This document shows, one piece after another, positions 1 to 64,000 of a DNA stretch of 64,000 bases. The notes under the pieces are model-generated. The model was not told where the DNA came from. It saw only the letters and a list, made by a program, of their open reading frames with translations, and did not search any database. Origin of the DNA: Dehalococcoidia bacterium (GTDB lineage: Bacteria > Chloroflexota > Dehalococcoidia > Lucifugimonadales > UBA3495); assembly GCA_965220095.1 (NCBI GenBank), contig CBDCPD010000001.1:20700-84699 (forward strand). Reading direction: 5' to 3'. How positions within the stretch are numbered: the first letter of the stretch is position 1; each line of letters opens with the position of its first letter. The position numbers and the translations under genes were made by a program.

Positions 1-3000
1 GGCTCCCACCGCTGGCGAATCGGAGCCAAGCACATCACGCCCGCCGCACTGGTTGCAGCCGCAGTCGCCATCGCGATATGCACCTGGTTACTTGCTCCAC
101 TGCCTGCCGAGGTACAAGCTCAAGTCCTCGTTGGGCCGACGGTGTCCAGGGTCACACCGTCGGCGTATAGACTATCGTTGGCGCGAGGTACCATCCAGCA
201 GTTCAGAGTGCACGCCACGGCTGGTGATAGGAGCATTTCCAGCTGGGAATGGACTCTGGACGGGGTATCGCAGGGTGGCCAGACTCTGGCGCTTACCCAG
301 TCCATCGAAAGGACTTTCAGTCACACCTTTTCGACCGCGGGCAATTACACGGTAAGGGCCTCCTTCACGGACACGGATGGTCGCCGCGGTGCGAATTCTT
401 GGGAAGTGCGCGTTTATAACCCGGATACGCCAGACAGCCCCCGCATTGTCAGCATGGGCTGTTCCCCTACCATAGTGAGAGTGGAGCAAGTGGTGTCATG
501 CCGGCCCAGTTTGAGCGGCGGCACTCCTACCGAGTACCGTTGGGGCGCCATCGGCGGCGACCCTTGGGCCGGTACCGGCCAGAATTTCTCTACTCGCTGG
601 TCCTCAGCGGGCAGCAAGAGAGTCGTCCTGGAAGTTTGCAACACAGGCGGATGCGATACCGAGGAGCAATACATCAACGTCCATTTGTGTTTCCAGCATC
701 TGGGGAGGTTGCCGGACGGTAGGACGGACCTGTCCGGGTCTTGGAATAGTGCTTGTGCGTCTACCCACCGCAATGGCAGGTACGGTCGCTTCTACGCCTT
801 TACCCTGACCGAGCGTACCGAAGTGCAGATTGACCTGAGCTCGTCCCAGGACACCGTCTTGTACCTGCTGAACGGAGCCAACTCCCGTGGGACGATAGTG
901 ACCAGTGACGACGACGGCGGTTCCGGAAACAACTCGCGCATCACGACCGTTCTGGAAGCAGGTACCTACACCGTGGAGGCCACCACCCATAACTCCGGAG
1001 TTACCGGGGATTTCACGTTGAGGATCGACGCCAGCGCGGCGCCACGCAACTGTTTCCAGCATCTGGGGAGGTTGCCGGACGGTAGGACGGATCTGTCCGG
1101 GTCTTGGGATAGTGCTTGTGCGTCTACCCACCGCAATGGCAGGTACGGTCGCTTCTACGCCTTTACCCTGACCGAGCGTACCGAAGTGCAGATTGACCTG
1201 AGCTCGTCCCAGGACACCGTCTTGTACCTGCTGAACGGAGCCGACTCCCGTGGGACGATAGTGACCAGTGACGACGACGGCGGTTCTGGAAACAACTCGC
1301 GCATCACGACCGTTCTGGAGGCGGGTACCTACACCGTGGAGGCCACCACCTATAACTCCGGAGTTACCGGGGATTTCACGTTGAGGATCGACGCCAGCGC
1401 GGCGCCACGCAACTGTTTCCAGCATCTGGGGAGGTTGCCGGACGGTAGGACGGATCTGTCCGGGTCTTGGGATAGTGCTTGTGCGTCTACCCACCGCAAT
1501 GGCAGGTACGGTCGCTTCTACGCCTTTACCCTGACCGAGCGTACCGAAGTGCAGATTGACCTGAGCTCGTCCCAGGACACCGTCTTGTACCTGCTGAACG
1601 GAGCCGACTCCCGTGGGACGATAGTGACCAGTGACGACGACGGCGGTTCTGGAAACAACTCGCGCATCACGACCGTTCTGGAGGCGGGTACCTACACCGT
1701 GGAGGCCACCACCTATAACTCCGGAGTTACCGGGGATTTCACGTTGAGGATCGACGCCAGCGCGGCGCCACGCAACTGTTTCCAGCATCTGGGGAGGTTG
1801 CCGGATGGTAGGACGGATCTGTCCGGGTCTTGGGATAGTGCTTGTGCGTCTACCCACCGCAATGGCAGGTACGGTCGCTTCTACGCCTTTACCCTGACCG
1901 AGCGTACTGAAGTGCAGATTGACCTGAGCTCGTCCCAGGACACCGTCTTGTACCTGCTGAACGGAGCCGACTCCCGTGGGACGATAGTGACCAGTGACGA
2001 CGACGGCGGTTCTGGAAACAACTCGCGCATCACGACCGTTCTGGAAGCGGGTACCTACACCGTGGAGGCCACCACCCATAACTCCGGGGTTACCGGGGAT
2101 TTCACGTTGAGGATCGACGCCAGCGCGGCGCCACGCAACTGTTTCCAGCATCTGGGGAGGTTGCCGGATGGTAGGACGGACCTGTCCGGGTCTTGGGATA
2201 GTGCTTGTGCGTCTACCCACCGCAATGGCAGGTACGGTCGCTTCTACGCCTTTACCCTGACCGAGCGTACCGAAGTGCAGATTGACCTGACCTCGTCCCA
2301 GGACACCGTCTTGTACCTGCTGAACGGAGCGGGCTCCACGGGAACGGTGGTTGACGTTAATGATGACGTTTCAAGGGAGAACACCGACTCACGCATCGCG
2401 ACCGTTCTGGAAGCGGGTACCTACACTGTGGAGGCCACCACCATCCAGGCCGGGGTTACCGGGGATTTCACGTTGAGGATCGACGCCAGCGCGGCGCCAC
2501 GCAACTGTTTCCAGCATTTGGGGGGGTTGCCGGACGGTAGGACGGACCTGTCCGGGTCTTGGGATAGTGCTTGTGCGTCTACCCACCGCAATGGCAGGTA
2601 CGGTCGCTTCTACGCCTTTACCCTGACCGAGCGTACCGAAGTGCAGATTGACCTGAGCTCGTCCCAGGACACCGTCTTGTACCTGCTGAACGGAGCGGGC
2701 TCCACGGGAACGGTGGTTGACGTTAATGATGACGTTTCAAGGGAGAACACCGACTCGCGCATCGCGACCGTTCTGGAAGCGGGTACCTACACCGTGGAGG
2801 CCACCACCATCCAGGCCGGGGTTACCGGGAATTTCACCCTGACCATCACACCCATAGCTGTGACCTCCAGGTGTTATCAAGACCTGGGTACTCTGCCCCA
2901 GTCCGCCCACCTTCCCGGGGAGTGGACTGGGGCCTGTGCTTCGGTCCAGCGCAACGGCAGCTATGGCCGTTTCTACACCTTTGAGTTGACGCAGAGGGGC

Positions 3001-3891
3001 GAGGTACAGATTGATCTGGGCTCGACTCGGAATGCCTATTTATACTTGCTGAGCGGGGCCGGCGCCGGTGGACCGCTGGTGGCGAGCGATAACGACGGTG
3101 GTTCCGGGAACAACTCGCGCATCACGGCGGTCCTGGAGGCAGGTATCTATACCGTCGAGGCCACCACCTTCAATCCTGGAGCTATCGGAACCTTCGATCT
3201 GCATATCACATCGCGGCCAGCGCCGATGGACCCCTGTACCGATACGCTAATCGCATCTGACAGCTCGGTTGACACCGCGCCCATTGTTGGCGAATGGACG
3301 AGCGATTGTAGCTCTGAGCACCGCAGCGGCAGCTATGCGCGCTACTACACGTTCACTCTAGCATCGCCGTCAGAGATGACCATCACCTTGGAATCCGGCT
3401 TCGATACCTTCCTGTACCTGCTGGAGGGCGCGGGAACCAGCGGGACGGTGATTGCCAGCAACAACGATGCAGCCAGCGGCGACACCGACTCGCAGTTAAG
3501 GGAGTTCCTGTCTGTCGGGACCTATACCATTGAGGCCACCACGTACAAAGGTGCTGTTACCGGCGATTTCACCTTAACCGTGACGGCCATCACCGTCTCG
3601 CAACCCCCGTTTGAAGCACCGCGAAACGTACTGGGAATATCTAACTCCCCAGGAGAGCTCACCCTTTCTTGGGGGAGCGCCGACAATCCCGACTCCTATC
3701 TACTCATCGCGGTCAATATGGACACCTTTGAGTACGAAACGGCGATCGTGTCCGACGGTGCAGCCAGGATGGGCACGGTTTCCGGATTGACCAGCGGCGG
3801 GAGTTATCTGGGCATCGTGGTTGCCCTGAAGGTAACGGGAGGCGTAGTGGAAACCCCGTACGGAGTGGCCACACGGGTGACCGTTCGCTAA
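1..3891 (+). CDS. Secreted multidomain surface protein, 5' end off-window: 2 PKD-like + 8 pre-peptidase C-terminal (PPC)-like + 1 FN3-like domain
   Basis: Frame 1 is open from base 1 (GSHRWRIGAKHITPAALVAAAVAIAICTWLLAPLPAEVQAQ = hydrophobic signal/anchor-like stretch). The GTG at 142 used by the ORF track is therefore probably internal and the true start lies upstream. PKD-like units are present (FSTAGNYTVRASFTDTDG). Eight ~121-aa units show a PPC-type pattern (RFYAFTL..EVQIDL..DTVLYLL...DDD..NSRI..LEAGTYTVEATT...G.FTL.I). TAA at 3889-3891. Confidence 0.8.
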   Translation, partial: GSHRWRIGAKHITPAALVAAAVAIAICTWLLAPLPAEVQAQVLVGPTVSRVTPSAYRLSLARGTIQQFRVHATAGDRSISSWEWTLDGVSQGGQTLALTQSIERTFSHTFSTAGNYTVRASFTDTDGRRGANSWEVRVYNPDTPDSPRIVSMGCSPTIVRVEQVVSCRPSLSGGTPTEYRWGAIGGDPWAGTGQNFSTRWSSAGSKRVVLEVCNTGGCDTEEQYINVHLCFQHLGRLPDGRTDLSGSWNSACASTHRNGRYGRFYAFTLTERTEVQIDLSSSQDTVLYLLNGANSRGTIVTSDDDGGSGNNSRITTVLEAGTYTVEATTHNSGVTGDFTLRIDASAAPRNCFQHLGRLPDGRTDLSGSWDSACASTHRNGRYGRFYAFTLTERTEVQIDLSSSQDTVLYLLNGADSRGTIVTSDDDGGSGNNSRITTVLEAGTYTVEATTYNSGVTGDFTLRIDASAAPRNCFQHLGRLPDGRTDLSGSWDSACASTHRNGRYGRFYAFTLTERTEVQIDLSSSQDTVLYLLNGADSRGTIVTSDDDGGSGNNSRITTVLEAGTYTVEATTYNSGVTGDFTLRIDASAAPRNCFQHLGRLPDGRTDLSGSWDSACASTHRNGRYGRFYAFTLTERTEVQIDLSSSQDTVLYLLNGADSRGTIVTSDDDGGSGNNSRITTVLEAGTYTVEATTHNSGVTGDFTLRIDASAAPRNCFQHLGRLPDGRTDLSGSWDSACASTHRNGRYGRFYAFTLTERTEVQIDLTSSQDTVLYLLNGAGSTGTVVDVNDDVSRENTDSRIATVLEAGTYTVEATTIQAGVTGDFTLRIDASAAPRNCFQHLGGLPDGRTDLSGSWDSACASTHRNGRYGRFYAFTLTERTEVQIDLSSSQDTVLYLLNGAGSTGTVVDVNDDVSRENTDSRIATVLEAGTYTVEATTIQAGVTGNFTLTITPIAVTSRCYQDLGTLPQSAHLPGEWTGACASVQRNGSYGRFYTFELTQRGEVQIDLGSTRNAYLYLLSGAGAGGPLVASDNDGGSGNNSRITAVLEAGIYTVEATTFNPGAIGTFDLHITSRPAPMDPCTDTLIASDSSVDTAPIVGEWTSDCSSEHRSGSYARYYTFTLASPSEMTITLESGFDTFLYLLEGAGTSGTVIASNNDAASGDTDSQLREFLSVGTYTIEATTYKGAVTGDFTLTVTAITVSQPPFEAPRNVLGISNSPGELTLSWGSADNPDSYLLIAVNMDTFEYETAIVSDGAARMGTVSGLTSGGSYLGIVVALKVTGGVVETPYGVATRVTVR
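688..2871 (+). repeat. Coding tandem repeat, period 363/366 bp, six near-identical units (PPC-like domains)
   Basis: Unit starts (Cys codon of CFQHLG) fall at 688, 1051, 1414, 1777, 2140 and 2506. The units at 1051 and 1414 look identical base for base. Two diverged units follow at 2872 and 3235. Confidence 0.95.
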
Positions 3892-4328
3892 ATTGAGATC
3901 GTGAAATGAGGACGCTCCCGGTGAGTTACCTGCTGTCGGAGGAGACTTCAGCTATGGGTGGCAGAAGGCTATTTTTCGAAAAATAACCAAATTTGACAGG
4001 TTTGCCGTAATACTCGGGTAATGTTGGGGGCGTAAAATCCTCCCACATGAGTAGTAGCCCATCCATTCGTCGCGTCTCGCCGGCTGTTTGTCGGCGCCCT
4101 GCCGACGAGCTAAACAGGAGGTGAAACGTTTAACTAACCCTAGCAACGCGGACGCGCCCACCGGCGACGGCGGGAACCAACAATTCCGCAATTCCGCTCA
4201 GCCCCTGCCGGGCGGCCCGCGATTGAAGTAACGAAAAAAGAACCAACTGCTTGTACCAAGACCTAGCCGGAAGTGCGGGCTCGCGGTCGGGCTGATTCCC
4301 CACTAGGTTACAAGGAGAAAATGGAGTA

Positions 4329-6707
4329 ATGAGAACAAAAAATGCAAAAAGGCTCTGGCCGGTGCCAGCGACGCTGGGGGTCGTGGCCTTGGCCGCCCTT
4401 CTGGCCCTTGGCTTACTGGCCACCTATGGCGCCCAGCCCGTGGCTGCCCAGGATGGTGGTGCCTGTACCTCGGTCAACCACCTCGGCGATGCAGATCCCG
4501 ATATGAACGGGGACCAAGACGCTTTCGAGTGCCAAGTGACCAGTTCCGATGCGGTCATCACGTTGACGAATGGTACCGACAACGAGCACACGTTCTACGT
4601 GTTCGCCGAGGCGATCGGGAGCGGCGCCGCCGAGGTCTATCCCCCGGGAACCATGTTTGCTAACGGGGCGTTCAGGTCGGGCGGTGCTGATACCGACCCA
4701 GTGGTAGCGCCGATACGCTACCAAATTGTCAAAGTCCCGGCGAAAGCCATCAGGGACGGTTCCGCCACCGTGACTATCCCCGGCAGCGCCCTGGATACCA
4801 CGTTGGTTTACGTGTATGCCGCCGAGGGGTTCCCGACGACCACCGCAATCGACAATAATGATGGCGAAGAGGTCGGGCGCGCATTGCCGCAAACTGGGAC
4901 CGTCAGCGCAACAGTCACCGTCATCTATCTGGGTCCGCCGGTCCGAAGCGCTCCTGACGACTACGGCCTGCCGGCTAATGGCACGCCTGACGGTGACAAA
5001 GAGGGCGAACCGCGCTCGAATCTGACAGTGTCCGCGGACAGTAACAGTGGTAGCGAAGTTATCCTACCCGACAACTCGGATCCGATCATTGTGTCTGCCA
5101 ATGTAGTGGACCGCGACAATAGGCCCCTCAGAGGTTCGATCACTTATACGGTGACATACGTGGAGGACTCCGATCTCAAGAGTGGACAGCAGTCCTACAC
5201 GTCCCGGTCTATGGAATATCCCGGCACGGATAACGCCGGTATGATGCATAGCGTAGAGGGCTGGAACTCCAGCACCAAAGCGGTAGCCGTGATGGTTTCT
5301 GCGATGTTCACCGGTGAAACCGGTTCCATCGAGTTGCCCTTGGTCACTGTTGAGGTGGACACCGACGAGGTTGAGGAAGTCAACATTGCCCGTACCGGCG
5401 CTGCCGAAACCCTCAAGGCTGCCACATTTAACGTGGACTGCCTTGACGACAGACAAGTATCTGCCACCGATGACGACCTGTCTGATGACACCTTCGATTT
5501 GGAGGAAGATGACTGCGCCATGGACGCCAGGTTTGGTGTCGGCCAGGACATTGTGGTCAAAGCTCATCTGGAGGACTCTCTCGGAAGCATGGTGGCTGGT
5601 GCCATCACCGTAAAGCTTGATTCTAAGGTTGAAGACGAGCTTGACAACGATGGCGAGACTGGACTGGTATCCAACAGTGTTACGGATGACGCGCCAATCG
5701 TGTTCTTGTACCAGGTGGACAAGGACGCCATGCTCGGCGATCACGAAATCACGGTAGGAACCGCGGTAGCGGACGTCGATGACGTGGTTTTGACCGTAGC
5801 AGTCGCCGGTCCGCCGGACAGCTACATGATTGAGGGCCCCGATCGGATCGATCTGAACGGGTCTGGCATGTTCACTGTCACTGCCATGGACAAAGCTGAA
5901 GGTATCCCCCACTTCAAGGACGACGCGTCCCGCGACGTGGAAATCTTCATCCAGGGCTTGGCGCAGGGCAACACGCGTAACCTGTCCAACGGCGTGTTGA
6001 CGCTTGACGCCGACACCGGCATGGGCACTTTCATCGTGTTCGCGCCCAACGGTGCGACGCAGGGGCAGGTGCTGCGGTTCTTCATTGGCGACAGCACCTC
6101 GGCCGATCATACGGTCGCGTTCGGCATGAACAGCATGCCCATGAGCGCCGGTATCGACGACGTGATGATGACCATGGGCGACGACCCGATGATGGTCGAA
6201 GCCATGTTCACCGACGCCGACGGCCAGGACCTGATCTACGAGTGGATGTCCAGCGACGAAATGGTCGCTACCGTCATGGCCGACGACATGGACATGAGCA
6301 CGGCCAGCATCACCGCCGTTGGCGTTGGCACGGCCACCATAACGGTGACCGCCACCGACACCGAGGGCGGCATGGGCATGCAGACCTTCATGGTAACGGT
6401 GGAAGCAGCGCATACGGACACGTCCTTGCAGGATATTCCCGATTCGTCCATCAGCGTGACGAACAATGCCAATAGCTCCATCACCGTAAATTGGATGGGG
6501 GGCGACAACGCTGACTCGTTCATCGTGGTGGCGGCGGAACTGGGTTCCGACCCGTTCACGTACGAGTCTGAGAACGTAGCCGGCAACGCGGCCAAGATGG
6601 CCACTATAAGTGGGCTGAACATCGGCTCCAACTACATGGTCATCGTAATCGCGCTGCAGGGGACGAACTCCCAGTACGGTGTTCTGCTGAGCGTGACGGC
6701 CAATTAG
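4329..6707 (+). CDS. Secreted acidic surface protein with Big_2-like Ig domain and C-terminal FN3-like module
   Basis: AAGGAG at 4312-4317 precedes ATG 4329. Signal peptide MRTKNAKRLWPVPATLGVVALAALLALGLLATYGAQPVAAQ. Big_2-like segment ITAVGVGTATITVTATDTEGGMGMQTFMVTV. Contains a Met/Asp-rich stretch. The C-terminal unit is shared with 1-3891 and 21577-24468. Confidence 0.75.
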   Translation: MRTKNAKRLWPVPATLGVVALAALLALGLLATYGAQPVAAQDGGACTSVNHLGDADPDMNGDQDAFECQVTSSDAVITLTNGTDNEHTFYVFAEAIGSGAAEVYPPGTMFANGAFRSGGADTDPVVAPIRYQIVKVPAKAIRDGSATVTIPGSALDTTLVYVYAAEGFPTTTAIDNNDGEEVGRALPQTGTVSATVTVIYLGPPVRSAPDDYGLPANGTPDGDKEGEPRSNLTVSADSNSGSEVILPDNSDPIIVSANVVDRDNRPLRGSITYTVTYVEDSDLKSGQQSYTSRSMEYPGTDNAGMMHSVEGWNSSTKAVAVMVSAMFTGETGSIELPLVTVEVDTDEVEEVNIARTGAAETLKAATFNVDCLDDRQVSATDDDLSDDTFDLEEDDCAMDARFGVGQDIVVKAHLEDSLGSMVAGAITVKLDSKVEDELDNDGETGLVSNSVTDDAPIVFLYQVDKDAMLGDHEITVGTAVADVDDVVLTVAVAGPPDSYMIEGPDRIDLNGSGMFTVTAMDKAEGIPHFKDDASRDVEIFIQGLAQGNTRNLSNGVLTLDADTGMGTFIVFAPNGATQGQVLRFFIGDSTSADHTVAFGMNSMPMSAGIDDVMMTMGDDPMMVEAMFTDADGQDLIYEWMSSDEMVATVMADDMDMSTASITAVGVGTATITVTATDTEGGMGMQTFMVTVEAAHTDTSLQDIPDSSISVTNNANSSITVNWMGGDNADSFIVVAAELGSDPFTYESENVAGNAAKMATISGLNIGSNYMVIVIALQGTNSQYGVLLSVTAN

Positions 6708-6732
6708 GTCAGATACGACAGCGGAACGAATT

Positions 6733-6771
6733 CCTGGGAACGCTTTAGCCTCGCGCTAGCGCGCTCCCAGG
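6733..6771 (+). terminator. Intergenic hairpin (possible terminator or attenuator)
   Basis: CCTGGGAACGC (6733-6743) pairs with GCGCTCCCAGG (6761-6771), an 11-bp stem with 1 mismatch and a 17-nt loop. No T-tract follows. Confidence 0.3.
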
Positions 6772-6810
6772 CTAGGAAGATGCAACAGATCTCAAAGGAG
6801 ATTGCACAAG

Positions 6811-9477
6811 ATGAGAAACAAAGCGAGAAAGCACATCTGGCCGGTTTCGCTGGCGATGTCGCTGGCGTTGGTTGGGGTGCTGGCCGTTGTGGCCCTGGCC
6901 CTGGCTGGCTCCAACACCGCTCAGGCCCATGGCCCATGTGACCTCAGCACCATGACGGTGCCGCAGTTCGTGGAATGCGTGGCCATGGGGGGCGACGCTA
7001 CGCATACCCACGAAACCGACCCCGCCCCCGTCACGACCGCTACCGGAGACATGATTAAATCCGACAGCAACAGCGGCGGCGGCGCTCCCGAATTCCAGGT
7101 GAAGATTGAATCACTGCCCAGGAGGTTGGCGGTGGGCAGCTCCATCGTGCTGTACCTGGAGGACGACTACCAGAAGCCTGCAACGATACCGGCCAGCTCG
7201 GTATACTTCGTGGCGACCCCGCCTACCGAAGAAACCGGCAGCGGCTCCCGGGTGTACACCACCATTGCGCCGAAAATCGACACGGGCGCTTACTTTGATG
7301 CTGACAAAAGTGACATCAGCATCCGGGTTTTCATCCCCGATATGTGCACCTCCTCCACTGATGATTGCCAAGGTCAAAACGGCGTCGATGCCGGTCAAAC
7401 CCTGACGATGGTGGTTGAGGACACTTCCGGCATCAAGAATCCGACGGAAGCCGGGTCGCACAGCGCGGCGTTTGCGATTCTGGACCCCACGGACAGCGTT
7501 CCAGGCCCGGACGCAGTCGACAAGGACTATGAGCTGCTAACCGTAGCAAAGGTCAAGTTGTCGGACGTGAACAACAGTCGTGGCTACGAGTTGGTCGTGA
7601 TTGGCTCCGGCTACAACGACGGCACCACGGCCACCGCGTACACGTTGGCCATGCCCACCGCCGCCCAGTGGTGGGATTCGCTGGACTGCGCAGAGATGAT
7701 AACAGCCGTAGGCATGACCCCCAGTGGCGTCAAAGCAATCGATGACGCCAACGTCTACTGCGAGCTGTACGTCGATTTGGACGAATCCCAGAAGGAGAGG
7801 GTGCGGACATTACGTACCGATCTCTCGGCCGGATTCAAGCTCGGAATGAACGGCTGTGACGTGGTCGTCGCCAACGGCACCGCCATCGGTACCGCCATCG
7901 TCGGCAAAGACGACACTGCGGCCATACCCGTTACGGTAACCGTGCCCATCTTCAAGCCCGGCAAGGTCAACTATATCTGCGTATCCGATGGCGAAAGCCG
8001 CGGCTCCGGGTCCGATGTGGAAATCTTCGAGCTGGAGGATTCCATCCGGGTGATTCCTACTGAGGTAAACGCCGGCGACACCGTAACCCTGTTCGCCCAG
8101 GACTTCCAGGGGAGAGACAGTTTCACCGAGCTGAAGCTGGGTGGTGTGACGGTGTATCCGTCGGAAGACGAAGAATATGAAGACCTCGATCTTCAGCGAG
8201 CCGGCATTGGGAATGACGGCTCAGCTACCATTACCTTCGTGATGCCGCCCACCATCGGTGGCAACCCCATCAAGGGCACTATCCAGGTAAAGGGCACATG
8301 GGGCGGCAAGAAGGGACCCAACGCCGCCACCAAGATAACGGTAAAGCCGGCTGGTCTCACCCTTACCAAGACCGAAGCCAGGGCCAACGAGAGCATTACC
8401 ATCCAGGGCTCCGGCTTCAGCAACACCAGCGTGGTCAAACCCGAGAAGATAACCATCGACGATGTTCCCCTGATGGTCGATGCCGACTCCCTGCGGGATG
8501 ACGTGGTGAAGATATCCAACGGGGGGCAGTTCGTGGCCACGATATACCTCTGGCCCGAAGACAGCACCACCAACCCGGCCCTTGTCACCGGCACGCACAT
8601 CATCCGCGTGGAAGACGAGGACGGCTTCGTTGGCTCCACCAACCTCGCCATCATCGAACCCACGATTACCGTGGTGCCACTGGTGGCCGGCCCCCGGGAC
8701 ATCGTGGTCATCAGTGGTGAAAACTTCCCCGTGGACAACGTGGAAGGCGGCGCCGTTAACGCGGTAACTATTACCGTCAACGACAGCCGCGAGCGGACCT
8801 ACAGCGAGATTCCCGACGGCTCGGGCCGCTTCACGGTTGAGCACCGGGTTTCCTCCAACGTGGCGATCCCGTCCGTGGCTACCATCAAGGCAACCTACGG
8901 CACCGAGATAACCAAGACCGGCAGCTTCGATGTGCCGGAGGCCATTATCACCGTGGAGCCGGCCCAGGCTGCCCCCGGTGACAGCCTCACCCTCTCCGTT
9001 GGTGGTATGCCCGTCTATGCTTCCGTGGACAGCATCACCATCGGTGGCCGCGAAGCCCTGGGGAACCGCAATTTCAACACCGACCGCGAGGGCACGGTAA
9101 CGGCCGAGGGCATCGTGGTGCCAGGTTTGGACCCAGGTATTTTCTCGGTCCAACTGGAGGTCAACGACATCGTGGCCATTGGTCAGGTGGAAGTTGTCTC
9201 CGAAGGCCCGACCGGCCTGGCCAACCCGCTGCCCGCCGCCATGGAGGCGATAGGCGACGAGCTGGTGCGCGTGTTCTACTTCAACGGCGTGGACAAAACC
9301 TGGAGTTTCTTTGACCCCAGGCCAGAGTTCGACGGCCTGAACACGCTGACCGAAATGGTCAGCGGCCAGCCCTACTGGATTCTCGTTTCCGAGGATGTGG
9401 ATGATGTTGTTCTGAACAACAAGACTCGGAACCTGACCTGCGTGGGCGGCGACTGCTGGAACCAGTTGGTTTGGTAA
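6811..9477 (+). CDS. Secreted surface protein with IPT/TIG-like beta-sandwich repeats
   Basis: GGAG at 6798-6801 precedes ATG 6811 (the ORF track starts at TTG 6802). Signal peptide MRNKARKHIWPVSLAMSLALVGVLAVVALALAGSNTAQA. Recurrent motifs ITIQGSGFSN, VVISGENFPVDN and LTLSVGGMPV. Confidence 0.75.
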   Translation: MRNKARKHIWPVSLAMSLALVGVLAVVALALAGSNTAQAHGPCDLSTMTVPQFVECVAMGGDATHTHETDPAPVTTATGDMIKSDSNSGGGAPEFQVKIESLPRRLAVGSSIVLYLEDDYQKPATIPASSVYFVATPPTEETGSGSRVYTTIAPKIDTGAYFDADKSDISIRVFIPDMCTSSTDDCQGQNGVDAGQTLTMVVEDTSGIKNPTEAGSHSAAFAILDPTDSVPGPDAVDKDYELLTVAKVKLSDVNNSRGYELVVIGSGYNDGTTATAYTLAMPTAAQWWDSLDCAEMITAVGMTPSGVKAIDDANVYCELYVDLDESQKERVRTLRTDLSAGFKLGMNGCDVVVANGTAIGTAIVGKDDTAAIPVTVTVPIFKPGKVNYICVSDGESRGSGSDVEIFELEDSIRVIPTEVNAGDTVTLFAQDFQGRDSFTELKLGGVTVYPSEDEEYEDLDLQRAGIGNDGSATITFVMPPTIGGNPIKGTIQVKGTWGGKKGPNAATKITVKPAGLTLTKTEARANESITIQGSGFSNTSVVKPEKITIDDVPLMVDADSLRDDVVKISNGGQFVATIYLWPEDSTTNPALVTGTHIIRVEDEDGFVGSTNLAIIEPTITVVPLVAGPRDIVVISGENFPVDNVEGGAVNAVTITVNDSRERTYSEIPDGSGRFTVEHRVSSNVAIPSVATIKATYGTEITKTGSFDVPEAIITVEPAQAAPGDSLTLSVGGMPVYASVDSITIGGREALGNRNFNTDREGTVTAEGIVVPGLDPGIFSVQLEVNDIVAIGQVEVVSEGPTGLANPLPAAMEAIGDELVRVFYFNGVDKTWSFFDPRPEFDGLNTLTEMVSGQPYWILVSEDVDDVVLNNKTRNLTCVGGDCWNQLVW

Positions 9478-9530
9478 GCCGCAAGGTCGAACCAAATCAG
9501 GTGACCAACAGTAACGCAAGGTAAAGAACA

Positions 9531-9564
9531 CCCTCACCCCAACGTTCAGGCGGCGGGGTGAGGG
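9531..9564 (+). terminator. Intergenic hairpin after the surface-protein gene
   Basis: CCCTCACCCC (9531-9540) pairs with GGGGTGAGGG (9555-9564), a perfect 10-bp stem with a 14-nt loop. No clear T-tract. Confidence 0.35.
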
Positions 9565-9591
9565 ATACCCCCACAAGCAGGAGCAAATGAA

Positions 9592-10281
9592 ATGAAGCGA
9601 ATTGGAGTAATGGCGGCGACGGCAATGATTGCCTTGCTGCTGGCGCTGCCCCTGGGCCTGGCAATGGCCCAGGACGGCAACAGCGGCAATACTCCGCCAG
9701 CCACCCTCTTCGGCACGGCGATGGCCGACGGTTTTCCGGTTCCGATGGGGACCATGATCGTGGCCATGGTTGGTGACGAGAAAATCGGTTCGACGGAAGT
9801 AATGGCGAACGGCAAGTTTGGGCCGTTGGTCTTGATGGCCCCCAGCGGAGAGGACATGATGGTCAGCTTCATGGTGGGCGAGCGGATGTCGGACTACATG
9901 TACGATTGGATGAGCGGCGGCGCGGAAGCGATGGCGATGATAAACGCCGACCTGGTGCCGGACGCCTCAGTCATGGAAGGGATGCCGGGCCCCGCCGGTC
10001 CCCGTGGTTCTGCCGGCGCTGCCGGCGAGATGGGCCCCGAGGGCGCGATGGGTCCCGAGGGAGCGCAAGGCGCCCAGGGCACGCAGGGCGAGCCCGGTCC
10101 CGCTGGCGCTAACGGCGCCGACGGAACGGAGGGCGCTACCGGCGCTGCCGGTGAAGTTGGCCCGGCTGGTCCTACGGGATCGCTGGGGATCATCGCGCTG
10201 ATCGTAGCAATCGTTGCCGCGGTTATCGCAGTGGTAGCCATCATCATGGGACGCCGCCAAACAGCATCCCCCGCAGGCTAG
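9592..10281 (+). CDS. Collagen-like (Gly-X-Y) repeat protein with signal peptide and C-terminal transmembrane anchor
   Basis: Signal [27 protein letters not shown]. About 22 uninterrupted G-X-Y triplets ([67 protein letters not shown]). C-terminal TM segment [25 protein letters not shown]. Confidence 0.8.
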
Positions 10282-10305
10282 TCGCTGCAAAAAGGCAACC
10301 CACAG

Positions 10306-10336
10306 CCCCCGCCGGCTCCGGTCGGCGGGGGTTTCT
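10306..10336 (+). terminator. Rho-independent-type terminator
   Basis: CCCCCGCCG (10306-10314) pairs with CGGCGGGGG (10323-10331) over an 8-nt loop, followed by TTTCT. It lies 25 nt after the stop of 9592-10281. Confidence 0.6.
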
Positions 10337-10397
10337 AACTGCTTGCTGTAATCGTGTTTAATCGATGCTAATATAGCCTAATAGAGCATAGGCTGGT

Positions 10398-10471
10398 AAA
10401 AATAGGCGCGGCGGCGAAGATGCTTGGCACTACGCCGGGACAACTACGGAAGTGGGAAGCCAACGGTGAAC
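10398..10471 (+). pseudogene. Stub of a MerR-type HTH, N-terminus of an IS607-like serine recombinase, cut by the IS21 insertion
   Basis: Translates to KIGAAAKMLGTTPGQLRKWEANGEL. Compare AAAMLGLHPQTLRRYADQGKI in the TnpA at 16234-16872. It is preceded by AT-rich DNA like the other IS607 left ends and has no start codon. Confidence 0.3.
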
Positions 10472-10607
10472 TGTGTAAATCGCCAAGAACTATGTACCAG
10501 TAAGCGACGGAATCGCCGCGAACTATAGGCCAGTTCGCCAAGGTCTATGACCACCTGTGGGCGCCACAAGGGCGACCATTGCCGCACTTTGGTTTTGAGG
10601 TGCAGCG

Positions 10608-12206
10608 ATGGCGTACCAGGAGGTGCTCAGAGTGGAAATACAGGAAGTGATACGCCGCTGGCAGGCGGGAAGCAGCCAACGGCAGATAGCCGAGGGGACG
10701 GGGTTGTCGCGGGCGATGGTGCGCAAGTATGTGTCGGCAGCGACGGTGGTGGGAGTGTTGCGGGATGGTCCGGCTCCCGACGAGGAGCAGTGGAGCCGTT
10801 TGGCGGGGATTAGCCGGGCCGGTCCGCGCCAAGTGGAGACACCCGTTGAGGACAGCCTGGCTCCGTGGGCGGACCAGATTTACCAGTGGCTCACCGGCGA
10901 CCGTCTGACGGTGACCCGGATCCAAGAGTTGCTGGAAGCGCGGGGGTGTACGGTGTCGTACACGTCGTTGCGCCGTTTCATCCGGAAGCGGAACTGGGGA
11001 CGGCGCAGCGTCCGCACGGTGCGCATGGCCGACACCGAGGCTGGTGAAGTAGCCGAGGCGGACTTCGGCAGACTGGGCATGATCACCGATCCGACAACGG
11101 GACGCCGCCAGGCGGTATGGGCGCTGATCATCGTGCTGTCTTATTCGCGGCACTGTTTCGTGTGGCCGATGCACAGCCAGCAGCTGGAGGATGTAATCGC
11201 CGGACTGGAGGCGGCGTGGGCATTCTTCGGCGACGTGCCCCGCTACCTGGTCATCGACAATTTCCCCGCTGCGGTGGCGGGGGCTGACCCTTTACATCCC
11301 CGGCTGACCAGGGGATTTCTCGAATATTCTCAGCATCGTGGTTTCGTAGCCGGTCCAGCCCGTGCGCGCCATCCCAAGGACAAGCCCAAGGTGGAACGGG
11401 CCGTGTCCTACGTCAGAGAGCGCTTCTTCAAGGACGGCGATTTCAGCGGCGTGGCGCACTTGAGAGTCGAAGCCCAGCGCTGGTGTCTCGAGGTGGCCGG
11501 GATGCGGATCCATGGCACCACCCGCCGGCAGCCTCTGGTGGTCTTTCGGGATCAGGAGCGTGCTGCGCTGCTGCCCTGGGACGGTGATCCTTATGAGATC
11601 ACCCACTGGCGCACCGCCAAGGTGCATCCCGACCATCACGTGGCCGGCCAGTACGCCCTCTATTCGGTGCCAGCGTCCGTCTGTCCGCCGGGTCAGAAGG
11701 TGGAGGTCAGGCTGGACAGCAAATTGGTACGCCTCTACCATTGGGGCAAGCTGGTCAATGTCCATGAGCGACAACCGCGGGGCGGCCGCGCCACCGATCC
11801 CAACGACTACCCAGCTGAGCTCACTGCCTACACCATGAAGGCGCCCGAGCATGAAGGCGCCCGAGCGCATCAAGCGCAGCGCAGCTCTGCAGGGACCGGC
11901 GGTGGCCGAGTACGCCGAGCGTCTCTTCGAAGGTCCCCTGCCGTGGTCCAAGATTCGCCAGGGACACCAGCTCTTGCGATTGGGTGAGCGTTACACGCCT
12001 CAGCGTCTCGACGCCGCCTGCCAGAGAACCCTCGCCGTGGACCTCGTCGACGTACGCCGACTGGAACGGATCCTGAACAATGACACCTGGTGCAGGCCCT
12101 GGAAGAAGAGGCCTTGCCGCAGCTACCCCTATCAATGCCAGCCGGCCGTTTCGCCCGGCCCGGTAGCGTCTTCGCTTACACCGCATGCCGCCGTCAGTCA
12201 GCATGA
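10608..12206 (+). pseudogene. istA: IS21 transposase IstA, frameshifted
   Basis: HTH N-terminus and DDE core. A perfect 16-bp tandem duplication CATGAAGGCGCCCGAG (11834-11849 / 11850-11865) shifts the frame. A second frame change near 12080-12092 is needed to reach the typical C-terminus VQALEEEALPQLPLSMPAGRFARPGSVFAYTACRRQSA (TGA 12204-12206). Confidence 0.85.
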
Positions 12207-12217
12207 GGAGATTACCC

Positions 12218-13016
12218 ATGACCCGTGTAACCGAACTCACTCCGCTGCTCAAGAGCCTCAAACTGGGCGCCTTGTCCGCCACGCTGCCCGAGCGCATCGC
12301 CCTGGCACGCCGTGAGCAGCTGGACTACGCCTCATTCCTGGAGATCATCCTCAGCGATGAGGCTCAGCGATGAGGTCAACCGCCGCGCCCACCGGCGCAT
12401 CGAACTTCGACTCAACAACGCCGGTTTCGAGGAGACCTGTCGCCTGGAGGACTTCGACTGGTCAGCGTCAATTACCCTGGACCGCCGGCTGCTGGACGCC
12501 GTCTTCTCCCTGGAGTTTCTGGACAAGCACGAGCATGTGCTGCTGGTGGGCCCCGCCGGTGTCGGCAAGAGCTTCATGGCTCAGGCTCTCGGCTATTCCG
12601 CCGTCCGTGCCGGACACACCGTCCGCTTCAGCCACGCCGAAGGTTTCTTCAAGGCCATGGCTCAAGCCAGAGTCGACAACTCGGTGGATCGCACCTTCCG
12701 GTCCTTCCTGTCCCCAGACCTGCTCATCCTGGACGACTTGGGGCTGTACCGCCTCACCCCTCAGCAGTCGGCCGATCTGTATGAACTCATCCTCAACCGG
12801 CACCGGTCGTCAAGTTTCATCATCACCAGCAACCGGGCCGTCGACGAATGGCTCAGTCTCTTTGACGACCCCATCCTCGGCCACAGCGCCCTGGCCGCCT
12901 GGCCAACGCCAGCTACCAGATCGTCATCGAAGGCACCAGCTATCGCGAGCGTCTCTCGCCACACCGCGCCCTTCTGGACGCCCACGGAGGTGATTGGCCG
13001 GCAAACCATAAGCTGA
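12218..13016 (+). pseudogene. istB: IS21 helper ATPase IstB, frameshifted
   Basis: GAGGAG at 12205-12210 precedes ATG 12218 (MTRVTELTPLLKSLKLG). Walker A GPAGVGKS. A perfect 13-bp tandem duplication CTCAGCGATGAGG (12350-12362 / 12363-12375) shifts the frame. A further 1-nt loss near 12894 breaks the expected SALDRLANASYQIVIEGTSYR. Confidence 0.85.
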
Positions 13017-13194
13017 TTATAGTCAATATCGCCACGTGCCCAGGGTGGTACATAGTCCTTGGCGATCACTGGCTCAATGTCCGCGGCGATTCACACTTCC
13101 TGCATTTCACCGCCGCTCTCATCTGGTTACGGTGAAATGTCAACAGAACCTAACGCGTCGTCGATTGTTTGTTAGCAAAAATCTATCGGCACGA

Positions 13195-15084
13195 CTACGG
13201 GAGAACCTGGTACTCCGCCTCCGCGATTTTCTGCCCGCTGTCGTTATACACGTACACCCAATGGTGCCCAATGGGCCGTCGGATTGGGTTGCCCAGGTAA
13301 ACGGAGAACCAAGCCCGTCCGTCCACGCTGTAGACTTTCCGTTCCTGCCACGAGGAGTAGTGGGGATACCGGTCTTCGTAGTATTGCACTACTTCGATTC
13401 TGACGGTTTCCGGCGGGTTGGACACATCGCTGAATGTGACCGTGAGCCAGCGCCGTTGGTCCGGGCTGCTGGCAGATACTTCGGCTATTCCATACTGACG
13501 ATTTGCGCCGGAGTAGTCCTGGATTCTCGCAGTTTGCGCACTGCCGAGTCCCGTGATGGATCCGGAGGGCGCGCTACTGTCGGTGAATATTTTCTCGCCG
13601 TACCGGCGGGCCAGCGTGTGGCCGATATTGTCCGAACTTGCAAGGGGCAGCAGGCATTGTGGGCAGAACGCGTTCATGAGACTGAGGCCTTGGTCGATTT
13701 CGTCATCCTTGTAAGAGGACAGGCGCTGGTGTAGGCTGCGCAAGGCAGTGGCGAAGCTCGCGTCGCTCATGTTGCGATCCAGGTTGATGAACAGATCGCC
13801 TGCCAGCGAGTAGTTGCAGAGGCTGCCGTAGGATAAAGTGTATTGCGGGTTGTCGGCCCGCATGTGCTCGACGGTGCGGTAGTAAGGGCAAGGGTAGTAA
13901 CCCGTACTGAGAGCGCTGTAGGTGGTCCGCTGCTTGACCGAGTAAGCGCCGACGTACGAGGCCACCCCTTCGGCAATCCAATCCTCGTGACCGGGGACAC
14001 CCCCGGCCCCCCACCAGTAGTGGGCGATTTCGTGGGCAACGGTGTACTGTCGCCTCCGGTCGGTGTAAGTTCCGTCGTAGCCTGCGTCAACCTGAATATG
14101 GATGCTGTTGTTGGCTCCAGCAAAGTCTGACGAGTCTGCGACGAGTATTCCTACGAAGTCGACGGGCAGAGCCTGCCCCATCAGTGTCTCAGCATCCTGG
14201 GTGGCGGTGGTTGCCGACAGCATCAGTTCACTGTCCTGGCGGGACGTTAGCAACCTGATGATGGCGAAGTTCACCTGGTTGCCGTATTGGCCAACGGTGT
14301 TTGCCTCCTCGACAGTTCCGTAGTCGGCGAGCAAAAATACGAGGTCGGTTCCGCCACTGAGATACGGGATGCTCGTAACGGCGATGATTTTGGCCTCGGT
14401 GTTGTCAATGCCGCCACCATCGGCGAATGCGGCATAAGTGGCTATGGCCGTTGCCTCTTCCGGGTTCGGAGCGATTCGGGAAGTTCCGGCCGAAATCAGC
14501 GTGAGGGTCTGGATGGCCTGCAGGTCGCCGGGAGTGTGGTCCTGAAGAAAAGGCATCCGCGTCAACGCGCTGACCAAGGCAGGATTGTGTTCCTGCAGCT
14601 CGACCAACCAACCCTTGGTAAGGAGTTCCGCGGTCGTCAGGCCGTCGCTGACCCATGGGAGGCCGGTTATTTCGGAGGTTATCGCATAGCTGCTGCTGCC
14701 GGAGGCATCGGATTCCGTGTCTCCACCGGTCAGTCCGTCGGGGGATTGAAAATCGCGTGCAGCCAACTGCCGATTGATCAAAGCAATGCTCGCCAATTGT
14801 TCCAAACGATGATGGCCGGTGTCAGTGTGGGGCACCAGTGCCCGGGGGTCGTGTGATCGGTATGGGTTGGCTGAGGTCAGCGGAGGGCCGCTCTCGCACA
14901 CGTCATCATGTCCGAAGGGGCAGGGTGGTTCGGGAATGTCTTCCCGCCACATACTCAAGCCGTCTGGCTCGTAGGCGGCAACCGTACCTTCAAGGATGAA
15001 CAACTGCGCACCTGCGATTGCAATGACTACGCCCAGGACGGTCGCGGCCAAGGCCACTCTAAGGTTGATGTTGACGATTTTCAT
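13195..15084 (-). CDS. Membrane-anchored gluzincin-like (HExxH) metallopeptidase family protein
   Basis: N-terminal TM segment LRVALAATVLGVVIAIAGAQLFIL. Motif VAHEIAHYWWG...EDWIAEGVASY (HExxH plus downstream Glu, M1-like). Paralogous to 26805-28781. Confidence 0.75.
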   Translation of the reverse strand: MKIVNINLRVALAATVLGVVIAIAGAQLFILEGTVAAYEPDGLSMWREDIPEPPCPFGHDDVCESGPPLTSANPYRSHDPRALVPHTDTGHHRLEQLASIALINRQLAARDFQSPDGLTGGDTESDASGSSSYAITSEITGLPWVSDGLTTAELLTKGWLVELQEHNPALVSALTRMPFLQDHTPGDLQAIQTLTLISAGTSRIAPNPEEATAIATYAAFADGGGIDNTEAKIIAVTSIPYLSGGTDLVFLLADYGTVEEANTVGQYGNQVNFAIIRLLTSRQDSELMLSATTATQDAETLMGQALPVDFVGILVADSSDFAGANNSIHIQVDAGYDGTYTDRRRQYTVAHEIAHYWWGAGGVPGHEDWIAEGVASYVGAYSVKQRTTYSALSTGYYPCPYYRTVEHMRADNPQYTLSYGSLCNYSLAGDLFINLDRNMSDASFATALRSLHQRLSSYKDDEIDQGLSLMNAFCPQCLLPLASSDNIGHTLARRYGEKIFTDSSAPSGSITGLGSAQTARIQDYSGANRQYGIAEVSASSPDQRRWLTVTFSDVSNPPETVRIEVVQYYEDRYPHYSSWQERKVYSVDGRAWFSVYLGNPIRRPIGHHWVYVYNDSGQKIAEAEYQVLP

Positions 15085-15155
15085 TGGCTGTAAACCTCTT
15101 GGCGATGCTGTCTACGGCTGATGTCTAGACCGACAGTTAAACGCTGAACAACGTT

Positions 15156-16424
15156 CTACGCTGAGGCCGTTGTTTGCGATGCAACCTGCGCAAGCAAGCC
15201 ACGCAGGAAGGGGCTGTCTCCCAAAGCCCGCAGGAATATCCCACGGGCGCCGTTTACGTCACGGTCCATTCCGAAACCGGTGTCATCCCGAATTGCCCTG
15301 GCGCCGCCCAACTTGGTGTTCACGGCGCCGTCCCAACTGCGGGTCTTGCTGGTGTACGCCTCGTTGACGTCGAGCACCAATGCGCCGCGCTGCCAGGCTT
15401 TCCACTGCAGACGCCGCTTGAACTCGAAGTGGCGGAAAGTGAGCATCATGCGGGCGGTCTTGCTGCGGATTCTCCGGCCAGCCCTTTGGGTCATGTCCTG
15501 GGTCTCGAACGTCGGTAGCAGGATGATCCGGTAGTTGCTGGTCAACCAGCGAGCCAGTTGCCAATGGAGCTCGTCCACCAGGTTGGTTATTCGCTGCCGC
15601 ATTCGCGCCTGTGCGCTGCGCATTTGCCGACGCTTTCGTCGGTTGGGTGCCTTGGCAGTGCGGCTGATGAGGTCGTCCAGCCAGTGGCAGAGCCGCTGGA
15701 TGCGCCCGAAGGCGTGGTGGCCGAGCTTGCCGCATTCGGTTTCGGAAAAGTACGTGAGAAAGGTGCGAACGCCAGGGTCGAGCGCCACTACGCCATCACC
15801 GCTTGGGGTCTCGATGTCGCATTGCGCTGGGTAAGGAACGACCAGCCAGTATAGGCCGCGTTCCTTCACCAGCCGGCATTCCTGTTGCCCCGCCGGAATG
15901 ACCTCAGCCATCCGCAGCGGTCCCAGAATGGTGTGATAGACGCCGTGCTCCGTGACTGCGTCATCCGGTATGTAGCATGACTGACGGGGGTTCTTCCGAC
16001 TGCGGAACCGCAGTTGTGCGAAATCCTCGTCTGGCCGTTCGCCTCTGGCCCGGTCAGCCGCCAACTGCCGATTGAAGGTCTTGACGTTGCTCATCGCCCG
16101 GCAGGCGTCCCGCACCGCAGTCCGTTTCACCTGGTACGGTACCGACTCCCATTCCGGCTTCAACACCTTCAGCTCCGCGATGACCATGCCAGCGATGTGT
16201 CGCCACACGGCCGGTATGCCCGATTGCAGAACCTCAACCGCCAGGTTGTAGGTCCAGCGGCTGGCTTCCAGCCAGGTTGCTATCCTGGCCTTCTGCTGTT
16301 GGTCCGGGTAGACCCTGATCCTGCGCGATTGCACTTCGGTACCGTCGGAGTCCGTGCATCCGGCAGCTGAACGTATCGAGGATGGCGAGTAGATCCTCGG
16401 TGAGTTCGGATTCGGGGCTGGCAT
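15156..16424 (-). CDS. tnpB: TnpB (RuvC-type, omega-RNA-guided nuclease family), IS607-associated, zinc-finger cysteines absent
   Basis: RIRVYPDQQQKARIATWLEASRWTYNLAVE (N-terminal TnpB signature). RuvC D in VVALDPGVRTF, E in ILLPTFETQDM, D in GMDRDVNGARGI. ATG 16424 or GTG 16334 are possible starts; the ORF-track start 16805 is read-through inside tnpA. Confidence 0.8.
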   Translation of the reverse strand: MPAPNPNSPRIYSPSSIRSAAGCTDSDGTEVQSRRIRVYPDQQQKARIATWLEASRWTYNLAVEVLQSGIPAVWRHIAGMVIAELKVLKPEWESVPYQVKRTAVRDACRAMSNVKTFNRQLAADRARGERPDEDFAQLRFRSRKNPRQSCYIPDDAVTEHGVYHTILGPLRMAEVIPAGQQECRLVKERGLYWLVVPYPAQCDIETPSGDGVVALDPGVRTFLTYFSETECGKLGHHAFGRIQRLCHWLDDLISRTAKAPNRRKRRQMRSAQARMRQRITNLVDELHWQLARWLTSNYRIILLPTFETQDMTQRAGRRIRSKTARMMLTFRHFEFKRRLQWKAWQRGALVLDVNEAYTSKTRSWDGAVNTKLGGARAIRDDTGFGMDRDVNGARGIFLRALGDSPFLRGLLAQVASQTTASA

Positions 16425-16872
16425 CCGGCTGGTTGAGAACCAGGACTGCGCCGCCGTTCTGTACAACCAACCACTCGATGAGTTCAAAGCCGAACCGGGC
16501 CACTCGGTCCCGATGGGCAACCACAACGTCGAGCTTATCGCCGCGATGCAGTCGCTCCAGTATGGAGAGCAGTCCTTTGCGCTGCCAGTTGAGGCCACCG
16601 GCCACGTCGGTGACGATCTCGGCGTCAGGGTAGAGTTCCCGCATCTGAGCGACTTGCCTGCCGAGGTCCCCACGCTGCTGGGCGGAACTGACTCGGCAGT
16701 AGCAGATGATATTGGGCCGGGATGCTCCGCGCAGGTAGGCATCAACGTCGTATAGACGTTGTCCAGCGGAGTTCCGGTAATGTGGGATTTTGCCTTGGTC
16801 AGCATACCTTCTCAGCGTCTGAGGGTGCAGGCCCAACATCGCAGCGGCTTTACGGCTTGCAACGTACACCAT
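16234..16872 (-). CDS. tnpA: IS607-family serine recombinase TnpA
   Basis: MerR-like HTH (AAAMLGLHPQTLRRYADQGKI) and catalytic motif ICYCRVSSAQQRGDL. ATG 16872 (the ORF track uses GTG 16887). Confidence 0.85.
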   Translation of the reverse strand: MVYVASRKAAAMLGLHPQTLRRYADQGKIPHYRNSAGQRLYDVDAYLRGASRPNIICYCRVSSAQQRGDLGRQVAQMRELYPDAEIVTDVAGGLNWQRKGLLSILERLHRGDKLDVVVAHRDRVARFGFELIEWLVVQNGGAVLVLNQPDASPESELTEDLLAILDTFSCRMHGLRRYRSAIAQDQGLPGPTAEGQDSNLAGSQPLDLQPGG

Positions 16873-16988
16873 GACAGAAACATACACTATTATACAACAA
16901 TGCTCAATAAATTATTGCCTAGACACCAGCCGTGTGATGCGGACAATCATTCTACGTGTAGTTCGTGGGTGAGACATGGCATACCTAC

Positions 16989-18453
16989 CAAGCTGGACTT
17001 TGCACAAAAGCTAGATAAATTATAAGAACAGGGTAAGCTGGCCGGACCCCACTCTCAAGAAAGGTCCAGCCATGCTCACCCTGCCCGATGCCATTGTACC
17101 CGTACTCTATCCCTTCGCCACGCTGTTTCGCAACCCGACCTGGCTGAAAGCCCAAATCCTGCTGGTCGGCGCGATACTGGCACCCGGCCAACGCACCGTG
17201 GCATCGGCGCTGCGCGTCATGGGACTCAGCGACGACCGCAACTACGCTCGCTACCACCAGGTGCTCAATCGGGCGGTGTGGTCGCCCTGCCAGGCGGCAC
17301 GCATCCTGTTGGGACTGCTAATCCTCTACTTGGATCAAGGCGATGGTCCGTTGATCTTCGGCATCGACGAGACCCTGGAACGGCGCCGCGGCCCTAAAAT
17401 CAAATCCCTGGGCATCTACCGCGACGGGGTGCGCTCCAGCCGGTCTCAGGTGGTCAAGGCCAGTGGCCTGCGCTGGATCTCCCTGATGTGGCTGGGCCAG
17501 GTTCCCTGGGCGAGACGCTATTGGGCCTTGCCCTTTCTCACCGTGCTGGCGCCCTCGGCACGCTACTACCAGCAGCGCGGACGCCGCCACAAAGAGCTCA
17601 CCGACTGGGCCCGGCAGATGATCCTGCAACTGCGCCGCTGGCTGCCGCAGCGCTCCCTGGTGCTGGTGGGCGACAGCAGCTACGCCGTCCTGGACCTGCT
17701 CCACTGCTGCCAATCGTTGGCTCAACCCGTTATCCTCATCGCCCGCTTGCGCCTGGACGCCGCCCTTTATGAACCGGCGCCAGCACGTCAGCCGGGCCGG
17801 AACGGTCGGCCCCCGCTGAAAGGCCGACGGCTGCCCGCGCTGAAGGCGCTCCTGGACTTGCCCACCGTGTCATGGGTCGAGGTGTCGGTAGCCTGGTACA
17901 ACGGCACTACCCGCACGGTGGAGCTCACCTCGCAAACTGCGGTCTGGTACCGCACGGGCAAGCCGCCCGTGCCCCTGCGCTGGGTCTTGGTTCGGGACCC
18001 CCAGGGCGAATTCGCCACACAGGCTCTGCTGTGCACTGACCGGGCCGTGGACCCGATGCAGATTCTGGAATGGTTTGTGCTGCGCTGGCAACTGGAGGTT
18101 ACCTTCCAGGAAGTGCGCGCTCACCTGGGCGTGGAGACCCAACGCCAGTGGTCGGATCGCGCCATCGCCCGCACCACGCCAATCCTCATGGGGCTTTTCT
18201 CCTGGACCACCCTGGCGGCTCACTTGATGCAGGAACAACGGCCCATGAGCCATCGCACCGCGGCTTGGTATGCCAAGCCGTCGCCGACCTTCGTAGATGC
18301 CATCGCTCTGGTGCGCCGCCACTTGTGGCTGGCGTCCGAGGGTTTTTCACTGTCCGACGCAGAACCGGATATATGGAAAGTCCCGCGTGCCCAGTACCAC
18401 CGACTTGTAGATTCACTCGCCTACGCGGCTTGAAATGTGCAAAGCCCAGCTTG
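16989..18453 (+). mobile_element. IS701-like (IS4 superfamily) insertion sequence
   Basis: Inverted repeats of 18 bp with 1 mismatch: CAAGCTGGACTTTGCACA (16989-17006) and TGTGCAAAGCCCAGCTTG (18436-18453). They enclose a single DDE transposase gene. Confidence 0.8.
17072..18433 (+). CDS. DDE transposase, IS701-like
   Basis: Candidate DDE residues in IFGIDETL, LVGDSSYAV and WQLEVTFQEVRAHLGVE. The 453-aa frame is intact. Confidence 0.85.
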   Translation: MLTLPDAIVPVLYPFATLFRNPTWLKAQILLVGAILAPGQRTVASALRVMGLSDDRNYARYHQVLNRAVWSPCQAARILLGLLILYLDQGDGPLIFGIDETLERRRGPKIKSLGIYRDGVRSSRSQVVKASGLRWISLMWLGQVPWARRYWALPFLTVLAPSARYYQQRGRRHKELTDWARQMILQLRRWLPQRSLVLVGDSSYAVLDLLHCCQSLAQPVILIARLRLDAALYEPAPARQPGRNGRPPLKGRRLPALKALLDLPTVSWVEVSVAWYNGTTRTVELTSQTAVWYRTGKPPVPLRWVLVRDPQGEFATQALLCTDRAVDPMQILEWFVLRWQLEVTFQEVRAHLGVETQRQWSDRAIARTTPILMGLFSWTTLAAHLMQEQRPMSHRTAAWYAKPSPTFVDAIALVRRHLWLASEGFSLSDAEPDIWKVPRAQYHRLVDSLAYAA

Positions 18454-18546
18454 CGTGTCGCGCGATATCGGTAGTCTGTAACCGGGCCTCCGACACTGTC
18501 CAAACCACGGCGCCTTCGCGTGGACATAGTCTACATTGTCTACCGG

Positions 18547-18996
18547 CTACTCTGGTGCACTGAAGTCTCCTACCCAGCGCACGTTGTCAACGGTTGGGCT
18601 TGCCGCCCGGTAGAACCTCTCGTCAGCGGTCCACAACTCGCAGTTGACACTCTCCGCCAGCGCCAGGTAGTGGGCGTCGTAGGCCGCACTCTGCTTGAGT
18701 TGGCTAGCGATTTGCAGCGCTCTGACGTGAAGGTTTGGCGGCTGATGTAGCTCGAGCCGCGACTCAAGCAGACGCGCGATCATACGCTGACTGTCGACCA
18801 CATTCAACTCCCCGCGCAACACCCGCCGATGGAGAGCGTTGGCGACCTCGAAAGGCATGAGATACGGGGCGATACGGGTTATGCCCCGGTCAACCCAGGA
18901 TTGGAGGATGGCGTGAGCTTTGTCGGAGTCATCCTCTTCAACCAGCCACTTGACCGCCAGGCTCGCATCGACTACGACGTGACCGTTCACGCCCAT
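18547..18996 (-). CDS. vapC: PIN-domain toxin VapC
   Basis: VVVDASLAVKWL...AYDAHYLALAE...LWTADERF (PIN acidic residues). Overlaps the upstream antitoxin gene by 10 nt. Confidence 0.85.
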   Translation of the reverse strand: MGVNGHVVVDASLAVKWLVEEDDSDKAHAILQSWVDRGITRIAPYLMPFEVANALHRRVLRGELNVVDSQRMIARLLESRLELHQPPNLHVRALQIASQLKQSAAYDAHYLALAESVNCELWTADERFYRAASPTVDNVRWVGDFSAPE

Positions 18997-19289
18997 CCCT
19001 CGATTTCGGCATCCCTGATCTCACGGGCCTCCCGTATCAAGTCGGCGGAACTCCCAGGAACAGCCTTGCCCCCAAATATCTCCTGCCGGATCTCCGCAAA
19101 CAGCTCATGGTCTGGCTTGTCAGACAACAGTCCGCCCATCCCGTTGGCTTCGTCTTTCGTCAACTCCCGGTCAATGGCATCTTGGCAGTACCTTCGCATG
19201 CTGACGCCTTTGAGTGCGGCGATGGCCTTTAGCCGACGCTGGAAGGTGGGGTCCAGGTCCAAGGTAAGTCGCTTCTTCTTGATTTTCAT
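18987..19289 (-). CDS. vapB: Ribbon-helix-helix antitoxin VapB
   Basis: MKIKKKRLTLDLDPTFQRRLKAIAALKGVSMRRYCQDAIDREL (RHH pattern). Paired with the PIN gene. Confidence 0.8.
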   Translation of the reverse strand: MKIKKKRLTLDLDPTFQRRLKAIAALKGVSMRRYCQDAIDRELTKDEANGMGGLLSDKPDHELFAEIRQEIFGGKAVPGSSADLIREAREIRDAEIEGWA

Positions 19290-19652
19290 TGCCTGTGCCT
19301 CGCTAAGTCGCTTTTCTAGCGTGAGAATATGATAAACACGGAAATATAGTCAATACACTCCCGACAGCCGGGCAACAATATAACCCCATATACACGGAGG
19401 TAGCCGGGGGTAGGCCATTTAGAAACCATCTCAAAACCCGCCATGCTCCCCAAAAGTCCGATCGTAGACCGGGTGAGTCGTGGATTCCCGCGCAGGCGGG
19501 AAGGACGGGTTGGGCGGGCCGCCAGTTTTGAGATAGTGGGTTTTAGTATGTGATGGTAGTCAATAGTCAAACCGGCCGACGACGCACGGTGTCGCCTCAG
19601 ATACTTCGCTGGGCAGGTCTATTCCGCACGCGTGTTCTGGTATGATGTAATC

Positions 19653-21278
19653 ATGCCACGTCGCCGCAGAGGCCATCAAGCATCCGCCGGCTTCAAGCCG
19701 GCGGAGCGGCCGCGGGTCGCCACCTACCAGACGCGCATTTCCGATTATGCAGGTGTGGATCGGGCAGCGGGAGATGCTGCGCTATCGGCGTATGCCGGTT
19801 TGTATGGCCAGGTGCAGCGGAAGTTGTTTGCTGATGTTGCGGCGGGAAGTTCGGCCACCTTGCTGAAGGGAGAGTACCTGCAACGGTACGGGATACCGGC
19901 GCGGCTGTTCAATGCGGTGCGGGTGTCGCTGGATGGCAAGATGTCGTCGGTGCGGGAGACGATGGCGCTCAGGCGGGGCAGACTGGAGCGGCGGATTGCG
20001 CGGGCCGAGCGGCAGGTTTCTGATGCCGCTGAGAGAGGCCGGTGGGATCAGGTTTATCAGAAGCGGCGGCGGTTGGCCAATCTGCGAAACCAGTTGGTTG
20101 GACTGGAAGCCGACATTGCTGCGGGCCGGGTTAGGCTGTGCTTCGGGTCGAAGCGGTTGTGGCGGAAGCAGCATCACTTGGAGGCCAATGGTTACGTCAG
20201 CCACGAGGAATGGCTCAGGGACTGGCGAGACGCCCGCAGCGACGAGTTCTTCGTGCTGGGCAGTCGGGATGAAACGGCGGGCTGCCAGCTGTGCGTCGCC
20301 AGTGTTGCCGATGATGGCACGCTGACCCTGCGGCTGCGTATGCCGGACTGTCTTGCCGAGCAGCACAGCAAGTACCTGGTCATCGAGGGTGTGCGGTTCG
20401 CCTACGGCCAGGAGCAGGTGCTGGCGGCGCTGCAGAGCAATGCAGATTTCGCTGCCCACAAGCGTGAGCATGGAGAAACGGCGGCGCGTGCCACGGAACT
20501 AGGTCAAGCCGTCAGCTACCGGTTCAAGCGGGACGCCAAGGGCTGGCGGGTGTTCGCGAGTACTGAGATGACGCACGTGCCGGTGGTTACAGACCAGCGG
20601 CGGGGCGTGACCGGCGTGGACCTGAACGCGGACCATCTCGCTGTGGCGGATACCGACGCTTCGGGCAACTGCATCAACGCTTGGAGAGTGCCGTTGGTGA
20701 CCTACGGCAAGAACACCAACCAGGCTGAGGCCCTCATCGGCGACGCGGTGGCCAGCGTCGTGCAGTACGCGCGGGAAGTTGGCAAACCCATCGTAATCGA
20801 GAAGCTGGACTTCCGACGGAAGAAGACTGCTCTGGAAGGTGAGAACCGCCGCTACAGCCGGATGCTGTCGAGTTTCAGCTATGGCAAGATCAAGGCGTAC
20901 TTCGTCTCCCGTGGTTATCGTCAGGGCGTGGAGGTACACCAGATCAACCCAGCCTACAGTTCCGTCATTGGCCGGGTGAAGTTCATGGAGCGATATGGGC
21001 TGACGGTGCACCAGGCTGCGGCCTTGGTGCTGGCCCGTCGCTATCTTGGTTGTTCGGAGCGCATCCCGCGCCGGTGGGTTTGTCCCGTCGGCAATGGCGT
21101 TCAGGTCGCCTTCACCGTACCCGTGAGGAAGCGAGTGAAGCACGTGTGGACGTACTGGGGCGCGATCTCGGGACAGCTGAGACCGGCGCTTGCAGCGCAG
21201 CATCGGCTGGGGAAGCGGAGACGCCGACCCAATCCGGTCCAGGCTGTCGTGCGGGCTGAGGCTCGCGGGGTGGCTTGA
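19653..21278 (+). CDS. TnpB-related protein (zinc-finger-less branch), stand-alone copy
   Basis: RuvC-I GVDLNADHLAVAD and RuvC-II PIVIEKLDF. The C-terminal INPAYSSVIGRVKFMERYGLTVHQAAALVLARRYLG replaces the zinc ribbon/RuvC-III motif. ATG 19653 (the ORF track uses GTG 19632). A truncated paralog lies at 53255-53705. Confidence 0.8.
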   Translation: MPRRRRGHQASAGFKPAERPRVATYQTRISDYAGVDRAAGDAALSAYAGLYGQVQRKLFADVAAGSSATLLKGEYLQRYGIPARLFNAVRVSLDGKMSSVRETMALRRGRLERRIARAERQVSDAAERGRWDQVYQKRRRLANLRNQLVGLEADIAAGRVRLCFGSKRLWRKQHHLEANGYVSHEEWLRDWRDARSDEFFVLGSRDETAGCQLCVASVADDGTLTLRLRMPDCLAEQHSKYLVIEGVRFAYGQEQVLAALQSNADFAAHKREHGETAARATELGQAVSYRFKRDAKGWRVFASTEMTHVPVVTDQRRGVTGVDLNADHLAVADTDASGNCINAWRVPLVTYGKNTNQAEALIGDAVASVVQYAREVGKPIVIEKLDFRRKKTALEGENRRYSRMLSSFSYGKIKAYFVSRGYRQGVEVHQINPAYSSVIGRVKFMERYGLTVHQAAALVLARRYLGCSERIPRRWVCPVGNGVQVAFTVPVRKRVKHVWTYWGAISGQLRPALAAQHRLGKRRRRPNPVQAVVRAEARGVA

Positions 21279-21444
21279 GCGGGGATCAGCTCGGTGTTCC
21301 CGGGTGAGAATCCCGGGCGGAGTCGTCTTGAACTGTTGGGGCGGCGGCGCGGCTCAGACCGCGTATTCAGGAACGGCTGACGGCAGTCTTGTAACTAAAG
21401 TCAACCATTTTTACAACGGTTCACCGTCCGCCCAGATTCTACAA

Positions 21445-21472
21445 TGGCAGAGTTCATAGGCGAAGTCTGCCA
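21445..21472. repeat. 28-bp palindrome TGGCAGAGTT-N8-AAGTCTGCCA (family copy 4)
   Basis: Same arms as the sites at 31906, 31994 and 33024. Confidence 0.8.
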
Positions 21473-21576
21473 TCCGCTCCCCACAGTGCTACACTCGCGA
21501 CTTGGGATCAACGTCCTAGAGTGCGGAGTTGGTTCCTGACCCTACGGGCAGCATCGCACAGGAGAATTGTCTCATC

Positions 21577-24468
21577 ATGATGTCATCTTGGTCGAATAGA
21601 CTACGCATTAACCCGTTGACTGCACTCCTGGTGCTGGTGGCGGCTGGTGTTTTTGGTTTCCTGAGCGGTGACTCACCGGCAGTTGCCCAAGGAACGCTTA
21701 CCGCTCCAACGAACGGCACGGCTGTCTCTAACACTGCAGAAGAACGCACCCTCGCCCGGGATGGGGGCGGCAACGCCGATTCATTCCTGCTCGTCGCGGT
21801 GCACAAGGAGACTTTCGACTACGAAAATGAGAATGTGCCTGATGGCGCTGCCCGAACCGGCACCGTTACGGGCCTGACCGGGGGTGCAGACTACCGGGGC
21901 ATCGTAGTCGCGCCGCAGGCAACCGCAAACGGCTTGGCAACACAGTACGGAGTTGACGAGCTGGTCGCCGTACAGGGCGTTGACTCGCAATGTTCGGCAG
22001 ACGATTACGATCGCGACGAGTGGGGAGACTACCCTGGAGCGCCGGATGACGCGACGCCAACTTGGACTCTACCGCCAGACAACGTGGCATCAACCGACAT
22101 CACCCTGGACCACCACGTCGCTTTGAAGGACGCTCATATCTCCGGGGGCTGCGGCTGGTCGTCGGAGATAAAGAATGATTTTGCGACCGACCCGGATAAC
22201 CTGAACCCCACGACCCGGTCATTCAACTCCAGCAAGGGAAGCCGGACCCCGGACCAATTGACTGGTATTGCAGAGAGCATCATCGATACCGATGACGAAA
22301 AATGCAACTACGCTACCCAGCATGATGCAGTCAAAGACGAATATGACCTGACGATGACGGCCAATGAGCAGGCTACCGTTACGGGATGGCTGTCGCTGTG
22401 CCCTGTAGCGTCTGAATTTGATGCCAGCACGGACAAAGCCGCGTTGGTGGCGCTATACAACGCCACGGATGGACCGAACTGGGAGAACAACAGGAACTGG
22501 CTAAGCGACCGGCCAATTGGGGAATGGTCACGCGTATCCACTGACGGCGACGAGCGCGTTACTGGGCTGTGGCTCGACGGCAACCAGTTGAGCGGGTCGA
22601 TACCGTCGGAACTGGGTAACCTCGACAACCTGCGAACGCTGTCACTCCACGGCAACCAGTTGAGCGGGTCGATACCGTCGGAACTGGGTAACCTCGCTAA
22701 CCTGGGAGTGCTGTGGCTCGACGGCAACCAGTTGAGCGGATCGATACCGTCGGAACTGGGTAACCTCCCCAACTTGCGAACGCTGTCGCTCTACGGCAAC
22801 CAGTTGAGCGGGTCGATACCGTCGGAACTGGGTAACCTCGCCAACCTGCGAACGCTGTCACTCCACGGCAACCAGTTGAGCGAGTCGATACCATCGGAAC
22901 TGGGCAACCTCGCCAACCTGCAACAGCTGTCGCTCAGCAACAACGAGTTGAGCGGGTCGATACCGTCGGAACTGGGTAACCTCGCCAACCTGGGAGTGCT
23001 GTACCTCAGCGGCAACCAGTTGAGCGGGTCGATACCGTCGGAACTGGGCAACCTCTCCAACTTGACAGGATTGAGCTTGTACGGGAACCAGTTGAGCGAG
23101 TCGATACCATCGGAACTGGGCAACCTCGCCAACCTGCAACAGCTGTCGCTCAGCAACAACGAGTTGAGCGGGTCGATACCGTCGGAACTGGGCAACCTCG
23201 CTAACCTGGGAGTGCTGTACCTCAGCGGCAACCAGTTGAGCGGGTCGATACCGTCGGAACTGGGCAACCTCTCCAACTTGACAGGATTGAGCTTGTACGG
23301 GAACCAGTTGACCGGGCCTATCCCCATTTGGCTGGGGAGCCTGACAAACCTAGAGGTACTGAACCTGGGTGGGAACCAGTTCACACCCGGGCCGATCCCA
23401 TCCACATTGGCTAGCCTCCCCAACCTGAAGGAACTGTATCTATGGGAGTGCCGATTGACGGGAACCATACCTCCAGAACTGGGTAATCTCTCGAGTCTGA
23501 CCAAGCTTCATTTGCATCAAAACGAATTGGGCGGGACCGTCCCGGCGTCGCTGGGAAGTCTCTCCAGTCTGGAGAAGTTAGGTCTCGGAGGCAACGAATT
23601 CATCGGGCCCATTCCGGCCTCTTTCGGCAATCTTTCCAACCTGACCGGGCTTTACCTGTGGGAGAACCAATTCACCGGGACGATACCGTCGCAGCTTGGC
23701 AACCTCACCAGCCTCACAGTGCTAAACCTCAGAGGCAATGAGTTGTCAGGACCTCTGCCGTCCGAACTAGCCAACTTGACGAATCTGAAAACGCTTTACC
23801 TGCATGAGAACCAACTTACTGGTGCGATTCCTATTTCGTTCGGCGCGCTGACCAACCTGGAACTGCTTTCCCTCAGAGATAACCAGTTCACTGGAGAAAT
23901 ACCAGTCGGGTTGGGATATCTGGACAAATTGACCCGCCTTGACCTTAGTCAAAACGAATTGACGGGAAGGGTACCGACCTCCCTCGGCAACCTCGCCGAC
24001 CTGGAGCGTCTGTACATCAGCAGCAACCAGCTGGAAGGCGCCATCACGGCGGAGTTAGGAAATCTACGCAAACTGACCATTTTGGATATCGACGGCAATC
24101 AGTTCACTGGCGAGGTGCCGGCTCGGCTGGGTAACCTGGCCAACCTCACGCATCTGGACCTGAGCAACAACGAGTTGGGAGGCTCGCTACCAGCCTGGCT
24201 GGGACACTTGGCCGAGTTGACCTTACTGGACCTCGATCACAATCAATTCGCCGGGCAAATACCCAGGGACTTGGGCAATCTGGCCAAATTGGAATATTTG
24301 GAGTTGGACCACAATCTACTTACGGGGCAGATACCGTTTGAGCTCACTTCGTTGACCAACTTGGAAAGACTGGAGTTGAGCAGCAACGGTTTCACCGGGT
24401 GCTTGCCCGCCGGCCTGCTCAGAGTGCCGGAGAATGATCTGGACGAACTGAATCTGCCGACTTGCTAG
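21577..24468 (+). CDS. Secreted FN3-like + DUF1524/His-Me nuclease-like + plant-type leucine-rich-repeat protein
   Basis: GGAG at 21561 precedes ATG 21577. Signal MMSSWSNRLRINPLTALLVLVAAGVFGFLSGDSPAVAQG. FN3-like module (GGGNADSFLLVAVHKETFDYENENVPDGAARTGTVTGLTGGADY). LDHHVALKDAHISGG...DPDNLNPTTRSFNSSKGSRTPDQL matches the DUF1524 pattern. About 25 24-residue LRRs (GNQLSGSIPSELGNLxNL). Confidence 0.85.
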   Translation: MMSSWSNRLRINPLTALLVLVAAGVFGFLSGDSPAVAQGTLTAPTNGTAVSNTAEERTLARDGGGNADSFLLVAVHKETFDYENENVPDGAARTGTVTGLTGGADYRGIVVAPQATANGLATQYGVDELVAVQGVDSQCSADDYDRDEWGDYPGAPDDATPTWTLPPDNVASTDITLDHHVALKDAHISGGCGWSSEIKNDFATDPDNLNPTTRSFNSSKGSRTPDQLTGIAESIIDTDDEKCNYATQHDAVKDEYDLTMTANEQATVTGWLSLCPVASEFDASTDKAALVALYNATDGPNWENNRNWLSDRPIGEWSRVSTDGDERVTGLWLDGNQLSGSIPSELGNLDNLRTLSLHGNQLSGSIPSELGNLANLGVLWLDGNQLSGSIPSELGNLPNLRTLSLYGNQLSGSIPSELGNLANLRTLSLHGNQLSESIPSELGNLANLQQLSLSNNELSGSIPSELGNLANLGVLYLSGNQLSGSIPSELGNLSNLTGLSLYGNQLSESIPSELGNLANLQQLSLSNNELSGSIPSELGNLANLGVLYLSGNQLSGSIPSELGNLSNLTGLSLYGNQLTGPIPIWLGSLTNLEVLNLGGNQFTPGPIPSTLASLPNLKELYLWECRLTGTIPPELGNLSSLTKLHLHQNELGGTVPASLGSLSSLEKLGLGGNEFIGPIPASFGNLSNLTGLYLWENQFTGTIPSQLGNLTSLTVLNLRGNELSGPLPSELANLTNLKTLYLHENQLTGAIPISFGALTNLELLSLRDNQFTGEIPVGLGYLDKLTRLDLSQNELTGRVPTSLGNLADLERLYISSNQLEGAITAELGNLRKLTILDIDGNQFTGEVPARLGNLANLTHLDLSNNELGGSLPAWLGHLAELTLLDLDHNQFAGQIPRDLGNLAKLEYLELDHNLLTGQIPFELTSLTNLERLELSSNGFTGCLPAGLLRVPENDLDELNLPTC
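22871..23302 (+). repeat. 216-bp tandem duplication (3 LRR units x2) inside the LRR gene
   Basis: 22871-23086 versus 23087-23302 differ at 2 positions by eye. Confidence 0.85.
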
Positions 24469-24583
24469 GAGGCGAGGGGGCTGGCGTCGCGCGTTTGTGC
24501 CGATTCGGCGCCCCAAGGTGTTGCACGGTCGGTTCCGGACGAAGGCGGCAAAAGGTCGTGCCGCATTTTATGCCCAGCACCTC

Positions 24584-24648
24584 GTATTATCGCGCGGCGA
24601 ACGGACGTGCGCAGCAGCTACTTTCACCGTCGTTCGCCCGACCAGGCG
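24584..24648 (+). repeat. Noncoding hairpin repeat, copy 1 (copy 2 at 56034-56090)
   Basis: GTATTATCGCGCGGCGAACGGACGTGCGCAG...CACCGTCGTTCGCC. GGCGAACGGACG pairs with CGTCGTTCGCC. Confidence 0.5.
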
Positions 24649-24837
24649 GGATGCAAAACGGCCCCTGAGGCACGTTGTCCCTCTGCCTACCCAATGCGCA
24701 CACGGGGTTCCGCCGAAACGCCGGAACTGACGCTAATTGTAGTGGATCCCAGGTGCTGCAGTTTCAGTAATGGTATCCGGTGAGGCAATGCGGAGCAATT
24801 GACGCGGGACGCCATTCCCTTGGTGAAGTAAACCTCT

Positions 24838-26367
24838 TCAGTTACGGCAGTAAGGCAAGCCGAGATCGTCCAGGTTGTTATTCTCAACGCCCTGGAGCTT
24901 CAAGGGTACGCATCCAGTAAACTCGTTGCCAGCAAGAAAAACGTGGGTCAAGTTTGGGAGGTCGCCCAGATTTTTCGGTATGGTCCCCGCAAGTTGGTTG
25001 TGAGATAGGGATATGCGCTCCAGGTCGCGCAGGCTTCCCAACTCTGCTGGGATAGTCCCGGTTAAGTCGTTGCCGTTGAGGTACAGGCGTTGCAAATTGG
25101 AGAGGTTGCCCAGCCACGCGGGCACGGGACCGGTTAGTCGGTTGCCGCTCAAGGCCAATTGTTCCAGGTTTCTGAATTTTGCCAACCAACCAGGCACCGA
25201 GCCCACCAGCCGGTTATTGTGCAGGTACAACATTTCAAGATTAGTCAAGCTACTCAACTCGTTCGGGATCTCGCCCGTCAGTTGGTTGCTGCTAAGGCGC
25301 AGCTGTTTCAGACTAATCAGATTACCCAGTTCCGACGGTATCCTCCCGCCGAGGGCGTTGTCGGCAAGGCGCAACTGTTCCAGACTGGTTAGATCACCCA
25401 GTTCCGGGGGTATCCTCCCATACAGATGATTGTCGAAGAGGTCCAGATACTTCAGGTTGGTGAGACGGGCCAGCTCGGGCGGTATCGCGCCGAACCGCGA
25501 GGTACGCGCGAGACCCAATTGTTCGAGGGTGGTCATATCGGCCAGCCAAGTCGGTATGTCACCGGCCGCCAACGGGTTCACCGAGAGGTTCAGGTGCGTC
25601 AGTCTGTTCAGATTGGCTAACTCTGGCGGTATCTCGCCGGTCAGTTCGTTAAGTCCCAGCCAAAGAACTTCCAGGTTGCCCAAACTTCCAAGACCCGCCG
25701 GGATGTCGCCATGCAGCTGATTATCCCAGAGTGACAGACGCGTCAAACCCGTGAGATGCGCCAACTCTGGGGGTATGGGGCCGGTCAAACCGTTTTTCTC
25801 GAGATTGAGTTCGGTAACCCTGCCTGCGGCGTCAACGGTCACCCCATGCCATTGTCGCATTGGAGCATCCCCGAGCCAGCCGGCGTTTTCAATCCAGTCG
25901 TCTCCGCGCGTCGCGTGGTAGAAAGTCTCCAGAACGTCGCGGTCGGTTACCGGTGACGTGGGCGCGGCGGTTGCCGAGGGCGGTGTGGTCGCAGTGGGCG
26001 CCGGCGCTGGGATCGGCGTTGGCGCGGCCACTGTAGGCGTAGGCACAGGTGGATTCGTGGGTGTTGGTGTGGGCCGAGCGGTACGGGTCGGTACAGGAGT
26101 ATCCATACGCACCGGATGGACCGTGGGAATCATCATAGGCGTGTGAATGGGTGTCGCAATCGGGATAGGAGTGGTTGTGTGGACCCTGGCCGCAGGTCCT
26201 GGTTCAATCCGGTCCGATAAGGTCGGCGTGGGCGGCTGCGTGGGGATTGTGGTGGCCGTGGGGACGGGTGTTTCCGTGGGAGCGGGTGGCGGGGGCTGCA
26301 TGGAGCAGGCCATGACGAGAATCAGTGCCACGCCAACGACAGATGCGGCCACGGCGGATTTACCCAA
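24838..26367 (-). CDS. Lipoprotein with Pro/Thr-rich linker and plant-type LRR domain
   Basis: Lipobox LILVMAC, followed by ~130 aa of P/T-rich linker. LRR N-cap DRDVLETFYHATRGDDWIENAGWL, then ~13 24-residue LRRs. The C-terminal cap GCVPLKLQGVENNNLDDLGLPYC parallels GCLPAGLLRVPENDLDELNLPTC of 21577-24468. Confidence 0.85.
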   Translation of the reverse strand: MGKSAVAASVVGVALILVMACSMQPPPPAPTETPVPTATTIPTQPPTPTLSDRIEPGPAARVHTTTPIPIATPIHTPMMIPTVHPVRMDTPVPTRTARPTPTPTNPPVPTPTVAAPTPIPAPAPTATTPPSATAAPTSPVTDRDVLETFYHATRGDDWIENAGWLGDAPMRQWHGVTVDAAGRVTELNLEKNGLTGPIPPELAHLTGLTRLSLWDNQLHGDIPAGLGSLGNLEVLWLGLNELTGEIPPELANLNRLTHLNLSVNPLAAGDIPTWLADMTTLEQLGLARTSRFGAIPPELARLTNLKYLDLFDNHLYGRIPPELGDLTSLEQLRLADNALGGRIPSELGNLISLKQLRLSSNQLTGEIPNELSSLTNLEMLYLHNNRLVGSVPGWLAKFRNLEQLALSGNRLTGPVPAWLGNLSNLQRLYLNGNDLTGTIPAELGSLRDLERISLSHNQLAGTIPKNLGDLPNLTHVFLAGNEFTGCVPLKLQGVENNNLDDLGLPYCRN

Positions 26368-26804
26368 CTCAGCACCTCCTGGTGAATCAAAAAGGCGGCG
26401 ATGAAGCTCCTCCCAAGCGGCAATTCCAGAGTGCTCTTCCTGGCCGGTGGCTGCTGCATCGACGCCAAGGACCTATTGTGTGTCGACAAGGCAACCTTTG
26501 CGAAGGGCGCATGGCTGACCAACTTTGTTGAAGCCAATTCAGACGGGATGGCGATCAGCGCGAATTTAGTGTGTCTCCCGAAGTCTAACTGCAATCCCTG
26601 ATAGCAGGTTGGAGTTGGACGGTCAACCGGGTTCGACTCACCGTGGTGGGTGGCATGGCGAAGACAAACCGTCGGGGCGACGCCGCGGGGCGCCCGTTCC
26701 CAACCGCCCGGTGCTAACTACGACGATTCCGAGGCATTCCAAGATAGGGTCCTGGTGTTGGTGTGTTGAGCAGCCGTTTTGGAGTTCGTATCCACACACA
26801 CGCT

Positions 26805-28781
26805 TCACGGTAATGGTCCGTAACGGCGCGACACGACCTCATCCACCTTCTCCGCAACATTTTTTGATCCGTCCGCTTTGAACGCTGCTATCACATGACA
26901 GATACCCAGTTCCGTTCCCTCGCAATCGTCCGCGGGGTCGTCGCGCAAGTCTTTGGCGTAGAGACGACGCAAGCCTTCGGTGAAGGTCTCCTCGCCCAGG
27001 CTGTGATACAGGTCCAGGAATATCGCTTCACCCAACGGATAGTTGCAACTGTCCCCTTCGGTTCCGGTTTCTTCGGTGTACATGGCTTCAAGCTCGCCGA
27101 TGGTCTGCGCCGAAACGCACGGGCGTTTTCTGGCTTCGATGGGGAATCCGGTTCTGTGGTGTTCGGCAAGGCTGGCGAGGAAAACCGCCAAGCCTTCATC
27201 GGTCCAATCCCATTTGTTGCCAGACCAGTAGCGGTGGGCCACCTCGTGGGCTATTACGAACGGAGTGTGTTTCCACCTGGAGGTTCCTACAACGTCAAAG
27301 TGAGGTTGCGCCCCGATATAAGTACCGAAGTGTTTTCCCCCAACGCCTTCGGGTAGCGCGTCAGTGAAAAACACGGCCAAATAGTTGGCCGGTAGCGGGT
27401 TGGCCATCACATCCTCCATGAATGTTGCACTGTGTTCCAGGTAATCCATGGCGGGTGTCACCTGGTCACGGTGGCGAAAAACGGCCAACAAAACCTCGCC
27501 GGAAAGCGGCAATTGGATGGTTTTCTCCTCCACGAAGATTCCGGTTTGGGTCAAGATGTCGTCCACGTATTCCGGCTTGTATCTATTGGTTCCCCACAGG
27601 AGGGTGACGAGCTTGGTTTCGTCGTCGGAGATTCCGTCAATAAGGACCGAGTGGTCCATCACTTCCAGGAATCGTGCCGTGTTTTCGCGTTCCAAGTGGC
27701 GCAGGGATTCTATGGCTGGAGAATCCGCCCTTTCGATACTGTTGAGAAACGGCATATCCGCCAGTTTGACGGCCGCCGCATTCGTCTCCAACTCGAGAGT
27801 CTCGTCCTGGGCGCGGGAAATCAGATATAGATCGCGGATTATTGACGTTTCCTGCGAGGTGACGCCGTCCTGGATCCAAGGCTTTCCCACCAGTTTCTCG
27901 CCCAGGTCAGGCACATACCGCCCGGCTCTGTATATGTACTCCACAGCGACGGCTTCGTCATGCGTGATAGCAGGTTCCAACCAGGAGTATGCCAGCAACT
28001 CGTCGGAGATTGCAGGGGCCCACCGGATAGCCCGGTACAGATAGCCAATGGTTTTCCCTTGTTGGGGAGTAATGTTTTCCTGCGCCCACGGTATTTCCAG
28101 CAATCCCTCCACCAAGCCTTCCGAGAACAGCGGAGTCCTGGTCAATCCGTAGATGGCGTCGGTTTCGGCTGGTGTGATGTCGTCCACGACCCACGGTTTC
28201 GTCAACAGGGCAGCGAAAACTTCGGGATGCTGCCGGGCCGACGCGATCAGGAGTTCGGCCGCTTCTCGCTCATTTTCGTCCACGCCGTCAGCCACCCATG
28301 GAAGGTTCTTGAGCTCGGCAGCCAGGGCAGGTTCGTTTGCGTCCAGCCATGCGCCGTGTTCCAATTTAGCCAACGGACTCGGCAGTATTGGAGTTAGTGT
28401 CGGGCCTTGGGTGGGTGTGGGATTATACGTGGGAACTGGCGTCGGCTCGGGAGTTTGGGTCGGAAGCGCCGTTGGCGCCAGTGTGGGCGTACGAGTGTGG
28501 GTGGGTACTGGTGTAGCGGTTGGCATTGGCTCCGGGGTTGGCGTCGGGGATGGTGTGTCGATGGGAATCGTCGTGGCCGTGGCCGATGGACCGGCCGCAA
28601 GCGTCTGCGTCTGTGACGCGCCGGCGCGTTCGCCGGCCGAGGTGCGAGCTGGTGCAGTTTCGGGCTCAGTGCAAGCGACGGATAGCAGAGTAACAACCAG
28701 GGTAGCCGTCATAACCATGCCGACCGTACTTCGCCATGTCATAGCCATTCGAAACTCCCGGAAAACGCCGATTGTAGCCAC
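26805..28781 (-). CDS. Lipoprotein, gluzincin-like (HExxH) metallopeptidase family with N-terminal helical repeats
   Basis: Lipobox LLSVAC with a P/T linker. Six to seven repeats of type PW(V/I).D.(I/V)T..E. Catalytic-type motif [27 protein letters not shown]. Confidence 0.75.
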
Positions 28782-28785
28782 AAGA

Positions 28786-30393
28786 TTATTCGTAGCCGAA
28801 CCGCGGGAAGAGGTCGTGGGACGGCCAGGTTGTTACCGAGTCAATCGCGTCCCGCATCAATCGGACGCGATCACTCTGAAAATCGGAATGCTGCGCCGAC
28901 TTGGAGTTGAAAAGAAGGGCCCAGGTCACGCCATCATGTGTTCGCCGGATCTGGGAAGCGGCACCCGGCAAGCTCCCACCATGCGACCACCTGAGGCTGT
29001 CCCCGACGGGTCGGACCGTCCATCCCATGGCATAGTAATGAGTGGTGTCCCGCAGGGGCGGGTCGTGGCGGGAAAACATCAGATCCACCGTTTCCGGCAA
29101 TAATGGAGACGGCGGCCGACTGCCATCCAAGGCGGACACCAACCGGACCAGGTCCACCGCCGACCCGATCCAGCCGCCCGACGAGTCTTTGCCCCTGACG
29201 TAAAAGCCGCCGTAGGGCCAGGGTACCCGCTCCGGTCCGTCTGGAAATACGGATCGGACTCGGCGATTGGCATCGTGGTAGTAATACCTGACCTCACCAT
29301 CGGCGCGGTCGTCCAGCAGGGAACCGCCGATTTGCATGCTCCCAATCAAGGTCGGTGCCAGGATGTGCTCCGTTATGTAGGTTTCGTAATCCTGGCCGGT
29401 TTTCTTCTTGATTATTCTCCCCAGGACGCAGTAGCCGAAATTTGCGTAGGCGTACCGGGTACCCGGGTCAAAGTCGAGGGGCTGCCCCAGCATGAAATGG
29501 ATCACGTCCGAGCATGAAATTGGCTCGGCAGCCCCAGTTTCGCGAGCTATTCGAGCCGGAGCCCACGTCGGATCAAAGCCAGCGACTTCCTTGTCCCAAC
29601 CGCCGGCGTGGTGCAGCAGATGGCGCACGGTGATCTGGTCTATCCTGGGATCTCGGGAAGCGCCCTCCGGCTCACTGAAATCGGAGAGTATCTCAAAGGC
29701 CTTTTCGTCCAGGTCCAGTTTGCCGTCTTCCACCAGCTTGAGTATGGCGACCGCCGTGACCTGTTTGGAGAGGCTCGCTATGCGGAACAGGGAATCGGGC
29801 TGCACGGGTTCCTGGTTTTCGATGTCGGCCAGGCCATAACCCCTGGCGAATACCAGTCGACCGTCTTTGACTATGGCAAGAGCACCTCCGGGCAGGTTGT
29901 ATCGGTGCATGAGGTTAGCCACGAGCCGGTCGAAAGCCTCCATGCCAACCACTTCGGGCCCGGTTTGTATCGAACCGTAGGGTCCCAGTGGGACCGGAGT
30001 CGCCGTCGGGGCAGGGGTGGGCGTAGGCGATATGGTAAGGGCGGGCATTGGCGCCAACGTCGGCTTGGGTGTCGGTGTGGGACCTGGTGTTGGGGTTGAC
30101 GGCACTGTCGGTTCCGGAATGGGCGTGTCAGCGGCCACTGGCGGCCGTTCCGACGTCGCGTTCGCCGGTGGCTCTGGCGTCGGTGTTGGCGACGTAGCAG
30201 CGACAGGAGTCGGTGTAGCCGCGGGTGCCGGAGCGACCGTAACCGTCGGTGAAAGCGGCGCCTCGGTGGGTTCACCAGCTATTGCACCAGTCGTCGCAGG
30301 TTCGGGCTGGGTGCAGCCGGGGAGTTGCAGGACAATGGTGAGGGCAACTACTGCCATGACGCCGCCGATCGAGTTTCGCAATGCCAAAGTCAT
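28786..30393 (-). CDS. Lipoprotein, serine hydrolase of the beta-lactamase/PBP (class C-like) family
   Basis: LQLPGC lipobox-like signal with a P/T linker. S-x-x-K motif in [24 protein letters not shown]. Its stop lies 4 nt before the start of 26805-28781. Confidence 0.85.
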
Positions 30394-30653
30394 TCAGACT
30401 CCAGAATGGAATCCTGACCTGGGCCAGGCCGCTGGCTCCATTGCCGGAAATACTGGTAGCAGGTGCGCCAATCGGGGAAGTCCGCGGGCAGCATTCGCCA
30501 CTGGCAGCCGCTTTTCAGGAGGTACAGTACGCCGCAGAAAACGTCGTACAAGTCCACGGTGCGGGGCTTGGTCCGGCGTCGGGCCGACTCCAACACGGGC
30601 AGAATCCGGGCGAATTGCTCCCGGCTGATGTCGCTGGGATAGGAATGAGACAT
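30390..30653 (-). pseudogene. N-terminal fragment of an IS5-family transposase (DUF4096-type)
   Basis: ISREQFARILPVLESARRRTKPRTVDLYDVFCGVLYLLKSGCQWRMLPADFPDWRTCYQYFRQW. There is no DDE part. Its stop overlaps the ATG of 28786-30393 (ATGA). Confidence 0.6.
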
Positions 30654-30683
30654 GATTACCCCTCCCCTGATGATAGTCTCAAC

Positions 30684-31102
30684 TTAACCTATTTCAGAGA
30701 TCATAGACAGGTTCTCACCGAGGAAGCACGCACGGTGCTCCACCGCCCCTCCCCCCAGAGGCAGCATCCCCACAGGCGCTGCCACCACCAGCCGGTTCAC
30801 CAGCTCCACCGCATCAGCCCGGGCAAGGTCAGACACCATGCACCGGACCACGTACGCCATCTGCCCCATGTGTTCCGAGACGAAATTGTTGCGCCAGACC
30901 TCAACTGGCCCATACCATACCCCAATTCCGAAACGCGCTCAAACACAGCCCCCTGCGTGTAATCGAAGTATCGGCAACCATCCCAAAAATCAATCGTGAA
31001 AACGTTGTGTCCACCCTCTTCACCAGGGAGCCGGCGACCGTCCGCGTTCTCCCACCATTCGGTGACGAACGCTGCAGCGTCAACTTGGTCGTGCATTGCC
31101 AT
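30684..31102 (-). pseudogene. Hypothetical gene split by one frameshift
   Basis: ORFs 30797-31102 and 30684-30869 join into one reading frame near 30870 (…FERVSELGYGMG / …WRNNFVSEHMGQMAYVV…). No family recognised. Confidence 0.3.
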
Positions 31103-31348
31103 TCAGCAGCTCGAATCCCCGTTTTGCAAAAACGATCTCGTGCTTCCTTTAGATTGTAGTGAAAACCGAGAAACCCCCGTTCTGCGATCACCAAAAAACC
31201 CTGACCAGGGCCGATATTGAGCACGAAAAGCCGCGTTTCACACCCCGGGCGACGCGTTTTCCGCGTCCTGACAGAACGGTCATCCAGGCAAGAGAACGGC
31301 GCCTCGAACCGGCGCCAGAAGACACGAAAAAGCTCGACGCGCCCCTCG

Positions 31349-31903
31349 CTACGGGACCGCATCCATGCTGTAGTCGCTGCCCACGATGGGCAAGTAAATC
31401 CGGAGCGTGACCTGCACGTTAGCGTGTCCTAACCACGAACTGACTATGTTCAGCGGAACACCACCGGAAACTAACCAATGCCGGGCTGCACTATGCCGCA
31501 GGCTATGAGCGCCGGCCCTACGTTTCCCGGTACCTGGCGACTCCTCGTCGAGACCTGCCCACTGGATGCCGTCACCAATGTGACGCAACGCCGTCCGCAT
31601 CGCGAGCGCCACCACCTTGTCCCGTGGCGAACGGTTCGCCGGCCAGTTGGTGAAGAGCTGCACCAAGTCCCGGTGCAACCGGACGGTTCTCGCCCGATGG
31701 CTCTTTGACTTCCGGACCAGCAACGTCGGTGGCTCGCCGGCGTAATCGAGATCTCGCCATTCGAGTTCGAGGACCTCGGAAACCCGCAGACCGGTGCGCC
31801 ACATGATGAGCACCGCGGTGCGCGCCTGATGTCGGTTATGAGCTGCCAGGGCGTCCAGCAGACGCTGAACCTGGTCGGCCGTCCAGTAATGAGGAACATC
31901 CAT
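31349..31903 (-). CDS. Short (184 aa) tyrosine recombinase, catalytic domain only
   Basis: R in RTGLRVSEVLEL, HSLRHSAARH, and LGHANVQVTLRIY (R-H-R-H-Y set). No N-terminal SAM-like domain. Confidence 0.8.
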   Translation of the reverse strand: MDVPHYWTADQVQRLLDALAAHNRHQARTAVLIMWRTGLRVSEVLELEWRDLDYAGEPPTLLVRKSKSHRARTVRLHRDLVQLFTNWPANRSPRDKVVALAMRTALRHIGDGIQWAGLDEESPGTGKRRAGAHSLRHSAARHWLVSGGVPLNIVSSWLGHANVQVTLRIYLPIVGSDYSMDAVP

Positions 31904-31905
31904 AG

Positions 31906-31934
31906 TGGCAGATTACACCAAACGAAGTCTGCCA
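31906..31934. repeat. 29-bp palindrome TGGCAGATTA-N9-GAAGTCTGCCA, 2 nt upstream of the recombinase start codon
   Basis: Arms related to the sites at 31994, 33024 and 21445. Confidence 0.75.
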
Positions 31935-31993
31935 GAAAAGGCCGTGCTGTCATCCTGTTCCCCGAACGACGATACCCACCGGGCAGTCAAAAG

Positions 31994-32020
31994 TGGCAGA
32001 GTTGGGGGCAAAGTCTGCCA
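31994..32020. repeat. Palindromic site GTGGCAGAGTT-GGGGGC-AAAGTCTGCCA (11-6-11 layout)
   Basis: Seen directly. Lies upstream of the Uma2 gene. Confidence 0.8.
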
Positions 32021-32256
32021 ACCACAGACCATCAGTCTTCGCCAAGCAATCTGCCTACCACACCATCGTCCATCAACGGATGTCCTGGCGCATGTCACAC
32101 AAGGCATCTGCACGGGAGACCGTTCCGCCCAGCCTCATCCTGCCGCCCGCGGCCGAATAACCCTCGGCCCGACCCGGGCCAACAAGAGTTATAATCCGAC
32201 GTATCAACCAGGCGCGTCCCCGACCGGCTAACACGCTAACCCTCACGAGGTTCAGC

Positions 32257-32964
32257 ATGACCACTGCCAAGACACCCAACCCTCAAAGCCGTTTCCGGCT
32301 TCCAGATCCGCCTCCGAGAGAACCGGACGAGATGACCGCCTTCGACCATGTCTACAAGCACGGCAACAACCGCTACCTAGCCATCCACCTCGGCAACCAA
32401 GACACAACCTTGGTCGTCGCCGACCGCTGGATAATCGCTCACCCTGACGCCGACCGGTCAAGAGCACGCCGGCCCGACCTGCTCATCGCCTTCGACGTGG
32501 ACCCCGCGGCTTACCACGCCTCCAACGGTTACATCGTCTCCGAACAGGGCAAGCCGCCCGACTTCGTCCTCGAAGTCGCCTCCGAGAGCACCGGAGCCAC
32601 CGACACCGGCGCCAAGCGCCAGGACTACGCCGCCCTAGGCATCTCCGAATACTGGCGCTTCGACGAAACCGGACAGCACCACGGCGTTCGCCTCGCCGGC
32701 GACCAGATTGTCGGCGACCGATACCGACCTATCACCATCGAGCAACTGCCCGACGGCACCCTGCAGGGCTACAGCCCTGCGCTCAACCTATTCCTGCACT
32801 GGCAGGACGGCCAGCTACTCTGGATCGACCCAGCGACGCAGCAGCCCATCCTCACCTACGAGGACCAGCTATCCCGCGCCGAACAGGCCGAAGCCCGCGC
32901 CCAGCAGGCCGCTGCCCGCATCAGCGAGCTCGAGAACGAAGTCCGCCGCCTCCGGGGACAATAA
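32257..32964 (+). CDS. Uma2-family (DUF820, PD-(D/E)xK) endonuclease
   Basis: RPDLLIAFDV...KPPDFVLEVASEST...KRQDYAALGISEYWRFD, plus a C-terminal coiled-coil AEARAQQAAARISELENEVRRL. Confidence 0.8.
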   Translation: MTTAKTPNPQSRFRLPDPPPREPDEMTAFDHVYKHGNNRYLAIHLGNQDTTLVVADRWIIAHPDADRSRARRPDLLIAFDVDPAAYHASNGYIVSEQGKPPDFVLEVASESTGATDTGAKRQDYAALGISEYWRFDETGQHHGVRLAGDQIVGDRYRPITIEQLPDGTLQGYSPALNLFLHWQDGQLLWIDPATQQPILTYEDQLSRAEQAEARAQQAAARISELENEVRRLRGQ

Positions 32965-33023
32965 CCCAGAGCATCGAATCCGACTCGACAGCTGGAGGCG
33001 TTGGTCGACCAGCGCCCCCCAAG

Positions 33024-33050
33024 TGGCAGAGTTGTGCGCAAACTCTGCCG
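33024..33050. repeat. Palindromic site GTGGCAGAGTT-GTGCGC-AAACTCTGCCG (11-6-11 layout)
   Basis: Perfect 9-bp arms GGCAGAGTT/AACTCTGCC. Lies 59 nt downstream of the Uma2 stop. Confidence 0.8.
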
Positions 33051-33230
33051 CCAAGCCCGACCCCACCAGATCCCCCGACTTTTCCTCACCGTAGAGCCTT
33101 GGATGACCCAGTTCCTCGAATATCTCACCAGCGCGCCGAGCCACGTTGCGTAGAGCCGAAGGACATTACACCAACGAACACAATGTCAAAAACGTGACGC
33201 CCAACACATTGATGAGAGGCCAATTTCGCG

Positions 33231-34102
33231 TAGGGGGTGTCGTCAAAAGAGTTTGCTCCAGATCATCACTGCCCGGAGCTGGCAGATGGCCAAATACGAC
33301 GCCGTTCTCTTGGCATAGCGGGTCGCCACCCCGTGCCACTGCTTGAATTCCAGGAATCCGTTCTCCACCAGGTGCCGCAGCTTGTACAGCGCCCGGTCAT
33401 AGTCCCGCTTTTCTCTCCGGGTGCTTTTGGGCGGTATCACCGGGTCCATTCCCAATTCCCGGACGGTGGCTATGATTTCATTGGTGTCATAGGCTTTGTC
33501 AGCCAGCAGGCACTCCGCTGCTATGCCCTCAATCAGAGGCAAAGCCTGGGAGCAGTCGGCAAACGTACCCTCGGTCACCGCCAGCCTTACCGGCATTCCG
33601 TGGGAATCCACCGCCAGGTGCAGCTTGCTGTTCAGCCCCCTTTTGTGCGGGCAATGGACTGATTTCCGCCCCGGGCGCCGGCGCTGTGGGGATGGGCCTT
33701 GATATAGCTGGCGTCTATCATCAGCCACTCGAAATCAGGGTCATCAATCACCGCCTCCAACAGTCCGGCCCACACGCCCCGGTCCCGCCAGCGGCAGAAG
33801 CGGCGGTGGGTGTTCTTACTATCTCCGTAGTCCGGGGGCAAATCTCGCCAAGGAGCGCCGGTGCGCAGAATCCAGCACACGGCGTCAATAAACCGCCGGT
33901 TGTCCCCGTGTCGTGGCACGGGGCAGGCTCTGGGCCGGTCGGCCCCGCTTGCCCTCTCCCCCAGGCAAATGCGGCCTCAACCGCTCCCAAACCGCATCGG
34001 TCATATCGTGGCGCCGGTGCGCTACCGTCATACCCCCACCTTCCACACTCTCCCCATTTCCAACAATTTACCACCCTACCGCCATTTTGACGACACCCCC
34101 TA
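33231..34102 (-). mobile_element. IS5-family (IS427-group-like) insertion sequence, 872 bp
   Basis: Perfect 18-bp terminal inverted repeats TAGGGGGTGTCGTCAAAA (33231-33248) and TTTTGACGACACCCCCTA (34085-34102). TA on both flanks is a possible target duplication. A second, truncated copy lies at 46816-47141. Confidence 0.85.
33243..34004 (-). CDS. IS5/IS427-type transposase (orfA-orfB, -1 frameshift)
   Basis: orfA (RRFIDAVCWILRTGAPWRDLP) ends at ...ARTKGG* and orfB continues as ...KRGLNSKLHLAVD after a -1 slip on ACAAAAGGGGG (~33640). The DDE C-terminus is ADKAYD...LVENGFLEFKQWHGVATRY. The first ~25 codons from ATG 34004 (MTDAVWERLRPHLPGGEGKRGRP) are in yet another frame, so this copy may be defective. 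Confidence 0.7.
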
Positions 34103-34975
34103 ATAACCCGGCAGTTCTGAGGGCGATGAGGGCGCAGGCGAAATGAAGAAAGGCGATGTAGTTGTCGGGAGACTTGTCCCAGCGCACCAGGATGCGCCGG
34201 AATCGGTTCAGCCAACTGTGAGTGCGTCCACCACCCAGCGCCTGGCTTTGAATCCGGCCTCCCGTTTGATGGCCTGAGCCTCTTCGCCTCGAGTGCGAAT
34301 GTGGGCGGTGAAACCGAACTCGTCCACGATGCGGCGCACCTCAGCGAAGTCGTAGCCCTTGTCCATGCACAGACCCTGGGGATGCTCTGGGCTGGGCGCG
34401 GGGCGTGGCGCGGGGAGGCTGTCCACCGTGGCCCGCACCAGTTTCATGTCGTGGCGGTTGGCCCCAGCCGCTGCCAGCCCCACCGGAATGCCCTGGGCTT
34501 CGGTCAACAGGCTACGTTTGACCCCCCGCTTGCCGCGGTCGGTGGGGTTGGCGCCGGTTTTTCCCCCGCCCAAGGGCGATTTGGTCAGGGCGCCGTCCCT
34601 GCTCACCCAACTCCAGTCCAGACCCTTCAGTTCGTCATAGCGTTCCAGTCCCACCCGCCACAGCTCCAGAAACACCCCAGCGGCAACCCATTCCTGAAAG
34701 CGCAGATGGGCGGTGGAACCGGAGCAAATGCCGGTGGCGTCCAAGGCTTTCCACTGGCAGCCGGTGCGCAGCACGTAGCAGATGCCATTGGCGCAGGTAC
34801 GGTCGGGAACCCGCGGCCGGCCCCCGCCGAACCGATGGGTGTTCACACGCTCGGGGATCAGGGGCGCCAGCACTTCCCACAGCTCGTCGGAGATCTGGAA
34901 CGCGCCGGTGGTGGGATTGGTGGCAGGCCCAGCACGCTTCGGACGAGGTGGCTTGGGGTCTTTCGCTTTGGTCAT
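34103..34975 (-). pseudogene. IS5-family DDE transposase, frameshifted and interrupted near its 3' end by the IS at 33231-34102
   Basis: SDELWEVLAPLIPE...YVLRTGCQWKALD...MDKGYD. After RWVV a 1-nt loss (~34232) is needed to read ERTHSWLNRFRRILVRWDKSPDNYIAFLHFACALIALRTAGL, which runs into the inserted IS. Confidence 0.75.
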
Positions 34976-35205
34976 TACCCCAGTCTAGCCGCAACCCTGA
35001 CTCGCGTCCCCCAATGGGCAGGCACGTTTCTGCCAGTTATTAGGATAGGCTCTAAGTATATTGGCGAACATCCGCCGTATCGGGCTGGCGTATTCCATGG
35101 CTAAGCCTCACTTATATATACGTCGCGTTGTGGTGACCGGTTAAACACCCCCGCGCGATTGCTTCGAATGGCCGCAGGCTGACCCTGGCGGAACAATAGG
35201 ATCGA

Positions 35206-36171
35206 TCAACCTCTCAAACTCAGTAATATCCGCTCCGCCTCCTGGCAAATGTCGTCGACCACTTCGGCAGCGGGGCGAATGGCGTTCACCGCTCCGGCCC
35301 CCTGCCCCATGTAGACGGACGAAAGCTCCGGATCGTGACGAGCCCTGGCCGCGGCCACGTCCGAGGCCAGTTCTTCCCGGTGCTCCATTATTTCAGCATC
35401 TCTGCCGTCCCACTCCCGAACCAGCCGGTTGCGGTAAACTCGCCCTGCAATGCCATCCGGCCAGGGTGTGTTGCCCAGCAGATCGTACAGCCGCGTAAAG
35501 GCCGTATCCTGGCCATCAGACAGCAGGATGCGCTCCTTGAAAGCATCCGGCACCTCCACGGCTTCCGGAGTAGCCAGCAGGGCAGTACCCAGGGACGCTC
35601 CTTCGGCGCCGGCGGCCAGGACGGCCGCCAAAGTCCGACCCGTTGTGATGCCTCCCGCGGCCAGCGCGGGAATTTGTGGGTACTTCTCCACCACAGCGGT
35701 AAGCAGGGACAGCAGATTCATCCCGCCGGTATGTCCACCGGCCTCATTGCCCTGGGCCAGGAGCACGTCCGCCTCGGCGTCAGCAGCTACTCTGGCGCCT
35801 TCCAGGGACTGCACCTGGCAGATGGCGGTCGCTCCCACATCCTTGGCCCGCTCTAACCACGGCCGCGGGCTACTGAACGAGAAAATGACCACAGGGACCC
35901 TTTCCTCCAGGACGATCTCAAAGTTCTGGGGGTCAGCCTCGATGAGCTGGGTGATGAACCCGACCCCGAATGGCCGGTCGGTAGTGGCTCGGATGTGCTG
36001 GATCTGCTGCCGGAGCCAATCCGGTCCGAAGCCGTTGCTGCCGCCGAAGGTGCCCAGCCCGCCGGCCTGCGACACCGCCGCCGCCAGTTTGCCTCCGCTG
36101 TGGTCACTCATCGGCGCATTCATCACCGGGAGCGTCAGCCCCAGCAGGTCGCTGAATCGGGTGCGTAGCAC
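35206..36171 (-). CDS. Nitronate monooxygenase (NMO/2-nitropropane dioxygenase family, FMN TIM barrel)
   Basis: LLGLTLPVMNAPMSDHSGGKLAAAVSQAGGLGTFGG...NEAGGHTGG. GTG 36171 lies 11 nt after the stop of the upstream fragment. The ORF-track start 36300 overlaps that fragment. Confidence 0.8.
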   Translation of the reverse strand: MLRTRFSDLLGLTLPVMNAPMSDHSGGKLAAAVSQAGGLGTFGGSNGFGPDWLRQQIQHIRATTDRPFGVGFITQLIEADPQNFEIVLEERVPVVIFSFSSPRPWLERAKDVGATAICQVQSLEGARVAADAEADVLLAQGNEAGGHTGGMNLLSLLTAVVEKYPQIPALAAGGITTGRTLAAVLAAGAEGASLGTALLATPEAVEVPDAFKERILLSDGQDTAFTRLYDLLGNTPWPDGIAGRVYRNRLVREWDGRDAEIMEHREELASDVAAARARHDPELSSVYMGQGAGAVNAIRPAAEVVDDICQEAERILLSLRG

Positions 36172-36182
36172 AGCCGGTCCGT

Positions 36183-36674
36183 TCAGACACCCGGGTGGGC
36201 CTGCATCGCGTCCAGCAGGCGCGTCACGTTGGGCGTGGTGTCCACCTCGCGATATATCCGGAGCAACGGCTCGGTGCCTGGGAAACGGGCGGCGACCCAT
36301 CCGACGTCCAGCATCCAGCGACGTCCGTCGATTTCGTCCATGCCGCGCACGGGCATACCGGCCAGGTCGGTGAGCGGCTCGCCGGAAAGTCTCTCCATGA
36401 TCGCCGCCCTGTGCGCCGGGTTGAACCCAACGTCCCGCCGCTCGTAGCGATGCTCACCAACCAGGTCGAACAGGTGGGCTACCATTCCGGATGCCGTCAT
36501 CCCGGCGACGGCCATGTATTCCAGCAGCAACAGTCCGCTCAGGATCCCGTCCCGCTCCGGGATGTGGCCTCGGAAGGCGTAACCCCCGCTCTCCTCGCCT
36601 CCCAGCAGGGCGTCGTCCGCTGGGAAGCGAGGGCCGATGTTCTTAAACCCGACCGGCATCTCCGCGATATCCAC
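36183..36674 (-). pseudogene. C-terminal fragment of a phosphoglucomutase/phosphomannomutase
   Basis: EMPVGFKNIG...LLGGEESGGYAFRGHIPERDGI...PLLRIY (domains III-IV). Domains I-II are absent. Upstream sequence in the same ORF is IS256 DNA read out of frame. Confidence 0.7.
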
Positions 36675-37110
36675 AGCTCGGCCACCTGGGGAAAGGGCTC
36701 CCGGAGTTGTTCCACCACTCGATCCAATTGGCCGGGGACCTCTGCGGGAGACAGTTGCTGGTAGATGGTGCGCACCATGCGAGAAGGTCCTGGGTAGCCA
36801 CGCCGGGTTGGGCGCCCTTGGGCACTCGGGTGAGCAGGTTGGCCATGAAGTGGGTGCGGCAGCGCTGCCAGCTGGCAGATGGCGTTCTTCAGCCCCCCTG
36901 CTTTCGCAGGGGCAGGCTCTGGTGGGCATCGGAGGTTACCACCTCCACCCCGCTGAGCCCCCGAGCCGTCAGCGAGCGGAGGAAGGCCAGCCAAAGGGGG
37001 TTGGCCCAGAAAACTCTCCACCACTTCTCCCGAATGAAAGCGCCCGGCCGTCATCGAGCCGGGAGAGTCGCCATCGCCTGGCTTTGTATTGACTCTAGCC
37101 GCCCTTCGTG
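36675..37110 (-). pseudogene. IS256-family transposase remnant (several frames)
   Basis: Pieces read in different frames: AFWANPLWLAFLRSLTARGLSGVEVVTSDAHQSL, WQRCRTHFMANLLTRVPKGAQPGVATQ, and MVRTIYQQLSPAEVPGQLDRVVEQLREPFPQVAEL. Confidence 0.7.
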
Positions 37111-37587
37111 CGGGGCCGGAGGGGCGGGTCTGCTTGGCCCGGGGGTCTGCGGTTTGGGCGGCGCGGATACTCTGAACATCGAATGCTCCTGGTGGCAGGA
37201 CTGTCCCTGCATTGTACCGCCCCGCGTCAGCTCCGCATACTTCCGCTGCTGACGCGGGGGATAACATCCCAACACTCAATTCGGACGACCGGTTCTCAAC
37301 CATCCCCGCACTGATGGCAGCCCCGCGCTTGCGGGTAGAATGGTTGGGTAGCCCGTCATTCCCCGGCTGCTGGAGTGGACCCCCATGACCTCACCATCTG
37401 CCAAATCGTCTCGATTTCCGAGGCTGCCGCAGAACTGCGACGTCTGCGGCGACCAATTACCCTCGCATCTGGCCCGCATCGGCGTCACCCGACACCCCCA
37501 GTGCCGCGACGGCGGCCACCCACCGTAGGTGAGTATGGGCGCCAGGAATCAATCCCGACGCGGCCAATTACCGGTCGCAGGTCCATC

Positions 37588-37815
37588 TCAACTATCGAAC
37601 GTCGGGTATGGTTCATTATCGTCAAGGTTGGCGACAGCCTGGGCGAGACGTTCGGCAACTTCATCGGCCGACTGGCCGCAACACTGGCAGTTCTGACACC
37701 GGTAATCCCCGCCTTTGGCGCCAACGTCCTGGTTGTCCACCCGGTACTGCCAGACCGTGATCACGCCGCAATGCTGACAATGGTCAAAGACGGCAACTGG
37801 TTTAGGCTGGCTCAT
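37588..37815 (-). CDS. Small Cys-rich (zinc-ribbon-like) hypothetical protein
   Basis: MSQPKPVAVFDHCQHCGVITVWQYRV...YRCQNCQCCG (CxxC ... CxxCxC). GGAAGGA precedes the ATG. Confidence 0.35.
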   Translation of the reverse strand: MSQPKPVAVFDHCQHCGVITVWQYRVDNQDVGAKGGDYRCQNCQCCGQSADEVAERLAQAVANLDDNEPYPTFDS

Positions 37816-37867
37816 CGGCATCCTTCCAGTATGCATTCTACCGCGCGATGCCTGGCGCAGATACCTT

Positions 37868-37903
37868 GAAGCAGGACGAATTGCGGAAGCAGGACGAATT
37901 GCG
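37868..37903. repeat. Perfect 18-bp tandem duplication GAAGCAGGACGAATTGCG x2
   Basis: 37868-37885 equals 37886-37903. Confidence 0.9.
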
Positions 37904-38067
37904 CGCCGCCGCCGGACAGTGTTCGGAGAGATCGCATTGCCTCAAATAGCGGGAATTTTCGTTCCGTTTGCTGCGGCATTACGCGTCGTCGGTGCAGCAT
38001 CGCAAGTATCACAACATAGACATCAATACCGTAGAGGTCGAAGGGTTGTCTGGGATGTAGGCGATTA

Positions 38068-39447
38068 TCAAATAGCCAGCTGTAACTGGGTGTTGATAAC
38101 CACTTCCGATCGGCTGCCACCATAGGGGGCAGCCCCACCGTCTACCGCAGGCGATGCCGGCGTCGACAAGGCAGTTCTCCCTTCACCCGGGCCGGTTTCA
38201 CCGCTGGCATTACTGCCATTGGCCAGAGCCTTCCCGTCCAGGAACGTTACATTGGGCCCAACCGGCCCTAGCGCGAGTTTACCCAGCTCGCGAGCTGCGT
38301 TGATTGCCAGTGTTAGCAGATTGAGCGCGGCATTTTCGTTGCGATCGTGTCGCTGGCCGCACTGTGGGCAGGTCCAGTGCAGTTCCCGCCCCAAACTCGC
38401 ATTGTGAGCGCCGCAGTCGGAGCAGAGTTTGCTCGACGGATAGAACCGGTCCGCTTCCACGACGACGGTGCCGTACCAGTCTGCCTTGTAGCGGATCTTC
38501 TGCAGCAGGCCGCCGCTGGCCGCATCACGGATGGCCTTGGCCTGATGGGGCAGTTTGTCCATGCCCGCCACGTTCAGGCTCTCGATGGCCAGTACTACGT
38601 ATTTCCTGACCAGTTGGCGGCTGACCTGGTGGTGCGCGTTGTCCCGTAGCCCGTTGATGCGGCGGTGAATCTCATTGATGCGCCCTTGCGCTTCATGCCA
38701 GCCTCTGGAGCCCACGGTACGCCTAGCCAGGGTACGCTGCCAACGTTGGAGTTTAGCGAGCATCCGGTACAGTGCTTTGGGATTCTCATAATGGACGAGC
38801 TCGCTGTCCACGGCCAACGGCGTTATACCGACATCGACGGCACCGCAGAGGTGAGTTTTCTCCTCGGCGCCGACGGGCGGCTTCCAGTAATTGACGCTGG
38901 CATACCAGCGGCCGTTCTCCTGCTTGATCCGCACCTCGTATGGAATGCCCTCCGGCAGCTCGCGCTTGAGTTTCACCGAGCCCAGGTAGGGCAGCCTGAT
39001 ACGGCGGTGGTCGTCATACTTGACCCGGTCCACGCCGGAGGCGGCCAGGAAAGAGCCCGTGCCGATACGGTTCTTCTTCTTGAAGGTCGGCCTTTCAGCA
39101 TTTAGCGTCGGATTGCGCCAGTTCTCATAGGCCCGCCTGAAGTCACGGCAGGCTCCCTGCGCCACGAACTTGCTGACCTCGGTGGCATACTCCATCCCAA
39201 ACTCGGGCTCATGCTTCAGTTCGTTGAAGATCTTCTCCAGCTCCATGGGACTGGGCCAGAGCCCGTGGACCTGCGCACGGGCCGACCGGTGGGTGGCTAC
39301 CATCAGATTGAAAACGGAACGGGCAATGCCCACCGCACGGGCGGCGTACTGTCCCTGACGTACCGTCAGGTGGACCGGCAGCTTGATCCCATCCTTGCGC
39401 CAGCCCTCGGGGCAGCTGCTGCGTTGGCTGTTGCGCTTCCTGACCAT
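38068..39447 (-). CDS. tnpB: TnpB, canonical (RuvC + zinc ribbon)
   Basis: RuvC D in GAVDVGITPLAV and E in VLAIESLNVAGM. Zinc ribbon SSKLCSDCGAHN...WTCPQCGQRHDRNENAALNL. ATG 39447 (the ORF-track start 39531 is inside tnpA). Confidence 0.85.
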   Translation of the reverse strand: MVRKRNSQRSSCPEGWRKDGIKLPVHLTVRQGQYAARAVGIARSVFNLMVATHRSARAQVHGLWPSPMELEKIFNELKHEPEFGMEYATEVSKFVAQGACRDFRRAYENWRNPTLNAERPTFKKKNRIGTGSFLAASGVDRVKYDDHRRIRLPYLGSVKLKRELPEGIPYEVRIKQENGRWYASVNYWKPPVGAEEKTHLCGAVDVGITPLAVDSELVHYENPKALYRMLAKLQRWQRTLARRTVGSRGWHEAQGRINEIHRRINGLRDNAHHQVSRQLVRKYVVLAIESLNVAGMDKLPHQAKAIRDAASGGLLQKIRYKADWYGTVVVEADRFYPSSKLCSDCGAHNASLGRELHWTCPQCGQRHDRNENAALNLLTLAINAARELGKLALGPVGPNVTFLDGKALANGSNASGETGPGEGRTALSTPASPAVDGGAAPYGGSRSEVVINTQLQLAI

Positions 39448-39452
39448 GCCGT

Positions 39453-40049
39453 TTATTCCGTAGCGGAGCTGATCGCCTGTCGGGCACGATTGGCAGCACT
39501 GCGCCGACCATAGAGCCGGGCGCAGAAGCACGTCAGTATCTCGGTCATGTCCCGCACCAGGTCATCATCGACCTCGTTATAGACCTCGTTGTCTTCAATC
39601 ACCAGCAGACCTCCACTCCGTGCTTCCAGCATGGCTTGTACCATGCCCACACCGAACCTCGCCAGCCGGTCACGGTGCTCCACCAGGATGTAACCCACCT
39701 TGGGATCGGCCAGCAACCGACGCAACTTCGGTCGGCGATCATTGAGTCCACTGGCAACCTCGGATACCACTCGGTCCAACTTGATCCCATTCTGCCCGGC
39801 ATGGGCCCACAGCCGGTTAGCCTGCGGCTCCAGCTGAGGTTTCTGCTCGTGGCTGGACACCCGGGCGTAGCCGACCGTGAGCAGCGCCGGCGCTTCGTCA
39901 GGCAGTATCACATACCAAATGCGACCGATCCTCTCGACCTGCAGGTGTGCTGGAAGTCTGCCCTCGTTGAGCATCCGCCAGGTGGATTGCGGGTCCAGAC
40001 CATACTGGCGGCCCCAGTCGGTGAGTCTGATACGTTTGCCTATGACCAT
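39453..40049 (-). CDS. tnpA: IS607-family serine recombinase TnpA
   Basis: VGYARVSSHEQKPQLEPQ catalytic motif. Similar to 52665-53255. Confidence 0.85.
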   Translation of the reverse strand: MVIGKRIRLTDWGRQYGLDPQSTWRMLNEGRLPAHLQVERIGRIWYVILPDEAPALLTVGYARVSSHEQKPQLEPQANRLWAHAGQNGIKLDRVVSEVASGLNDRRPKLRRLLADPKVGYILVEHRDRLARFGVGMVQAMLEARSGGLLVIEDNEVYNEVDDDLVRDMTEILTCFCARLYGRRSAANRARQAISSATE

Positions 40050-40186
40050 AGGGAATAATATACGTATACTGCAACTGTTGCCAAGGCTCCCGCTGGCAGT
40101 CAGCTCTGTAATTCAAGGGTTGGAGGCCGGGAGGTGACTGGCCGGCATATCACCACCGTGCCAGCACTATTCAAGGTTGTCCTCCA

Positions 40187-40876
40187 TCAACCGCGCGTTG
40201 CAATCCAAACGACGTGATGTGCGCCTCCCTTGCGGTTGTTCCCACCACGCGCCCGCACCTTGACTTCATCCACCTGGAAACCGGCACGGCGCAACCGTCT
40301 GACGAATGCCGGTTGAGGACCGTCAGACCACATCGCCAATACACCGCCGCGCCGCAACGCCGCGTAGGTGGCGGTCAGCCCTGGCAGGCTGTAAAGCCAA
40401 TTGTTGCCTTTTCGGACCATCGCCTCGGCGCCATTGTCAACATCAAGCATGATGGCGTCGTAGTCACCTCCGGCGGCCTTTATCAACTGGACAACGTCAG
40501 TTCCATGGAGTTCAGCCCGGCCGTCGTCAAGAGGCCGGCCAGCCAGATCGGCAAGCACTCCCCGATTCCACTCAACCACGGCTGGCACCAGCTCTGCGAC
40601 CACCACCCGGGCATCGTGGCCGAGGATGTCCAGCGCCGTTCTCACCGAGTAGCCCATGCCCAGACCGCCAATCAGAACGCGGGCCCTCGGTTGTTGCACC
40701 AGGTTCTGACAGGCTAGTCTGGCCATCTCTTCTTCTGACCCGTAAACCCGGCTGTTCATGAGTTCCCGGTTATCCGCTTGGAGCGAGAACTCAGAGTCAC
40801 GTTGGTACAAAACGAGCTCCGCTCCTCCGCCGGGGGTTTGTGCCCGACCGAGCAACTTCCAAGGATTCATTGACAC
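40187..40876 (-). CDS. Spermidine-synthase-like SAM-dependent methyltransferase family protein
   Basis: RVLIGGLGMGYSVRTAL...VVVAELVPAVVEW...YDAIMLDVDNG...LRRGGVLAMW. Confidence 0.7.
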   Translation of the reverse strand: MSMNPWKLLGRAQTPGGGAELVLYQRDSEFSLQADNRELMNSRVYGSEEEMARLACQNLVQQPRARVLIGGLGMGYSVRTALDILGHDARVVVAELVPAVVEWNRGVLADLAGRPLDDGRAELHGTDVVQLIKAAGGDYDAIMLDVDNGAEAMVRKGNNWLYSLPGLTATYAALRRGGVLAMWSDGPQPAFVRRLRRAGFQVDEVKVRARGGNNRKGGAHHVVWIATRG

Positions 40877-41277
40877 CTCACGATCATGTCTGGAGCAGCC
40901 GGGGCAACATCCTCGGCGGGATCCGATTCCATAACCACTGGACCTCCGAGGTGATCCTCTTCAAGCGGTTCGGTCAACCAGCTCATGCAGCCGGCCATTC
41001 TCATGAGCCGTTGGACTATTCGATGGTTGGTCGGGTGATTGGGCCGGTCCATGGCCAGATATACTGTCGTCAGCAGGTTACGCCCCAGACTTGTTGTCGT
41101 AATCGGTGGATTCGGGCTAAAACTCACTAAATCGCGAACAGTTGCGAACCCCACCCCGCCCGTGGTATCCCGTTGAACAGAGATGCTCGGTACGCCGCTC
41201 CACCGATGGGACTGCAGCACAATGATGCGTCGGATGGCGATGGTGTCGTATTGTCGTGATGTGATTGGATGAGGCAA
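40867..41277 (-). CDS. Hypothetical protein
   Basis: Open frame overlapping the downstream gene by 10 nt. No family recognised. Confidence 0.3.
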   Translation of the reverse strand: MPHPITSRQYDTIAIRRIIVLQSHRWSGVPSISVQRDTTGGVGFATVRDLVSFSPNPPITTTSLGRNLLTTVYLAMDRPNHPTNHRIVQRLMRMAGCMSWLTEPLEEDHLGGPVVMESDPAEDVAPAAPDMIVRCQ

Positions 41278-41283
41278 TCCACC

Positions 41284-41682
41284 TCACCAACGCTGCGCTC
41301 GTGTCCGCGCGTTTATCTCAGACCCAATTCGGGTCAGGTTCCTGATATGAGACATCACCTGTTCCCGCTCCTCTCTACTCAGGTACCGCCGGTACCGACG
41401 AAAAGTGTGCCTGAACTGGCGTGTTCCATCTTGAAGCCGCTCCAAACGCTGGGTCTGGTTGTCGTTGGGTGTGGCCGGTCCCAGCATCAGCATGGGGAAT
41501 TCCTTCACACCCCCGCGTCGCACCGCGGCATCTCTTAGAATCCGGTAGATGGCTGCAACGTGCCGAGCGATCTCGGCTCGCTCTTCCGGTGTACCCTCTG
41601 GAACGCGATCAGCTGCCGTGGCCGCCGCCTTCGCTAGCTGTCGCCCTATCGTCAGAAATGTGTACGCCCGGGATATCATCAT
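41284..41682 (-). CDS. Hypothetical protein
   Basis: Open frame co-oriented with 40187-41277. No family recognised. Confidence 0.35.
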   Translation of the reverse strand: MMISRAYTFLTIGRQLAKAAATAADRVPEGTPEERAEIARHVAAIYRILRDAAVRRGGVKEFPMLMLGPATPNDNQTQRLERLQDGTRQFRHTFRRYRRYLSREEREQVMSHIRNLTRIGSEINARTRAQRW

Positions 41683-41776
41683 CTCCCATCACCAGAAGCG
41701 CCGTCGGGTACGATGTTACCACCTGGTAGAAAATACCTGAGCCTTCGGATCAAGCCCTCAGTCGGCAGGATAGGTC

Positions 41777-41944
41777 ATGGTGATAAACAGAACGATCGCT
41801 GTAATCTCCATCGCAATCTTGCTGCTCGCGTGTTCCTCCCAATTACCGCGTCAGGTCTCTCCGGCAGCCGAGCCTTCGGCGGCTGGCTCTGCGCTGGAGC
41901 CGACCGAAACGCCTCAGATTTCGCCGACCGCCACCCCAGGATAG
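41777..41944 (+). CDS. 55-aa lipoprotein stub (signal + lipobox + P/T linker only)
   Basis: MVINRTIAVISIAILLLACSSQLPRQVSPAAEPSAAGSALEPTETPQISPTATPG*. It has the same architecture as the N-termini of the 24838-30393 lipoproteins but stops before any globular domain. Confidence 0.4.
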   Translation: MVINRTIAVISIAILLLACSSQLPRQVSPAAEPSAAGSALEPTETPQISPTATPG

Positions 41945-41984
41945 ATACATGATTAGGAGGAAGGCTGGCGGCAACAACTGTGCA

Positions 41985-42180
41985 GGAGACCCCGACCTCT
42001 CGCGCGGCGTCACCATGCGGGCGGGTGCGGCTGGCGCTGGGCCATGCCCGCCGCTCGCTGTGGCCGCTGAAACTCTCTCAGCCGGGGGAGATCGGCAGCA
42101 CGGGCTGCGGCCTTCACCCGCCGGGGGATCTGCGCTTCCGACAGCCAGAACACATTCTCATCGTTGCCGGCGTCCACCGC
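41985..42180 (-). pseudogene. Decayed fragment of the integrase family seen at 53936-54901
   Basis: The reverse strand reads NVFWLSEAQIPRRVKAAARAADL... Compare KVFGLSESQIARRVKAIARAAGL in 53936-54901. Downstream frames are broken. Confidence 0.45.
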
Positions 42181-42554
42181 ACCGTCCTAATCATCATCGG
42201 GCCAGTCCGGCAGCGGGATGCGCGGCCATTCCATCCGTAGCGCCTCAGCGTTCGCCTCGCGGTAGACGGGATCGTGTAACAGGGCGAGGACCTGGACGAT
42301 GGGCGGTTGGGTAGTGGCTATGGACAGTCAGGAAGCCCATCCTCTGCTGCGCCAAGGCCCGGCTTACATCACGTAATGACCCTTGGGCGCACCAGATGGG
42401 GTATCAATAGAGTTCACCCTCACCGTGTATCTGCACAAGTGGTGTCCCGCGCAAGAGTTCGCCGGAGGCCTGGATGATTGCCCATCTCGACCGGCAAGAA
42501 TAGTCGTCGCTACCGGCGCATTGCCTCAATAGGACGCTACCGAAAGGAGCGCTT

Positions 42555-42758
42555 CACGTAATGATCTTTGAGCGAACCACAGCGGGTATCAATAAGACGG
42601 AGGCCGCTGGAGCGGGCACGTACAAATCAGATCCACCGATGCTTTGCGGCGGGTTTTGCTGACGAGGCTGACCAGCTATCTCGAATTTCGTGGCCGGATC
42701 TGCCAGGAGACCTTGTGCGACCGAAGTTCAGTAACATTTGATTTGAGGTAATGCGATC
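42555..42758 (+). repeat. Noncoding repeat family, copy A1 (candidate structured RNA or orphan IS end)
   Basis: CACGTAATGATCTTTGAGCGAACCACAGCGGGTATCAATAAG...CCGAAGTTCAGTAACATTTGATTTGAGGTAATGCGATC. The 5' ~40 nt are also present at 42369-42411. Confidence 0.55.
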
Positions 42759-42999
42759 AGGTGGAATCGTAGAGCAACCACACGGAAGGATATCAAACTC
42801 GGACCCGTCACAACTCAGCGCAGCGGTTCAGCTTACCCATTGGGTAAGCGACGCGTCCCTCTCGCCTACCTTGCACCGGCCCGGCTGCGGGGCCAACACA
42901 GCATACAATTGGCCACGCGTGAGCGGGTCAAAGCCTTGACGATATTTCTGTATTTGCGCTACGTTTGTTCAGATGGTCATCCTCATAGGACGTGGCAGC

Positions 43000-43287
43000 A
43001 TGGAAGCCAAGAAGAAGCGACTCACTCTGGATCTGGACCCAGCGCTGCAGCGGCGCTTGAAAGCGGTGGCTGCGCTCAAGGGCATCAGCATGCGTCAGTA
43101 TTGCCAGACCGCCATTGACAAGGAGTTGGTCAGAGACGAGGCCTCCGGCGTGCCGATCTTACCCTTTGGCCGTGAAGCGATCGACCGGTTCGTGGCACTG
43201 CAAGAGGAAACGTTCAACGGTCAGCTTCTGCCCGGGGACTCGGCTGAGTTTATCCGGGAAGCCCGGGAGTCCAGGGCAGCATCGTGA
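43000..43287 (+). CDS. vapB: Ribbon-helix-helix antitoxin VapB (paralog of 18987-19289)
   Basis: MEAKKKRLTLDLDPALQRRLKAVAALKGISMRQYCQTAIDKEL. ATG 43000. Confidence 0.8.
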   Translation: MEAKKKRLTLDLDPALQRRLKAVAALKGISMRQYCQTAIDKELVRDEASGVPILPFGREAIDRFVALQEETFNGQLLPGDSAEFIREARESRAAS

Positions 43288-43727
43288 ACGGTCCGGTCGT
43301 GGTTGACGCGAGCCTGGCGGTCAAATGGTTGGTCAAAGAGGAGTACTCGGATCAGGCAATCGACCTCGCCCGATTCTGGGAAAGCGAGGGAACAAAACCA
43401 GCAGTGCCCTACCTGATGCCAGTGGAGGTAGCTAATGCCCTGCACCGCCGGGTGGTGCGGAGCGAACTGACCGTGGCGGCGGCGACGCGCCTGCTGGAAT
43501 ACCTGGCAGCCTCGGGGATTGAGTTGCAGGAAGCGCCCCACCTTCACGGCAGAGCGATGGAACTGGCATCCCAACTGCGCCAGGGAGCGGTGTATGACTC
43601 CCACTATCTGGCACTGGCAGAGACCCTCGGCTGCGAACTGTGGACCGCTGACGAGAGGTTCTACCGGGCGGTGAACCCCGTTGCGCCAAACGTGCGCTGG
43701 GTGGGCGAGTTCGGGGCGTCAGGATAA
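43284..43727 (+). CDS. vapC: PIN-domain toxin VapC (paralog of 18547-18996)
   Basis: GTG 43284 overlaps the vapB stop (GTGA). VVVDASLAVKWL...VYDSHYLALAE...LWTADERF. Confidence 0.85.
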   Translation: MNGPVVVDASLAVKWLVKEEYSDQAIDLARFWESEGTKPAVPYLMPVEVANALHRRVVRSELTVAAATRLLEYLAASGIELQEAPHLHGRAMELASQLRQGAVYDSHYLALAETLGCELWTADERFYRAVNPVAPNVRWVGEFGASG

Positions 43728-43744
43728 CGAGTCACGACTACTGT

Positions 43745-43929
43745 GCGAATCACAGGGGGTATCAATAAGTCGGAGGACGCCGGAAGGATGGATACCCAAA
43801 CCGGATTCGCCGGTGCATCGCAGCGAGTCTTCCCGACGACGGTGGCCAGTTATCTCCAATTTCGTGGCTGGATCTACCGGAAGACCTTCTGTAACCGAAG
43901 TTCAGTAACATGTGATTTGAGGCAATGCG
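43745..43929 (+). repeat. Noncoding repeat family, copy A2
   Basis: Same length (185 nt) as 42572-42756. The first ~35 nt and last ~85 nt are conserved and the central ~65 nt are diverged. Ends in GATTTGAGGCAATGCG. Confidence 0.55.
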
Positions 43930-44196
43930 CAGGCAAGAATAATTGACGCGGGACACTTTTGACGAAGTCGTAGGAATCGCCAAACTGCTGCGGATCCATG
44001 ACTCGCTCCTTTGGCCGTGTTAACGCTCTGCCGACCGGCGTACATACCGAAGATCGGAGCTGGCCGAGGCGTTATTACGCTCCCTGCCAACTGCTCCGCC
44101 GTTGATCGCAGGGGGCGTTCACCTGCGATGATAGCGCAGCCAGGGGTGGAGCCCTGGCGACTTCAGCAACAACCTACGGGGGTAGGTCGAAGCTGC

Positions 44197-44574
44197 ATGA
44201 AGCAGTATAACGCTGCGCGCACGTACCAGTTTCGCGTCCAGCTCACCTGCGACGACCACCGCCGGCTTGCAGATCATTGCCGGCTTTACAACGGCGCCGT
44301 CCAGGAACGGCGCGACGCATGGCGCATGGCGCGACGGTCGATCACCTTCCCCAGCCAGTGCCGTGAGCTCACGCTGGTGCGCCAGGACGATCCGGTATGG
44401 GCTGGCGAACACCGCAGTCTGGCCTTGGCCACCCTCAAGGGTGTGGAGCTGGCTTTGCAAGCGTTCTTCCGCCGCGTGAAGGCCGGTGTAAACGGCGGCG
44501 GTAAAGTGGGCCACGTGGGCGGCTCGATCGTAGACAGCCCCAGCCCCAGTGGTACGTTTTGCCGACGCCCTTGA
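44197..44574 (+). pseudogene. tnpB: N-terminal fragment of a TnpB gene
   Basis: MKQYNAARTYQFRVQLTCDDHRRLADHCRLYNGAVQERRDAWRM...LQAFFRRVKAG. After this point the similarity to TnpB is lost, and no RuvC part is present. Confidence 0.6.
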
Positions 44575-44910
44575 CAGTCTCACATGCCCAGTTGTCCTAT
44601 CTTTGGACAATCGTTCACGCATCAGTAAATGAAAAACAACACATGGACTTCCTGCACGAAGCGGGCACCATCCGCACACCGGCTGCCATGTTCGAAGCGC
44701 GACTCGTCTGAGCTGCCGAGTGTCGGGAGGCCGGCTCAGCGCTCCCATGCCACGCTGTCGCCATCTCTGTAGGAAGCGTACCGTGCGGCCTGCAGATGCT
44801 ATCCTGATGTATGGCGTTCCCAGCAACGCGAGTTGTCGGGCACGTCAATATCATGAGTGGTGCCAGAATCGTAGTAACAGTAACAGTAGCATCATCAAGG
44901 AGGTTTCCCA

Positions 44911-45621
44911 ATGGCCATAGATCGCCTGCCTTCGGGCTTGGTTCTGAGCGGCGGGTCGCTCTTCTTCACCGAGGAAACGATGCCGGATTCCCTCCGGCGG
45001 GAGCACGCGCTCCCTGCCCAGCATTGGGCCGTACTGCACGCCTTCGAGGGGAGCGTCACCTTCGTGGATCTGCAGGCGGATGCTGATCGGATCATCCCGG
45101 CGCCGGACCACATAATCATCCATCCGGAAGTCCCCCATCTGCTAACAGGAGAAGGTTCTTTCCGTTGTCGGATGGACTTTTTCAGGGAACCGGACCCCAA
45201 CCTCCACATGAGAACACCCGGAGCTTATGCGGACGAGGCCGTGCACGACAGCCTGGAGCGCTGCGAGGCAAACGGTAGCTTTGCGGAGGTCTTCTACAAC
45301 ACCTTCCTGAAGGCCTCTTCGGAGATCGCGCCGTACTTTGCCTCGACCGACTTCGAAAGGCAGAGGACGTTGCTGCGGGACTCGGTGTACACGATGGTGT
45401 CTCACCATGTCACGGAGCCGGAGATGCGGGGGTTGCTGGAGAGGTTGGGGGAGGCGCACAACCGGAACAACCGGAATGTGCTGCCAATCCTCTATGAGCT
45501 GTGGCTGGACAGCATTTGTGAAACCGCCAAGGCGCTGGACCCTGAATGGAGCGACGATCTCGACCGGCACTGGCGGGCCCGTCTGAGGCCCGGGATGCAG
45601 ATCATAATGGCAGCCTACTAG
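44911..45621 (+). CDS. Fusion of a DUF1971 (YeaR/TehB-N-like cupin) domain and a globin domain
   Basis: AAGGAGG at 44897 precedes ATG 44911. LPSGL...FTEETMPDSLRREHALPAQHWAVLHAFEGSVTFVD...IIIHPEVPHLL...FRCRMDFFRE (DUF1971 pattern). Then FYNTFLKASSEIAPYFASTDFERQRTLLRDSV...LGEAHNRN...LYELWLDSI (globin pattern with a proximal His candidate). Confidence 0.75.
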   Translation: MAIDRLPSGLVLSGGSLFFTEETMPDSLRREHALPAQHWAVLHAFEGSVTFVDLQADADRIIPAPDHIIIHPEVPHLLTGEGSFRCRMDFFREPDPNLHMRTPGAYADEAVHDSLERCEANGSFAEVFYNTFLKASSEIAPYFASTDFERQRTLLRDSVYTMVSHHVTEPEMRGLLERLGEAHNRNNRNVLPILYELWLDSICETAKALDPEWSDDLDRHWRARLRPGMQIIMAAY

Positions 45622-45768
45622 CTCGGCAAGTTGTCCAATCCGCAGTGCAAAGACAACCGGCGGCAGGGATGAACCGGTGGAGAATATCGGCGTCTGGCTG
45701 AGCAATGCTCACCTCTCCCTACCCTCCGGTCCCGGTCACACGGCTGGACAGATCAATGGGGATTGCCG

Positions 45769-46062
45769 TCAGTTCCCCTTCATGCAGAAGGTGCAGGGGA
45801 TGGGACAGGGTCTGGACCATCTGTCGGGTGTGTGGATCTCGATTCCTTCGAGCCTGATGATGGTCACTCCGACGTCCACGGGGACCATGTGGCCGGCGGC
45901 GGTTTCTGACGGGAGCAACCTTTGGATGGGGACTCTCAGGCGGTCAAGCATTGCCCTGGGCACGACGGTGTAGGTGGAGCGGGTGCCGGCTATGACGTCC
46001 AGTTCCTCGAACCGTCGCCCCTGTGGGTCGCCGATTTCTATGGTGATTCTGGTCGTGGCCAT
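45769..46062 (-). CDS. Small retropepsin-like-fold protein, catalytic Asp motif not present (tentative)
   Basis: ITIEIGDPQGRRFEELDVIAGTRSTYTVVPRAMLDRLRV...VGVTIIRLEG resembles clan-AA bacterial/archaeal aspartyl protease family proteins, but DTGA is replaced by IAGT. Confidence 0.35.
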   Translation of the reverse strand: MATTRITIEIGDPQGRRFEELDVIAGTRSTYTVVPRAMLDRLRVPIQRLLPSETAAGHMVPVDVGVTIIRLEGIEIHTPDRWSRPCPIPCTFCMKGN

Positions 46063-46766
46063 GGTGTTGCCGTTTCGTCGCCGGTCTGGTCCTGGCGGAG
46101 CATGGGAGGCAACAATACCTTGACGTCCATGGCGTCGGCCTGGTGTCGCTGTGGCGGCTGGATGACCTCGCCGACCACGGCGGCGATGGCGGGTTCACCG
46201 GTCGCGGCTGCGACCGTGGTGGCCCGGTCGTGGGCTCTGGTGATGTCGTCCTGCCTGATGGTGCGCGAGACCTCGAACACGACGTGGACGTAACGTCTGT
46301 CGTCGGCGCGGCGGGCGCGGATGATGATGTCCGCAACCAGGACGTGGTCGGTCTGGTGTTCCGTGATGAGGCTGTCTTCCTCTGCAGCGTTGATGGTGGC
46401 CAGGAACCCGGGTTCGGTGTCGCGGCCAGTGGCGAGCAGGATGCGTCCTCTCGTGAGCCCGAGCTCGTTCATGGCGATGTTCAGGATGTTCAGCCGGGCG
46501 CGGTTTTCGAGGTCGCTGCCGTTCAGGGACGCCACGTTCGTCTGGAGGGACGCCACGTTGGCTTCAAGGGACGTGAGACGGCGGTCGGTGGTTTCGGCAA
46601 AAGCCTGGAAGCTGGCGCTGAGTTCCGTCACGAGGCCCACCAGTTGGGCGAATTGCTCCGGTAGGGCGATGAGGTCGGGCGTCAGCAGCCGGGTCCGCAT
46701 GTCTTGCAGGTACTCTGGGTTGCTGTCCAGGAAGTCCAGTATGTGCTGATATTCGGGCGGGTACAT
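46038..46766 (-). CDS. Coiled-coil + PD-(D/E)xK-like domain protein (DUF3782-like, tentative)
   Basis: LTSLEANVASLQTNVASL heptad-like segment. C-terminal HVLVADIIIRARRADDRRYVHVVFEVSRTIRQDDITRA resembles a restriction-endonuclease-like core. ATG 46766 (alternative 46808). Confidence 0.5.
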   Translation of the reverse strand: MYPPEYQHILDFLDSNPEYLQDMRTRLLTPDLIALPEQFAQLVGLVTELSASFQAFAETTDRRLTSLEANVASLQTNVASLNGSDLENRARLNILNIAMNELGLTRGRILLATGRDTEPGFLATINAAEEDSLITEHQTDHVLVADIIIRARRADDRRYVHVVFEVSRTIRQDDITRAHDRATTVAAATGEPAIAAVVGEVIQPPQRHQADAMDVKVLLPPMLRQDQTGDETATPWPRPESP

Positions 46767-46815
46767 GGGGTGTTGTCCTCTCAACGCTACGTTGTGATTA
46801 TAGAGCATCGATCCC

Positions 46816-47141
46816 TAGGGGGTGTCGTCAAAAGAGTTTGCTCCAGATCATCACTGCCCGGAGCTGGCAGATGGCCAAATACGACGCCGTTCTCTTGGCA
46901 TAGCGGGTCGCCACCCCGCGCCACTGCTTGAATTCCAGGAATCCGTTCTCCACTAGGTGCCGCAGCTTGTACAGCGCCCGGTCATAGTCCCGCTTTTCTC
47001 TCCGGTTGCTTTTGGGCGGTATCACCGGGTCCATTCCCAATTCCCGGACGGTGGCTATGATTTCATTGCTGTCATAGGCTTTGTCAGCCAGCAGGCACTC
47101 CGCTGCTATGCCCTCAATCAGAGGCAAAGCCTGGGAGCAGT
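46816..47141 (-). mobile_element. Truncated second copy of the IS5/IS427-like element (right ~326 bp only)
   Basis: Starts with the same IR TAGGGGGTGTCGTCAAAA (46816-) and is collinear with 33231-33556. Similarity stops at 47141/47142. Confidence 0.85.
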
Positions 47142-47142
47142 T

Positions 47143-47299
47143 GGAAGAGTCGCCATTGGGTGCCGTAGACACGGCGAGTGTTGTCGGAGAGGACCGACTC
47201 CAGGGGGATGAGGCCACCCCCTTGATCGGCGGCTCGCAGCGCCGGGATGGATGGCGCCTGGTGGGGAACGAGCTCTTGGGCAGCGGCGATGGTGGTCAT
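47143..47299 (-). pseudogene. N-terminal ~52 codons of a tyrosine integrase (paralog of 53936-54901), truncated at the IS junction
   Basis: MTTIAAAQELVPHQAPSIPALRAADQGGGLIPLESVLSDNTRRVYGTQWR. Compare MTTTVGQELVPHQPPSIPALRAADQGVASSLESVLSDNTRRVYGTQWR. Confidence 0.75.
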
Positions 47300-47369
47300 G
47301 GCTTTCTCCGGAGGCAATCTCAGGGCGTGAAAGCGGACACGGTGTACCCGAGTGTGGTCGGCTCGCTGA

Positions 47370-48299
47370 TCAAGTCTCCCTCGCTGAAAATGGCTGAGCG
47401 GCGGCGAGGTCATGACCACTGAACTGGCGGATCCGTTCCCACAGCGCATCCCGATCGACTTCGAGGTCCCGCCACAAGGCCGGTACGTCGTCGATGGGGT
47501 CGATAACCACCACCTCGCACCCGCAGCCGGAGTACTGGTCGATGCGGTCCAGATCGCTCCGGAAGGCATGGCTCCAGCCGGCGTCGTGCCGAGCGATAGC
47601 GGTGGCCATCTCCGCCACCGAGTCCCGGGGGTAGATCACGCCCAGGATGGACAGGAGCGCCGCTCCCAAGTTCCAGAGCAACTCATGGGCTTCCCGCCCC
47701 TGGTCGGTGTGGAGGCTGAAGGATTGGTGGCCATCCGGTTGATCTCCCTGGGCGTACCAACGGGCGTTACCCCGCATGAACACAATGTTCTGAAGGACGT
47801 GGACCGCACGGTTGAGGCGCTCCAGGGTCACCAGTTCCCACTCATTGGAGACGTTGCCGTCGTGGCGAAAACGGTCCGCGGCGTTGGGCTCCCTGGTGAA
47901 GATGCGGCCCTCCCGAGCGGCTCGGGCCATGACGTCGTTCATGGTGCGGCGGTAGGAGGCGTAATAATCCAATGACACCACCTGCTGGCCGCCCCTCACC
48001 CCGCGATGGGAGCTCTCATGATCCCAACAGCCCGGATAGTGGCGCTCCCTGATCCGGTGCAGAACTCGGCGGATAGCGGTTTCCGCTTCGCGGCCGGCGG
48101 GGGAGGGGTGGACGATGATCACGTCAAGATCGGACCGCTCGTCCCAGCCGCCGGTAGCCCGGGAGCCGAAGAGGACGACGGCCTCAACGTCGGCCTGGAC
48201 CGCCAGGTCTTGGCAGAGATTGATTGCGGCTGGGTCGGGATCCGGGTGGATCACGGACGGCATCTCCTTGCCGATGCGGTGTCGTCTCACCGGCGGCAT
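47370..48299 (-). CDS. Nucleotidyltransferase (MNT/Pol-beta superfamily) domain protein with C-terminal helical domain
   Basis: VVLFGSRATGGWDERSDLDVIIVHP (GS...DxD NTase motif). ATG 48299 aligns with GTG 55902 of the paralog. Confidence 0.75.
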   Translation of the reverse strand: MPPVRRHRIGKEMPSVIHPDPDPAAINLCQDLAVQADVEAVVLFGSRATGGWDERSDLDVIIVHPSPAGREAETAIRRVLHRIRERHYPGCWDHESSHRGVRGGQQVVSLDYYASYRRTMNDVMARAAREGRIFTREPNAADRFRHDGNVSNEWELVTLERLNRAVHVLQNIVFMRGNARWYAQGDQPDGHQSFSLHTDQGREAHELLWNLGAALLSILGVIYPRDSVAEMATAIARHDAGWSHAFRSDLDRIDQYSGCGCEVVVIDPIDDVPALWRDLEVDRDALWERIRQFSGHDLAAAQPFSARET

Positions 48300-49084
48300 G
48301 GGATGGTCTCCATCCGGCCGGCGCGCCGGCGGCAATGGACTTGGTAGTTGTCGACGATGGTGGTCACGGGCGAGTCTCCGGGGGGCGGTATTGAGTGGTG
48401 ATTTCGGCGGGCGAAAGATGCTCGATAACGATCCGATTGCAATCCTCTGAAACGGAGGTGAACCCTGGCCAACTGCTTCATCTGCCAGACCGAGCTGGCG
48501 CCGCCCATGCGTGCGCCCCACGCCGTCTACGTCAGAAAGTTGTTTCTGCTGGGCGGTCAGACCTACTGTCCCGCGTCTTCGACCTCCTGAACATTAGCCT
48601 CAAGGTCTGGTGCCGGATCATCGCGGGAGATGACGCACTCTCAAACCCTGCACCGGACGCTACCGCACCGACTATTTCCTACGCAAATACAACATTGGGC
48701 CCATTGGAATAGCGTCGTGGGTCAGCAACAATAGATACACAACGGCAGCAGGCGGTCGTCAGAGTGTTTGACGAAGGGAGGCGACTCCCCCCGGTATGCC
48801 CAGCAGCGCGCTTCATGGGGCCATTAGCATGATCGGCGGCCCAGCCTCGAAGCGACCGGGATCTGAATTCCCCCCGAGTGCTCCGGCGTGGCGCGCCGGA
48901 AGTTTCACCCAGTACCGATCATCCACCCGGGCTCCGGGCAAGGTCCCGCGAAAGGTTCAGGTTTCTACACCACGGACCGCGCCCGTAAGCCGTAACCCCG
49001 TCGGCACAGGATGGCCAGATCGTCCACTACCCGACCAAACTTATCACCCACAAACCGCAACATTCCAACCCAGGGAGGCACTCA

Positions 49085-49375
49085 GTGTCCAGTTTTACAC
49101 CGTTAGGCGAGCGAATCGTCATCAAGCCGATGGAACAGGAAACCCAGACCAAGGGCGGCATCCTGCTCCCCGACACCGCCAAGGGAAAACCCCAGGAGGG
49201 CGAGGTCATCGCCGTTGGCTCGGGCCGCGTCGCTGACGACGGCTCCCGCATCGCCATGGAACTTTCCGTCGGCGACAAGGTCATCTATTCCAAGTACGCC
49301 GGCACCGAGTACGAAGACGGCGACGACGAATATCTGATCATGCGTGAATCCGACGTCCTGGCCAAACTGGGCTAG
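49085..49375 (+). CDS. groES: Co-chaperonin GroES
   Basis: [42 protein letters not shown]...[20 protein letters not shown] precedes GTG 49085. Confidence 0.95.
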
Positions 49376-49429
49376 CCGTTCCGTTCCAACTCCTGAGCTC
49401 TCGTACGCACACCAATCCACCCCTGATAG

Positions 49430-51076
<1,647 letters not shown>

Positions 51077-51454
51077 CCTTACTGAATCATCAGGAATTGC
51101 AGCCGGGGCGGTCACGGCGACTGCCCCGGCGTTTTTAGCGCTGGTCGCCAACCGTGTCCCTAACACTTCAGGTTTGAGGGGAACCGGGTAATTGAAGGCA
51201 CGGGAAGAGCTATTGAACCGGCGCTGCCGTCGCTCCGGGTAGCATTTATCCGAGGGCTCTCGTCAAGTTCAGCTCACCAAGTCTTACATTTGAGTTGCGC
51301 GGCGCCGCACGTACTTGACGCCGCTTACCACCTTGCCACTGGTCTGCGCTCTGCAGGGCCCGGCAGGAACGGGGATCAGCCCCGGTGGTCGGAACAGCGC
51401 AGGCAGTTGTCCGCACCTACCACGATCAGGACCAATCAAACCAGGAGGAAACCC

Positions 51455-51667
51455 ATGTTCAGGGACATCCCAAGCATCCGATTCGGAGTGACCGACGGCC
51501 GGAAGGCCGACGTTTTCATCAACGACCGGCCCGCCGGGGCCATCCAATTCGACCAGGGGACGATCTGGACCCTACGACCACCACGGTCTGAGCCTGGTGG
51601 GAACCCAACTGGACATCAGGAAGGCCATCGTGCGCCACAATCAGCCAGTGGGGGTTTGATGAAATGA
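51455..51667 (+). CDS. Hypothetical small protein
   Basis: AGGAGG at 51444-51449 precedes ATG 51455 (MFRDIPSIRFGVTDGRKADVFINDRPAGAIQFDQG...). No family recognised. Confidence 0.35.
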   Translation: MFRDIPSIRFGVTDGRKADVFINDRPAGAIQFDQGTIWTLRPPRSEPGGNPTGHQEGHRAPQSASGGLMK

Positions 51668-51761
51668 GCGCCGGTCACCGTGATTATCGTCTGCGCCGCC
51701 GCGCGCTACAACAAGCCCCGGACCTTGACTGACCACGGACCAACCGGCACTGATCGGATCG

Positions 51762-52313
51762 ATGGAGACAACAATGACGACTTCGGACGAACAAACTCCG
51801 GCGTTGGGCCAGCTGTCCAAGCCGGCCAGCAAATCGCCGCAACAGACCTGGGCTCAGGACCCGCTGGATACAATCCAGACCAACCGAGACAACCACCGAG
51901 ACAACAATCCCGGCCCCACCGCGTCGCTATCCCGACCACACCCCCCCAACGAAGCTGAGATTCAGACGCTGACCGCCGAGCTCATGGCCAACGTCGATTC
52001 TGAACAGCACACGCCGGGAGCCGGCGCCATTCACCGTGACGGCCACAGCAGAAGCCGCGAATTCGCCATCGCTGCCCAGCAGGTCATGGGCGACGCCCCG
52101 GCCGGCACCCGCCATCAGATGGCTGCCGCGTTCGCCACTCTGATCGTCGCGCCGGCCCGCGCCGTGGCCGAACGTCGGAAAGACCGCGACGTCGGCGTCA
52201 GGATCGTGGCCATGCAGGAGTTCATCCAACTCCATCTGTTCAAAGGCGACGCCCAACTCTACCTGGCCCGCCCGCTCGCTCAATTGACCTGTATCGCTGA
52301 GCCAGACCGCTAG
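51762..52313 (+). CDS. Hypothetical protein
   Basis: Open frame with less biased composition than the antisense ORF 51927-52535. No family recognised. Confidence 0.3.
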   Translation: METTMTTSDEQTPALGQLSKPASKSPQQTWAQDPLDTIQTNRDNHRDNNPGPTASLSRPHPPNEAEIQTLTAELMANVDSEQHTPGAGAIHRDGHSRSREFAIAAQQVMGDAPAGTRHQMAAAFATLIVAPARAVAERRKDRDVGVRIVAMQEFIQLHLFKGDAQLYLARPLAQLTCIAEPDR

Positions 52314-52664
52314 ACGCCGCCGCACCGTTCGGACGGGGGGTACCAACGATTCATCAGGTGGGACCTGCCAGCCGAGCTGGGCAGCCAGGCAACCGAGGAA
52401 TCGCTCCCTGTGCACTGCGTCCACGCTGCCGGATACCAGTACTCCGACACCGTGGCGCCCAACTACAATTTTGGCAGTCCCACCGCCTGTTCTCCAACCG
52501 GCACCAGACTGCCGGCGCCTGCTGTGTGGCGCCAATGACAGGCAGCATGATTGGGCACCGCGACCGGCCGGGCAATCAGGTTAACCGCGTCCACATCAAA
52601 ACCGAGACCTTTTCGTCGGCGTGGGGTTGGTAACTGTTGGAGATTTAGTATAGTCTAGTTAATT

Positions 52665-53255
52665 ATGGATGTTGTTAGTCGCCGCATCAGTCTAACCGCT
52701 TGGGGTCGTCTTTACGGTTTCGACAAGGCCACGACCGCGCGTATGCACCATGCTGGCCGGTTGCCTCCCGAGTTGCAGGTCGAGCAGTTGCCCAACGGGC
52801 GCTACTATGTGGTGGTGCCATCCGAGAATGACGGGCGTTGCGTGGTGTACGCACGGGTTTCTTCTGCGGACCAAAAGGAAGATCTGGACCGGCAGGTGGG
52901 TCGGGTTGTGGAATGGGCGACGCAGCAGGGTTATCGGCCAGACGAGGTGGTCAAGGAAATCGGCTCCGGTCTGAATGGGAGCCGTCGCCGGTTGCGGCGT
53001 CTGGTAGCGGACCATACGGTGGGTATGATAGTGGTGGAGCATCGGGAGCGCTTGAGCCGTTTCGGGTTTGAGTACGTGGAGGCTGCGCTGGCTGGTCGGG
53101 GAGCACGCATCCTGGTGATGGATGAGGGCGAACTTGAGGACGATTTGGTGCGAGACGTAACCGAGGTAATGACCTCGCTGTGCGCTCGGCTTTACGGACG
53201 GCGTTCGGCCCGTCGGCGGGCGGAACGGGCACTGGCGGCGGCGCAGGAAGGTTGA
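52665..53255 (+). CDS. tnpA: IS607-family serine recombinase TnpA
   Basis: CVVYARVSSADQKEDLDRQ catalytic motif. AT-rich left end TTTAGTATAGTCTAGTTAATT lies before the ATG. The stop TGA overlaps the next ATG (TGATG). Confidence 0.85.
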   Translation: MDVVSRRISLTAWGRLYGFDKATTARMHHAGRLPPELQVEQLPNGRYYVVVPSENDGRCVVYARVSSADQKEDLDRQVGRVVEWATQQGYRPDEVVKEIGSGLNGSRRRLRRLVADHTVGMIVVEHRERLSRFGFEYVEAALAGRGARILVMDEGELEDDLVRDVTEVMTSLCARLYGRRSARRRAERALAAAQEG

Positions 53256-53705
53256 TGCAGCAGCCTGGCACCTACCAGACGCGTATTTTCGATTACGCGG
53301 ACATGGACTGCTTGGAGGGGGACGCCGCCTTGGCGGCCTACGCTGAGCTGTATGGTCGGGTGCAGCGGAAGCTGTTCGCCGACGTTGTGGCGGGCCGCTC
53401 AGCGGCATCGCTGAAGAGCGACTACATCAAGAAGCACGGGATACCGGCGCGGATGTTCAATGCGGTGCGGGTGTCGCTGGAGGGCAAGGTGGCGGCGGTG
53501 CGGGAGTCTCAGCGGTTGCAGCAGGACAGTCTGCAGCGGCGGATTGCTCGGGCCCAGCGGCAGGTTTCCGATGCCGCTGAGCGGGGCCGGTGGGATCAGG
53601 TTCATCAGAAGAAGCGGCGGCTGGCCAATCGTCGACACAGGCTGGCTGGACTGGAAGCCGACATCGCGGAGGGCGTGGTGCGGCTGTGCTTCGGATCCAA
53701 ACGGT
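53255..53705 (+). pseudogene. TnpB-related gene, 3'-truncated (first ~150 codons only)
   Basis: MQQPGTYQTRIFDYADMD...RVQRKLFADVVAGRSAASLKSDYIKKHGIPARMFNAVRVSLEGK...VRLCFGSKR is collinear with 19653-21278 up to CFGSKR. Unrelated sequence follows. Confidence 0.75.
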
Positions 53706-53935
53706 CGATATTATCCCCCGCCTGGATGCTCCTGCATGAAGGAGGAAACATCTCGAGTGCGGACGATTACGCGACGTGGGATGACACGGCGGCGCGCCAG
53801 AAGGCGCTGGATTGGGTGGGGGACTCCGCCGGGAATGAATTCCCCAGGATGAACGAGGTCATCGTGAAGTGCCCTCAGGAATACAAAGCCCAGCAGAACA
53901 GCGCATCCGCCGTCCAGTTGCAGAAACCTCCCCAC

Positions 53936-54901
53936 CTAAAGGTAGCGCAGGGCCGAACCGGCGGATTCGCCGCGGGTGTAGCGGCCGACCATGCCGCCGC
54001 CCTGCTTCCAGCGGCCCTGGCGCTCGATCTCGTGGGTGGGGGCGCCGTTCTGGGCCATGCGTCTTGCCATGCCGACCCTCCCGCTGTGGCCGCTGAAGAA
54101 CTCCCAATTCTCCAGCCCCGCGGCCCTGGCGATGGCCTTCACCCGCCGGGCGATCTGGGACTCCGACAGCCCGAACACCTTCACCTCACCGCCAACGCCC
54201 GCCGGCCGGATGGCGGAAAGCGCCGCCATGGCGGTGGGGGTGATGGCCACCACCGCGCCCTGGGCCTCCGCATCGGTCTTGGAGCGGACCACGGTGATGC
54301 GGCCTGAGCCGTCGTCCCAGCGCTGCACGTCGCCCCAGGTCAGAGACGAAGCCTCGGACCGGCGCAACCCTCCATCTGACAGGACAGCCACCAAGGCCAG
54401 GTCGAGCTTGGCTCGCTCGGAGGCTTGCTCGGGCGTCTCGATGCCGCGGCCGCGCTTGCGGGGCTGGACGGCGGTGAGCCGGATCACGGCGAGCACGTCG
54501 GCGGTGAGGGCGCCGGACTGGCGCTGAGGCTTCGAGAGCCGCCGACCCCATCCCTTTAAAGAGGCGCGCACGCCCGGGTCCCGACAGGGCGTTTCCAGCT
54601 TTGCCCACTCATGCGCTTTCGAGATGGCCGACGTGGCCAGCCGGATGGTGGCGATGCTGGCGCCGGAGTTCGCCCGGGCGGCCAGGTAACGGGCCACGGT
54701 GAGGGGCTCGGCGGGCAGGGACGTGAGGCCCACCTCGTCGCACCAGCCGGCGAAGATGCGCCACTGGGTCCCGTAGACGCGCCTGGTGTTGTCGGAGAGG
54801 ACCGACTCCAGGGATGAGGCCACGCCCTGGTCGGCGGCCCGCAGCGCCGGGATTGACGGGGGTTGATGGGGAACGAGCTCTTGGCCAACGGTGGTGGTCA
54901 T
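53936..54901 (-). CDS. Tyrosine recombinase/integrase (phage-integrase family)
   Basis: N-terminal SAM-like domain (RRVYGTQWRIFAGWCDEVGL...ARYLAARA). Catalytic-domain residues in LSDGGLRRSEASSL, FSGHSGRVGMARRM and GRWKQGGGMVGRYTR. ATG 54901. Confidence 0.85.
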   Translation of the reverse strand: MTTTVGQELVPHQPPSIPALRAADQGVASSLESVLSDNTRRVYGTQWRIFAGWCDEVGLTSLPAEPLTVARYLAARANSGASIATIRLATSAISKAHEWAKLETPCRDPGVRASLKGWGRRLSKPQRQSGALTADVLAVIRLTAVQPRKRGRGIETPEQASERAKLDLALVAVLSDGGLRRSEASSLTWGDVQRWDDGSGRITVVRSKTDAEAQGAVVAITPTAMAALSAIRPAGVGGEVKVFGLSESQIARRVKAIARAAGLENWEFFSGHSGRVGMARRMAQNGAPTHEIERQGRWKQGGGMVGRYTRGESAGSALRYL

Positions 54902-54969
54902 GACTTTCTCCGGCGGCGGTCTGGCGGCTTGGAATAGCGCACGGTCATTTCGGCATGGGCGGCGGGCGA

Positions 54970-55902
54970 TCAAGTTTGCGAATCTGAGGACGACTGCGCT
55001 TGAGCGAGGTCGTAACCGCTGAGTGCGCGGATCCGTTCCCACAGGGCGATACGGTCACTTTCGAGATCTTTCCACATGGCTGCCACATCGTCGATGGGAT
55101 CGGTTACCACCACCTCGCACCCACAGCCGGAGTACTGGTCGATGCGTTCCAGGTCGCTCCGGAACTCGAGAGACCAGCCGGCGTCGTGCCGGATGATGGC
55201 GGCGGCTATCTCCGCCACCGAGTCCCGGGGATAGATGACGCCCAGGATGGACAGGAGCGCCGCTCCCGAGTTCCACAGCAACTCGTGGGCGTTTCGCCCC
55301 TGGTCGGTGTGGACATTGAGACGGTGTCGGCGAGCGGGCGGGTCGCCTTCGGCGTACCAGGGGAAATTGTCCCGCAGCAGTTCGATGTTGCCGTGGACCC
55401 GGGCCGCGCGCTTGAGGCGCTCCAGGGTCGCCAGTTCCCACTCGTTGGACGCGTCGCCGTCGTGGCGGAAGCGGTCCGCGTCCCTGGGATCTCCGGTGAA
55501 GATGCGGCCTTCCCTGGTAGCGCGGGCGATGACGTGGTTCAGGGTGCGGCGCCCGGCGAGGTACTCCACCGGTGTCTTGACCATCTGTCCATCCACCACT
55601 CCATGATGGAGGCTGTCGTACTCGCCGTGGCCCGGGTAGTGTCGCTCCCTGAGCTCGGCCAGCACCCGTCCGAGGACCTTCCTGCGGTCATCCTCGTCGC
55701 CGGCAGCGGGATGGACGATGATCAGGTCGAGATCGGACTGCTGATCCCAGCCGCCGGTGGCCCGGGAGCCGAAGAGGACGACGGCCTGGGCGTCAGTCTG
55801 GACCGCCAGGTCCCGGCCGAGATTGATTGCGGCCGGATCGGGACCCGGGTGGATCACGGACGGCAGCTGGTCGCCGATGCGGTGTCGTCTCACCGGCGGC
55901 AC
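54970..55902 (-). CDS. Nucleotidyltransferase domain protein (paralog of 47370-48299)
   Basis: VVLFGSRATGGWDQQSDLDLIIVHP. Collinear with the paralog throughout. Start at GTG 55902 (or ATG 55938). Confidence 0.75.
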   Translation of the reverse strand: MPPVRRHRIGDQLPSVIHPGPDPAAINLGRDLAVQTDAQAVVLFGSRATGGWDQQSDLDLIIVHPAAGDEDDRRKVLGRVLAELRERHYPGHGEYDSLHHGVVDGQMVKTPVEYLAGRRTLNHVIARATREGRIFTGDPRDADRFRHDGDASNEWELATLERLKRAARVHGNIELLRDNFPWYAEGDPPARRHRLNVHTDQGRNAHELLWNSGAALLSILGVIYPRDSVAEIAAAIIRHDAGWSLEFRSDLERIDQYSGCGCEVVVTDPIDDVAAMWKDLESDRIALWERIRALSGYDLAQAQSSSDSQT

Positions 55903-56033
55903 GGGATGGTCTCCGGCCGGCCGGCGCGCCGGCGGCAATGGACTTGGCGGTGGTCAACGACGTAGGTCATGGGCAAGTCTCCGGCGGCGGGATTTCAGCG
56001 GCGATTTCGGCGGGCAAAAGATGCGCGATAATC

Positions 56034-56090
56034 GTAATTATCGCGCGGCGAACGGGCGTGCGCAAGCGGGCGTTTTCACCGTCGTTTGCC
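56034..56090 (+). repeat. Noncoding hairpin repeat, copy 2
   Basis: GTAATTATCGCGCGGCGAACGGGCGTGCGCAAG...CACCGTCGTTTGCC. The arm changes relative to copy 1 remain pairable (G-U). Confidence 0.5.
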
Positions 56091-56204
56091 GGCCCTCGGT
56101 TGGCAGAAATAGCCCCGATGACGGGTTTTCTCCCGTCGACCCCGCCGTGACCATCCGGTCGTGCCGCCCGACCACGCTCAGGACCACATCGGCGCCCACG
56201 GCAA

Positions 56205-56320
56205 CCAATGCATAGGTATCCATTCCATTGGTATCCATACCTGTCCATTGGAATGCATCGCAACGGAATGGATTGGTATCCAATGCATTGGAGTCCATTG
56301 CATATCAGTCAATACCATTC
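56205..56320. repeat. Cluster of interleaved short repeats and palindromes (iteron-like)
   Basis: GGTATCCA at 56215, 56230 and 56275. CCATTGG and AATGCAT occur several times. A perfect 14-bp palindrome TCCAATGCATTGGA lies at 56279-56292. Confidence 0.6.
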
Positions 56321-56418
56321 CACGGCCTGGCGGCGGTCCCGGGAAAATGACAAAACGGGTTCGGGGGCGTTTTCAATACAATTCCGGCAACGCCCGAAAT
56401 CACCCGGAGGTGAAACCC

Positions 56419-56623
56419 ATGCCCAGCTGTGTTGCCGGCGGCGCCGAACTGGAGCCGCCCGTCCGCGTTCCCCACACCGTCTACGTCAAGACCGCTCTAC
56501 CGCATCGCCGGCAAGGACTAATGCCGCCACGACATCATCAGGGCCGCGGTGGCCGCCGGTGTCATCACCGAAGTCAGGGCCGGCGCCGGTTCCGACACCA
56601 GCTTCGTCAAACCGCGGCAGTGA
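56419..56623 (+). pseudogene. Small DNA-binding-like gene with a frameshift and an internal stop
   Basis: GGAGGTG precedes ATG 56419. The frames join as ...VPHTVYVKT / PLYRIAGKD* / CRHDIIRAAVAAGVITEVRAGAGSDTSFVKPRQ*. Confidence 0.3.
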
Positions 56624-56648
56624 CCGTGCCCTGAGGAGCGGCCGCCGG

Positions 56649-57133
56649 ATGTACGCCATCACCCTGCACCAGCCTTGGGTGTCGCTGATCGCCCTGGGCA
56701 TCAAGTCCGTGGAGGCCCAGTCCTGGCCGGCGCCTGCCACCTGGTGGGGCAGACCATCGCCGTCCACGCCGGCAAGCGGGTGGTCAGGCAACCGGGCGTT
56801 CCCATAGAACGGGAGCTGCCGGCGCATTTGGGGAAGACTGGCAGAGGAGTATCCCGGCGGGCGCGGTGCTGGCCATCGCCTCCTGGCCGGGATCGCCAAG
56901 GTAAAGTACGTCAGCCCAACGACCGGATAAGCTGCATGACGGCCGCACAGAGGTCAGGTGCGCAGTGGGATTGGGACGGACGCGGAACGATCCGTGGGGA
57001 GACTTCGGACCCGGCTGCTGGTTGTGGTTCCTGGCCGAAGTTCAGACATTACCGGAGCCGGTGGCAGCCATCGGCCGACAGTCTTTCTGACGCTGGAATG
57101 CCGGAAACGAATAATCGTCGCGTCTCCAGGTAG
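56649..57133 (+). pseudogene. ASCH-domain-like gene with multiple frameshifts
   Basis: MYAITLHQPWVSLIALGIKSVE..SWPAP / HLVGQTIAVHAGKR / GAVLAIAS / LAGIAKVKYV / WGDFGPGCWLWFLAEVQTLPEPV are read in three frames. Confidence 0.45.
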
Positions 57134-57704
57134 AGAAACGCTCTCTGGTGGCAAATTGTCCAGCACGATAGTGGCAACGTCGGGTCGATTGGAACATGCA
57201 CCAATCGCATGGGAGCAACGGAAGTAGCATCCTACGCGCAATACTGGTCCGTCCGGACCGGCGAGCCAAGCGTGCGCTTCGCCACCCATCCGGTTCATGT
57301 ACACTGGACGGAACCGCGTTCGGCGGCAAACAACCATGACCACGCCCATCCCCATCCTGATTGACCCTATCCTCGACGTTCTACGAAGAAGGGTGAGGGA
57401 ATGGAATCCAGGCGAAACGTGATGATTGACCGAAGTTGCTTCGCACCCACACCTACGGAAATCGTGCAGACGCAAGCGTGGTTGCGGAGCGCACATGCAA
57501 ACGCCTATCGGCCCATTGGCCTACCACACTGAAAAGGTCATACAGAGCCTGACAAGCGACTACAGGCAAATGGAAGAAGATTACAACCGAATGTTTCGAT
57601 AACCAATCGGCGGTAAAGTTGGACGAACTCGGTCAACCGCGAGGTTCTGTGCCGGATTGAAAATGAAGAAGCATAGACGGTGGTCCAAAAAGGAGCTGCT
57701 GGCC

Positions 57705-57938
57705 ATGAACAAACCGCTGTACCTTAGAACGACGGTATTGCCCGGCGGAAGAATAGAAATCGTGGACCAGGAACTGTCCGAAGGGGAGACGGTCGATGTC
57801 GTCGTGACTGCCTCAGCGCCAACGCCGCGCCGCTCCATCATGGAGATACTCAACAGCGGTCCAGAGCGCCGCCTGTTCCAGACGGCCGATGAGGTGCGGG
57901 CGTACTTGGCGGAAGAGAAGGCGTCGTGGGACGGCTAG
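57705..57938 (+). CDS. Putative antitoxin (AF2212/DUF104- or AbrB-like beta domain)
   Basis: AGGAG at 57691 precedes ATG 57705. MNKPLYLRTTVLPGGRIEIVDQELSEGETVDVVVT. Overlaps the downstream PIN gene. Confidence 0.6.
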   Translation: MNKPLYLRTTVLPGGRIEIVDQELSEGETVDVVVTASAPTPRRSIMEILNSGPERRLFQTADEVRAYLAEEKASWDG

Positions 57939-58363
57939 ATCTTCCGCACGCTGGCTTGGTCTATCTCGATGCCAGTGGCCTCATATACAGCGTGGAGCGC
58001 GTGGAGCCGTACCGCACACTGCTTGAACCAATGTGGCAGCAAGCCCAGGATGGAAACCTCACCATCGTGAGCAGCCCCGTCCTGGTGGTGGAGGCGCTGG
58101 TGAAACCGCTCCGGGATGGCAACACCGAGATTGAATGGCAATACCGTGAACTATTTGCGTCCAATGCGGTGAGACTACTCGATGCCTCTTACCAGGTGTT
58201 TGAAGACGCGGCCCGCCTGCGCGCCGAGACTGGCCTGAAGACACCCGACGCTCTCCACGCTGCAACATCTCTTCGGGCGGGTTGCACGCTCTTCATCACC
58301 AACGACACCGACTTTCGCCGCGTCCAAGGGCTACCTGTCGTCGTCCTGGATGATCTGCTCTAG
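57926..58363 (+). CDS. vapC: PIN-domain toxin (VapC-like), third TA module
   Basis: LVYLDASGLIY...IVSSPVLVVEAL...TPDALHAATSL...LFITNDTDFRRV. Confidence 0.8.
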   Translation: MGRLDLPHAGLVYLDASGLIYSVERVEPYRTLLEPMWQQAQDGNLTIVSSPVLVVEALVKPLRDGNTEIEWQYRELFASNAVRLLDASYQVFEDAARLRAETGLKTPDALHAATSLRAGCTLFITNDTDFRRVQGLPVVVLDDLL

Positions 58364-58528
58364 CCACAATTGGGGGCACGATATATGCGCGACGACAACT
58401 TCAACGAGCACTACGAAGCTTTGTTGGCAAGGTACAACAGCAGGAATTGGAACGATCCACGTGCGTGAATGTTCCCCTGAGAGCCGATCGGCCACCGGTG
58501 GCTTCCAGGCAGGAGACTTGGATATGAA

Positions 58529-61135
58529 TCAGCAGCATTCCAGGGCCCGGTCATCGTAGCCCAGTTCGCGAGCGCGTTGGAAATCCTCCTCCGAGCCATC
58601 GTCATCGCCCAGTAACTGGCGAACCAAACCGCGGCCATAAGTGGAACGGCCGCTGGTGGGATCAAATTCAACTGCTGTGTCGAAATCTGCCAGCGCCAGG
58701 TCCAGTTTCCCACTGAATAGGTGAGCATTGCCGCGGGTAAAACAAGCTATTGGGTCTCGGGGATTGAGTTTCAATGTCCCGTTGCAATCTGCGATCGCCA
58801 GGTCATATTCCCCCTTGGCGACATAGGCGTCCGCACGAAACCGATAGGCAAACGGATCTTGAGGCTTGAGCCGGAGCGCAGCGTCGTAATCGGCGATGGC
58901 CCGGTCCGGGTCGCCCTGCATTCGATAGGCCATTCCCCGTCCCAGATAAGCCGCCGCATTCTCAGAGTCTAGCCGCAGTGCGGCTTCAAAGTCCGCGATC
59001 GCTGGGTCGTACTCCCCTTTGTCACGAAGGCAATCGCCTCGGCCGCGGTAGGCATCAGCATGGTTGGGGTCGAGGCGGACAGATTCACACATGTCAGCGA
59101 GCGCCTGGTCCAATGCGCCCTGCTCGACGTAGGCCAGTCCCCGGTAGTAATATGCGGCCGCGGCGTCAGGTCTGAGCCGGATGTGTTCGCTCATGTCAGC
59201 AACCGTTCGGCCCCACTGATCCTGGTAGCCGTATAGGATTCCGCGCAGCATGTACGCGGGAGCGTGGTCCGGGTCCAGCCGTAGAACGGCATCCAGATCG
59301 GCGATAGCCAGGTCGTCTTCTCCCTTGGCGAAATGTGCTCTCGCCCTGGTCAGGTAAGCATAGTGATCATCGGGGCTGAGCCTGATGACGGCGTCCATGA
59401 CGGTGATCTTCCGGTCGTGCTCGGAAGCGCCTCCGTCATTGTCCGGTTCTTCCTGGCGGAATTCCCGGAGAAACTCCATGATCTTGTCCGTGTCGTCTTC
59501 GGCCCCAAAATGGTGGGCCATCCTTGAGTACTTCCTGTGCTTTTCGTGATCACCAGCCCAGAGCGCAATTTCCGAAGCCGCTACCAAAGCGGACGTCTCC
59601 TCGGGGTCGAGCTCTATTGCCGCTTCGAACGCTGCCAGAGCATCGGACAGCTGGCCCAGCTTCCAGTACGCAGCCCCCAATGCGCTGTAGTAACCGGAAT
59701 CAGGCGGTCCGCATTCCGGTTTCACATCCCGCAGGTGATCCAACGCTTCCGCCGGTCTGTCGGTGTGGAGTAATGTCCGACCGATTGCGGTCCAGGGGAG
59801 AATCCAGGCAGGGTGCATCGCAACCGCCACCCATAACGCGTCCAATCCCTCGTTGACGAGGGCCTTCTCCCTGCGCCAAATACCGATGTCAGTTTTCAGC
59901 GACCCCAGCGCAAAGTGGTAAGCCGGAACTAATGGGTCAAGCCGGGCCGCCGTCTCCAACTCGGCCATGGCTTCGTCAAGTTGTCCCTGTACCTCGCGCT
60001 CTAGAGAGCGCCGGTAATGGGCATAGGCCTCGGGGTTGCCCACCCCCCAATCCTCAAGTAAGTGCCCATCGGTCTCCTGTAAGAGGATGTCCTCCCCAGC
60101 TAGATGAGCGCGGAGATTGACCGAGAGGACGCGCCGGACCCAGTCCACCCCGGTGGACCGCAGGTCCTCCCGCCATTCTTCGTCCGGTTCCCGTTCAATC
60201 AGGGCTGCCAACAGCGGTTTGGCAATGCGGGCGTCAACGCCCAGATCAGCCAACACGGTGAGATCAGCTGCACGGTCTTCGGTAGGGAACTGGTCGTCAA
60301 TTATCCGATAGGTTTCCTCAGCGTACCGGTGTAATCGACTGATGGCGTCGTCCACGGCCTCGTCCCCTATGTGCTCGACCAACAGGCCAACGACGTCGCT
60401 GACCCAGTAGAGGGCTCGCAGTTCAAGCGCGATGCCAGCCGTGTTCGAACCTGTAATGTTGTCGGCCAGCACCTGGGCTAGCTTCGCGATGTTGTCATCG
60501 GAGGGCCGGGCGCCATGGTACATCCAGGCGTCGAAGGTGTTATCGTTCACCCTGATTTCATCGACCACGTCCTTCCGGGATAGCCCAGCTTGGCGCCGCT
60601 TTTGATTGAGGTAGGCTTGTCGGGCCGTGCGGCTCGCCCAACCAAGCAAGTCGAGCGTTGCCGGAGATGATCCGGCAAGATGCAGATGGGCGGCTACCCT
60701 GAGTGCCAGATCGATGACGGCGAGCCTGACGTATACCCCCCAGACCTTCGGCAGATGGCTGGGCAGGACGCTCATGGTCCTCCGCCGGAGGAACGACCGG
60801 AACAGGTCCCAGTTGTCCGCGTGCCACTGCAGCATGGAGGCCAACGCGGGCGCCAATTCGTAATTGGCTTCCCTCTCCTCGGGCGACGCAACGAAACCGG
60901 AGCCGGTCAACACCTCCGCTATGGCCTCGATGATCTCGGCCCTGCTGGAATCCTTCACCCGATCTCGCAACCGGCCGGAGAAATACCGTTGGGCTGTTTT
61001 TCTCCGCAGAGCAGGGTGCTTTATGCCCAACTTTGCGACCAGAGCTCCGATTATCTGGCCGCTGGTGGGTAGGCGGGGTGTAACTTCGCGTTCAGTCACA
61101 TTGTCCTCGCGCTCGTCACCAATCATACAGGCCAT
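58529..61135 (-). CDS. 868-aa HTH (XRE-like) + tetratricopeptide-repeat protein
   Basis: HTH QKRRQAGLSRKDVVDEIRVNDNTFDAWMYHGARPSDDNIAKLAQVL. The C-terminal half carries >=10 34-residue TPRs (e.g. AYRGRGDCLRDKGEYDPAIADFEAALRLDSENAAAYLGRGMAY). No Walker A motif. ATG 61135 (alternative 61126) lies inside the 3' end of the viperin gene. Confidence 0.85.
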   Translation of the reverse strand: MACMIGDEREDNVTEREVTPRLPTSGQIIGALVAKLGIKHPALRRKTAQRYFSGRLRDRVKDSSRAEIIEAIAEVLTGSGFVASPEEREANYELAPALASMLQWHADNWDLFRSFLRRRTMSVLPSHLPKVWGVYVRLAVIDLALRVAAHLHLAGSSPATLDLLGWASRTARQAYLNQKRRQAGLSRKDVVDEIRVNDNTFDAWMYHGARPSDDNIAKLAQVLADNITGSNTAGIALELRALYWVSDVVGLLVEHIGDEAVDDAISRLHRYAEETYRIIDDQFPTEDRAADLTVLADLGVDARIAKPLLAALIEREPDEEWREDLRSTGVDWVRRVLSVNLRAHLAGEDILLQETDGHLLEDWGVGNPEAYAHYRRSLEREVQGQLDEAMAELETAARLDPLVPAYHFALGSLKTDIGIWRREKALVNEGLDALWVAVAMHPAWILPWTAIGRTLLHTDRPAEALDHLRDVKPECGPPDSGYYSALGAAYWKLGQLSDALAAFEAAIELDPEETSALVAASEIALWAGDHEKHRKYSRMAHHFGAEDDTDKIMEFLREFRQEEPDNDGGASEHDRKITVMDAVIRLSPDDHYAYLTRARAHFAKGEDDLAIADLDAVLRLDPDHAPAYMLRGILYGYQDQWGRTVADMSEHIRLRPDAAAAYYYRGLAYVEQGALDQALADMCESVRLDPNHADAYRGRGDCLRDKGEYDPAIADFEAALRLDSENAAAYLGRGMAYRMQGDPDRAIADYDAALRLKPQDPFAYRFRADAYVAKGEYDLAIADCNGTLKLNPRDPIACFTRGNAHLFSGKLDLALADFDTAVEFDPTSGRSTYGRGLVRQLLGDDDGSEEDFQRARELGYDDRALECC

Positions 61136-62033
61136 CCCGCAACCGGAATTTGCCAGGGTCGACCGATACTTCTTTTAGCGCGACGTTGACACCGACCTCG
61201 TTTATAGGACGGCTGTACACGTGGGCTCCGGCCGTATTGTCAAAGAAGCGGCCCGCGGGGTCGACCATCACGTAGCTGCCGGTCATCAGGTCATTGCTCT
61301 CCGGAACGACCGCGACGCCCATGGCCTCCACGCCCCGGTTGCGGGCAACGTAGCCGGCGAACTGCTCGGGAGTGATCACCTGGTCATCGACCAGACCGTC
61401 GTTCTGGCCTCTGATGGGAAGCACCTGCAGCTGCTTCCACCGTTCCGGTCGCGCTCTGGCGATGAAGCCGGTCAGGTCCTCGCCGCAGTTGCAACGCGTC
61501 ACCACGGTGTTGACTTTCAGGCGGATACCCCGCTCCTTCAGCAGATCAATGACGCCCAGGTAGTCATCCTCGGTGAGAGGCCCGTTTCGGGTCGTTCGCC
61601 CCAACGCTTCCAATTTCTGCGGATCTACCGTATCTATGCTCAAGGTGGCCCAATCCAAGTGACCGTGGACTTGGTCAAGCCACTCCCGCGTGATCCGGCT
61701 GCCGTTGGTGACCATGGACGTGGTGAACGTCAGTTCCTTGGCCCGCCGTATCAGGTCCGGGAGCCAGGGGCAAAGCGTGGGTTCGCCGCCGGCGAAGTTG
61801 ATTTTATCGAACCCCGCGCTGGCCAGCGCCTCCACCACGGAAAGGCAGCCCTCACGCGGCAGGTGTCCTTTGGGCAGGACGTCCTGTCCGATATCTTGAA
61901 AGGTGGCGAAGCAGAACCGGCACCTCATGTTGCAGGGCTTCCACAGGTGGAAGTTGACCGAGGGTATTTCTTTCGTGATTTCCATTTCGACTCCACGATG
62001 TTCCGTAGCTTCACGGAAGCGTTTTATGGCCAT
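61116..62033 (-). CDS. Prokaryotic viperin-like radical SAM enzyme (pVip)
   Basis: VNFHLWKPCNMRCRFCF (CxxxCxxC), KINFAGGEPTL, MVTNGSRI, LSIDT, RWKQLQVLPIRGQN, VPESNDLMTGSYVMVD and C-terminal FRLRDGLYDW. These are collinear with the viperin/RSAD2 motifs as I remember them. An alternative start is ATG 61985. Confidence 0.85.
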   Translation of the reverse strand: MAIKRFREATEHRGVEMEITKEIPSVNFHLWKPCNMRCRFCFATFQDIGQDVLPKGHLPREGCLSVVEALASAGFDKINFAGGEPTLCPWLPDLIRRAKELTFTTSMVTNGSRITREWLDQVHGHLDWATLSIDTVDPQKLEALGRTTRNGPLTEDDYLGVIDLLKERGIRLKVNTVVTRCNCGEDLTGFIARARPERWKQLQVLPIRGQNDGLVDDQVITPEQFAGYVARNRGVEAMGVAVVPESNDLMTGSYVMVDPAGRFFDNTAGAHVYSRPINEVGVNVALKEVSVDPGKFRLRDGLYDW

Positions 62034-62401
62034 CGTAGGGTTGCTCTTCTGAGCGGTCAGCCCCAGTCAGGCGGACAAATCGCATTCCGTGGAAAGGTTG
62101 TTGCAACGCCTTTGCATCAGCGGAGCTGCCGCCCGTTCTCCCCGACCGCCTGCTCAATGGCGCGACGATATGCGCCTTCGTCGGTGAAACGGCCGCCTCT
62201 ACCCGGCCTCAGTCCCGACAACACATGGGTCAGGCCATCGACACCCACCACGGTGCGCTCCATCCGGGCCGCCCCATTGGATCGCGAAATCCTCCCTCTG
62301 CGGCACGGTACTGCTCCTTTGAACCTCTGACGTCGTCCGGTGCGCCGGCGGCGTTGCGCCGGACCGGACTGCGGAAAAGACTTGGTCGTTACGTCTTCAT
62401 G

Positions 62402-62788
62402 TCACTCCCGAAGTTGACGGCGTCGCCGCCGATTGGCGACGACAATCACCCCGTCGGTCACGCTGTAGCCCACGCCGGTATCGACGTAATCCGATTCCTC
62501 ATCCCCTTCTGACAAGCTAGTCCGGTAGGTTCGCCCGGCCACGCGCTCCGTGGCTTCTGCGGACACTTCCGCAGCGCGTCCAGCGGTGAGCGGGAAAATC
62601 GAGATGACCTCGTAGCCCTCCCTATCCAGTTGGTTGCAGTATCTGGCGATGTCATCCGCCAGCTTGCGGCCCGCCGGGCGTTCTCCGGCGATGCCGTACA
62701 CCTGCTTCGTGGAGCCGTTGCGCTCGTTGAGATGGCTGTCAACCGCTATGTAGCGAGCAACGAATGCCTCTGCGTCTTTGGTAGTCAT
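62402..62788 (-). CDS. Hypothetical protein upstream of the viperin gene
   Basis: AAGGAGGA precedes ATG 62788 (MTTKDAEAFVARYIAVDSHLNERNG...). No family recognised. Confidence 0.5.
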   Translation of the reverse strand: MTTKDAEAFVARYIAVDSHLNERNGSTKQVYGIAGERPAGRKLADDIARYCNQLDREGYEVISIFPLTAGRAAEVSAEATERVAGRTYRTSLSEGDEESDYVDTGVGYSVTDGVIVVANRRRRRQLRE

Positions 62789-63382
62789 GGAACAACCGTC
62801 CTCCTTGCATAATCGTGCCGCAGGAGCGGGAGCAGTGAGCACGGCAATCGAGTTTCCACACTAACGCCGCGAGTGTGGAACGAATGCCGCCCTGCGTTCG
62901 CGATGACCAAAGCCAGCGCGGCCCGCCGATTGGTACGTCGCCATGCTTGCGGTCACAATTTGGTTGCGACAATCAGCGCCCCACTGAACTCGGTCAGTAC
63001 CGGGCAATTGGCGCTCTGTAACCACGATGGCGGCCGGGATTGTAACGTGATGGAGACGAGCCCGCAAGCCATTATCCGGACGATCAGGATCAATCAAGAA
63101 TCCCGGACCGGCTGCACTTATCGGAATCGCCGGCGGCGCATACGAAGTGTCCTCCCGATACCTGAATGACGTGCCGCAGGAAAATTGCGTGGCTGCCCCG
63201 GGACTACGACATCAGCGATGGAAAACCCGGCAACGCCCGGGATCTGGACGACTATCCATCCAGTCACGGAGCACTACCGGTCGAGACGTATAAACTCCTC
63301 TGCGGAATAGATAATGACTTTGGAGCTCCGGTCGATCGAAGGATCTCTCCAATCAGACGACACCCCAATAGTGAGTGCGACC

Positions 63383-64000
63383 ATGGCGAATGATGAGGAT
63401 CTTCAACTGTTCCTGCAGGGCGTTCAACATTGGAACGCGAATATGAACGCTTGGGATACGGGACGCCATTTTGCCGCGAGCGGCGGACACCAACGCGACT
63501 TGAGCGGGACGCGCATCGGTGCCTTGCTGGTGCAGCGGGCCGAGCGCGAGCAGGACCGCTCCGTCGGACAGGCTACGGAATATCCCGCGGCCAATCTCAG
63601 TTTTACCAACCTGGCGCGGACCGACTTTCGCAATCCATATGCCTGTTTCAACCTCCAGGAGGCGAATTTCCTCAACTCAGACCTGCGGGAAGCGAACCTG
63701 GAGGCCGCCGACCTGACTGGAGCGGAGTTCACGTATGCGAACTTGGAGAACGCCGTCCTGCGGGGCGCCACGGTGGACCAAGCCGCGTTCGCCGCTGCCA
63801 ACTTGACCGGAACTGATCTGACGGCGACACGCCCCTGGCGGGCACACCTATTTCGGCATATTGACCCTGCCAAAGATCCGGTAACCCCGGCCAGGACGGT
63901 CATCAGGCGCGTGGCTGACCTGATTGATATGTGCTTGGACCTACGTGATCTGCACGGTGCGACGAGCGATTTTGAACTGTATTACCGCGGCGAAGCGAAG
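63383..64000 (+). CDS. Pentapeptide-repeat protein continuing into an FRG-like region, 3' end off-window
   Basis: Not in the ORF track because it has no stop in the window. ATG 63383 opens a frame that runs to 64000. ANLSFTNLARTDFRN...LQEANFLNSDLREANLEAADLTGAEFTYANLENAVLRGATV...ANLTGTDL (A(D/N)Lxx repeats). It ends ...DLHGATSDFELYYRGEAK, resembling the start of an FRG domain. Confidence 0.7.
   Translation, partial: MANDEDLQLFLQGVQHWNANMNAWDTGRHFAASGGHQRDLSGTRIGALLVQRAEREQDRSVGQATEYPAANLSFTNLARTDFRNPYACFNLQEANFLNSDLREANLEAADLTGAEFTYANLENAVLRGATVDQAAFAAANLTGTDLTATRPWRAHLFRHIDPAKDPVTPARTVIRRVADLIDMCLDLRDLHGATSDFELYYRGEAK

What the first reader, a model, noticed from the sequence alone, without database searches (positions are those of the whole stretch)
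21577..24468. Secreted fusion of an FN3-like module, a DUF1524 (His-Me finger nuclease-like) domain and ~25 plant-type LRRs
After the signal peptide and the shared FN3-like module comes DYDRDEWGDYPG...LDHHVALKDAHISGGCGW...FATDPDNLNPTTRSFNSSKGSRTPDQL. This fits the DUF1524/GmrSD-C-terminal HNH-like pattern (DH..P...A..SG...W....F.ND..NL......N..K). Next come an LRR N-cap and 24-residue LRRs of the plant receptor type (GNQLSGSIPSELGNLxNL). I do not know of a described nuclease-LRR exoprotein. Eukaryote-like LRRs in bacteria are often linked to host interaction.
Basis: partly seen in the sequence, partly recalled or inferred. Interest (0 to 1): 0.6.

Follow-up and report, generated by a model that had tools for sequence, protein, structure and literature searches.

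The report
Exported nuclease fused to LRR array
An uncultured Dehalococcoidia bacterium, probably a sponge associate, encodes an exported protein that joins a small DNA-cutting-type domain to a long leucine-rich-repeat binding arm, a combination I found described nowhere, though each part is a known kind and no activity has been tested.

Summary
Window 21577-24468 (+) is one intact 963-aa gene with five parts:
- a Sec-type signal peptide;
- an FN3 module;
- a 143-aa nuclease-like domain;
- a cysteine-free LRR N-cap;
- 25 full 24-residue plant-type LRRs, one short repeat and a two-Cys C-cap.

The nuclease reading is supported, but not by a simple Pfam hit. GmrSD_C/DUF1524 scores only 14-16.5 bits against a cut-off of 23. 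The link comes from four other results:
- A 30-member profile of the domain matches a paralog in the same genome at 98.4% probability (E 5.7e-15), and that paralog passes the Pfam cut-off.
- The D-H-H...N...N..K motif is invariant or nearly so across the family.
- The AlphaFold model (pLDDT 85) places His179 at the end of strand 1 and Asn217 in the following helix.
- Its best PDB fold matches are the periplasmic nucleases Vvn and endonuclease I.

The domain is a distinct, four-cysteine, shortened subfamily. It occurs as a shuffled module beside proteases, CAP, Glug, phosphatase-N or LRR modules. Named genome records place it almost only in Dehalococcoidia/Chloroflexota MAGs.

About 32 orthologue clusters keep the same fusion with variable LRR numbers. 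None is named or characterised.

Most likely it is an extracellular, disulfide-stabilised non-specific nuclease held or aimed by its LRR arm. Activity, substrate and LRR ligand are inferred.

The parts
21560..21565 (+). Shine-Dalgarno-like AGGAGA, 11 nt before the ATG
   Evidence: Read from the sequence.
21577..24468 (+). Whole gene, 963 codons plus stop
   Evidence: The start is fixed by orthologue N-termini.
21577..21687 (+). Signal peptide, aa 1-37, predicted cleavage AVA|QG, no lipobox
   Evidence: Read from the sequence. It is conserved in about 30 orthologues. No predictor was run.
21691..21981 (+). FN3 module, aa 39-135. The core Trp is replaced by Arg in this copy.
   Evidence: Paralogous copies in the window. 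Pfam fn3 hits 5 of 7 relatives. AF2 model pLDDT 69, and the Foldseek top hits are all FN3. The W-to-R change is seen in alignment A3.
21982..22410 (+). His-Me finger nuclease domain, aa 136-278. It is a shortened four-Cys subfamily of DUF1524/GmrSD_C. Cysteines: 139, 192, 243, 275.
   Evidence: dN/dS is 0.25-0.32 against two orthologues.
22108..22116 (+). Asp178-His179-His180. His179 is the predicted general base at the end of strand beta-1.
   Evidence: Invariant in 30 of 30 family members. DSSP of the model places these residues at the end of strand 46-50 of the fragment.
22198..22236 (+). Asn208-Leu-Asn210 (strand beta-2) through Asn217..Lys220 (helix). Asn217 is the predicted metal ligand.
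   Evidence: Conservation. The model has strand 80-84 and helix 85-91 in fragment numbering.
22411..22566 (+). Linker and Cys-free LRR N-cap (ALVALYNATDGPNWENNRNWLSDRPIGEWSRV...)
   Evidence: Recurs in thousands of bacterial LRR proteins. No LRRNT_2 hit.
22567..24417 (+). 26 LRRs, aa 331-947: 25 full units of 24-25 aa and one of 16 aa, of the plant-specific class
22566..23277 (+). Recently expanded part of the array: 72-bp unit x 9.9 copies, and a 216-bp (3-LRR) unit x 3.3 copies at 91% identity
   Evidence: Tandem Repeats Finder. Repeats 5-7 and 8-10 are near-identical at protein level.
24400..24465 (+). C-terminal cap C-LPAGLLRVPENDLDELNLPT-C (Cys942, Cys963)
   Evidence: The same cap ends most orthologues.
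19534..21420 (+). Upstream TnpB-like IS copy. It is context, not part of the protein.
   Evidence: At least 8 copies in the genome. NCBIfam TnpB-related hits.

Best explanation
The gene encodes an exported modular exoenzyme.

Export and spacer. After Sec export and probable cleavage at Ala37, an FN3 spacer carries the catalytic domain.

Catalytic domain. It is a compact beta-beta-alpha-metal (His-Me finger) nuclease of the extracellular branch of the DUF1524/GmrSD_C superfamily. His179 would activate water. Asn217, helped by Asp178 and Asn208/210, would hold a divalent metal. Four conserved cysteines would form disulfides, so the enzyme would fold properly only outside the cytoplasm, as in Vvn and endonuclease I.

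LRR arm. The 26-repeat plant-type solenoid with its Cys-Cys cap would act as a binding arm. It would hold or aim the nuclease at a surface or ligand. Candidates are host matrix or cells, the bacterium's own envelope, or other microbes. The result would be local, sequence-independent cutting of extracellular nucleic acid.

What is shown: domain identities, motif conservation, fold, purifying selection, the modular spread of the nuclease module, and the variable LRR number.

What is inferred: secretion, catalysis, substrate (DNA or RNA), disulfides, the LRR ligand and the ecological role.
For: Homology. The profile of 30 domain copies against the in-genome paralog C5:87721-88893 gives 98.4% probability, E 5.7e-15, over 130 columns. 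That paralog hits GmrSD_C at 40.6 bits (cut-off 23) and carries an Excalibur domain. This matches the putative extracellular nucleases of His-Me group 3 in PMC5714182. GmrSD_C is the only recurrent Pfam hit among family members, 12 of 30.

Catalytic motif. D43, H44, H45, N73 and K85 are invariant. N75, N82 and all four Cys are at least 90% conserved.

Structure. AF2 gives pLDDT 85 and pTM 0.78, with strand-loop-strand-helix around His179 and Asn217. Foldseek's top matches are Vvn (1ouo, 1oup) and endonuclease I (2pu3), probability 0.96-1.0, TM 0.48-0.50. Cas9 HNH and Gme HNH follow, much more weakly.

Selection. dN/dS is 0.25-0.32 for the nuclease part.

Conservation of the fusion. About 32 orthologue clusters keep the signal peptide, DHH and N..K motifs.

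Module partners. The module is also fused to trypsin-like, subtilase, CAP, Glug and purple-acid-phosphatase-N modules in signal-peptide proteins.
Against: - The target's own Pfam score is below the gathering threshold (13.8-16.5 against 23 bits). A genome-wide PF07510 scan does not pick it up at E<=0.01.
- Fold-match E-values are weak (0.03-0.09), TM is only about 0.5, and the alignment behind the model has 9 sequences.
- The subfamily lacks a 27-residue Cys-bearing segment of canonical secreted DUF1524 proteins. The consequence is unknown.
- No nuclease of this extracellular DUF1524 branch was found to be biochemically characterised.
- No anchor, ligand or conserved neighbour points to what the LRR binds.
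Confidence: 0.62

Rival explanations
1. The nuclease-like domain is a catalytically dead binding or scaffold module. The protein would then be simply one more LRR adhesin or 'eukaryotic-like protein'.
For: The Pfam score is sub-threshold and a 27-residue segment present in canonical relatives has been lost. The module appears in many unrelated architectures, as binding modules do.
Against: The His-Me catalytic residues D-H-H, N, N and K are invariant or nearly so across 30 copies at 45-76% identity. dN/dS is 0.25-0.32. Degenerate copies do exist and look different: they carry stops or have lost the DAHxSG segment (L005, L007).
Confidence: 0.15
2. It is a polymorphic-toxin or effector nuclease delivered into competitor or host cells, with the LRR as receptor-binding part.
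For: In many relatives the module is the extreme C-terminal domain behind variable N-terminal parts. The gene lies in an IS-rich, variable region.
Against: In the target the domain is internal. There is no translocation domain and no conserved downstream small gene; the next gene is convergent. Orthologue contexts differ. Four conserved cysteines suit an oxidising extracellular site rather than a target cytoplasm. NCBIfam matches to type III effector models (XopAE, XopAC, XopL) are LRR-only and well below their cut-offs.
Confidence: 0.1
3. It is a nutrient-scavenging exoenzyme with no host role. It would free nucleotides and phosphate from dissolved DNA or RNA, and the LRR would merely keep it at the cell surface.
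For: One relative joins the same module to a purple-acid-phosphatase N-domain and others join it to proteases. Sponge Chloroflexi are described as degraders of dissolved organic matter (PMC6306507).
Against: No nucleotidase, phosphatase or transporter genes are linked to the target. This reading is a sub-case of the best explanation rather than a true alternative, so its confidence overlaps.
Confidence: 0.3

Closest known systems
Putative extracellular DUF1524 nucleases (His-Me finger group 3 of Jablonska et al. [quoted passage not shown]
   Same: Same superfamily by profile-profile comparison. Same YDR..W ... D-H-x-V-x-L..AH.SG ... N..KG..PD ... C.YA...K...L...E...L..C pattern. Both are exported. 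Two such proteins are encoded in the same genome.
   Different: The target subfamily lacks a 27-residue Cys-containing segment, has its own Cys139-Cys192 pair and falls below the Pfam cut-off. It is embedded between an FN3 and an LRR array rather than standing alone or with Excalibur.
Vvn / endonuclease I (EndA, Dns; Pfam Endonuclease_1), periplasmic or secreted non-specific nucleases
   Same: Best structural matches. Both are disulfide-containing exported His-Me nucleases with an elaborate omega loop and a helical C-terminal part. That group also pairs with FN3, Big_2 and LTD surface modules (PMC5714182).
   Different: No sequence-level match to PF04231 and TM is only about 0.5. Residue-by-residue equivalence was not checked.
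GmrSD / BrxU / SspE type IV restriction and defence nucleases (DUF262 + DUF1524)
   Same: They share the DUF1524 catalytic domain family.
   Different: Those are cytoplasmic and carry an N-terminal DUF262 NTPase/ParB-like domain. The target has a signal peptide and no DUF262. Three genuine long GmrSD-type genes lie elsewhere in this genome.
LRR 'eukaryotic-like proteins' of sponge symbionts (PMC6306507 and the references it cites)
   Same: Exported LRR arrays in Chloroflexi-type symbiont genomes, postulated to mediate host-microbe contact. One relative comes from sample SB0662, which also yielded sponge-type Entoporibacteria bins.
   Different: Those are described as repeat proteins only. Here an enzyme domain is fused to the repeats. 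I found no report of an LRR-nuclease fusion.
Modular surface nucleases such as ExeM/NucH/Xds, and the lipid-anchored SAR86 DUF1524 nuclease noted earlier in this scan (e1-4695648)
   Same: The principle is the same: an extracellular nuclease domain combined with Ig-like or binding modules.
   Different: Different nuclease families or partner modules (LTD, EEP, cupredoxin-like). None has an LRR array.

Membership tests
Pfam GmrSD_C / DUF1524 (PF07510) | Score at or above the curated gathering cut-off (23 bits) | tested here: not met
   13.8-16.5 bits, E 0.008-0.054. Not found by the genome-wide scan at E<=0.01. Twelve of 30 family members hit, all at E>=9e-4.
DUF1524 superfamily (homology) | Significant profile-level similarity to a member that passes the cut-off | tested here: met
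   hhalign gives 98.4% probability, E 5.7e-15, 130 columns, against paralog C5:87721-88893, which scores 40.6 bits on PF07510. A tblastn-type search gives E 2.5e-10.
His-Me finger (beta-beta-alpha-metal) nucleases | Catalytic His at the end of strand 1, Asn in or near strand 2, and a metal-binding Asn or His in the following helix | tested here: met
   D178-H179-H180, N208/N210 and N217 are invariant or at least 90% conserved. The model's secondary structure places them as expected.
His-Me finger (beta-beta-alpha-metal) nucleases | Fold similarity to solved members | tested here: met
   Foldseek top hits are Vvn and endonuclease I (probability 0.96-1.0, E 0.03-0.3, TM 0.48-0.50), then Cas9 HNH and Gme HNH at low probability. 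Strength is moderate.
His-Me finger (beta-beta-alpha-metal) nucleases | Metal-dependent nuclease activity | not testable with these tools
   Needs a biochemical assay.
GmrSD-type type IV restriction enzymes | N-terminal DUF262 domain and cytoplasmic location | tested here: not met
   No DUF262 hit. A signal peptide is present.
Endonuclease_1 (PF04231; Vvn, EndA) | Pfam or sequence match | tested here: not met
   No hit at E<=10, nor in 30 members at E<=1. PDB sequence searches were empty of nucleases.
Plant-specific (PS) class LRR | 24-residue unit LxxLxLxxNxLxGxIPxxLGxLxx | tested here: met
   25 units at 24-25-residue spacing with this consensus.
Plant LRR receptor ectodomain | Cys-pair LRRNT_2 N-cap (PF08263) | tested here: not met
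   No LRRNT_2 hit. The cap has no cysteines.
fn3 (PF00041) | Pfam hit and/or FN3 fold | tested here: inconclusive
   The target gives no hit. Five of 7 paralogs or orthologues hit, best E 1.4e-5. The model (pLDDT 69) matches FN3 domains at TM 0.6-0.76. The core Trp is replaced by Arg in the target.
Xanthomonas LRR type III effectors (NCBIfam XopAE, XopAC, XopL) | Score at or above the curated cut-off | tested here: not met
   361.8 against 600, 224.8 against 450 and 119 against 500 bits. These are repeat-only matches.
Polymorphic toxin systems | C-terminal toxin domain followed by a cognate immunity gene | tested here: not met
   The domain is internal, the next gene is convergent, and orthologue neighbourhoods differ.

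The most novel reading that the evidence does not exclude
The four-Cys nuclease module is an exo-domain specific to sponge microbiomes and exchanged between symbiont phyla. In this fusion the LRR arm would dock it onto host cells or matrix. The symbiont could then cut host-derived extracellular DNA, such as chromatin traps or mesohyl eDNA, to persist in the host. That would make it the first enzyme-armed 'eukaryotic-like' LRR protein.
Probability: 0.12. Interest if true: 0.7.

Novelty: new variant of a known kind. Interest (0 to 1): 0.42.

Why it matters
Sponge-symbiont LRR proteins are routinely listed as 'eukaryotic-like proteins' with no assignable activity. This one carries a recognisable enzyme, so it offers a concrete biochemical handle. 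The nuclease can be assayed, and the LRR arm can be used as bait for its partner.

The work also defines a shortened, four-cysteine exported branch of DUF1524 that Pfam misses. Counts of DUF1524 in sponge metagenomes have so far been read as restriction or defence (PMC7848895). Those counts would not include this extracellular branch.

The practical value is modest until activity and ligand are known.

Tried and rejected
- Direct Pfam and NCBIfam scans of the whole protein gave LRR families only.
- PDB sequence searches with the N-terminal region and with two profiles found no nuclease.
- A scan of JGI metagenome contigs with the domain profile found no relative.
- My protein-representatives query wrongly included the LRR N-cap. 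Most of the 5951 hits are therefore N-cap matches, and only about 45 of the best 150 carry the nuclease module.
- GmrSD restriction enzyme was rejected: no DUF262, and the protein is exported.
- Type III effector was rejected: scores are below the cut-offs and the matches are repeats only.
- Polymorphic toxin was judged unlikely: the domain is internal and there is no immunity gene.
- Assembly chimera was rejected: about 32 independent orthologue clusters share the same domain junctions.
- ComEC-linked uptake nuclease was rejected: ComEC lies on another contig.
- One literature search on MAG names was wasted.
- Pfam gave nothing for the paralog's cargo or for the orthologues' extra C-terminal domain.
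Full report
**1. Observation**

The window holds one long open frame, 21529-24468 (+). The real start is the ATG at 21577. It lies 11 nt after AGGAGA (21560-21565), and about 30 orthologues begin MM(P/S)SWSNRL. The product has 963 residues.

Residues 1-37 look like a Sec signal peptide, read by eye. They have Arg8 and Arg10, a hydrophobic core at 14-29, the site AVA|QG, and no lipobox cysteine.

The LRR array starts at residue 331. It has 25 units of 24 residues (one of 25), a 16-residue unit, and a cap C942...C963. The units fit the plant-specific consensus LxxLxLxxNxLxGxIPxxLGxLxx. Pfam LRR families score E 1e-66 to 1e-89.

The first ten units are recent tandem copies. Tandem Repeats Finder reports a 72-bp unit x 9.9 copies and a 216-bp unit x 3.3 copies at 91% identity.

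**2. Module boundaries**

BLAST against relatives cuts the N-terminal third into independent modules:
- Residues 1-135 are the signal peptide plus an FN3-like module.
- Residues 136-278 are the nuclease-like module.
- Residues 283-330 are an LRR N-cap.

Each module occurs separately in other proteins.

**3. The FN3 module**

The target copy gives no Pfam hit. Five of seven paralogs or orthologues hit fn3, best E 1.4e-5. An AlphaFold model (pLDDT 69) is all-beta, and all of its listed best PDB matches are FN3 domains at TM 0.6-0.76. In the target the core Trp of 'TLxWxGG' is Arg. dN/dS is 0.49-1.8 against two orthologues, so this module is weakly constrained.

**4. The nuclease module**

*Direct evidence is weak.* GmrSD_C (PF07510, formerly DUF1524) is the only Pfam hit. 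It scores 13.8-16.5 bits against a cut-off of 23, and a genome-wide scan with that model misses the target.

*Indirect evidence is strong.*
- (a) An exhaustive HMMER search and a word-index search gave about 70 proteins with the module. An alignment of 30 copies at 45-76% identity has these features:
  - D43, H44, H45, N73 and K85 are invariant.
  - N75, N82 and four cysteines are at least 90% conserved.
  - In the full-length protein these correspond to D178, H179, H180, N208, N210, N217, K220, and C139, C192, C243, C275.
- (b) The same genome encodes two exported canonical DUF1524 proteins.
  - One (C5:87721-88893) passes the Pfam cut-off at 40.6 bits and ends in an Excalibur domain.
  - This is the architecture that Jablonska et al. 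describe as putative extracellular nucleases of His-Me group 3 (PMC5714182).
- (c) Profile-profile comparison of the 30-member family with that paralog gives 98.4% probability, E 5.7e-15, across 130 columns.
  - The target subfamily lacks a 27-residue Cys-bearing segment before the core.
- (d) AlphaFold on a 9-sequence alignment gives pLDDT 85 and pTM 0.78.
  - The strand ITLDH ends at His179.
  - A two-helix omega loop follows, then a second strand LNPTT, then a helix carrying Asn217.
  - This is the beta-beta-alpha-metal layout.
- (e) Foldseek against the PDB ranks the periplasmic nuclease Vvn and endonuclease I first (probability 0.96-1.0, E 0.03-0.3, TM 0.48-0.50).
  - Cas9 HNH and Gme HNH follow at low probability.
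- (f) dN/dS for the module is 0.25-0.32.
  - Clearly decayed copies exist elsewhere: L005 has three in-frame stops and L007 has lost DAHxSG.
  - So an intact motif is not a given.

I conclude that this is a divergent, probably active member of the DUF1524 His-Me superfamily in its exported branch.

**5. Distribution and architecture**

About 32 clusters at 90% identity are orthologues. They are 80-95% identical over residues 30-330 and have the same order signal-FN3-nuclease-LRR. Their length ranges from 529 to 1237 residues, mainly through LRR number. Some carry an extra C-terminal domain or a beta-lactamase-type domain. All come from ENA metagenome assemblies and none has a name.

The nuclease module alone, at 60-77% identity, is joined to several other partners. 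These include trypsin-like and subtilisin proteases, CAP, Glug and purple-acid-phosphatase-N, and other LRR proteins. It also forms the C-terminal end of short signal-peptide proteins.

How rare it is:
- Among one genome per species of 185,579 species, strict peptide patterns found 8 loci. Seven are Dehalococcoidia/Chloroflexota MAGs and one is a Gemmatimonadetes MAG, SB0662_bin_23.
- In a sample of 401 genomes of the class, 4 carry it, spread over three families.
- None was found in JGI metagenome contigs.

Habitat evidence is thin. Sample SB0662 also yielded sponge-type Entoporibacteria bins (PMC7883664). That other MAG names point to sponges is my recollection and was not verified.

**6. 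Context**

The gene lies in a variable region rich in IS elements and exoprotein genes.
- Large PPC/PKD, Big_2 and FN3 proteins lie upstream.
- Two TnpB-like genes and a DDE transposase lie nearby.
- A convergent 509-aa LRR protein lies downstream.
- Orthologue neighbourhoods differ and are also IS-rich.
- No conserved partner, inhibitor or transporter gene was seen.
- ComEC lies on another contig.

**7. Mechanism**

The best reading is an exported, disulfide-stabilised, sequence-independent nuclease positioned by an LRR binding arm. Confidence is 0.62 for an active extracellular nuclease.

Rival readings:
- a dead binding module (0.15);
- a delivered toxin or effector (0.10);
- pure nutrient scavenging, which is a sub-case of the main reading (0.3, overlapping).

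The LRR ligand and the ecological role are open.

**8. Comparison with the known, and novelty**

Exported DUF1524 nucleases, FN3-decorated secreted His-Me nucleases and LRR 'eukaryotic-like proteins' of sponge symbionts are each known kinds (PMC5714182; PMC6306507).

The fusion of a nuclease with an LRR array was not found in any of the following:
- the His-Me architecture survey, which has zero mentions of LRR or leucine;
- my literature searches;
- earlier notes of this scan, which do record other modular or ComEC-linked exported DUF1524 nucleases.

I rate it a new variant of a known kind, with moderate interest at 0.42.

Noticed in passing
window 19534-21420, and G000 C2:13359-16798 (outside the window): The TnpB-like element upstream of the target has at least 8 copies (74-89% identity) in the genome. 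Its right end lies 62 bp from the target's conserved 5' leader. In a paralog it lies directly against the same leader. This suggests IS-linked duplication, or a shared insertion site, for a 'head cassette'.
   Followed up: partly
window 21483-21981 versus G000 C2:16794-17289: A 'head cassette' of 5'UTR, signal peptide and FN3 (77-83% nucleotide identity, 59% protein identity) is shared with a second gene, C2:16888-18768. That gene's roughly 490-residue cargo is unrelated and has no Pfam hit.
   Followed up: partly
window 21748-21756 (residues 58-60, LAR): The target's FN3 has Arg where all six aligned relatives have the core Trp. FN3 dN/dS is 0.49-1.8, against 0.25-0.32 for the nuclease module.
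   Followed up: partly
L005:5689-6426 and L007:5587-6795: The copy of the nuclease module in one Dehalococcoidia MAG has three in-frame stops. The copy in another lacks the DAHxSG segment. Both are probably pseudogenes.
   Followed up: no
orthologues P0004, P0005, P0007, P0008, P0017, P0021, P0029, P0030, P0032, and P0014: Several orthologues carry an extra C-terminal domain ending ...IYGGATLPQEYREIIPR, with no Pfam match. P0014 instead carries a beta-lactamase-type domain. A separate beta-lactamase-like gene lies at window 28786-30393.
   Followed up: partly
G000 C4:136654-137133, C1:617380-617814, C1:2122892-2123305: Three long (625-1000 aa) genes with full-length GmrSD_C matches (83-91 bits). 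They are presumably cytoplasmic type IV restriction or defence enzymes, unrelated in role to the exported copies.
   Followed up: no
window 24838-26367 (-): The convergent 509-aa LRR protein shares the same N-cap, repeat type and Cys-Cys C-cap (44-47% identity to the target's array). It lacks the FN3 and nuclease modules.
   Followed up: partly

Follow-up and report, generated by a model that had tools for sequence, protein, structure and literature searches.

Integrons and Xer-dependent dif modules are two routes by which tyrosine recombinases move gene modules. In the dif (pdif) modules of Acinetobacter Rep_3/OrfX plasmids, sites of ~27-28 bp with inverted arms bound accessory blocks, toxin-antitoxin genes among them, and one block occurs in different contexts while ending at its sites. 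These sites have asymmetric 11-bp C and D arms around a 6-bp spacer, like the dif of the host, are served by the host XerC and XerD with no dedicated recombinase, and alternate in orientation between neighbours. They are classed by their central spacer, which is identical or nearly so in the sites that take part in a rearrangement (PMC13141974, PMC6449649). In integrons, transcription of the recombinase gene runs away from the primary site next to it, and a second site closes off the cargo gene beyond; the integrase has an IntI-specific insertion, the attC sites of 55-140 nt are folded as single strands, and cassettes form co-oriented arrays, some of which carry phage defence (for comparison, 10.1101/2024.07.02.601719). 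XerH/difH, XerS/difSL, archaeal XerA/dif and P1 Cre/loxP each pair one protein of 260-360 aa, which has an N-terminal core-binding domain, with near-identical inverted arms around a 6-8-bp centre, and there is one site per genome. The FimB/FimE invertases are ~200 aa long and essentially the catalytic domain alone, their gene adjoins its target sites, and they invert a promoter between inverted sites. TnpI, a tyrosine recombinase encoded on a Tn3-family transposon, resolves cointegrates. Its gene is preceded by the Tn4430 internal resolution site, a ~120-bp composite in which a core palindrome holds the crossover and accessory repeats lie nearer the gene.

We compared these systems with a locus in a 64,000-nt stretch of Dehalococcoidia DNA (hereafter the window), where the gene for a very small tyrosine recombinase, rec1, adjoins three palindromes, two of which flank a Uma2 gene (Table 1). 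All of these features lie where the preliminary description, which likened the arrangement to a dif-module cassette, had placed them. We consider it fairly probable (roughly 0.6) that they represent a system for exchanging modules, similar to lox or dif modules and equipped with a mini-recombinase of its own, for which we infer binding and recombination. On our best reading, about 30 further sites would mark joints where accessory blocks, mostly for phage defence and including this Uma2 gene, were moved or swapped.

Table 1. Features of the rec1-Uma2 locus, with positions counted along the window
Feature	Position	Strand	Description	Sequence
Site B	31994-32020		canonical distal 10-7-10 site	TGGCAGAGTT-GGGGGCA-AAGTCTGCCA
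Site C	33024-33050		canonical 10-7-10 site	TGGCAGAGTT-GTGCGCA-AACTCTGCCG
Site A	31906-31934		looser proximal variant with longer centre, TGGCAGA..N..TCTGCCA	TGGCAGATTACACCAAACGAAGTCTGCCA
Solitary site	21445-21472 (pattern match 21446-21471)		8-nt centre	TGGCAGAGTT-CATAGGCG-AAGTCTGCCA
Conserved ~40-nt stretch	32985-33023	+	immediately precedes site C	GACAGCTGGAGGCGTTGGTCGACCAGCGCC..AAGT
rec1	31349-31903	-	184-aa tyrosine recombinase, catalytic domain only; PF00589 over residues 8-171	
162-aa gene	30684-31102	-	frameshifted copy of a gene that follows rec1 in several genomes	
Uma2-family gene	32257-32964	+	restriction-endonuclease-like; PF05685, E = 1.7e-14; cargo of the site-to-site block	

As in dif modules, blocks recur here in different contexts and end at sites, as seen for the Uma2 and Shango blocks and in an enrichment of segment borders. 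In contrast to dif modules, the arms are equal around a 7-bp centre, the sites of the Uma2 block are direct, the host is a sponge-type Dehalococcoidia with mainly phage-defence cargo, and the 184-aa enzyme is tied to its sites in 13+ genomes, with a canonical Xer that has a core-binding domain encoded elsewhere (C1:~113300-114200). The locus thus shares the bounded module with dif modules, but neither a XerC/XerD site nor dependence on the host Xer, and strictly speaking it is no dif module. The likeness to integrons lies in the direction of the recombinase gene, the closing second site, the defence cargo and the orphan sites elsewhere, which resemble CALINs. However, the IntI-specific insertion is absent from rec1, for which TIGR02249 gives 48.5 bits (cut-off 265) and NF011946 gives 34.9 (cut-off 435); the sites are 27-bp double-strand palindromes; and each locus holds at most one or two blocks, of up to 8-10 kb and several genes, with mixed cargo orientation relative to the sites and no longer cassette arrays. 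We therefore rejected integron membership on the integrase scores and the lack of attC arrays. Membership of the Fim invertases was likewise rejected, as NF007371 gives rec1 33.6 bits against a cut-off of 222 and as the Uma2 sites are direct and the segments are 1-10 kb of genes. Similar to TnpI, a composite site precedes the recombinase gene, but there is no Tn3-type transposase here and the sites are dispersed.

The mini-recombinase and its palindromic sites

PF00589 is the sole Pfam match of rec1 (82.6 bits against a cut-off of 27.1), and its AlphaFold model (pLDDT 88) is a single domain in which the core-binding domain is absent. The best PDB matches of the model are the catalytic domains of XerA, XerH and IntI4 and the isolated catalytic domains of the P2 and HP1 integrases. 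The single-Xer and Cre systems are the closest to rec1 among solved structures and sequence families, and cre/loxP also has its site beside the gene, but rec1 is without their N-terminal domain and its sites number in the tens. All seven catalytic positions are retained across the rec1 clades: among 25 sequences, down to 37% identity, R40, E43, K67, H133, R136 and H160 never vary, and at least 90% have Y170, so that rec1 has both the residues (R, D/E, K, H-x-x-R, H/W, Y) and the PF00589 fold of the tyrosine recombinase superfamily. It is not a Xer protein (XerC/D/A/H/S), because the core-binding domain is missing and the NCBIfam Xer models yield only 56-63 bits against equivalog cut-offs of 220-335, with an alignment limited to the catalytic part (model ~93-270). 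An exact-protein look-up found no identical protein on record; metagenomes contain >400 homologues, and most of the 120 listed are 184-189 aa long. The genome itself has only two intact family members, and pseudogenes are frequent in the family.

The palindromes are not explained by chance. The pattern GGCAGASTT-N4-10-AASTCTGCC has three matches in the window (sites B, C and the solitary site) against 0.00 expected in 100 shuffles, and 20 exact matches genome-wide against none for the reversed-pattern control; in all there are about 32 sites in 5.2 Mb, mostly on small contigs. Over 29 genomic sites the symmetric register is 10-7-10, R-TGGCAGASTT-N7-AASTCTGCCA-Y, with a stem of 9-11 bp and a site length of 27 bp. 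The inverted arms that were first described as an 11-6-11 layout are thus real, but the split was one base off on one arm. The XerC/XerD dif geometry read from that layout is not borne out, since the arms are alike and the centre is 7 bp. Both arms are TGGCAGASTT, and the single variable position shows no side preference; the idea that the two versions of GGCAGASTT, with G or with C as the seventh base, mark two binding partners, as for XerC/XerD, was rejected because all four combinations occur with no pattern. As the arms are identical, one dimer should bind each 10-7-10 site.

Sites B and C have the same orientation, with AAGT on the left of both. Two of the seven centre positions are not the same in B (GGGGGCA) and C (GTGCGCA), a mismatch that for most tyrosine recombinases would be an obstacle to full recombination between the two. 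Relatives of the ~40-nt stretch that precedes site C also precede both sites of a second Uma2 block, on C5, and the second site of locus L027, so this stretch may be an extended or accessory part of its site class; it is probably non-coding because an indel disrupts its reading frame. The rec1 ATG (31903-31901, minus strand) is 2 nt from the end of site A. No sigma-70 promoter was found in a scan of 31200-33300, and our guess is that site A overlaps the promoter of a leaderless mRNA. The solitary site has a TnpB-like gene on one side and a secreted LRR gene on the other, and its variant recurs at C3:16016 beside the remnant of a recombinase gene start.

Sites at a fixed position by the gene and at segment borders

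The layout around rec1 is shared by 13+ other genomes as a ~670-bp block that runs from site B through ~60 nt, site A, the ATG and the recombinase gene to its stop codon, with unrelated flanks. Homology among these loci begins at the distal site (the equivalent of site B), and the DNA upstream of it carries different cargo in every genome compared, which does not fit the proposal of a special partnership between the recombinase and the Uma2 cassette. The proximal site, GGCAGASTT-N8-10-TAnTCTGCC, falls within the shared block; 13 related loci have it at -29 to -31 relative to the start codon, and this conservation makes the suggested autoregulation plausible. A sister clade (~63% identity) keeps the two-site layout and a 9-7-9 core spacing with arms GGGAACTTT/AAAGTTCCC, that is, GGGAACTTT as against GGCAGAGTT here, and GGGAACTTT-type sites occur in none of 54 genomes of the genus. 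The more distant rec2 clade (~50% identity) adjoins a site class with the centre CCGTTCA in genomes G018 and G031 and in one sponge metagenome contig, and in four rec2 loci homology ends at the outer edge of the site. With the layout kept in 13+ genomes and the arms different in the sister clade, the palindromes indeed belong to the adjoining mini-recombinase. Among genomes of the genus, a rec1-like gene is carried by 8 of the 20 with sites and by 1 of the 17 without. The ~70 bp between the two upstream sites was considered as an invertible promoter and rejected, as the two centres are unrelated.

The sites also coincide with the borders of duplicated segments. A self-BLAST of the genome places 22 HSP ends no more than 8 bp from one of the 32 sites, with 16 of these sites involved, against 4.1 ± 3.5 (maximum 21) when the sites are shifted by 100-3000 bp in 1000 trials. 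In other genomes, repeats matching the G000 locus start at the outer edge of site2 (at least 8 cases) or site1 (at least 3). The recombinase block has its outer border at site B, which also bounds the Uma2 block on the left; the right border of the Uma2 block is site C. The Uma2 block (C2:52689-53751) matches C5:20209-21271 at 97% from site to site between unrelated flanks, with identity that begins 4-5 nt left of site B and ends inside the right arm of site C. This second copy, in another context and ending at both sites, bears out the view of the Uma2 gene as a site-to-site module. The genome has about 30 Uma2 paralogues, and none but the window gene and its C5 copy (96% identical) sits between sites; dozens of such paralogues swamp a search for the empty site of the C5 block, and none was seen in the 54 genus genomes. 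The type IIG gene neighbouring the C5 block matches other genomes from its start codon onward only. Elsewhere, sites border SIR2-HerA, Shango, an MvdD-type ATP-grasp gene and toxin-antitoxin genes, and a 510-aa repeat protein matches no Pfam family. In each of two loci a site marks the exact start of the 8.3-kb Shango block, with cargo on the other side that differs between them, and the same pair of site-bearing flanking blocks can enclose different cargo. Classes of sites with identical centres recur within and between genomes (in G000, GCTAATG about 10 times and TGAACGG 5 times), as expected if the system needs homology of the centre.

From these observations we propose that the palindromes would be the recombination sites of very small, catalytic-domain-only tyrosine recombinases, each with two sites upstream of its gene. 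The degenerate proximal site abutting the start codon is probably an accessory site through which the enzyme would switch off its own gene, and the canonical distal site, about 90 bp further out, would be the crossover point. Two occupied sites would pair, with strand exchange in the 7-bp centre as in Cre/loxP or single-Xer/dif. Further canonical sites are dispersed in IS-rich, defence-rich accessory DNA, and recombination between sites with matching centres would join, duplicate or swap blocks, of which B-Uma2-C may be one. Since its two sites are in direct orientation, B x C recombination would excise 1030 bp as a circle, and a single hybrid site would stay behind next to rec1. We infer the binding, the cleavage positions and the autoregulation, as well as any ongoing movement of these modules by the recombinase of the window itself.

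Other readings of the sites and what exchange would imply

An alternative that we consider rather unlikely is that rec1 has one conventional task, either resolving multimers of a plasmid or chromosome or acting as integrase for a small integrative element, with a site in its own promoter as in cre/loxP or ResD/rfsF. The other sites would then be fossils left by decayed copies, the blocks would be gene-plus-promoter units spread by IS or homologous recombination, and the Uma2 'cassette' would be a segmental duplication that ends at two fossil sites by coincidence. It is consistent with this reading that ~12 of the 32 sites adjoin recombinase remnants (33-codon, rec2-like), that there are just the two intact genes and many pseudogenes in other genomes, that IS fragments are abundant in the region and that no cassette array of more than one or two units was found. 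The blocks of rec1, rec2 and a 2-kb repeat start at a site and end just past a stop codon, with no second site there, which is also what a gene with its operator region would show. However, no recombinase remnant adjoins the two sites that end the Uma2 block or the site at which the 8.3-kb Shango block starts, the cargo differs between one pair of site-bearing blocks, and the border enrichment survives a control kept inside the same repeat-rich neighbourhoods. Many sites may nonetheless be fossils under module exchange as well, because there are only two intact genes for ~32 sites and 12 of the 20 site-bearing genus genomes have no rec1-like gene.

It is considerably less probable that rec1 is a repressor with a recombinase fold and that the palindromes are the operators of a small accessory-gene regulon, with no DNA exchange. 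There is a precedent in MrpR/YopR of SPbeta, a recombinase-fold protein that now only binds DNA and represses through a repeated element, with 3 of 7 catalytic residues left (PMC10516654). A repressor would suit site A, which abuts the start codon, and the many sites that lie just upstream of genes. In contrast to MrpR, rec1 and all its clades keep all seven catalytic residues, no gene follows site C, which is 3' of Uma2, 12 genus genomes have sites without the protein, and operators leave the ends of duplicated segments at sites unexplained.

A Fim- or shufflon-type invertible switch, in which the site-to-site segment would control the expression of Uma2 or other cargo, is less probable again. 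The size of rec1 and its weak end-to-end NF007371 alignment recall FimB/FimE, and in locus L027 two identical inverted sites surround rec1 and long inverted duplications end at them, though L027 is at a contig end and may be an assembly artefact. Against this, the score is well under the family cut-off, cargo orientation is mixed, and sites B and C share one orientation, as do the two sites of the C5 block, judged by the asymmetric AAGT flank.

The least credible reading makes the palindromes selfish repeats of the REP/REPIN type, or hairpins that arose by chance, with no tie to the recombinase: copies are dispersed between genes and a ~122-bp doublet of two palindromes recurs in the genome, but the arms change together with the recombinase clade, the distance to the start codon is fixed across genomes, Rfam gave no family match for the sites or in three related loci, and REP/REPIN with RAYT, which combine hundreds of repeats with an HUH Y1 transposase, were rejected at ~32 copies, mostly on small contigs, beside a PF00589 protein. 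The preliminary description had named such repeats as grounds for refutation, and the motif does occur ~32 times, mostly away from intact recombinase genes; yet ~12 of the copies are beside remnants and sites coincide with segment boundaries, which is not how REP elements behave.

If module exchange is the correct reading, it would constitute a third tyrosine-recombinase route for moving gene modules, set apart from integrons and Xer-dependent dif modules by a dedicated, minimal enzyme and by the simplicity of its double-strand sites. It would account for the reshuffling of defence islands in uncultured, ecologically important sponge symbionts. With 184 aa and a 27-bp site it would be among the smallest complete site-specific recombination systems known, which poses the question of how DNA specificity arises without a core-binding domain. 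It might also offer a compact genome-engineering tool, for which the sister clades with GGCAGAGTT, GGGAACTTT and TTGCGAC-type arms would supply candidate orthogonal enzyme-site pairs. A wider generalization is more tentative and, in our view, falls somewhat short of even odds: that sponge-associated SAR202/Dehalococcoidia have a self-contained shuffling system, distinct from integrons and Xer-dependent dif modules, in which ~184-aa enzymes repress themselves through the variant site at the start codon and act on 27-bp lox-like sites whose centre classes set the pairing, so that defence systems (Uma2, SIR2-HerA, Shango, toxin-antitoxin pairs) would be exchanged between the chromosome and extrachromosomal replicons.

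Scans for the site outside the genus gave mostly single, chance-like matches on metagenome contigs from unrelated habitats, with four informative sponge contigs (L117, L120, L126 and L154), and four matches on viral contigs, which is about chance by a rough estimate and provides no phage link. When the L016 and L017 strains are compared, the breakpoint is at an unrelated palindrome beside a serine recombinase gene and not at a site of this family. The window region is full of IS fragments. Downstream of rec1, the 162-aa gene has no Pfam or NCBIfam match; it is intact in the paralogous C4 locus (L080:7132-7620), and homologous DNA or protein is present downstream of rec1 in L032, L033, L035 and L038.

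The mini-recombinase and the palindromes of the window

When the sequence was re-read, the three palindromes (sites A, B and C), the Uma2 gene and the recombinase ORF (rec1) were found where the preliminary description had placed them, and the window ORFs together with the Pfam match show that sites B and C do enclose a single gene (see the table). The 11-6-11 layout that it assigned to the sites is one base out of register: the symmetrised consensus, R-TGGCAGASTT-N7-AASTCTGCCA-Y, is 10-7-10, and site length is nearly uniform. Searching with GGCAGASTT-N4-10-AASTCTGCC gave three matches in the window against 0.00 expected, the third being a solitary site (21446-21471). This solitary site has a twin at C3:16016 that adjoins the remnant of a recombinase gene start, and IS5-family fragments are abundant around the window sites.

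The only family hit of the rec1 protein is PF00589, the catalytic domain, and a core-binding domain is missing; a normal Xer with a core-binding domain is encoded elsewhere in the genome. Over 400 metagenome proteins align with rec1 from end to end, and among the 120 listed most have 184-189 aa, indicating that rec1 is not a fragment. Residues R40, E43, K67, H133, R136 and H160 are invariant in a 25-member alignment that reaches down to 37% identity, and Y170 is kept in at least 90% of the same sequences; these residues constitute the full tyrosine recombinase catalytic set (compare PMC10516654). The AlphaFold model is a single domain (pLDDT 88). Among solved structures it agrees best with the catalytic domains of XerA, XerH and IntI4, and it spans nearly the whole length of the P2 and HP1 integrase constructs that consist of the catalytic domain alone. 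By sequence the Xer families are nearest (56-63 bits against curated cut-offs of 220-335), and rec1 also falls below the cut-offs of the integron-integrase and FimB/E-type models. Since its scores are far under every cut-off, rec1 belongs inside the tyrosine recombinase superfamily and outside its named families. No description of this recombinase family or its sites was found in the literature searched. In several genomes rec1 is followed by a 162-aa gene of unassigned family.

Positions of sites, genes, repeats and cargo (unprefixed coordinates, window; C1, C4 and C5, contigs of the genome; L080, a related locus)
Feature	Position	Strand or sequence	Remarks
Site A	31906-31934		looser palindrome; ends 2 nt from rec1 ATG
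Site B	31994-32020	TGGCAGAGTT-GGGGGCA-AAGTCTGCCA	
Site C	33024-33050	TGGCAGAGTT-GTGCGCA-AACTCTGCCG	
rec1 ORF, 184 aa	31349-31903	(-)	PF00589, residues 8-171
Uma2-family gene, 235 aa	32257-32964		PF05685; sole gene between sites B and C
Solitary site	21445-21472		8-nt centre; between TnpB-like gene and secreted LRR/DUF1524 gene
162-aa gene	30684-31102	(-)	frameshifted; intact copy L080:7132-7620
2-kb repeat, six copies	C1:207501-209467, C4:169953-171919, C4:315624-317583, C1:3562716-3564652, C1:4169774-4171582, C1:1747530-1748632		
70-110-nt block, five copies	C1:324267-324340, C1:4147079-4147160, C4:304636-304717, C4:134940-135015, C5:89873-89950		
Complete SIR2 + HerA system	C1:204727-207346		cargo, site-bounded or site-started
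Uma2; MvdD-type ATP-grasp gene			cargo, site-bounded or site-started
Complete Shango SngA/B/C	C4:308684-314436		cargo, site-bounded or site-adjacent
KAP-NTPase (PDC-S20), type IIG restriction-modification enzyme	C5:18197-24101		site-bounded or site-adjacent
HigBA-like toxin-antitoxin genes			cargo; ORF translations only
Abi-like and membrane proteins			cargo in relatives; ORF translations only

Site classes and their association with recombinase genes

The assembly (5.17 Mb in seven contigs, C1-C7, with the window on the 124-kb C2) contains 20 exact matches to the motif, and about 32 sites if each arm may carry one mismatch, while a reversed-pattern control gave 0 matches. The sites are intergenic, and half of them lie on the small contigs C2-C5 (together 0.8 Mb). 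The 7-bp centre shows no overall conservation across sites. Several centre classes can be told apart: site1 (GCTAATG, about 10 sites), site2 (T.....A with a variable middle, always about 95 bp from a site1, the two forming a conserved doublet of about 122 bp), site3 (TGAACGG, 5 sites) and a TGSNNCA-like class that adjoins rec1 genes. Identical classes are found again in other genomes of the genus.

Pairwise DNA homology of about 670 bp is common to rec1 loci in 13 or more genomes and metagenome contigs. This block begins where the distal site, the counterpart of site B, has its outer edge, continues through about 60 nt, a proximal variant site equivalent to site A (at -29 to -31 from the start) and the rec1 homologue, and ends just past the stop codon, with unrelated flanks on both sides. 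The rec1 paralogue at C4:62454-63005 (84% identity) matches this pattern. A sister clade of about 63% identity keeps the two-site layout and a 9-7-9 core spacing with arms changed to ATGGGAACTTT...AAAGTTCCCAT, a type of site present in none of the 54 genomes of the present genus, and more distant members (about 40%) have other palindromes, of the TTGCGAC type. The rec2 clade (about 50%) directly adjoins site3 in two other genomes and one sponge contig, and homology between four rec2 loci ends at the outer edge of site3. Because the arms differ from one clade of the protein to the next and geometry and position do not, as expected of a cognate binding site, this sequence comparison indicates that the palindromes are very probably the sites of the recombinase.

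A conserved block of 70-110 nt (CCATRCCAAGCGAAGG..ATGCGGACRAGTTGG..CATTACGTAACGGCTGTTG) directly adjoins site1 in five loci. It holds a palindrome, TTACGTAA, and a possible 16-codon ORF (MRTSWAALRNGCW), and what comes after it varies by locus: HigBA-like genes, a gene for a CxxCxxCC zinc protein, or IS pieces. Its role could be that of a leader, of a small RNA or of a site for another protein; Rfam gave no match in L077, a locus that holds one of the five copies.

Repeat boundaries at the sites

The ends of several repeated segments point to DNA exchange at the sites. The Uma2 block (C2:52689-53751) is found again at C5:20209-21271 with 97% identity, between the KAP-NTPase and restriction-modification genes. 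The shared stretch takes in 4-5 nt to the left of the left site and breaks off within the right-hand arm of the right site; the sequences outside are unrelated. Similarly, C1 and C4 share, at 97% identity, an 8.3-kb Shango block whose start coincides exactly with a site3, across which the cargo differs (an MvdD-type ATP-grasp gene and a membrane protein versus an unrelated gene and a transposase); beyond this differing cargo both loci carry the same site1-bearing block again. In other genomes, repeats that match a locus of the present genome start at the outer edge of site2 (at least 8 cases) or of site1 (at least 3), and a block in L034 stops 1-2 nt short of a site3 that L036 lacks at the homologous position. 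Whole-genome self-BLAST gave 22 distinct HSP ends that lie no more than 8 bp from one of the 32 sites and are spread over 16 of them, compared with 4.1 ± 3.5 (maximum 21 in 1000 trials) for shifted sites, a control whose shifts of 100-3000 bp keep the sites in the same repeat-rich neighbourhoods.

About 12 sites (site1/site2 doublets and relatives) adjoin a 33-codon remnant of a rec2-like gene (MPSRELPHYWTPEQV...) that runs into a 510-aa ORF (MNANPAYCDCERCEIDRERAP...) without a Pfam family; a site2-site1 doublet, this remnant and the ORF make up a 2-kb repeat with six copies of 88-91% identity. In a Dehalococcoidia MAG (CBDHDY010000019.1, L027:6000-11607, at a contig end), two identical inverted sites flank rec1 plus 1.4 kb, and beyond each site at least 1.6 kb is present as an inverted duplicate whose identity ends at the sites. 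This structure is either a recombination product (an inverted dimer) or an assembly fold-back.

Defence genes among the cargo and neighbours place the sites in defence islands. The genome has about 30 Uma2 paralogues, and relative to the sites the genes point in either direction. A conserved stretch of about 40 nt precedes site C and its relatives. The centres of sites B and C differ at 2 of 7 positions; in most comparable systems a spacer mismatch such as this would make it harder for the reaction to run to completion, and the Uma2 block may be a fixed or slow-moving module.

A proposed exchange system and its alternatives

We favour, at a probability of roughly 60%, a lox-like or dif-module-like exchange system that is run by a dedicated mini-recombinase, in which the distal site before each recombinase gene would be the core site and the proximal one accessory or autoregulatory. 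The likeness to dif modules of Acinetobacter plasmids proposed in the preliminary description holds for the way of working, where they are the closest known system, but the traits that define dif modules (asymmetric XerC/XerD sites, a 6-bp spacer and host Xer enzymes) are absent here. Integrons have in common the order of divergent recombinase, primary site, cargo and second site, whereas an IntI-type enzyme, attC-type sites and arrays are all absent here. FimB/FimE are alike in enzyme size, and Cre/loxP and single-Xer systems in site symmetry.

Several observations count against exchange. No structural variant was seen among the assembled sequences. A rec1-like gene is missing from 12 of the 20 genus genomes with sites; most sites lie away from a working gene, since only two family genes in the genome are intact; many genes of the family are broken; and several conserved blocks are bordered by a site on just one side, as would also arise from a gene with its operator. 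The main alternative, an ordinary resolvase or integrase with the sites elsewhere being fossils, we regard as unlikely. A pure repressor like MrpR, which has lost four of seven catalytic residues (PMC10516654), is also unlikely given that this family keeps all of them. An inversion switch fits poorly: an asymmetric flank with AAGT on the left is common to sites B and C and to the two sites of the C5 copy. By this criterion the sites around Uma2 are direct repeats, so recombination between B and C would release the segment as a 1030-bp circle and not invert it. REP-like repeats fit poorly as well, with a site count far short of REP-like genome-wide abundance.

Contigs C6 (3327 bp) and C7 (2236 bp) have 34-35% G+C versus 61% in the rest of the assembly and probably represent contamination or a small foreign replicon. 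Two metagenome contigs that are 98% identical (L016 and L017) diverge at about 9230-9260 at a different palindrome, TTTTCGCCA-GT-GGCGAAAA, and the unshared side of L016 carries a gene for a serine recombinase (Resolvase) about 250 bp away; this palindrome may be another system's res-type site.

Follow-up and report, generated by a model that had tools for sequence, protein, structure and literature searches.

A prokaryotic viperin paired with an HTH-TPR protein and an upstream operator-like motif in Dehalococcoidia

Prokaryotic viperins (pVips) have so far been handled as single-gene defence systems. They reportedly occur as stand-alone genes and form a single-gene system in PADLOC and DefenseFinder. 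No account of pVip regulation was found in the searchable literature. A 64,000-nucleotide stretch of a Dehalococcoidia genome (the whole of the DNA analysed, here called the window) carries a viperin-like gene followed by a gene for an HTH-TPR protein, and raises the question of whether this enzyme is a lone gene or one switched by a regulator of its own. Both open reading frames, 61116-62033 and 58529-61135, are present on the minus strand at the positions given by an earlier note.

The upstream frame was identified as viperin, as the earlier note had read it, by HMM placement: NCBIfam NF038283 (viperin_w_prok; 296.7 bits, cutoff 180), the PADLOC pVip models (E 1e-107 to 7e-80, 266–359 bits) and alignment to solved viperins agree. 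The next non-viperin family in NCBIfam, MoaA, reaches 73 bits with a cutoff of 284, and Pfam Radical_SAM (PF04055) matches with E 1.3e-20. Residues 8–290 are collinear with the solved viperins 9dfu, 7n7h, 5vsl, and 6q2p (E 1e-34 to 1e-37). The protein contains the viperin motifs CxxxCxxC, GGEP, TNGS, RWK.FQVL, ESN..M..SY, and a terminal Y.W. Its radical SAM core has the cluster motif CNMRCRFC and the SAM-binding motif FAGGEPT, and the viperin-specific C-terminal extension runs up to the aromatic-x-Trp, ending in ...GLYDW. By family membership, the enzyme is predicted to be a radical-SAM nucleotide dehydratase that synthesizes ddhNTPs (3′-deoxy-3′,4′-didehydro-NTP chain terminators). The longest frame reaches 62033, and the true start is most likely ATG 61985 (Met17 of the frame), placing pVip at 61116..61985 (-) with 289 aa. 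GGAG lies 5 nt 5′ of this ATG, which is favoured because the orthologues in loci L001 and L023 carry a stop codon in frame ahead of that Met and because gene callers return 289 aa. ATG 62033 was rejected on the same two grounds and because it falls within the predicted -10 hexamer.

The downstream start was also revised. The earlier note had the pVip stop codon 20 nt inside the second frame (ATG 61135, 868 aa) and proposed stoichiometric co-expression through this overlap. The overlap is true of the longest open reading frame only. Close orthologues have a GAGGA or GAGGG Shine-Dalgarno (SD) sequence followed by an ATG 16–19 nt past the pVip stop, and the equivalent codon in the window is GTG 61099. 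This GTG behind GAGGA is the likely start, giving a partner protein of 856 aa. The 16-nt spacer (61100..61115, minus strand) contains the partner SD GAGGA at 61108-61104, and SD and start are kept in L001, L006, L008, L011, L012, L014, and L023. Stoichiometric translational coupling by way of a 20-nt overlap is unlikely because this start leaves a 16-nt gap and the partner has its own SD. An ATG giving an 11-nt overlap is conserved because it is located within the Y-D codons of pVip; it is apparently used in one subgroup (L018, L021, and L025).

The partner is an HTH and TPR protein, as had been proposed. No P-loop, NTPase, or enzyme domain was detected in it using Pfam, NCBIfam, and PADLOC. 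From GTG 61099, an N-terminal all-alpha domain of about 355–360 aa (60035..61099, minus strand) includes an invariant LPTSGQI motif. Its AF2 model has a pLDDT of 87 and a pTM of 0.85, and no global structural match was found in the PDB or BFVD (best Foldseek E 0.3). The family comprises 142 clusters at 90% identity in a 5.8-billion-protein database and 788 representatives at 50% identity (E≤1e-3). The N-domain defines a new, uncharacterised family that has neither a Pfam model nor a structural match.

The XRE-like HTH announced by the earlier note is real but is internal rather than N-terminal, at residues 157–214 in GTG numbering (60458..60631, minus strand), and helical segments of about 150 aa flank it on both sides in the model. 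The window protein on its own gives a sub-threshold match (HTH_31, E 0.039). Support comes at family level, where PF01381 is precomputed in many homologues and the five helices of a Cro/C1-type HTH are present. Profile searches match P22 C2-type repressors and DBP48 in the PDB (E 0.004–0.06) and phrog_2967, a transcriptional regulator (E 0.005); local Foldseek matches to lambda-repressor-like proteins have a probability of 0.98–0.99 and an rmsd of 1.4–2.5 Å. By hhalign, the pVip-linked N-domain subfamily is homologous to the distant one (probability 100%, E 1e-70), and the recognition-helix segment NTVD.W...RP is kept between subfamilies that are only 27% identical.

The C-terminal part is built of many TPRs (Pfam TPR_1 E 4e-51 and TPR_2 E 3e-50 in frame 58529-61135), of which the earlier note had counted at least 10. 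A proximal module of about 5 repeats (59453..60034, minus strand) is common to the short members of the family (about 550 aa) and the long ones (about 860 aa), between which partner lengths are bimodally distributed. A distal array of about 8.5 near-consensus repeats (58565..59428, minus strand), identified by TPR_1/TPR_2 matches, AF2, and Foldseek, occurs in long-form members only. The full-length AF2 model has paired helices across residues 365–854 and a low-confidence linker joining the two modules. Full-length Foldseek matches are designed consensus TPR proteins (33% identity), OGT, SPY, APC/C, and Tom71, with E about 4e-13 to consensus TPR and OGT.

The co-occurrence on which the earlier proposal depended was found in other genomes by a neighbourhood survey. 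Anchored on the partner N-domain, and in that respect biased toward finding the pair, the survey placed pVip directly upstream on the same strand in 20/25 GTDB species loci. Linkage holds wherever the N-domain is at least 44% identical, the one exception being L022, a second copy that is truncated, and is kept in L032–L034, where the partner is just 30–32% and pVip 62–63% identical. Anchored on pVip, a sample of 3 loci, the partner is immediately downstream in all three. Identities of pVip and partner to the window correlate across 20 loci (r=0.90), and many species of Dehalococcoidia and SAR202 have the pair. Where the flanks are unrelated (L011, L012, L006, L008, and L001), DNA similarity starts about 6 nt upstream of a promoter motif described below. 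It stops at the partner stop codon or close to it in the four long-form loci, and earlier in L001, at the 3′ end of its short-form partner. The motif marks one edge of the cassette and the partner stop the opposite edge, and the whole unit of motif, promoter, pVip, and HTH-TPR gene spans about 3.55 kb (58529..62084, minus strand).

The surroundings of the cassette vary. Frequent neighbours are toxin-antitoxin genes, transposases, an integrase, Mrr, and an OLD-family ATPase; in L003–L005 the cassette lies amid the housekeeping genes tig, rsgA, gmk, and priA. The sole prophage-like context seen is that of L035/L036. The cassette is pseudogenised in L013, L023, L025, L026, and L040.

A predicted sigma-70-type core promoter (62032..62060, minus strand) precedes pVip, with a -35 hexamer CTGACC (62060-62055), a 17-nt spacer, and a -10 hexamer TACGAT (62037-62032). 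It has 8/12 consensus matches, which is below a stringent consensus scan. Directly upstream of the -35 hexamer is an 18-nt operator-like motif, TTGTCCGCCTGACTGGGG (62061..62078, minus strand), at roughly -53 to -36 from the predicted transcription start. The family consensus is TTGTCC-R-N3-R-ACTKGGG, with a broader form TTGTCC-N5-AYTKGGG and the window form TTGTCC-N5-ACTGGGG. Across 30 unique promoter sequences, the arrangement motif-[cTGACn]-N17-[TAnnAT] keeps the same spacing throughout, while the bases within the spacer differ. The short 5′ leader (61986..62031, minus strand) contains the SD GGAG (61994-61991) and a small hairpin TTCCGT-N6-ACGGAA at about 62018-62001. The leader is conserved in the 12 closest loci; the hairpin is partly conserved and missing from distant loci. 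No Rfam match was found for the leader.

At ≤1 mismatch, the motif occurs once within the 64-kb window, and 1.09 Mb of sequence yields 34 matches on target and 3 off target. It is exact in 23 loci, with variants in others, and is found once per roughly 13-kb locus at constant strand and position. The motif also lies upstream of HTH-TPR homologues that have no pVip (L002, L027, L029 from Myxococcota, L030, and L031), and L028, with pVip and the HTH-TPR gene convergent, has one copy for each of the two genes. In most pVip-less relatives a small acidic ORF (45–54 aa, hydrophilic) replaces pVip. The small acidic protein is also found on proteobacterial plasmids. The motif thus tracks the HTH-TPR regulator and not the pVip enzyme, which points to transcriptional control of the operon rather than direct regulation of the enzyme. 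Judged from sequence, it is a candidate operator for the HTH-TPR protein, and the conservation of the recognition helix agrees with its near-invariance. The compact conserved two-gene unit and its shared motif suggest a Chloroflexota enzyme switched by a dedicated regulator, not a lone gene.

On balance, the HTH-TPR protein is probably a transcription factor that responds to a signal and regulates its own pVip operon by way of the 18-bp motif, a reading we hold with moderate confidence. The promoter and its upstream motif would drive pVip and then the HTH-TPR gene, the HTH would bind the motif, and the TPR superhelix would receive the signal input. By regulating transcription of its own operon, the protein would make pVip output conditional and autoregulated. 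Activation is more likely than repression because the motif abuts the -35 hexamer. The core promoter matches sigma-70 fairly well and so does not necessarily require an activator; alternatively, a repressor or a different host factor could use the motif as its site. Several observations count against the proposal. The motif is neither an obvious palindrome nor a clean direct repeat, one of which would be expected of a dimeric XRE protein site. The window HTH is below the Pfam threshold. L025 has no full motif, and that of L035/L036 is degenerate. The TPR array, at about 500 residues, is long for a simple transcription factor, and pVip is among the proteins that it may also contact.

That last point bears on an alternative, compatible with the transcription-factor reading, in which the enzyme is acted on post-translationally. 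The TPR superhelix would bind pVip, or a protein of phage or host origin, and thereby switch or scaffold the enzyme, leaving the HTH a secondary or autoregulatory role. TPR domains often bind terminal peptides, and the Y-D-W tail at the viperin C-terminus is retained in pVip. The two genes form a tight and conserved operon, the TPR arrays resemble the protein-binding superhelices of OGT, APC/C, and Tom71, and the partner is much larger than DNA binding requires. However, the same family and promoter motif exist without pVip, so pVip is no obligatory ligand. The TPRs are not hypervariable: distal TPR identity is 46–77%, no more variable than the N-domain at 44–78% and unlike a phage arms race, so recognition of fast-evolving phage proteins is not favoured. 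We regard this alternative as unlikely.

Conserved rather than diversifying TPRs would also fit a regulated physiological module, in which the ddh-nucleotide synthase would serve metabolism or a stress response, with the HTH-TPR protein answering a cellular cue. The breadth of the pair in Dehalococcoidia and SAR202 and its occasional housekeeping context fit as well, and it has been argued that these enzymes may serve cellular functions besides antiviral defence (PMC9642334). Against this, the cassette has discrete edges with flanks that differ between genomes, its neighbours are often mobile or defence genes, and it is pseudogenised in several genomes, behaviour typical of accessory defence genes. 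pVips from several clades are also said to protect E. coli against phage, and a purely physiological role appears distinctly doubtful. Very improbable is that the motif, although asymmetric and merging with the -35 hexamer (ACTGGGG-CTGAC), is a mere conserved promoter part or an unrelated host-factor site and the HTH-TPR protein acts elsewhere and is merely co-transcribed, since the motif co-travels with the HTH-TPR gene in Chloroflexota and a Myxococcota MAG with different first genes and does not recur at neighbouring genes as a general promoter feature would.

A dedicated HTH-TPR protein sets the pVip locus of the window apart from known ones. The enzyme belongs to the same family as stand-alone pVips (NF038283, PADLOC models, viperin motifs), but here it opens a conserved two-gene cassette that also has an HTH-TPR protein and a conserved promoter motif. 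The partner is not covered by any model in PADLOC-DB v2 and gives just weak TPR-level matches there (E 3e-4 or worse). The pairing was undescribed to the author of the earlier note, and no description of it was found in the searchable literature, which gives as pVip neighbours nucleotide kinases (CMPK2-like), HicA, and RelE RNases (bioRxiv 10.1101/2023.09.13.557418, 10.1101/2023.12.08.570793). In these loci, too, a second linked gene is presumed to modulate defence. However, those partners are enzymes or toxins supplying substrate or effector, whereas the window partner is non-catalytic and regulatory-looking, and no kinase, HicA, or RelE was found within the cassette.

Kinship with RNPP (Rap/NprR/PlcR/PrgX) or AimR sensors, suggested earlier from the domain architecture, was not borne out by structure prediction and Foldseek, which gave an internal HTH and generic TPR matches only. 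In outline, RNPP proteins (PlcR, NprR, Rap, PrgX, Rgg/ComR) and phage AimR likewise combine an HTH and TPR-type repeats in one polypeptide. The window also has a candidate DNA box beside the -35 hexamer, and pVip-less relatives have a small ORF beside the regulator gene. Unlike in RNPP proteins and AimR, the window HTH is internal and the N-domain has no structural match. No RNPP member is among the 50 best Foldseek PDB matches listed for the N-domain and the full-length protein, and the partner has no RNPP-specific Pfam or NCBIfam match. The window cassette contains no small ORF as a candidate pro-peptide gene, and no hydrophobic N-terminal stretch was seen by eye in the translated small ORFs of pVip-less relatives. 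An AimR/arbitrium identity is not supported: a search of 2.9 million viral contigs gave no relatives, and there is no BFVD global match.

Closer in concept are BrxR/CapW, WYL-domain regulators encoded with defence systems that have a site at their own promoter (PMC9122601). These are wHTH-WYL proteins, whereas the window regulator would be an XRE-HTH in a new alpha domain with TPRs, encoded after the effector gene; Pfam gave no WYL match. Animal viperin (RSAD2) is interferon-induced and homologous to the window enzyme, and if the proposal holds, expression would likewise be signal-conditional. The regulatory machinery is unrelated, and the analogy would be functional only.

We tentatively raise a broader possibility, in which the HTH-TPR protein senses infection or stress and, as an activator, renders pVip inducible, a prokaryotic functional counterpart of interferon-induced viperin. 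Its regulator-plus-operator chassis would be modular, with pVip as the cargo of most Chloroflexota and, in other lineages, a small acidic protein that represents a new family, forming a new class of cargo cassettes on an undescribed DNA-binding domain family. The small acidic alternative cargo hints at a modular system wider than viperin. Should the regulator prove not to be antiviral, the cassette would point instead to a physiological ddh-nucleotide role in abundant marine and subsurface Chloroflexota. A dedicated regulator and an 18-bp candidate operator would make the timing of chain-terminating nucleotide production experimentally addressable.

ORFs 61116-62033 and 58529-61135 are both present on the minus strand of the window. 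The first encodes a viperin-family radical SAM enzyme (pVip). It scores 296.7 bits against NCBIfam NF038283 (viperin_w_prok, equivalog; curated cutoff 180) and 266-359 bits against three PADLOC pVip models, and is collinear end to end with the solved viperins 9dfu, 7n7h, and 5vsl/6q2p (E 1e-34 to 1e-37), up to the terminal ...YDW. MoaA, the best non-viperin NCBIfam model, falls far under its own cutoff. These matches bear out the viperin/RSAD2 assignment made earlier from the sequence alone. The start codon proposed with it, ATG 62033, was not retained, because it falls within the predicted -10 hexamer and two homologous loci (L001 and L023) carry an in-frame stop between the upstream ATG and the Met at window pVip residue 17. 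That Met is common to orthologous loci, >100 close homologues are annotated at 289 aa, and GGAG lies 5 nt 5' of ATG 61985; pVip therefore probably starts at ATG 61985. Of the PADLOC models, the one for the viperin half of viperin-kinase fusions scores highest for pVip (61116-61985; 359 bits, against 289 bits for the non-kinase-associated viperin model), although no kinase was found in or adjoining the window cassette.

The pair is conserved in other genomes. With a profile of the partner's N-domain, a search of GTDB genomes, one per species, identified 25 loci, 24 from Chloroflexota/Dehalococcoidia/SAR202 and one from Myxococcota. By tblastn, pVip lies directly 5' on the same strand in 20 of these, and the partner is directly 3' in 3/3 pVip-anchored look-ups (split in one), so the co-occurrence that the earlier note proposed as a check is observed. 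Among loci whose N-domain is >=44% identical, only L022 has no pVip upstream; L022 is an N-terminally truncated second copy, and its genome carries a complete pair as well. Metagenome look-ups identified the pair in L001 and L003-L005; L002 is an exception, with a 67% identical partner and no pVip. The pair is also carried by L032-L034, where the partner is 30-32% and pVip 62-63% identical. Identities of pVip and partner to the window are correlated (r=0.90 over 20 loci), and the partner diverges faster (mean identity 55% vs 72%). Frameshifted, split, or truncated genes of the pair occur in five loci (pVip in L013; partner in L023, L025, L026, and L040) and may reflect cassette decay or assembly errors.

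The two genes are arranged as an operon, in which coupling through overlap is doubtful. In its longest form the partner ORF shares 20 nt with pVip, as reported earlier. The likely start is further downstream: close orthologues have GAGGA or GAGGG and then an ATG 16-19 nt past the pVip stop, the window equivalent is GTG 61099, and many database homologues of the partner begin exactly at this position. The partner thus probably starts at GTG 61099, and its shared Shine-Dalgarno (SD) sequence and start point to a junction that is most likely a 16-nt spacer carrying its own SD. An ATG that would give an 11-nt overlap was rejected as a sign of coupling, since it sits within the pVip Tyr-Asp codons and is conserved for that reason. 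The subgroup L018, L021, and L025, in which the partner has a K/R-rich N-terminal extension, appears to use the overlapping ATG. An 11-nt overlap is again found at the L032/L033 junction.

The partner was described earlier as a TPR protein without a P-loop or enzyme motif, and this description holds. Strong TPR matches extend across roughly residues 380-860, and Pfam, NCBIfam, and PADLOC gave no enzyme, P-loop, or PADLOC component match in ORF 58529-61135. No Pfam or NCBIfam model covers the first ~360 residues (N-domain) other than a sub-threshold HTH_31 match (E 0.039). The N-domain defines a well-conserved family, with 788 representatives at 50% identity (E<=1e-3) and 142 clusters in a collection of 5.8 billion proteins; these clusters come almost entirely from Chloroflexota/Dehalococcoidia metagenome assemblies. 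LPTSGQI near the N-terminus is invariant, and an XRE-like segment reads YLNQKR..AG.S...LA..V.V.DNTVDAWMY.GARP. The AF2 model of the N-domain is confident, compact, and all-alpha (pLDDT 87, pTM 0.85); Foldseek gave it no global match in either PDB (best E 0.3, TM ~0.12) or BFVD. Local matches were restricted to lambda-repressor/Cro-C1 HTH domains at residues ~157-214, and the family profile matches P22 C2-type repressors over the same residues. The XRE-like HTH noted earlier is thus supported by fold and by family profile, but is sub-threshold in the window sequence itself. Clear homology connects the pVip-linked N-domain subfamily with the distant one (hhalign probability 100%, E 1e-70), and the recognition-helix segment is kept in both, in parallel with the nearly invariant promoter motif described below. 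Distant-subfamily neighborhoods rest on few loci; a word-index search with the distant N-domain alignment gave 9 proteins, and a metagenome scan with a narrower alignment yielded one locus. No HTH-TPR relative was found in viral contigs, and no N-domain relative was found on plasmids.

In the full-length AF2 model (pLDDT 87.7), the N-domain is followed by a proximal module of ~5 TPRs, from which a low-confidence linker leads to the third part, a distal array with ~8.5 near-consensus TPRs. Family members are short (~530-570 aa, without the distal array) or long (~845-880 aa). The distal array of long forms (window 58565-59428, minus strand) is near-consensus TPR, 33-34% identical to designed CTPRs. 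In PDB, Foldseek matches the full-length partner to TPR superhelices of a generic kind (designed CTPRs, OGT, SPY, and APC/C subunits); none of the top 50 matches listed is an RNPP or AimR protein. All three segments diverge at equal rate across species, the distal array being slightly more conserved than the rest, and a hypervariable TPR sensor was rejected on these grounds.

Alignment of the DNA 5' of pVip revealed a conserved non-coding block whose core, TTGTCC-N5-AYTKGGG, is shared by nearly all loci. In 23 loci the exact motif is present as a single copy, in every case on the gene strand; its single exact occurrence in the 64-kb window is at 62061-62078 (minus strand). L025 lacks the full motif. 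At <=1 mismatch, 34 matches precede a same-strand pVip or HTH-TPR gene by <=450 nt, and three are off target in the 1.09 Mb searched. Three matches in viral contigs are at chance level and unrelated. In 30 unique sequences anchored on the motif the architecture is fixed: motif, -35-like cTGACn, 17 variable nt, and -10-like TAnnAT. The core promoter is a moderate sigma-70 match (8/12), and transcription is predicted to begin near 62025. Among loci whose flanks are unrelated to those of the window cassette, DNA similarity to the window starts about 6 nt 5' of the motif, which therefore marks the left edge of the cassette. The similarity ends at or near the partner stop codon in four such loci with a long-form partner, and at the partner's own 3' end in L001, which has a short form. 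A sigma-54 or ECF promoter was rejected by eye on spacing, and no convincing palindrome or direct-repeat symmetry was seen. A structured leader or riboswitch (outer pairing CCTACGATG/CATCGTGGG) was dropped because the inner hairpin is not kept in distant loci and the fixed motif/-35/-10 geometry accounts better for the conservation; the pVip leader and upstream region have no Rfam match. A leader hairpin (TTCCGT-N6-ACGGAA, window 62001-62018, minus strand) and complementarity of the -10 region CCTACGATG to CATCGTGG at the SD are conserved only in the closest loci.

The motif is also found 5' of pVip-less HTH-TPR homologues (L002, L027, L029 from Myxococcota, L030, and L031); it follows the putative regulator, not the enzyme. 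In L028 (5651-8941), pVip and the HTH-TPR gene are transcribed toward each other, with one motif copy in front of each (5651 on the plus strand, 8941 on the minus strand); this pVip matches in more than one frame and may be a pseudogene. In pVip-less cassettes a small ORF fills the slot between promoter and HTH-TPR gene. It encodes an acidic 45-54-aa protein with the motif NHA(D/N)Q.NPNNDAYW.SRG..ERPDDWEE in L027 (5723-5875), L030 (5733-5870), L031 (1157-1321), L035 (5817-5954), and L036 (415-552). This family is absent from pVip cassettes and is not covered by any Pfam, NCBIfam, or PHROG model. On plasmids of Pseudomonas, Vibrio, Thioclava, and Cereibacter, relatives with 57-71% identity occur as stand-alone hypothetical genes, and the Vibrio relative adjoins a TIR-domain gene. 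The L002 and L029 slots hold different small ORFs. L002 (7669-8001) has a 43-aa Gly/Arg-rich ORF (MAAPQMRGGRGGSKGGGRGRPANAPSTTGKPSGGGRGNNPPRK) between the motif, with one mismatch, and the 67%-identical partner. L029 (2722-8905; Myxococcota MAG JBCCWC010000050.1) encodes a 26% identical HTH-TPR relative (738-aa ORF) with the motif and its own small ORF. It is flanked by genes for a DUF499 protein and for a patatin-like phospholipase, and the phospholipase ORF overlaps the relative's 3' end. L029 may represent another effector context.

The simplest account is a transcription factor and its operator, and we consider this regulator-plus-operator model somewhat probable on balance. The HTH-TPR protein would bind the 18-bp site adjoining the -35 of its own operon's promoter, the first gene of the controlled operon would be pVip or, in other lineages, a small protein, and the TPR modules would act as input domain. 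The motif lies at roughly -53 to -36. Sites at such positions are typical of activators contacting RNA polymerase. Activation is favored over repression because of this position and the only moderate core promoter. The TPRs diverge like the N-domain, which makes a conserved ligand or partner a better candidate for the input than phage proteins, which evolve fast. A distinctly less probable reading, compatible with the regulator-plus-operator model, is that the partner is a protein-level sensor or scaffold for pVip.

It is unlikely that the cassette is a physiological rather than an antiviral module. Neighbors at other loci include an OLD-family ATPase, Mrr, MazE/PIN, ParE, Fic, and transposases, with housekeeping genes instead at some, and in the window the cassette sits in a setting of mobile and accessory genes; such surroundings are those of a mobile accessory cassette. 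The window encodes a PIN/antitoxin pair (57657-58363), a tyrosine integrase (53936-55042) overlapped by a nucleotidyltransferase with a weak MntA-like match (54970-55938), an IS607-type serine resolvase (52665-53255), a second nucleotidyltransferase (47370-48521), and a TnpB/Cas12f-like gene (38068-39531). The resolvase is followed by a 375-aa ORF without Pfam match, possibly a degraded TnpB, and together with the integrase and first nucleotidyltransferase they form a mobile-element cluster (52665-55938). Upstream of the cassette, a 146-aa ORF (62402-62842, minus strand) matches phrog_15841 (unknown function, E 4.7e-10) and has no Pfam, NCBIfam, or PADLOC match. The DNA 5' of the cassette, including this ORF, is similar only in L014, the closest locus; L023 shares another upstream stretch with the window, further from the cassette. 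Least probable is that the motif serves some other factor than the HTH-TPR protein, whose genes it precedes with or without pVip.

Prokaryotic viperins are catalogued as single genes. Their reported neighbors are nucleotide kinases, which adjoin 12% of bacterial viperins (bioRxiv 10.1101/2023.09.13.557418), and HicA/RelE RNases (bioRxiv 10.1101/2023.12.08.570793). The earlier note took the pairing to be undescribed, and full-text literature searches on pVip with TPR proteins or transcriptional regulators, and on viperin in Chloroflexi, returned no published account of this pairing. The partner is not represented among the models of the PADLOC library. Functionally, the arrangement has some likeness to RNPP regulators and BrxR/CapW-type defense regulators, but tests of membership do not support a place for the partner in the RNPP or AimR groups, whose architecture was first suggested, and it lacks a WYL domain. 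We rate the cassette as a known effector with a newly recognized, putatively dedicated regulator, a candidate operator, and a new domain family.
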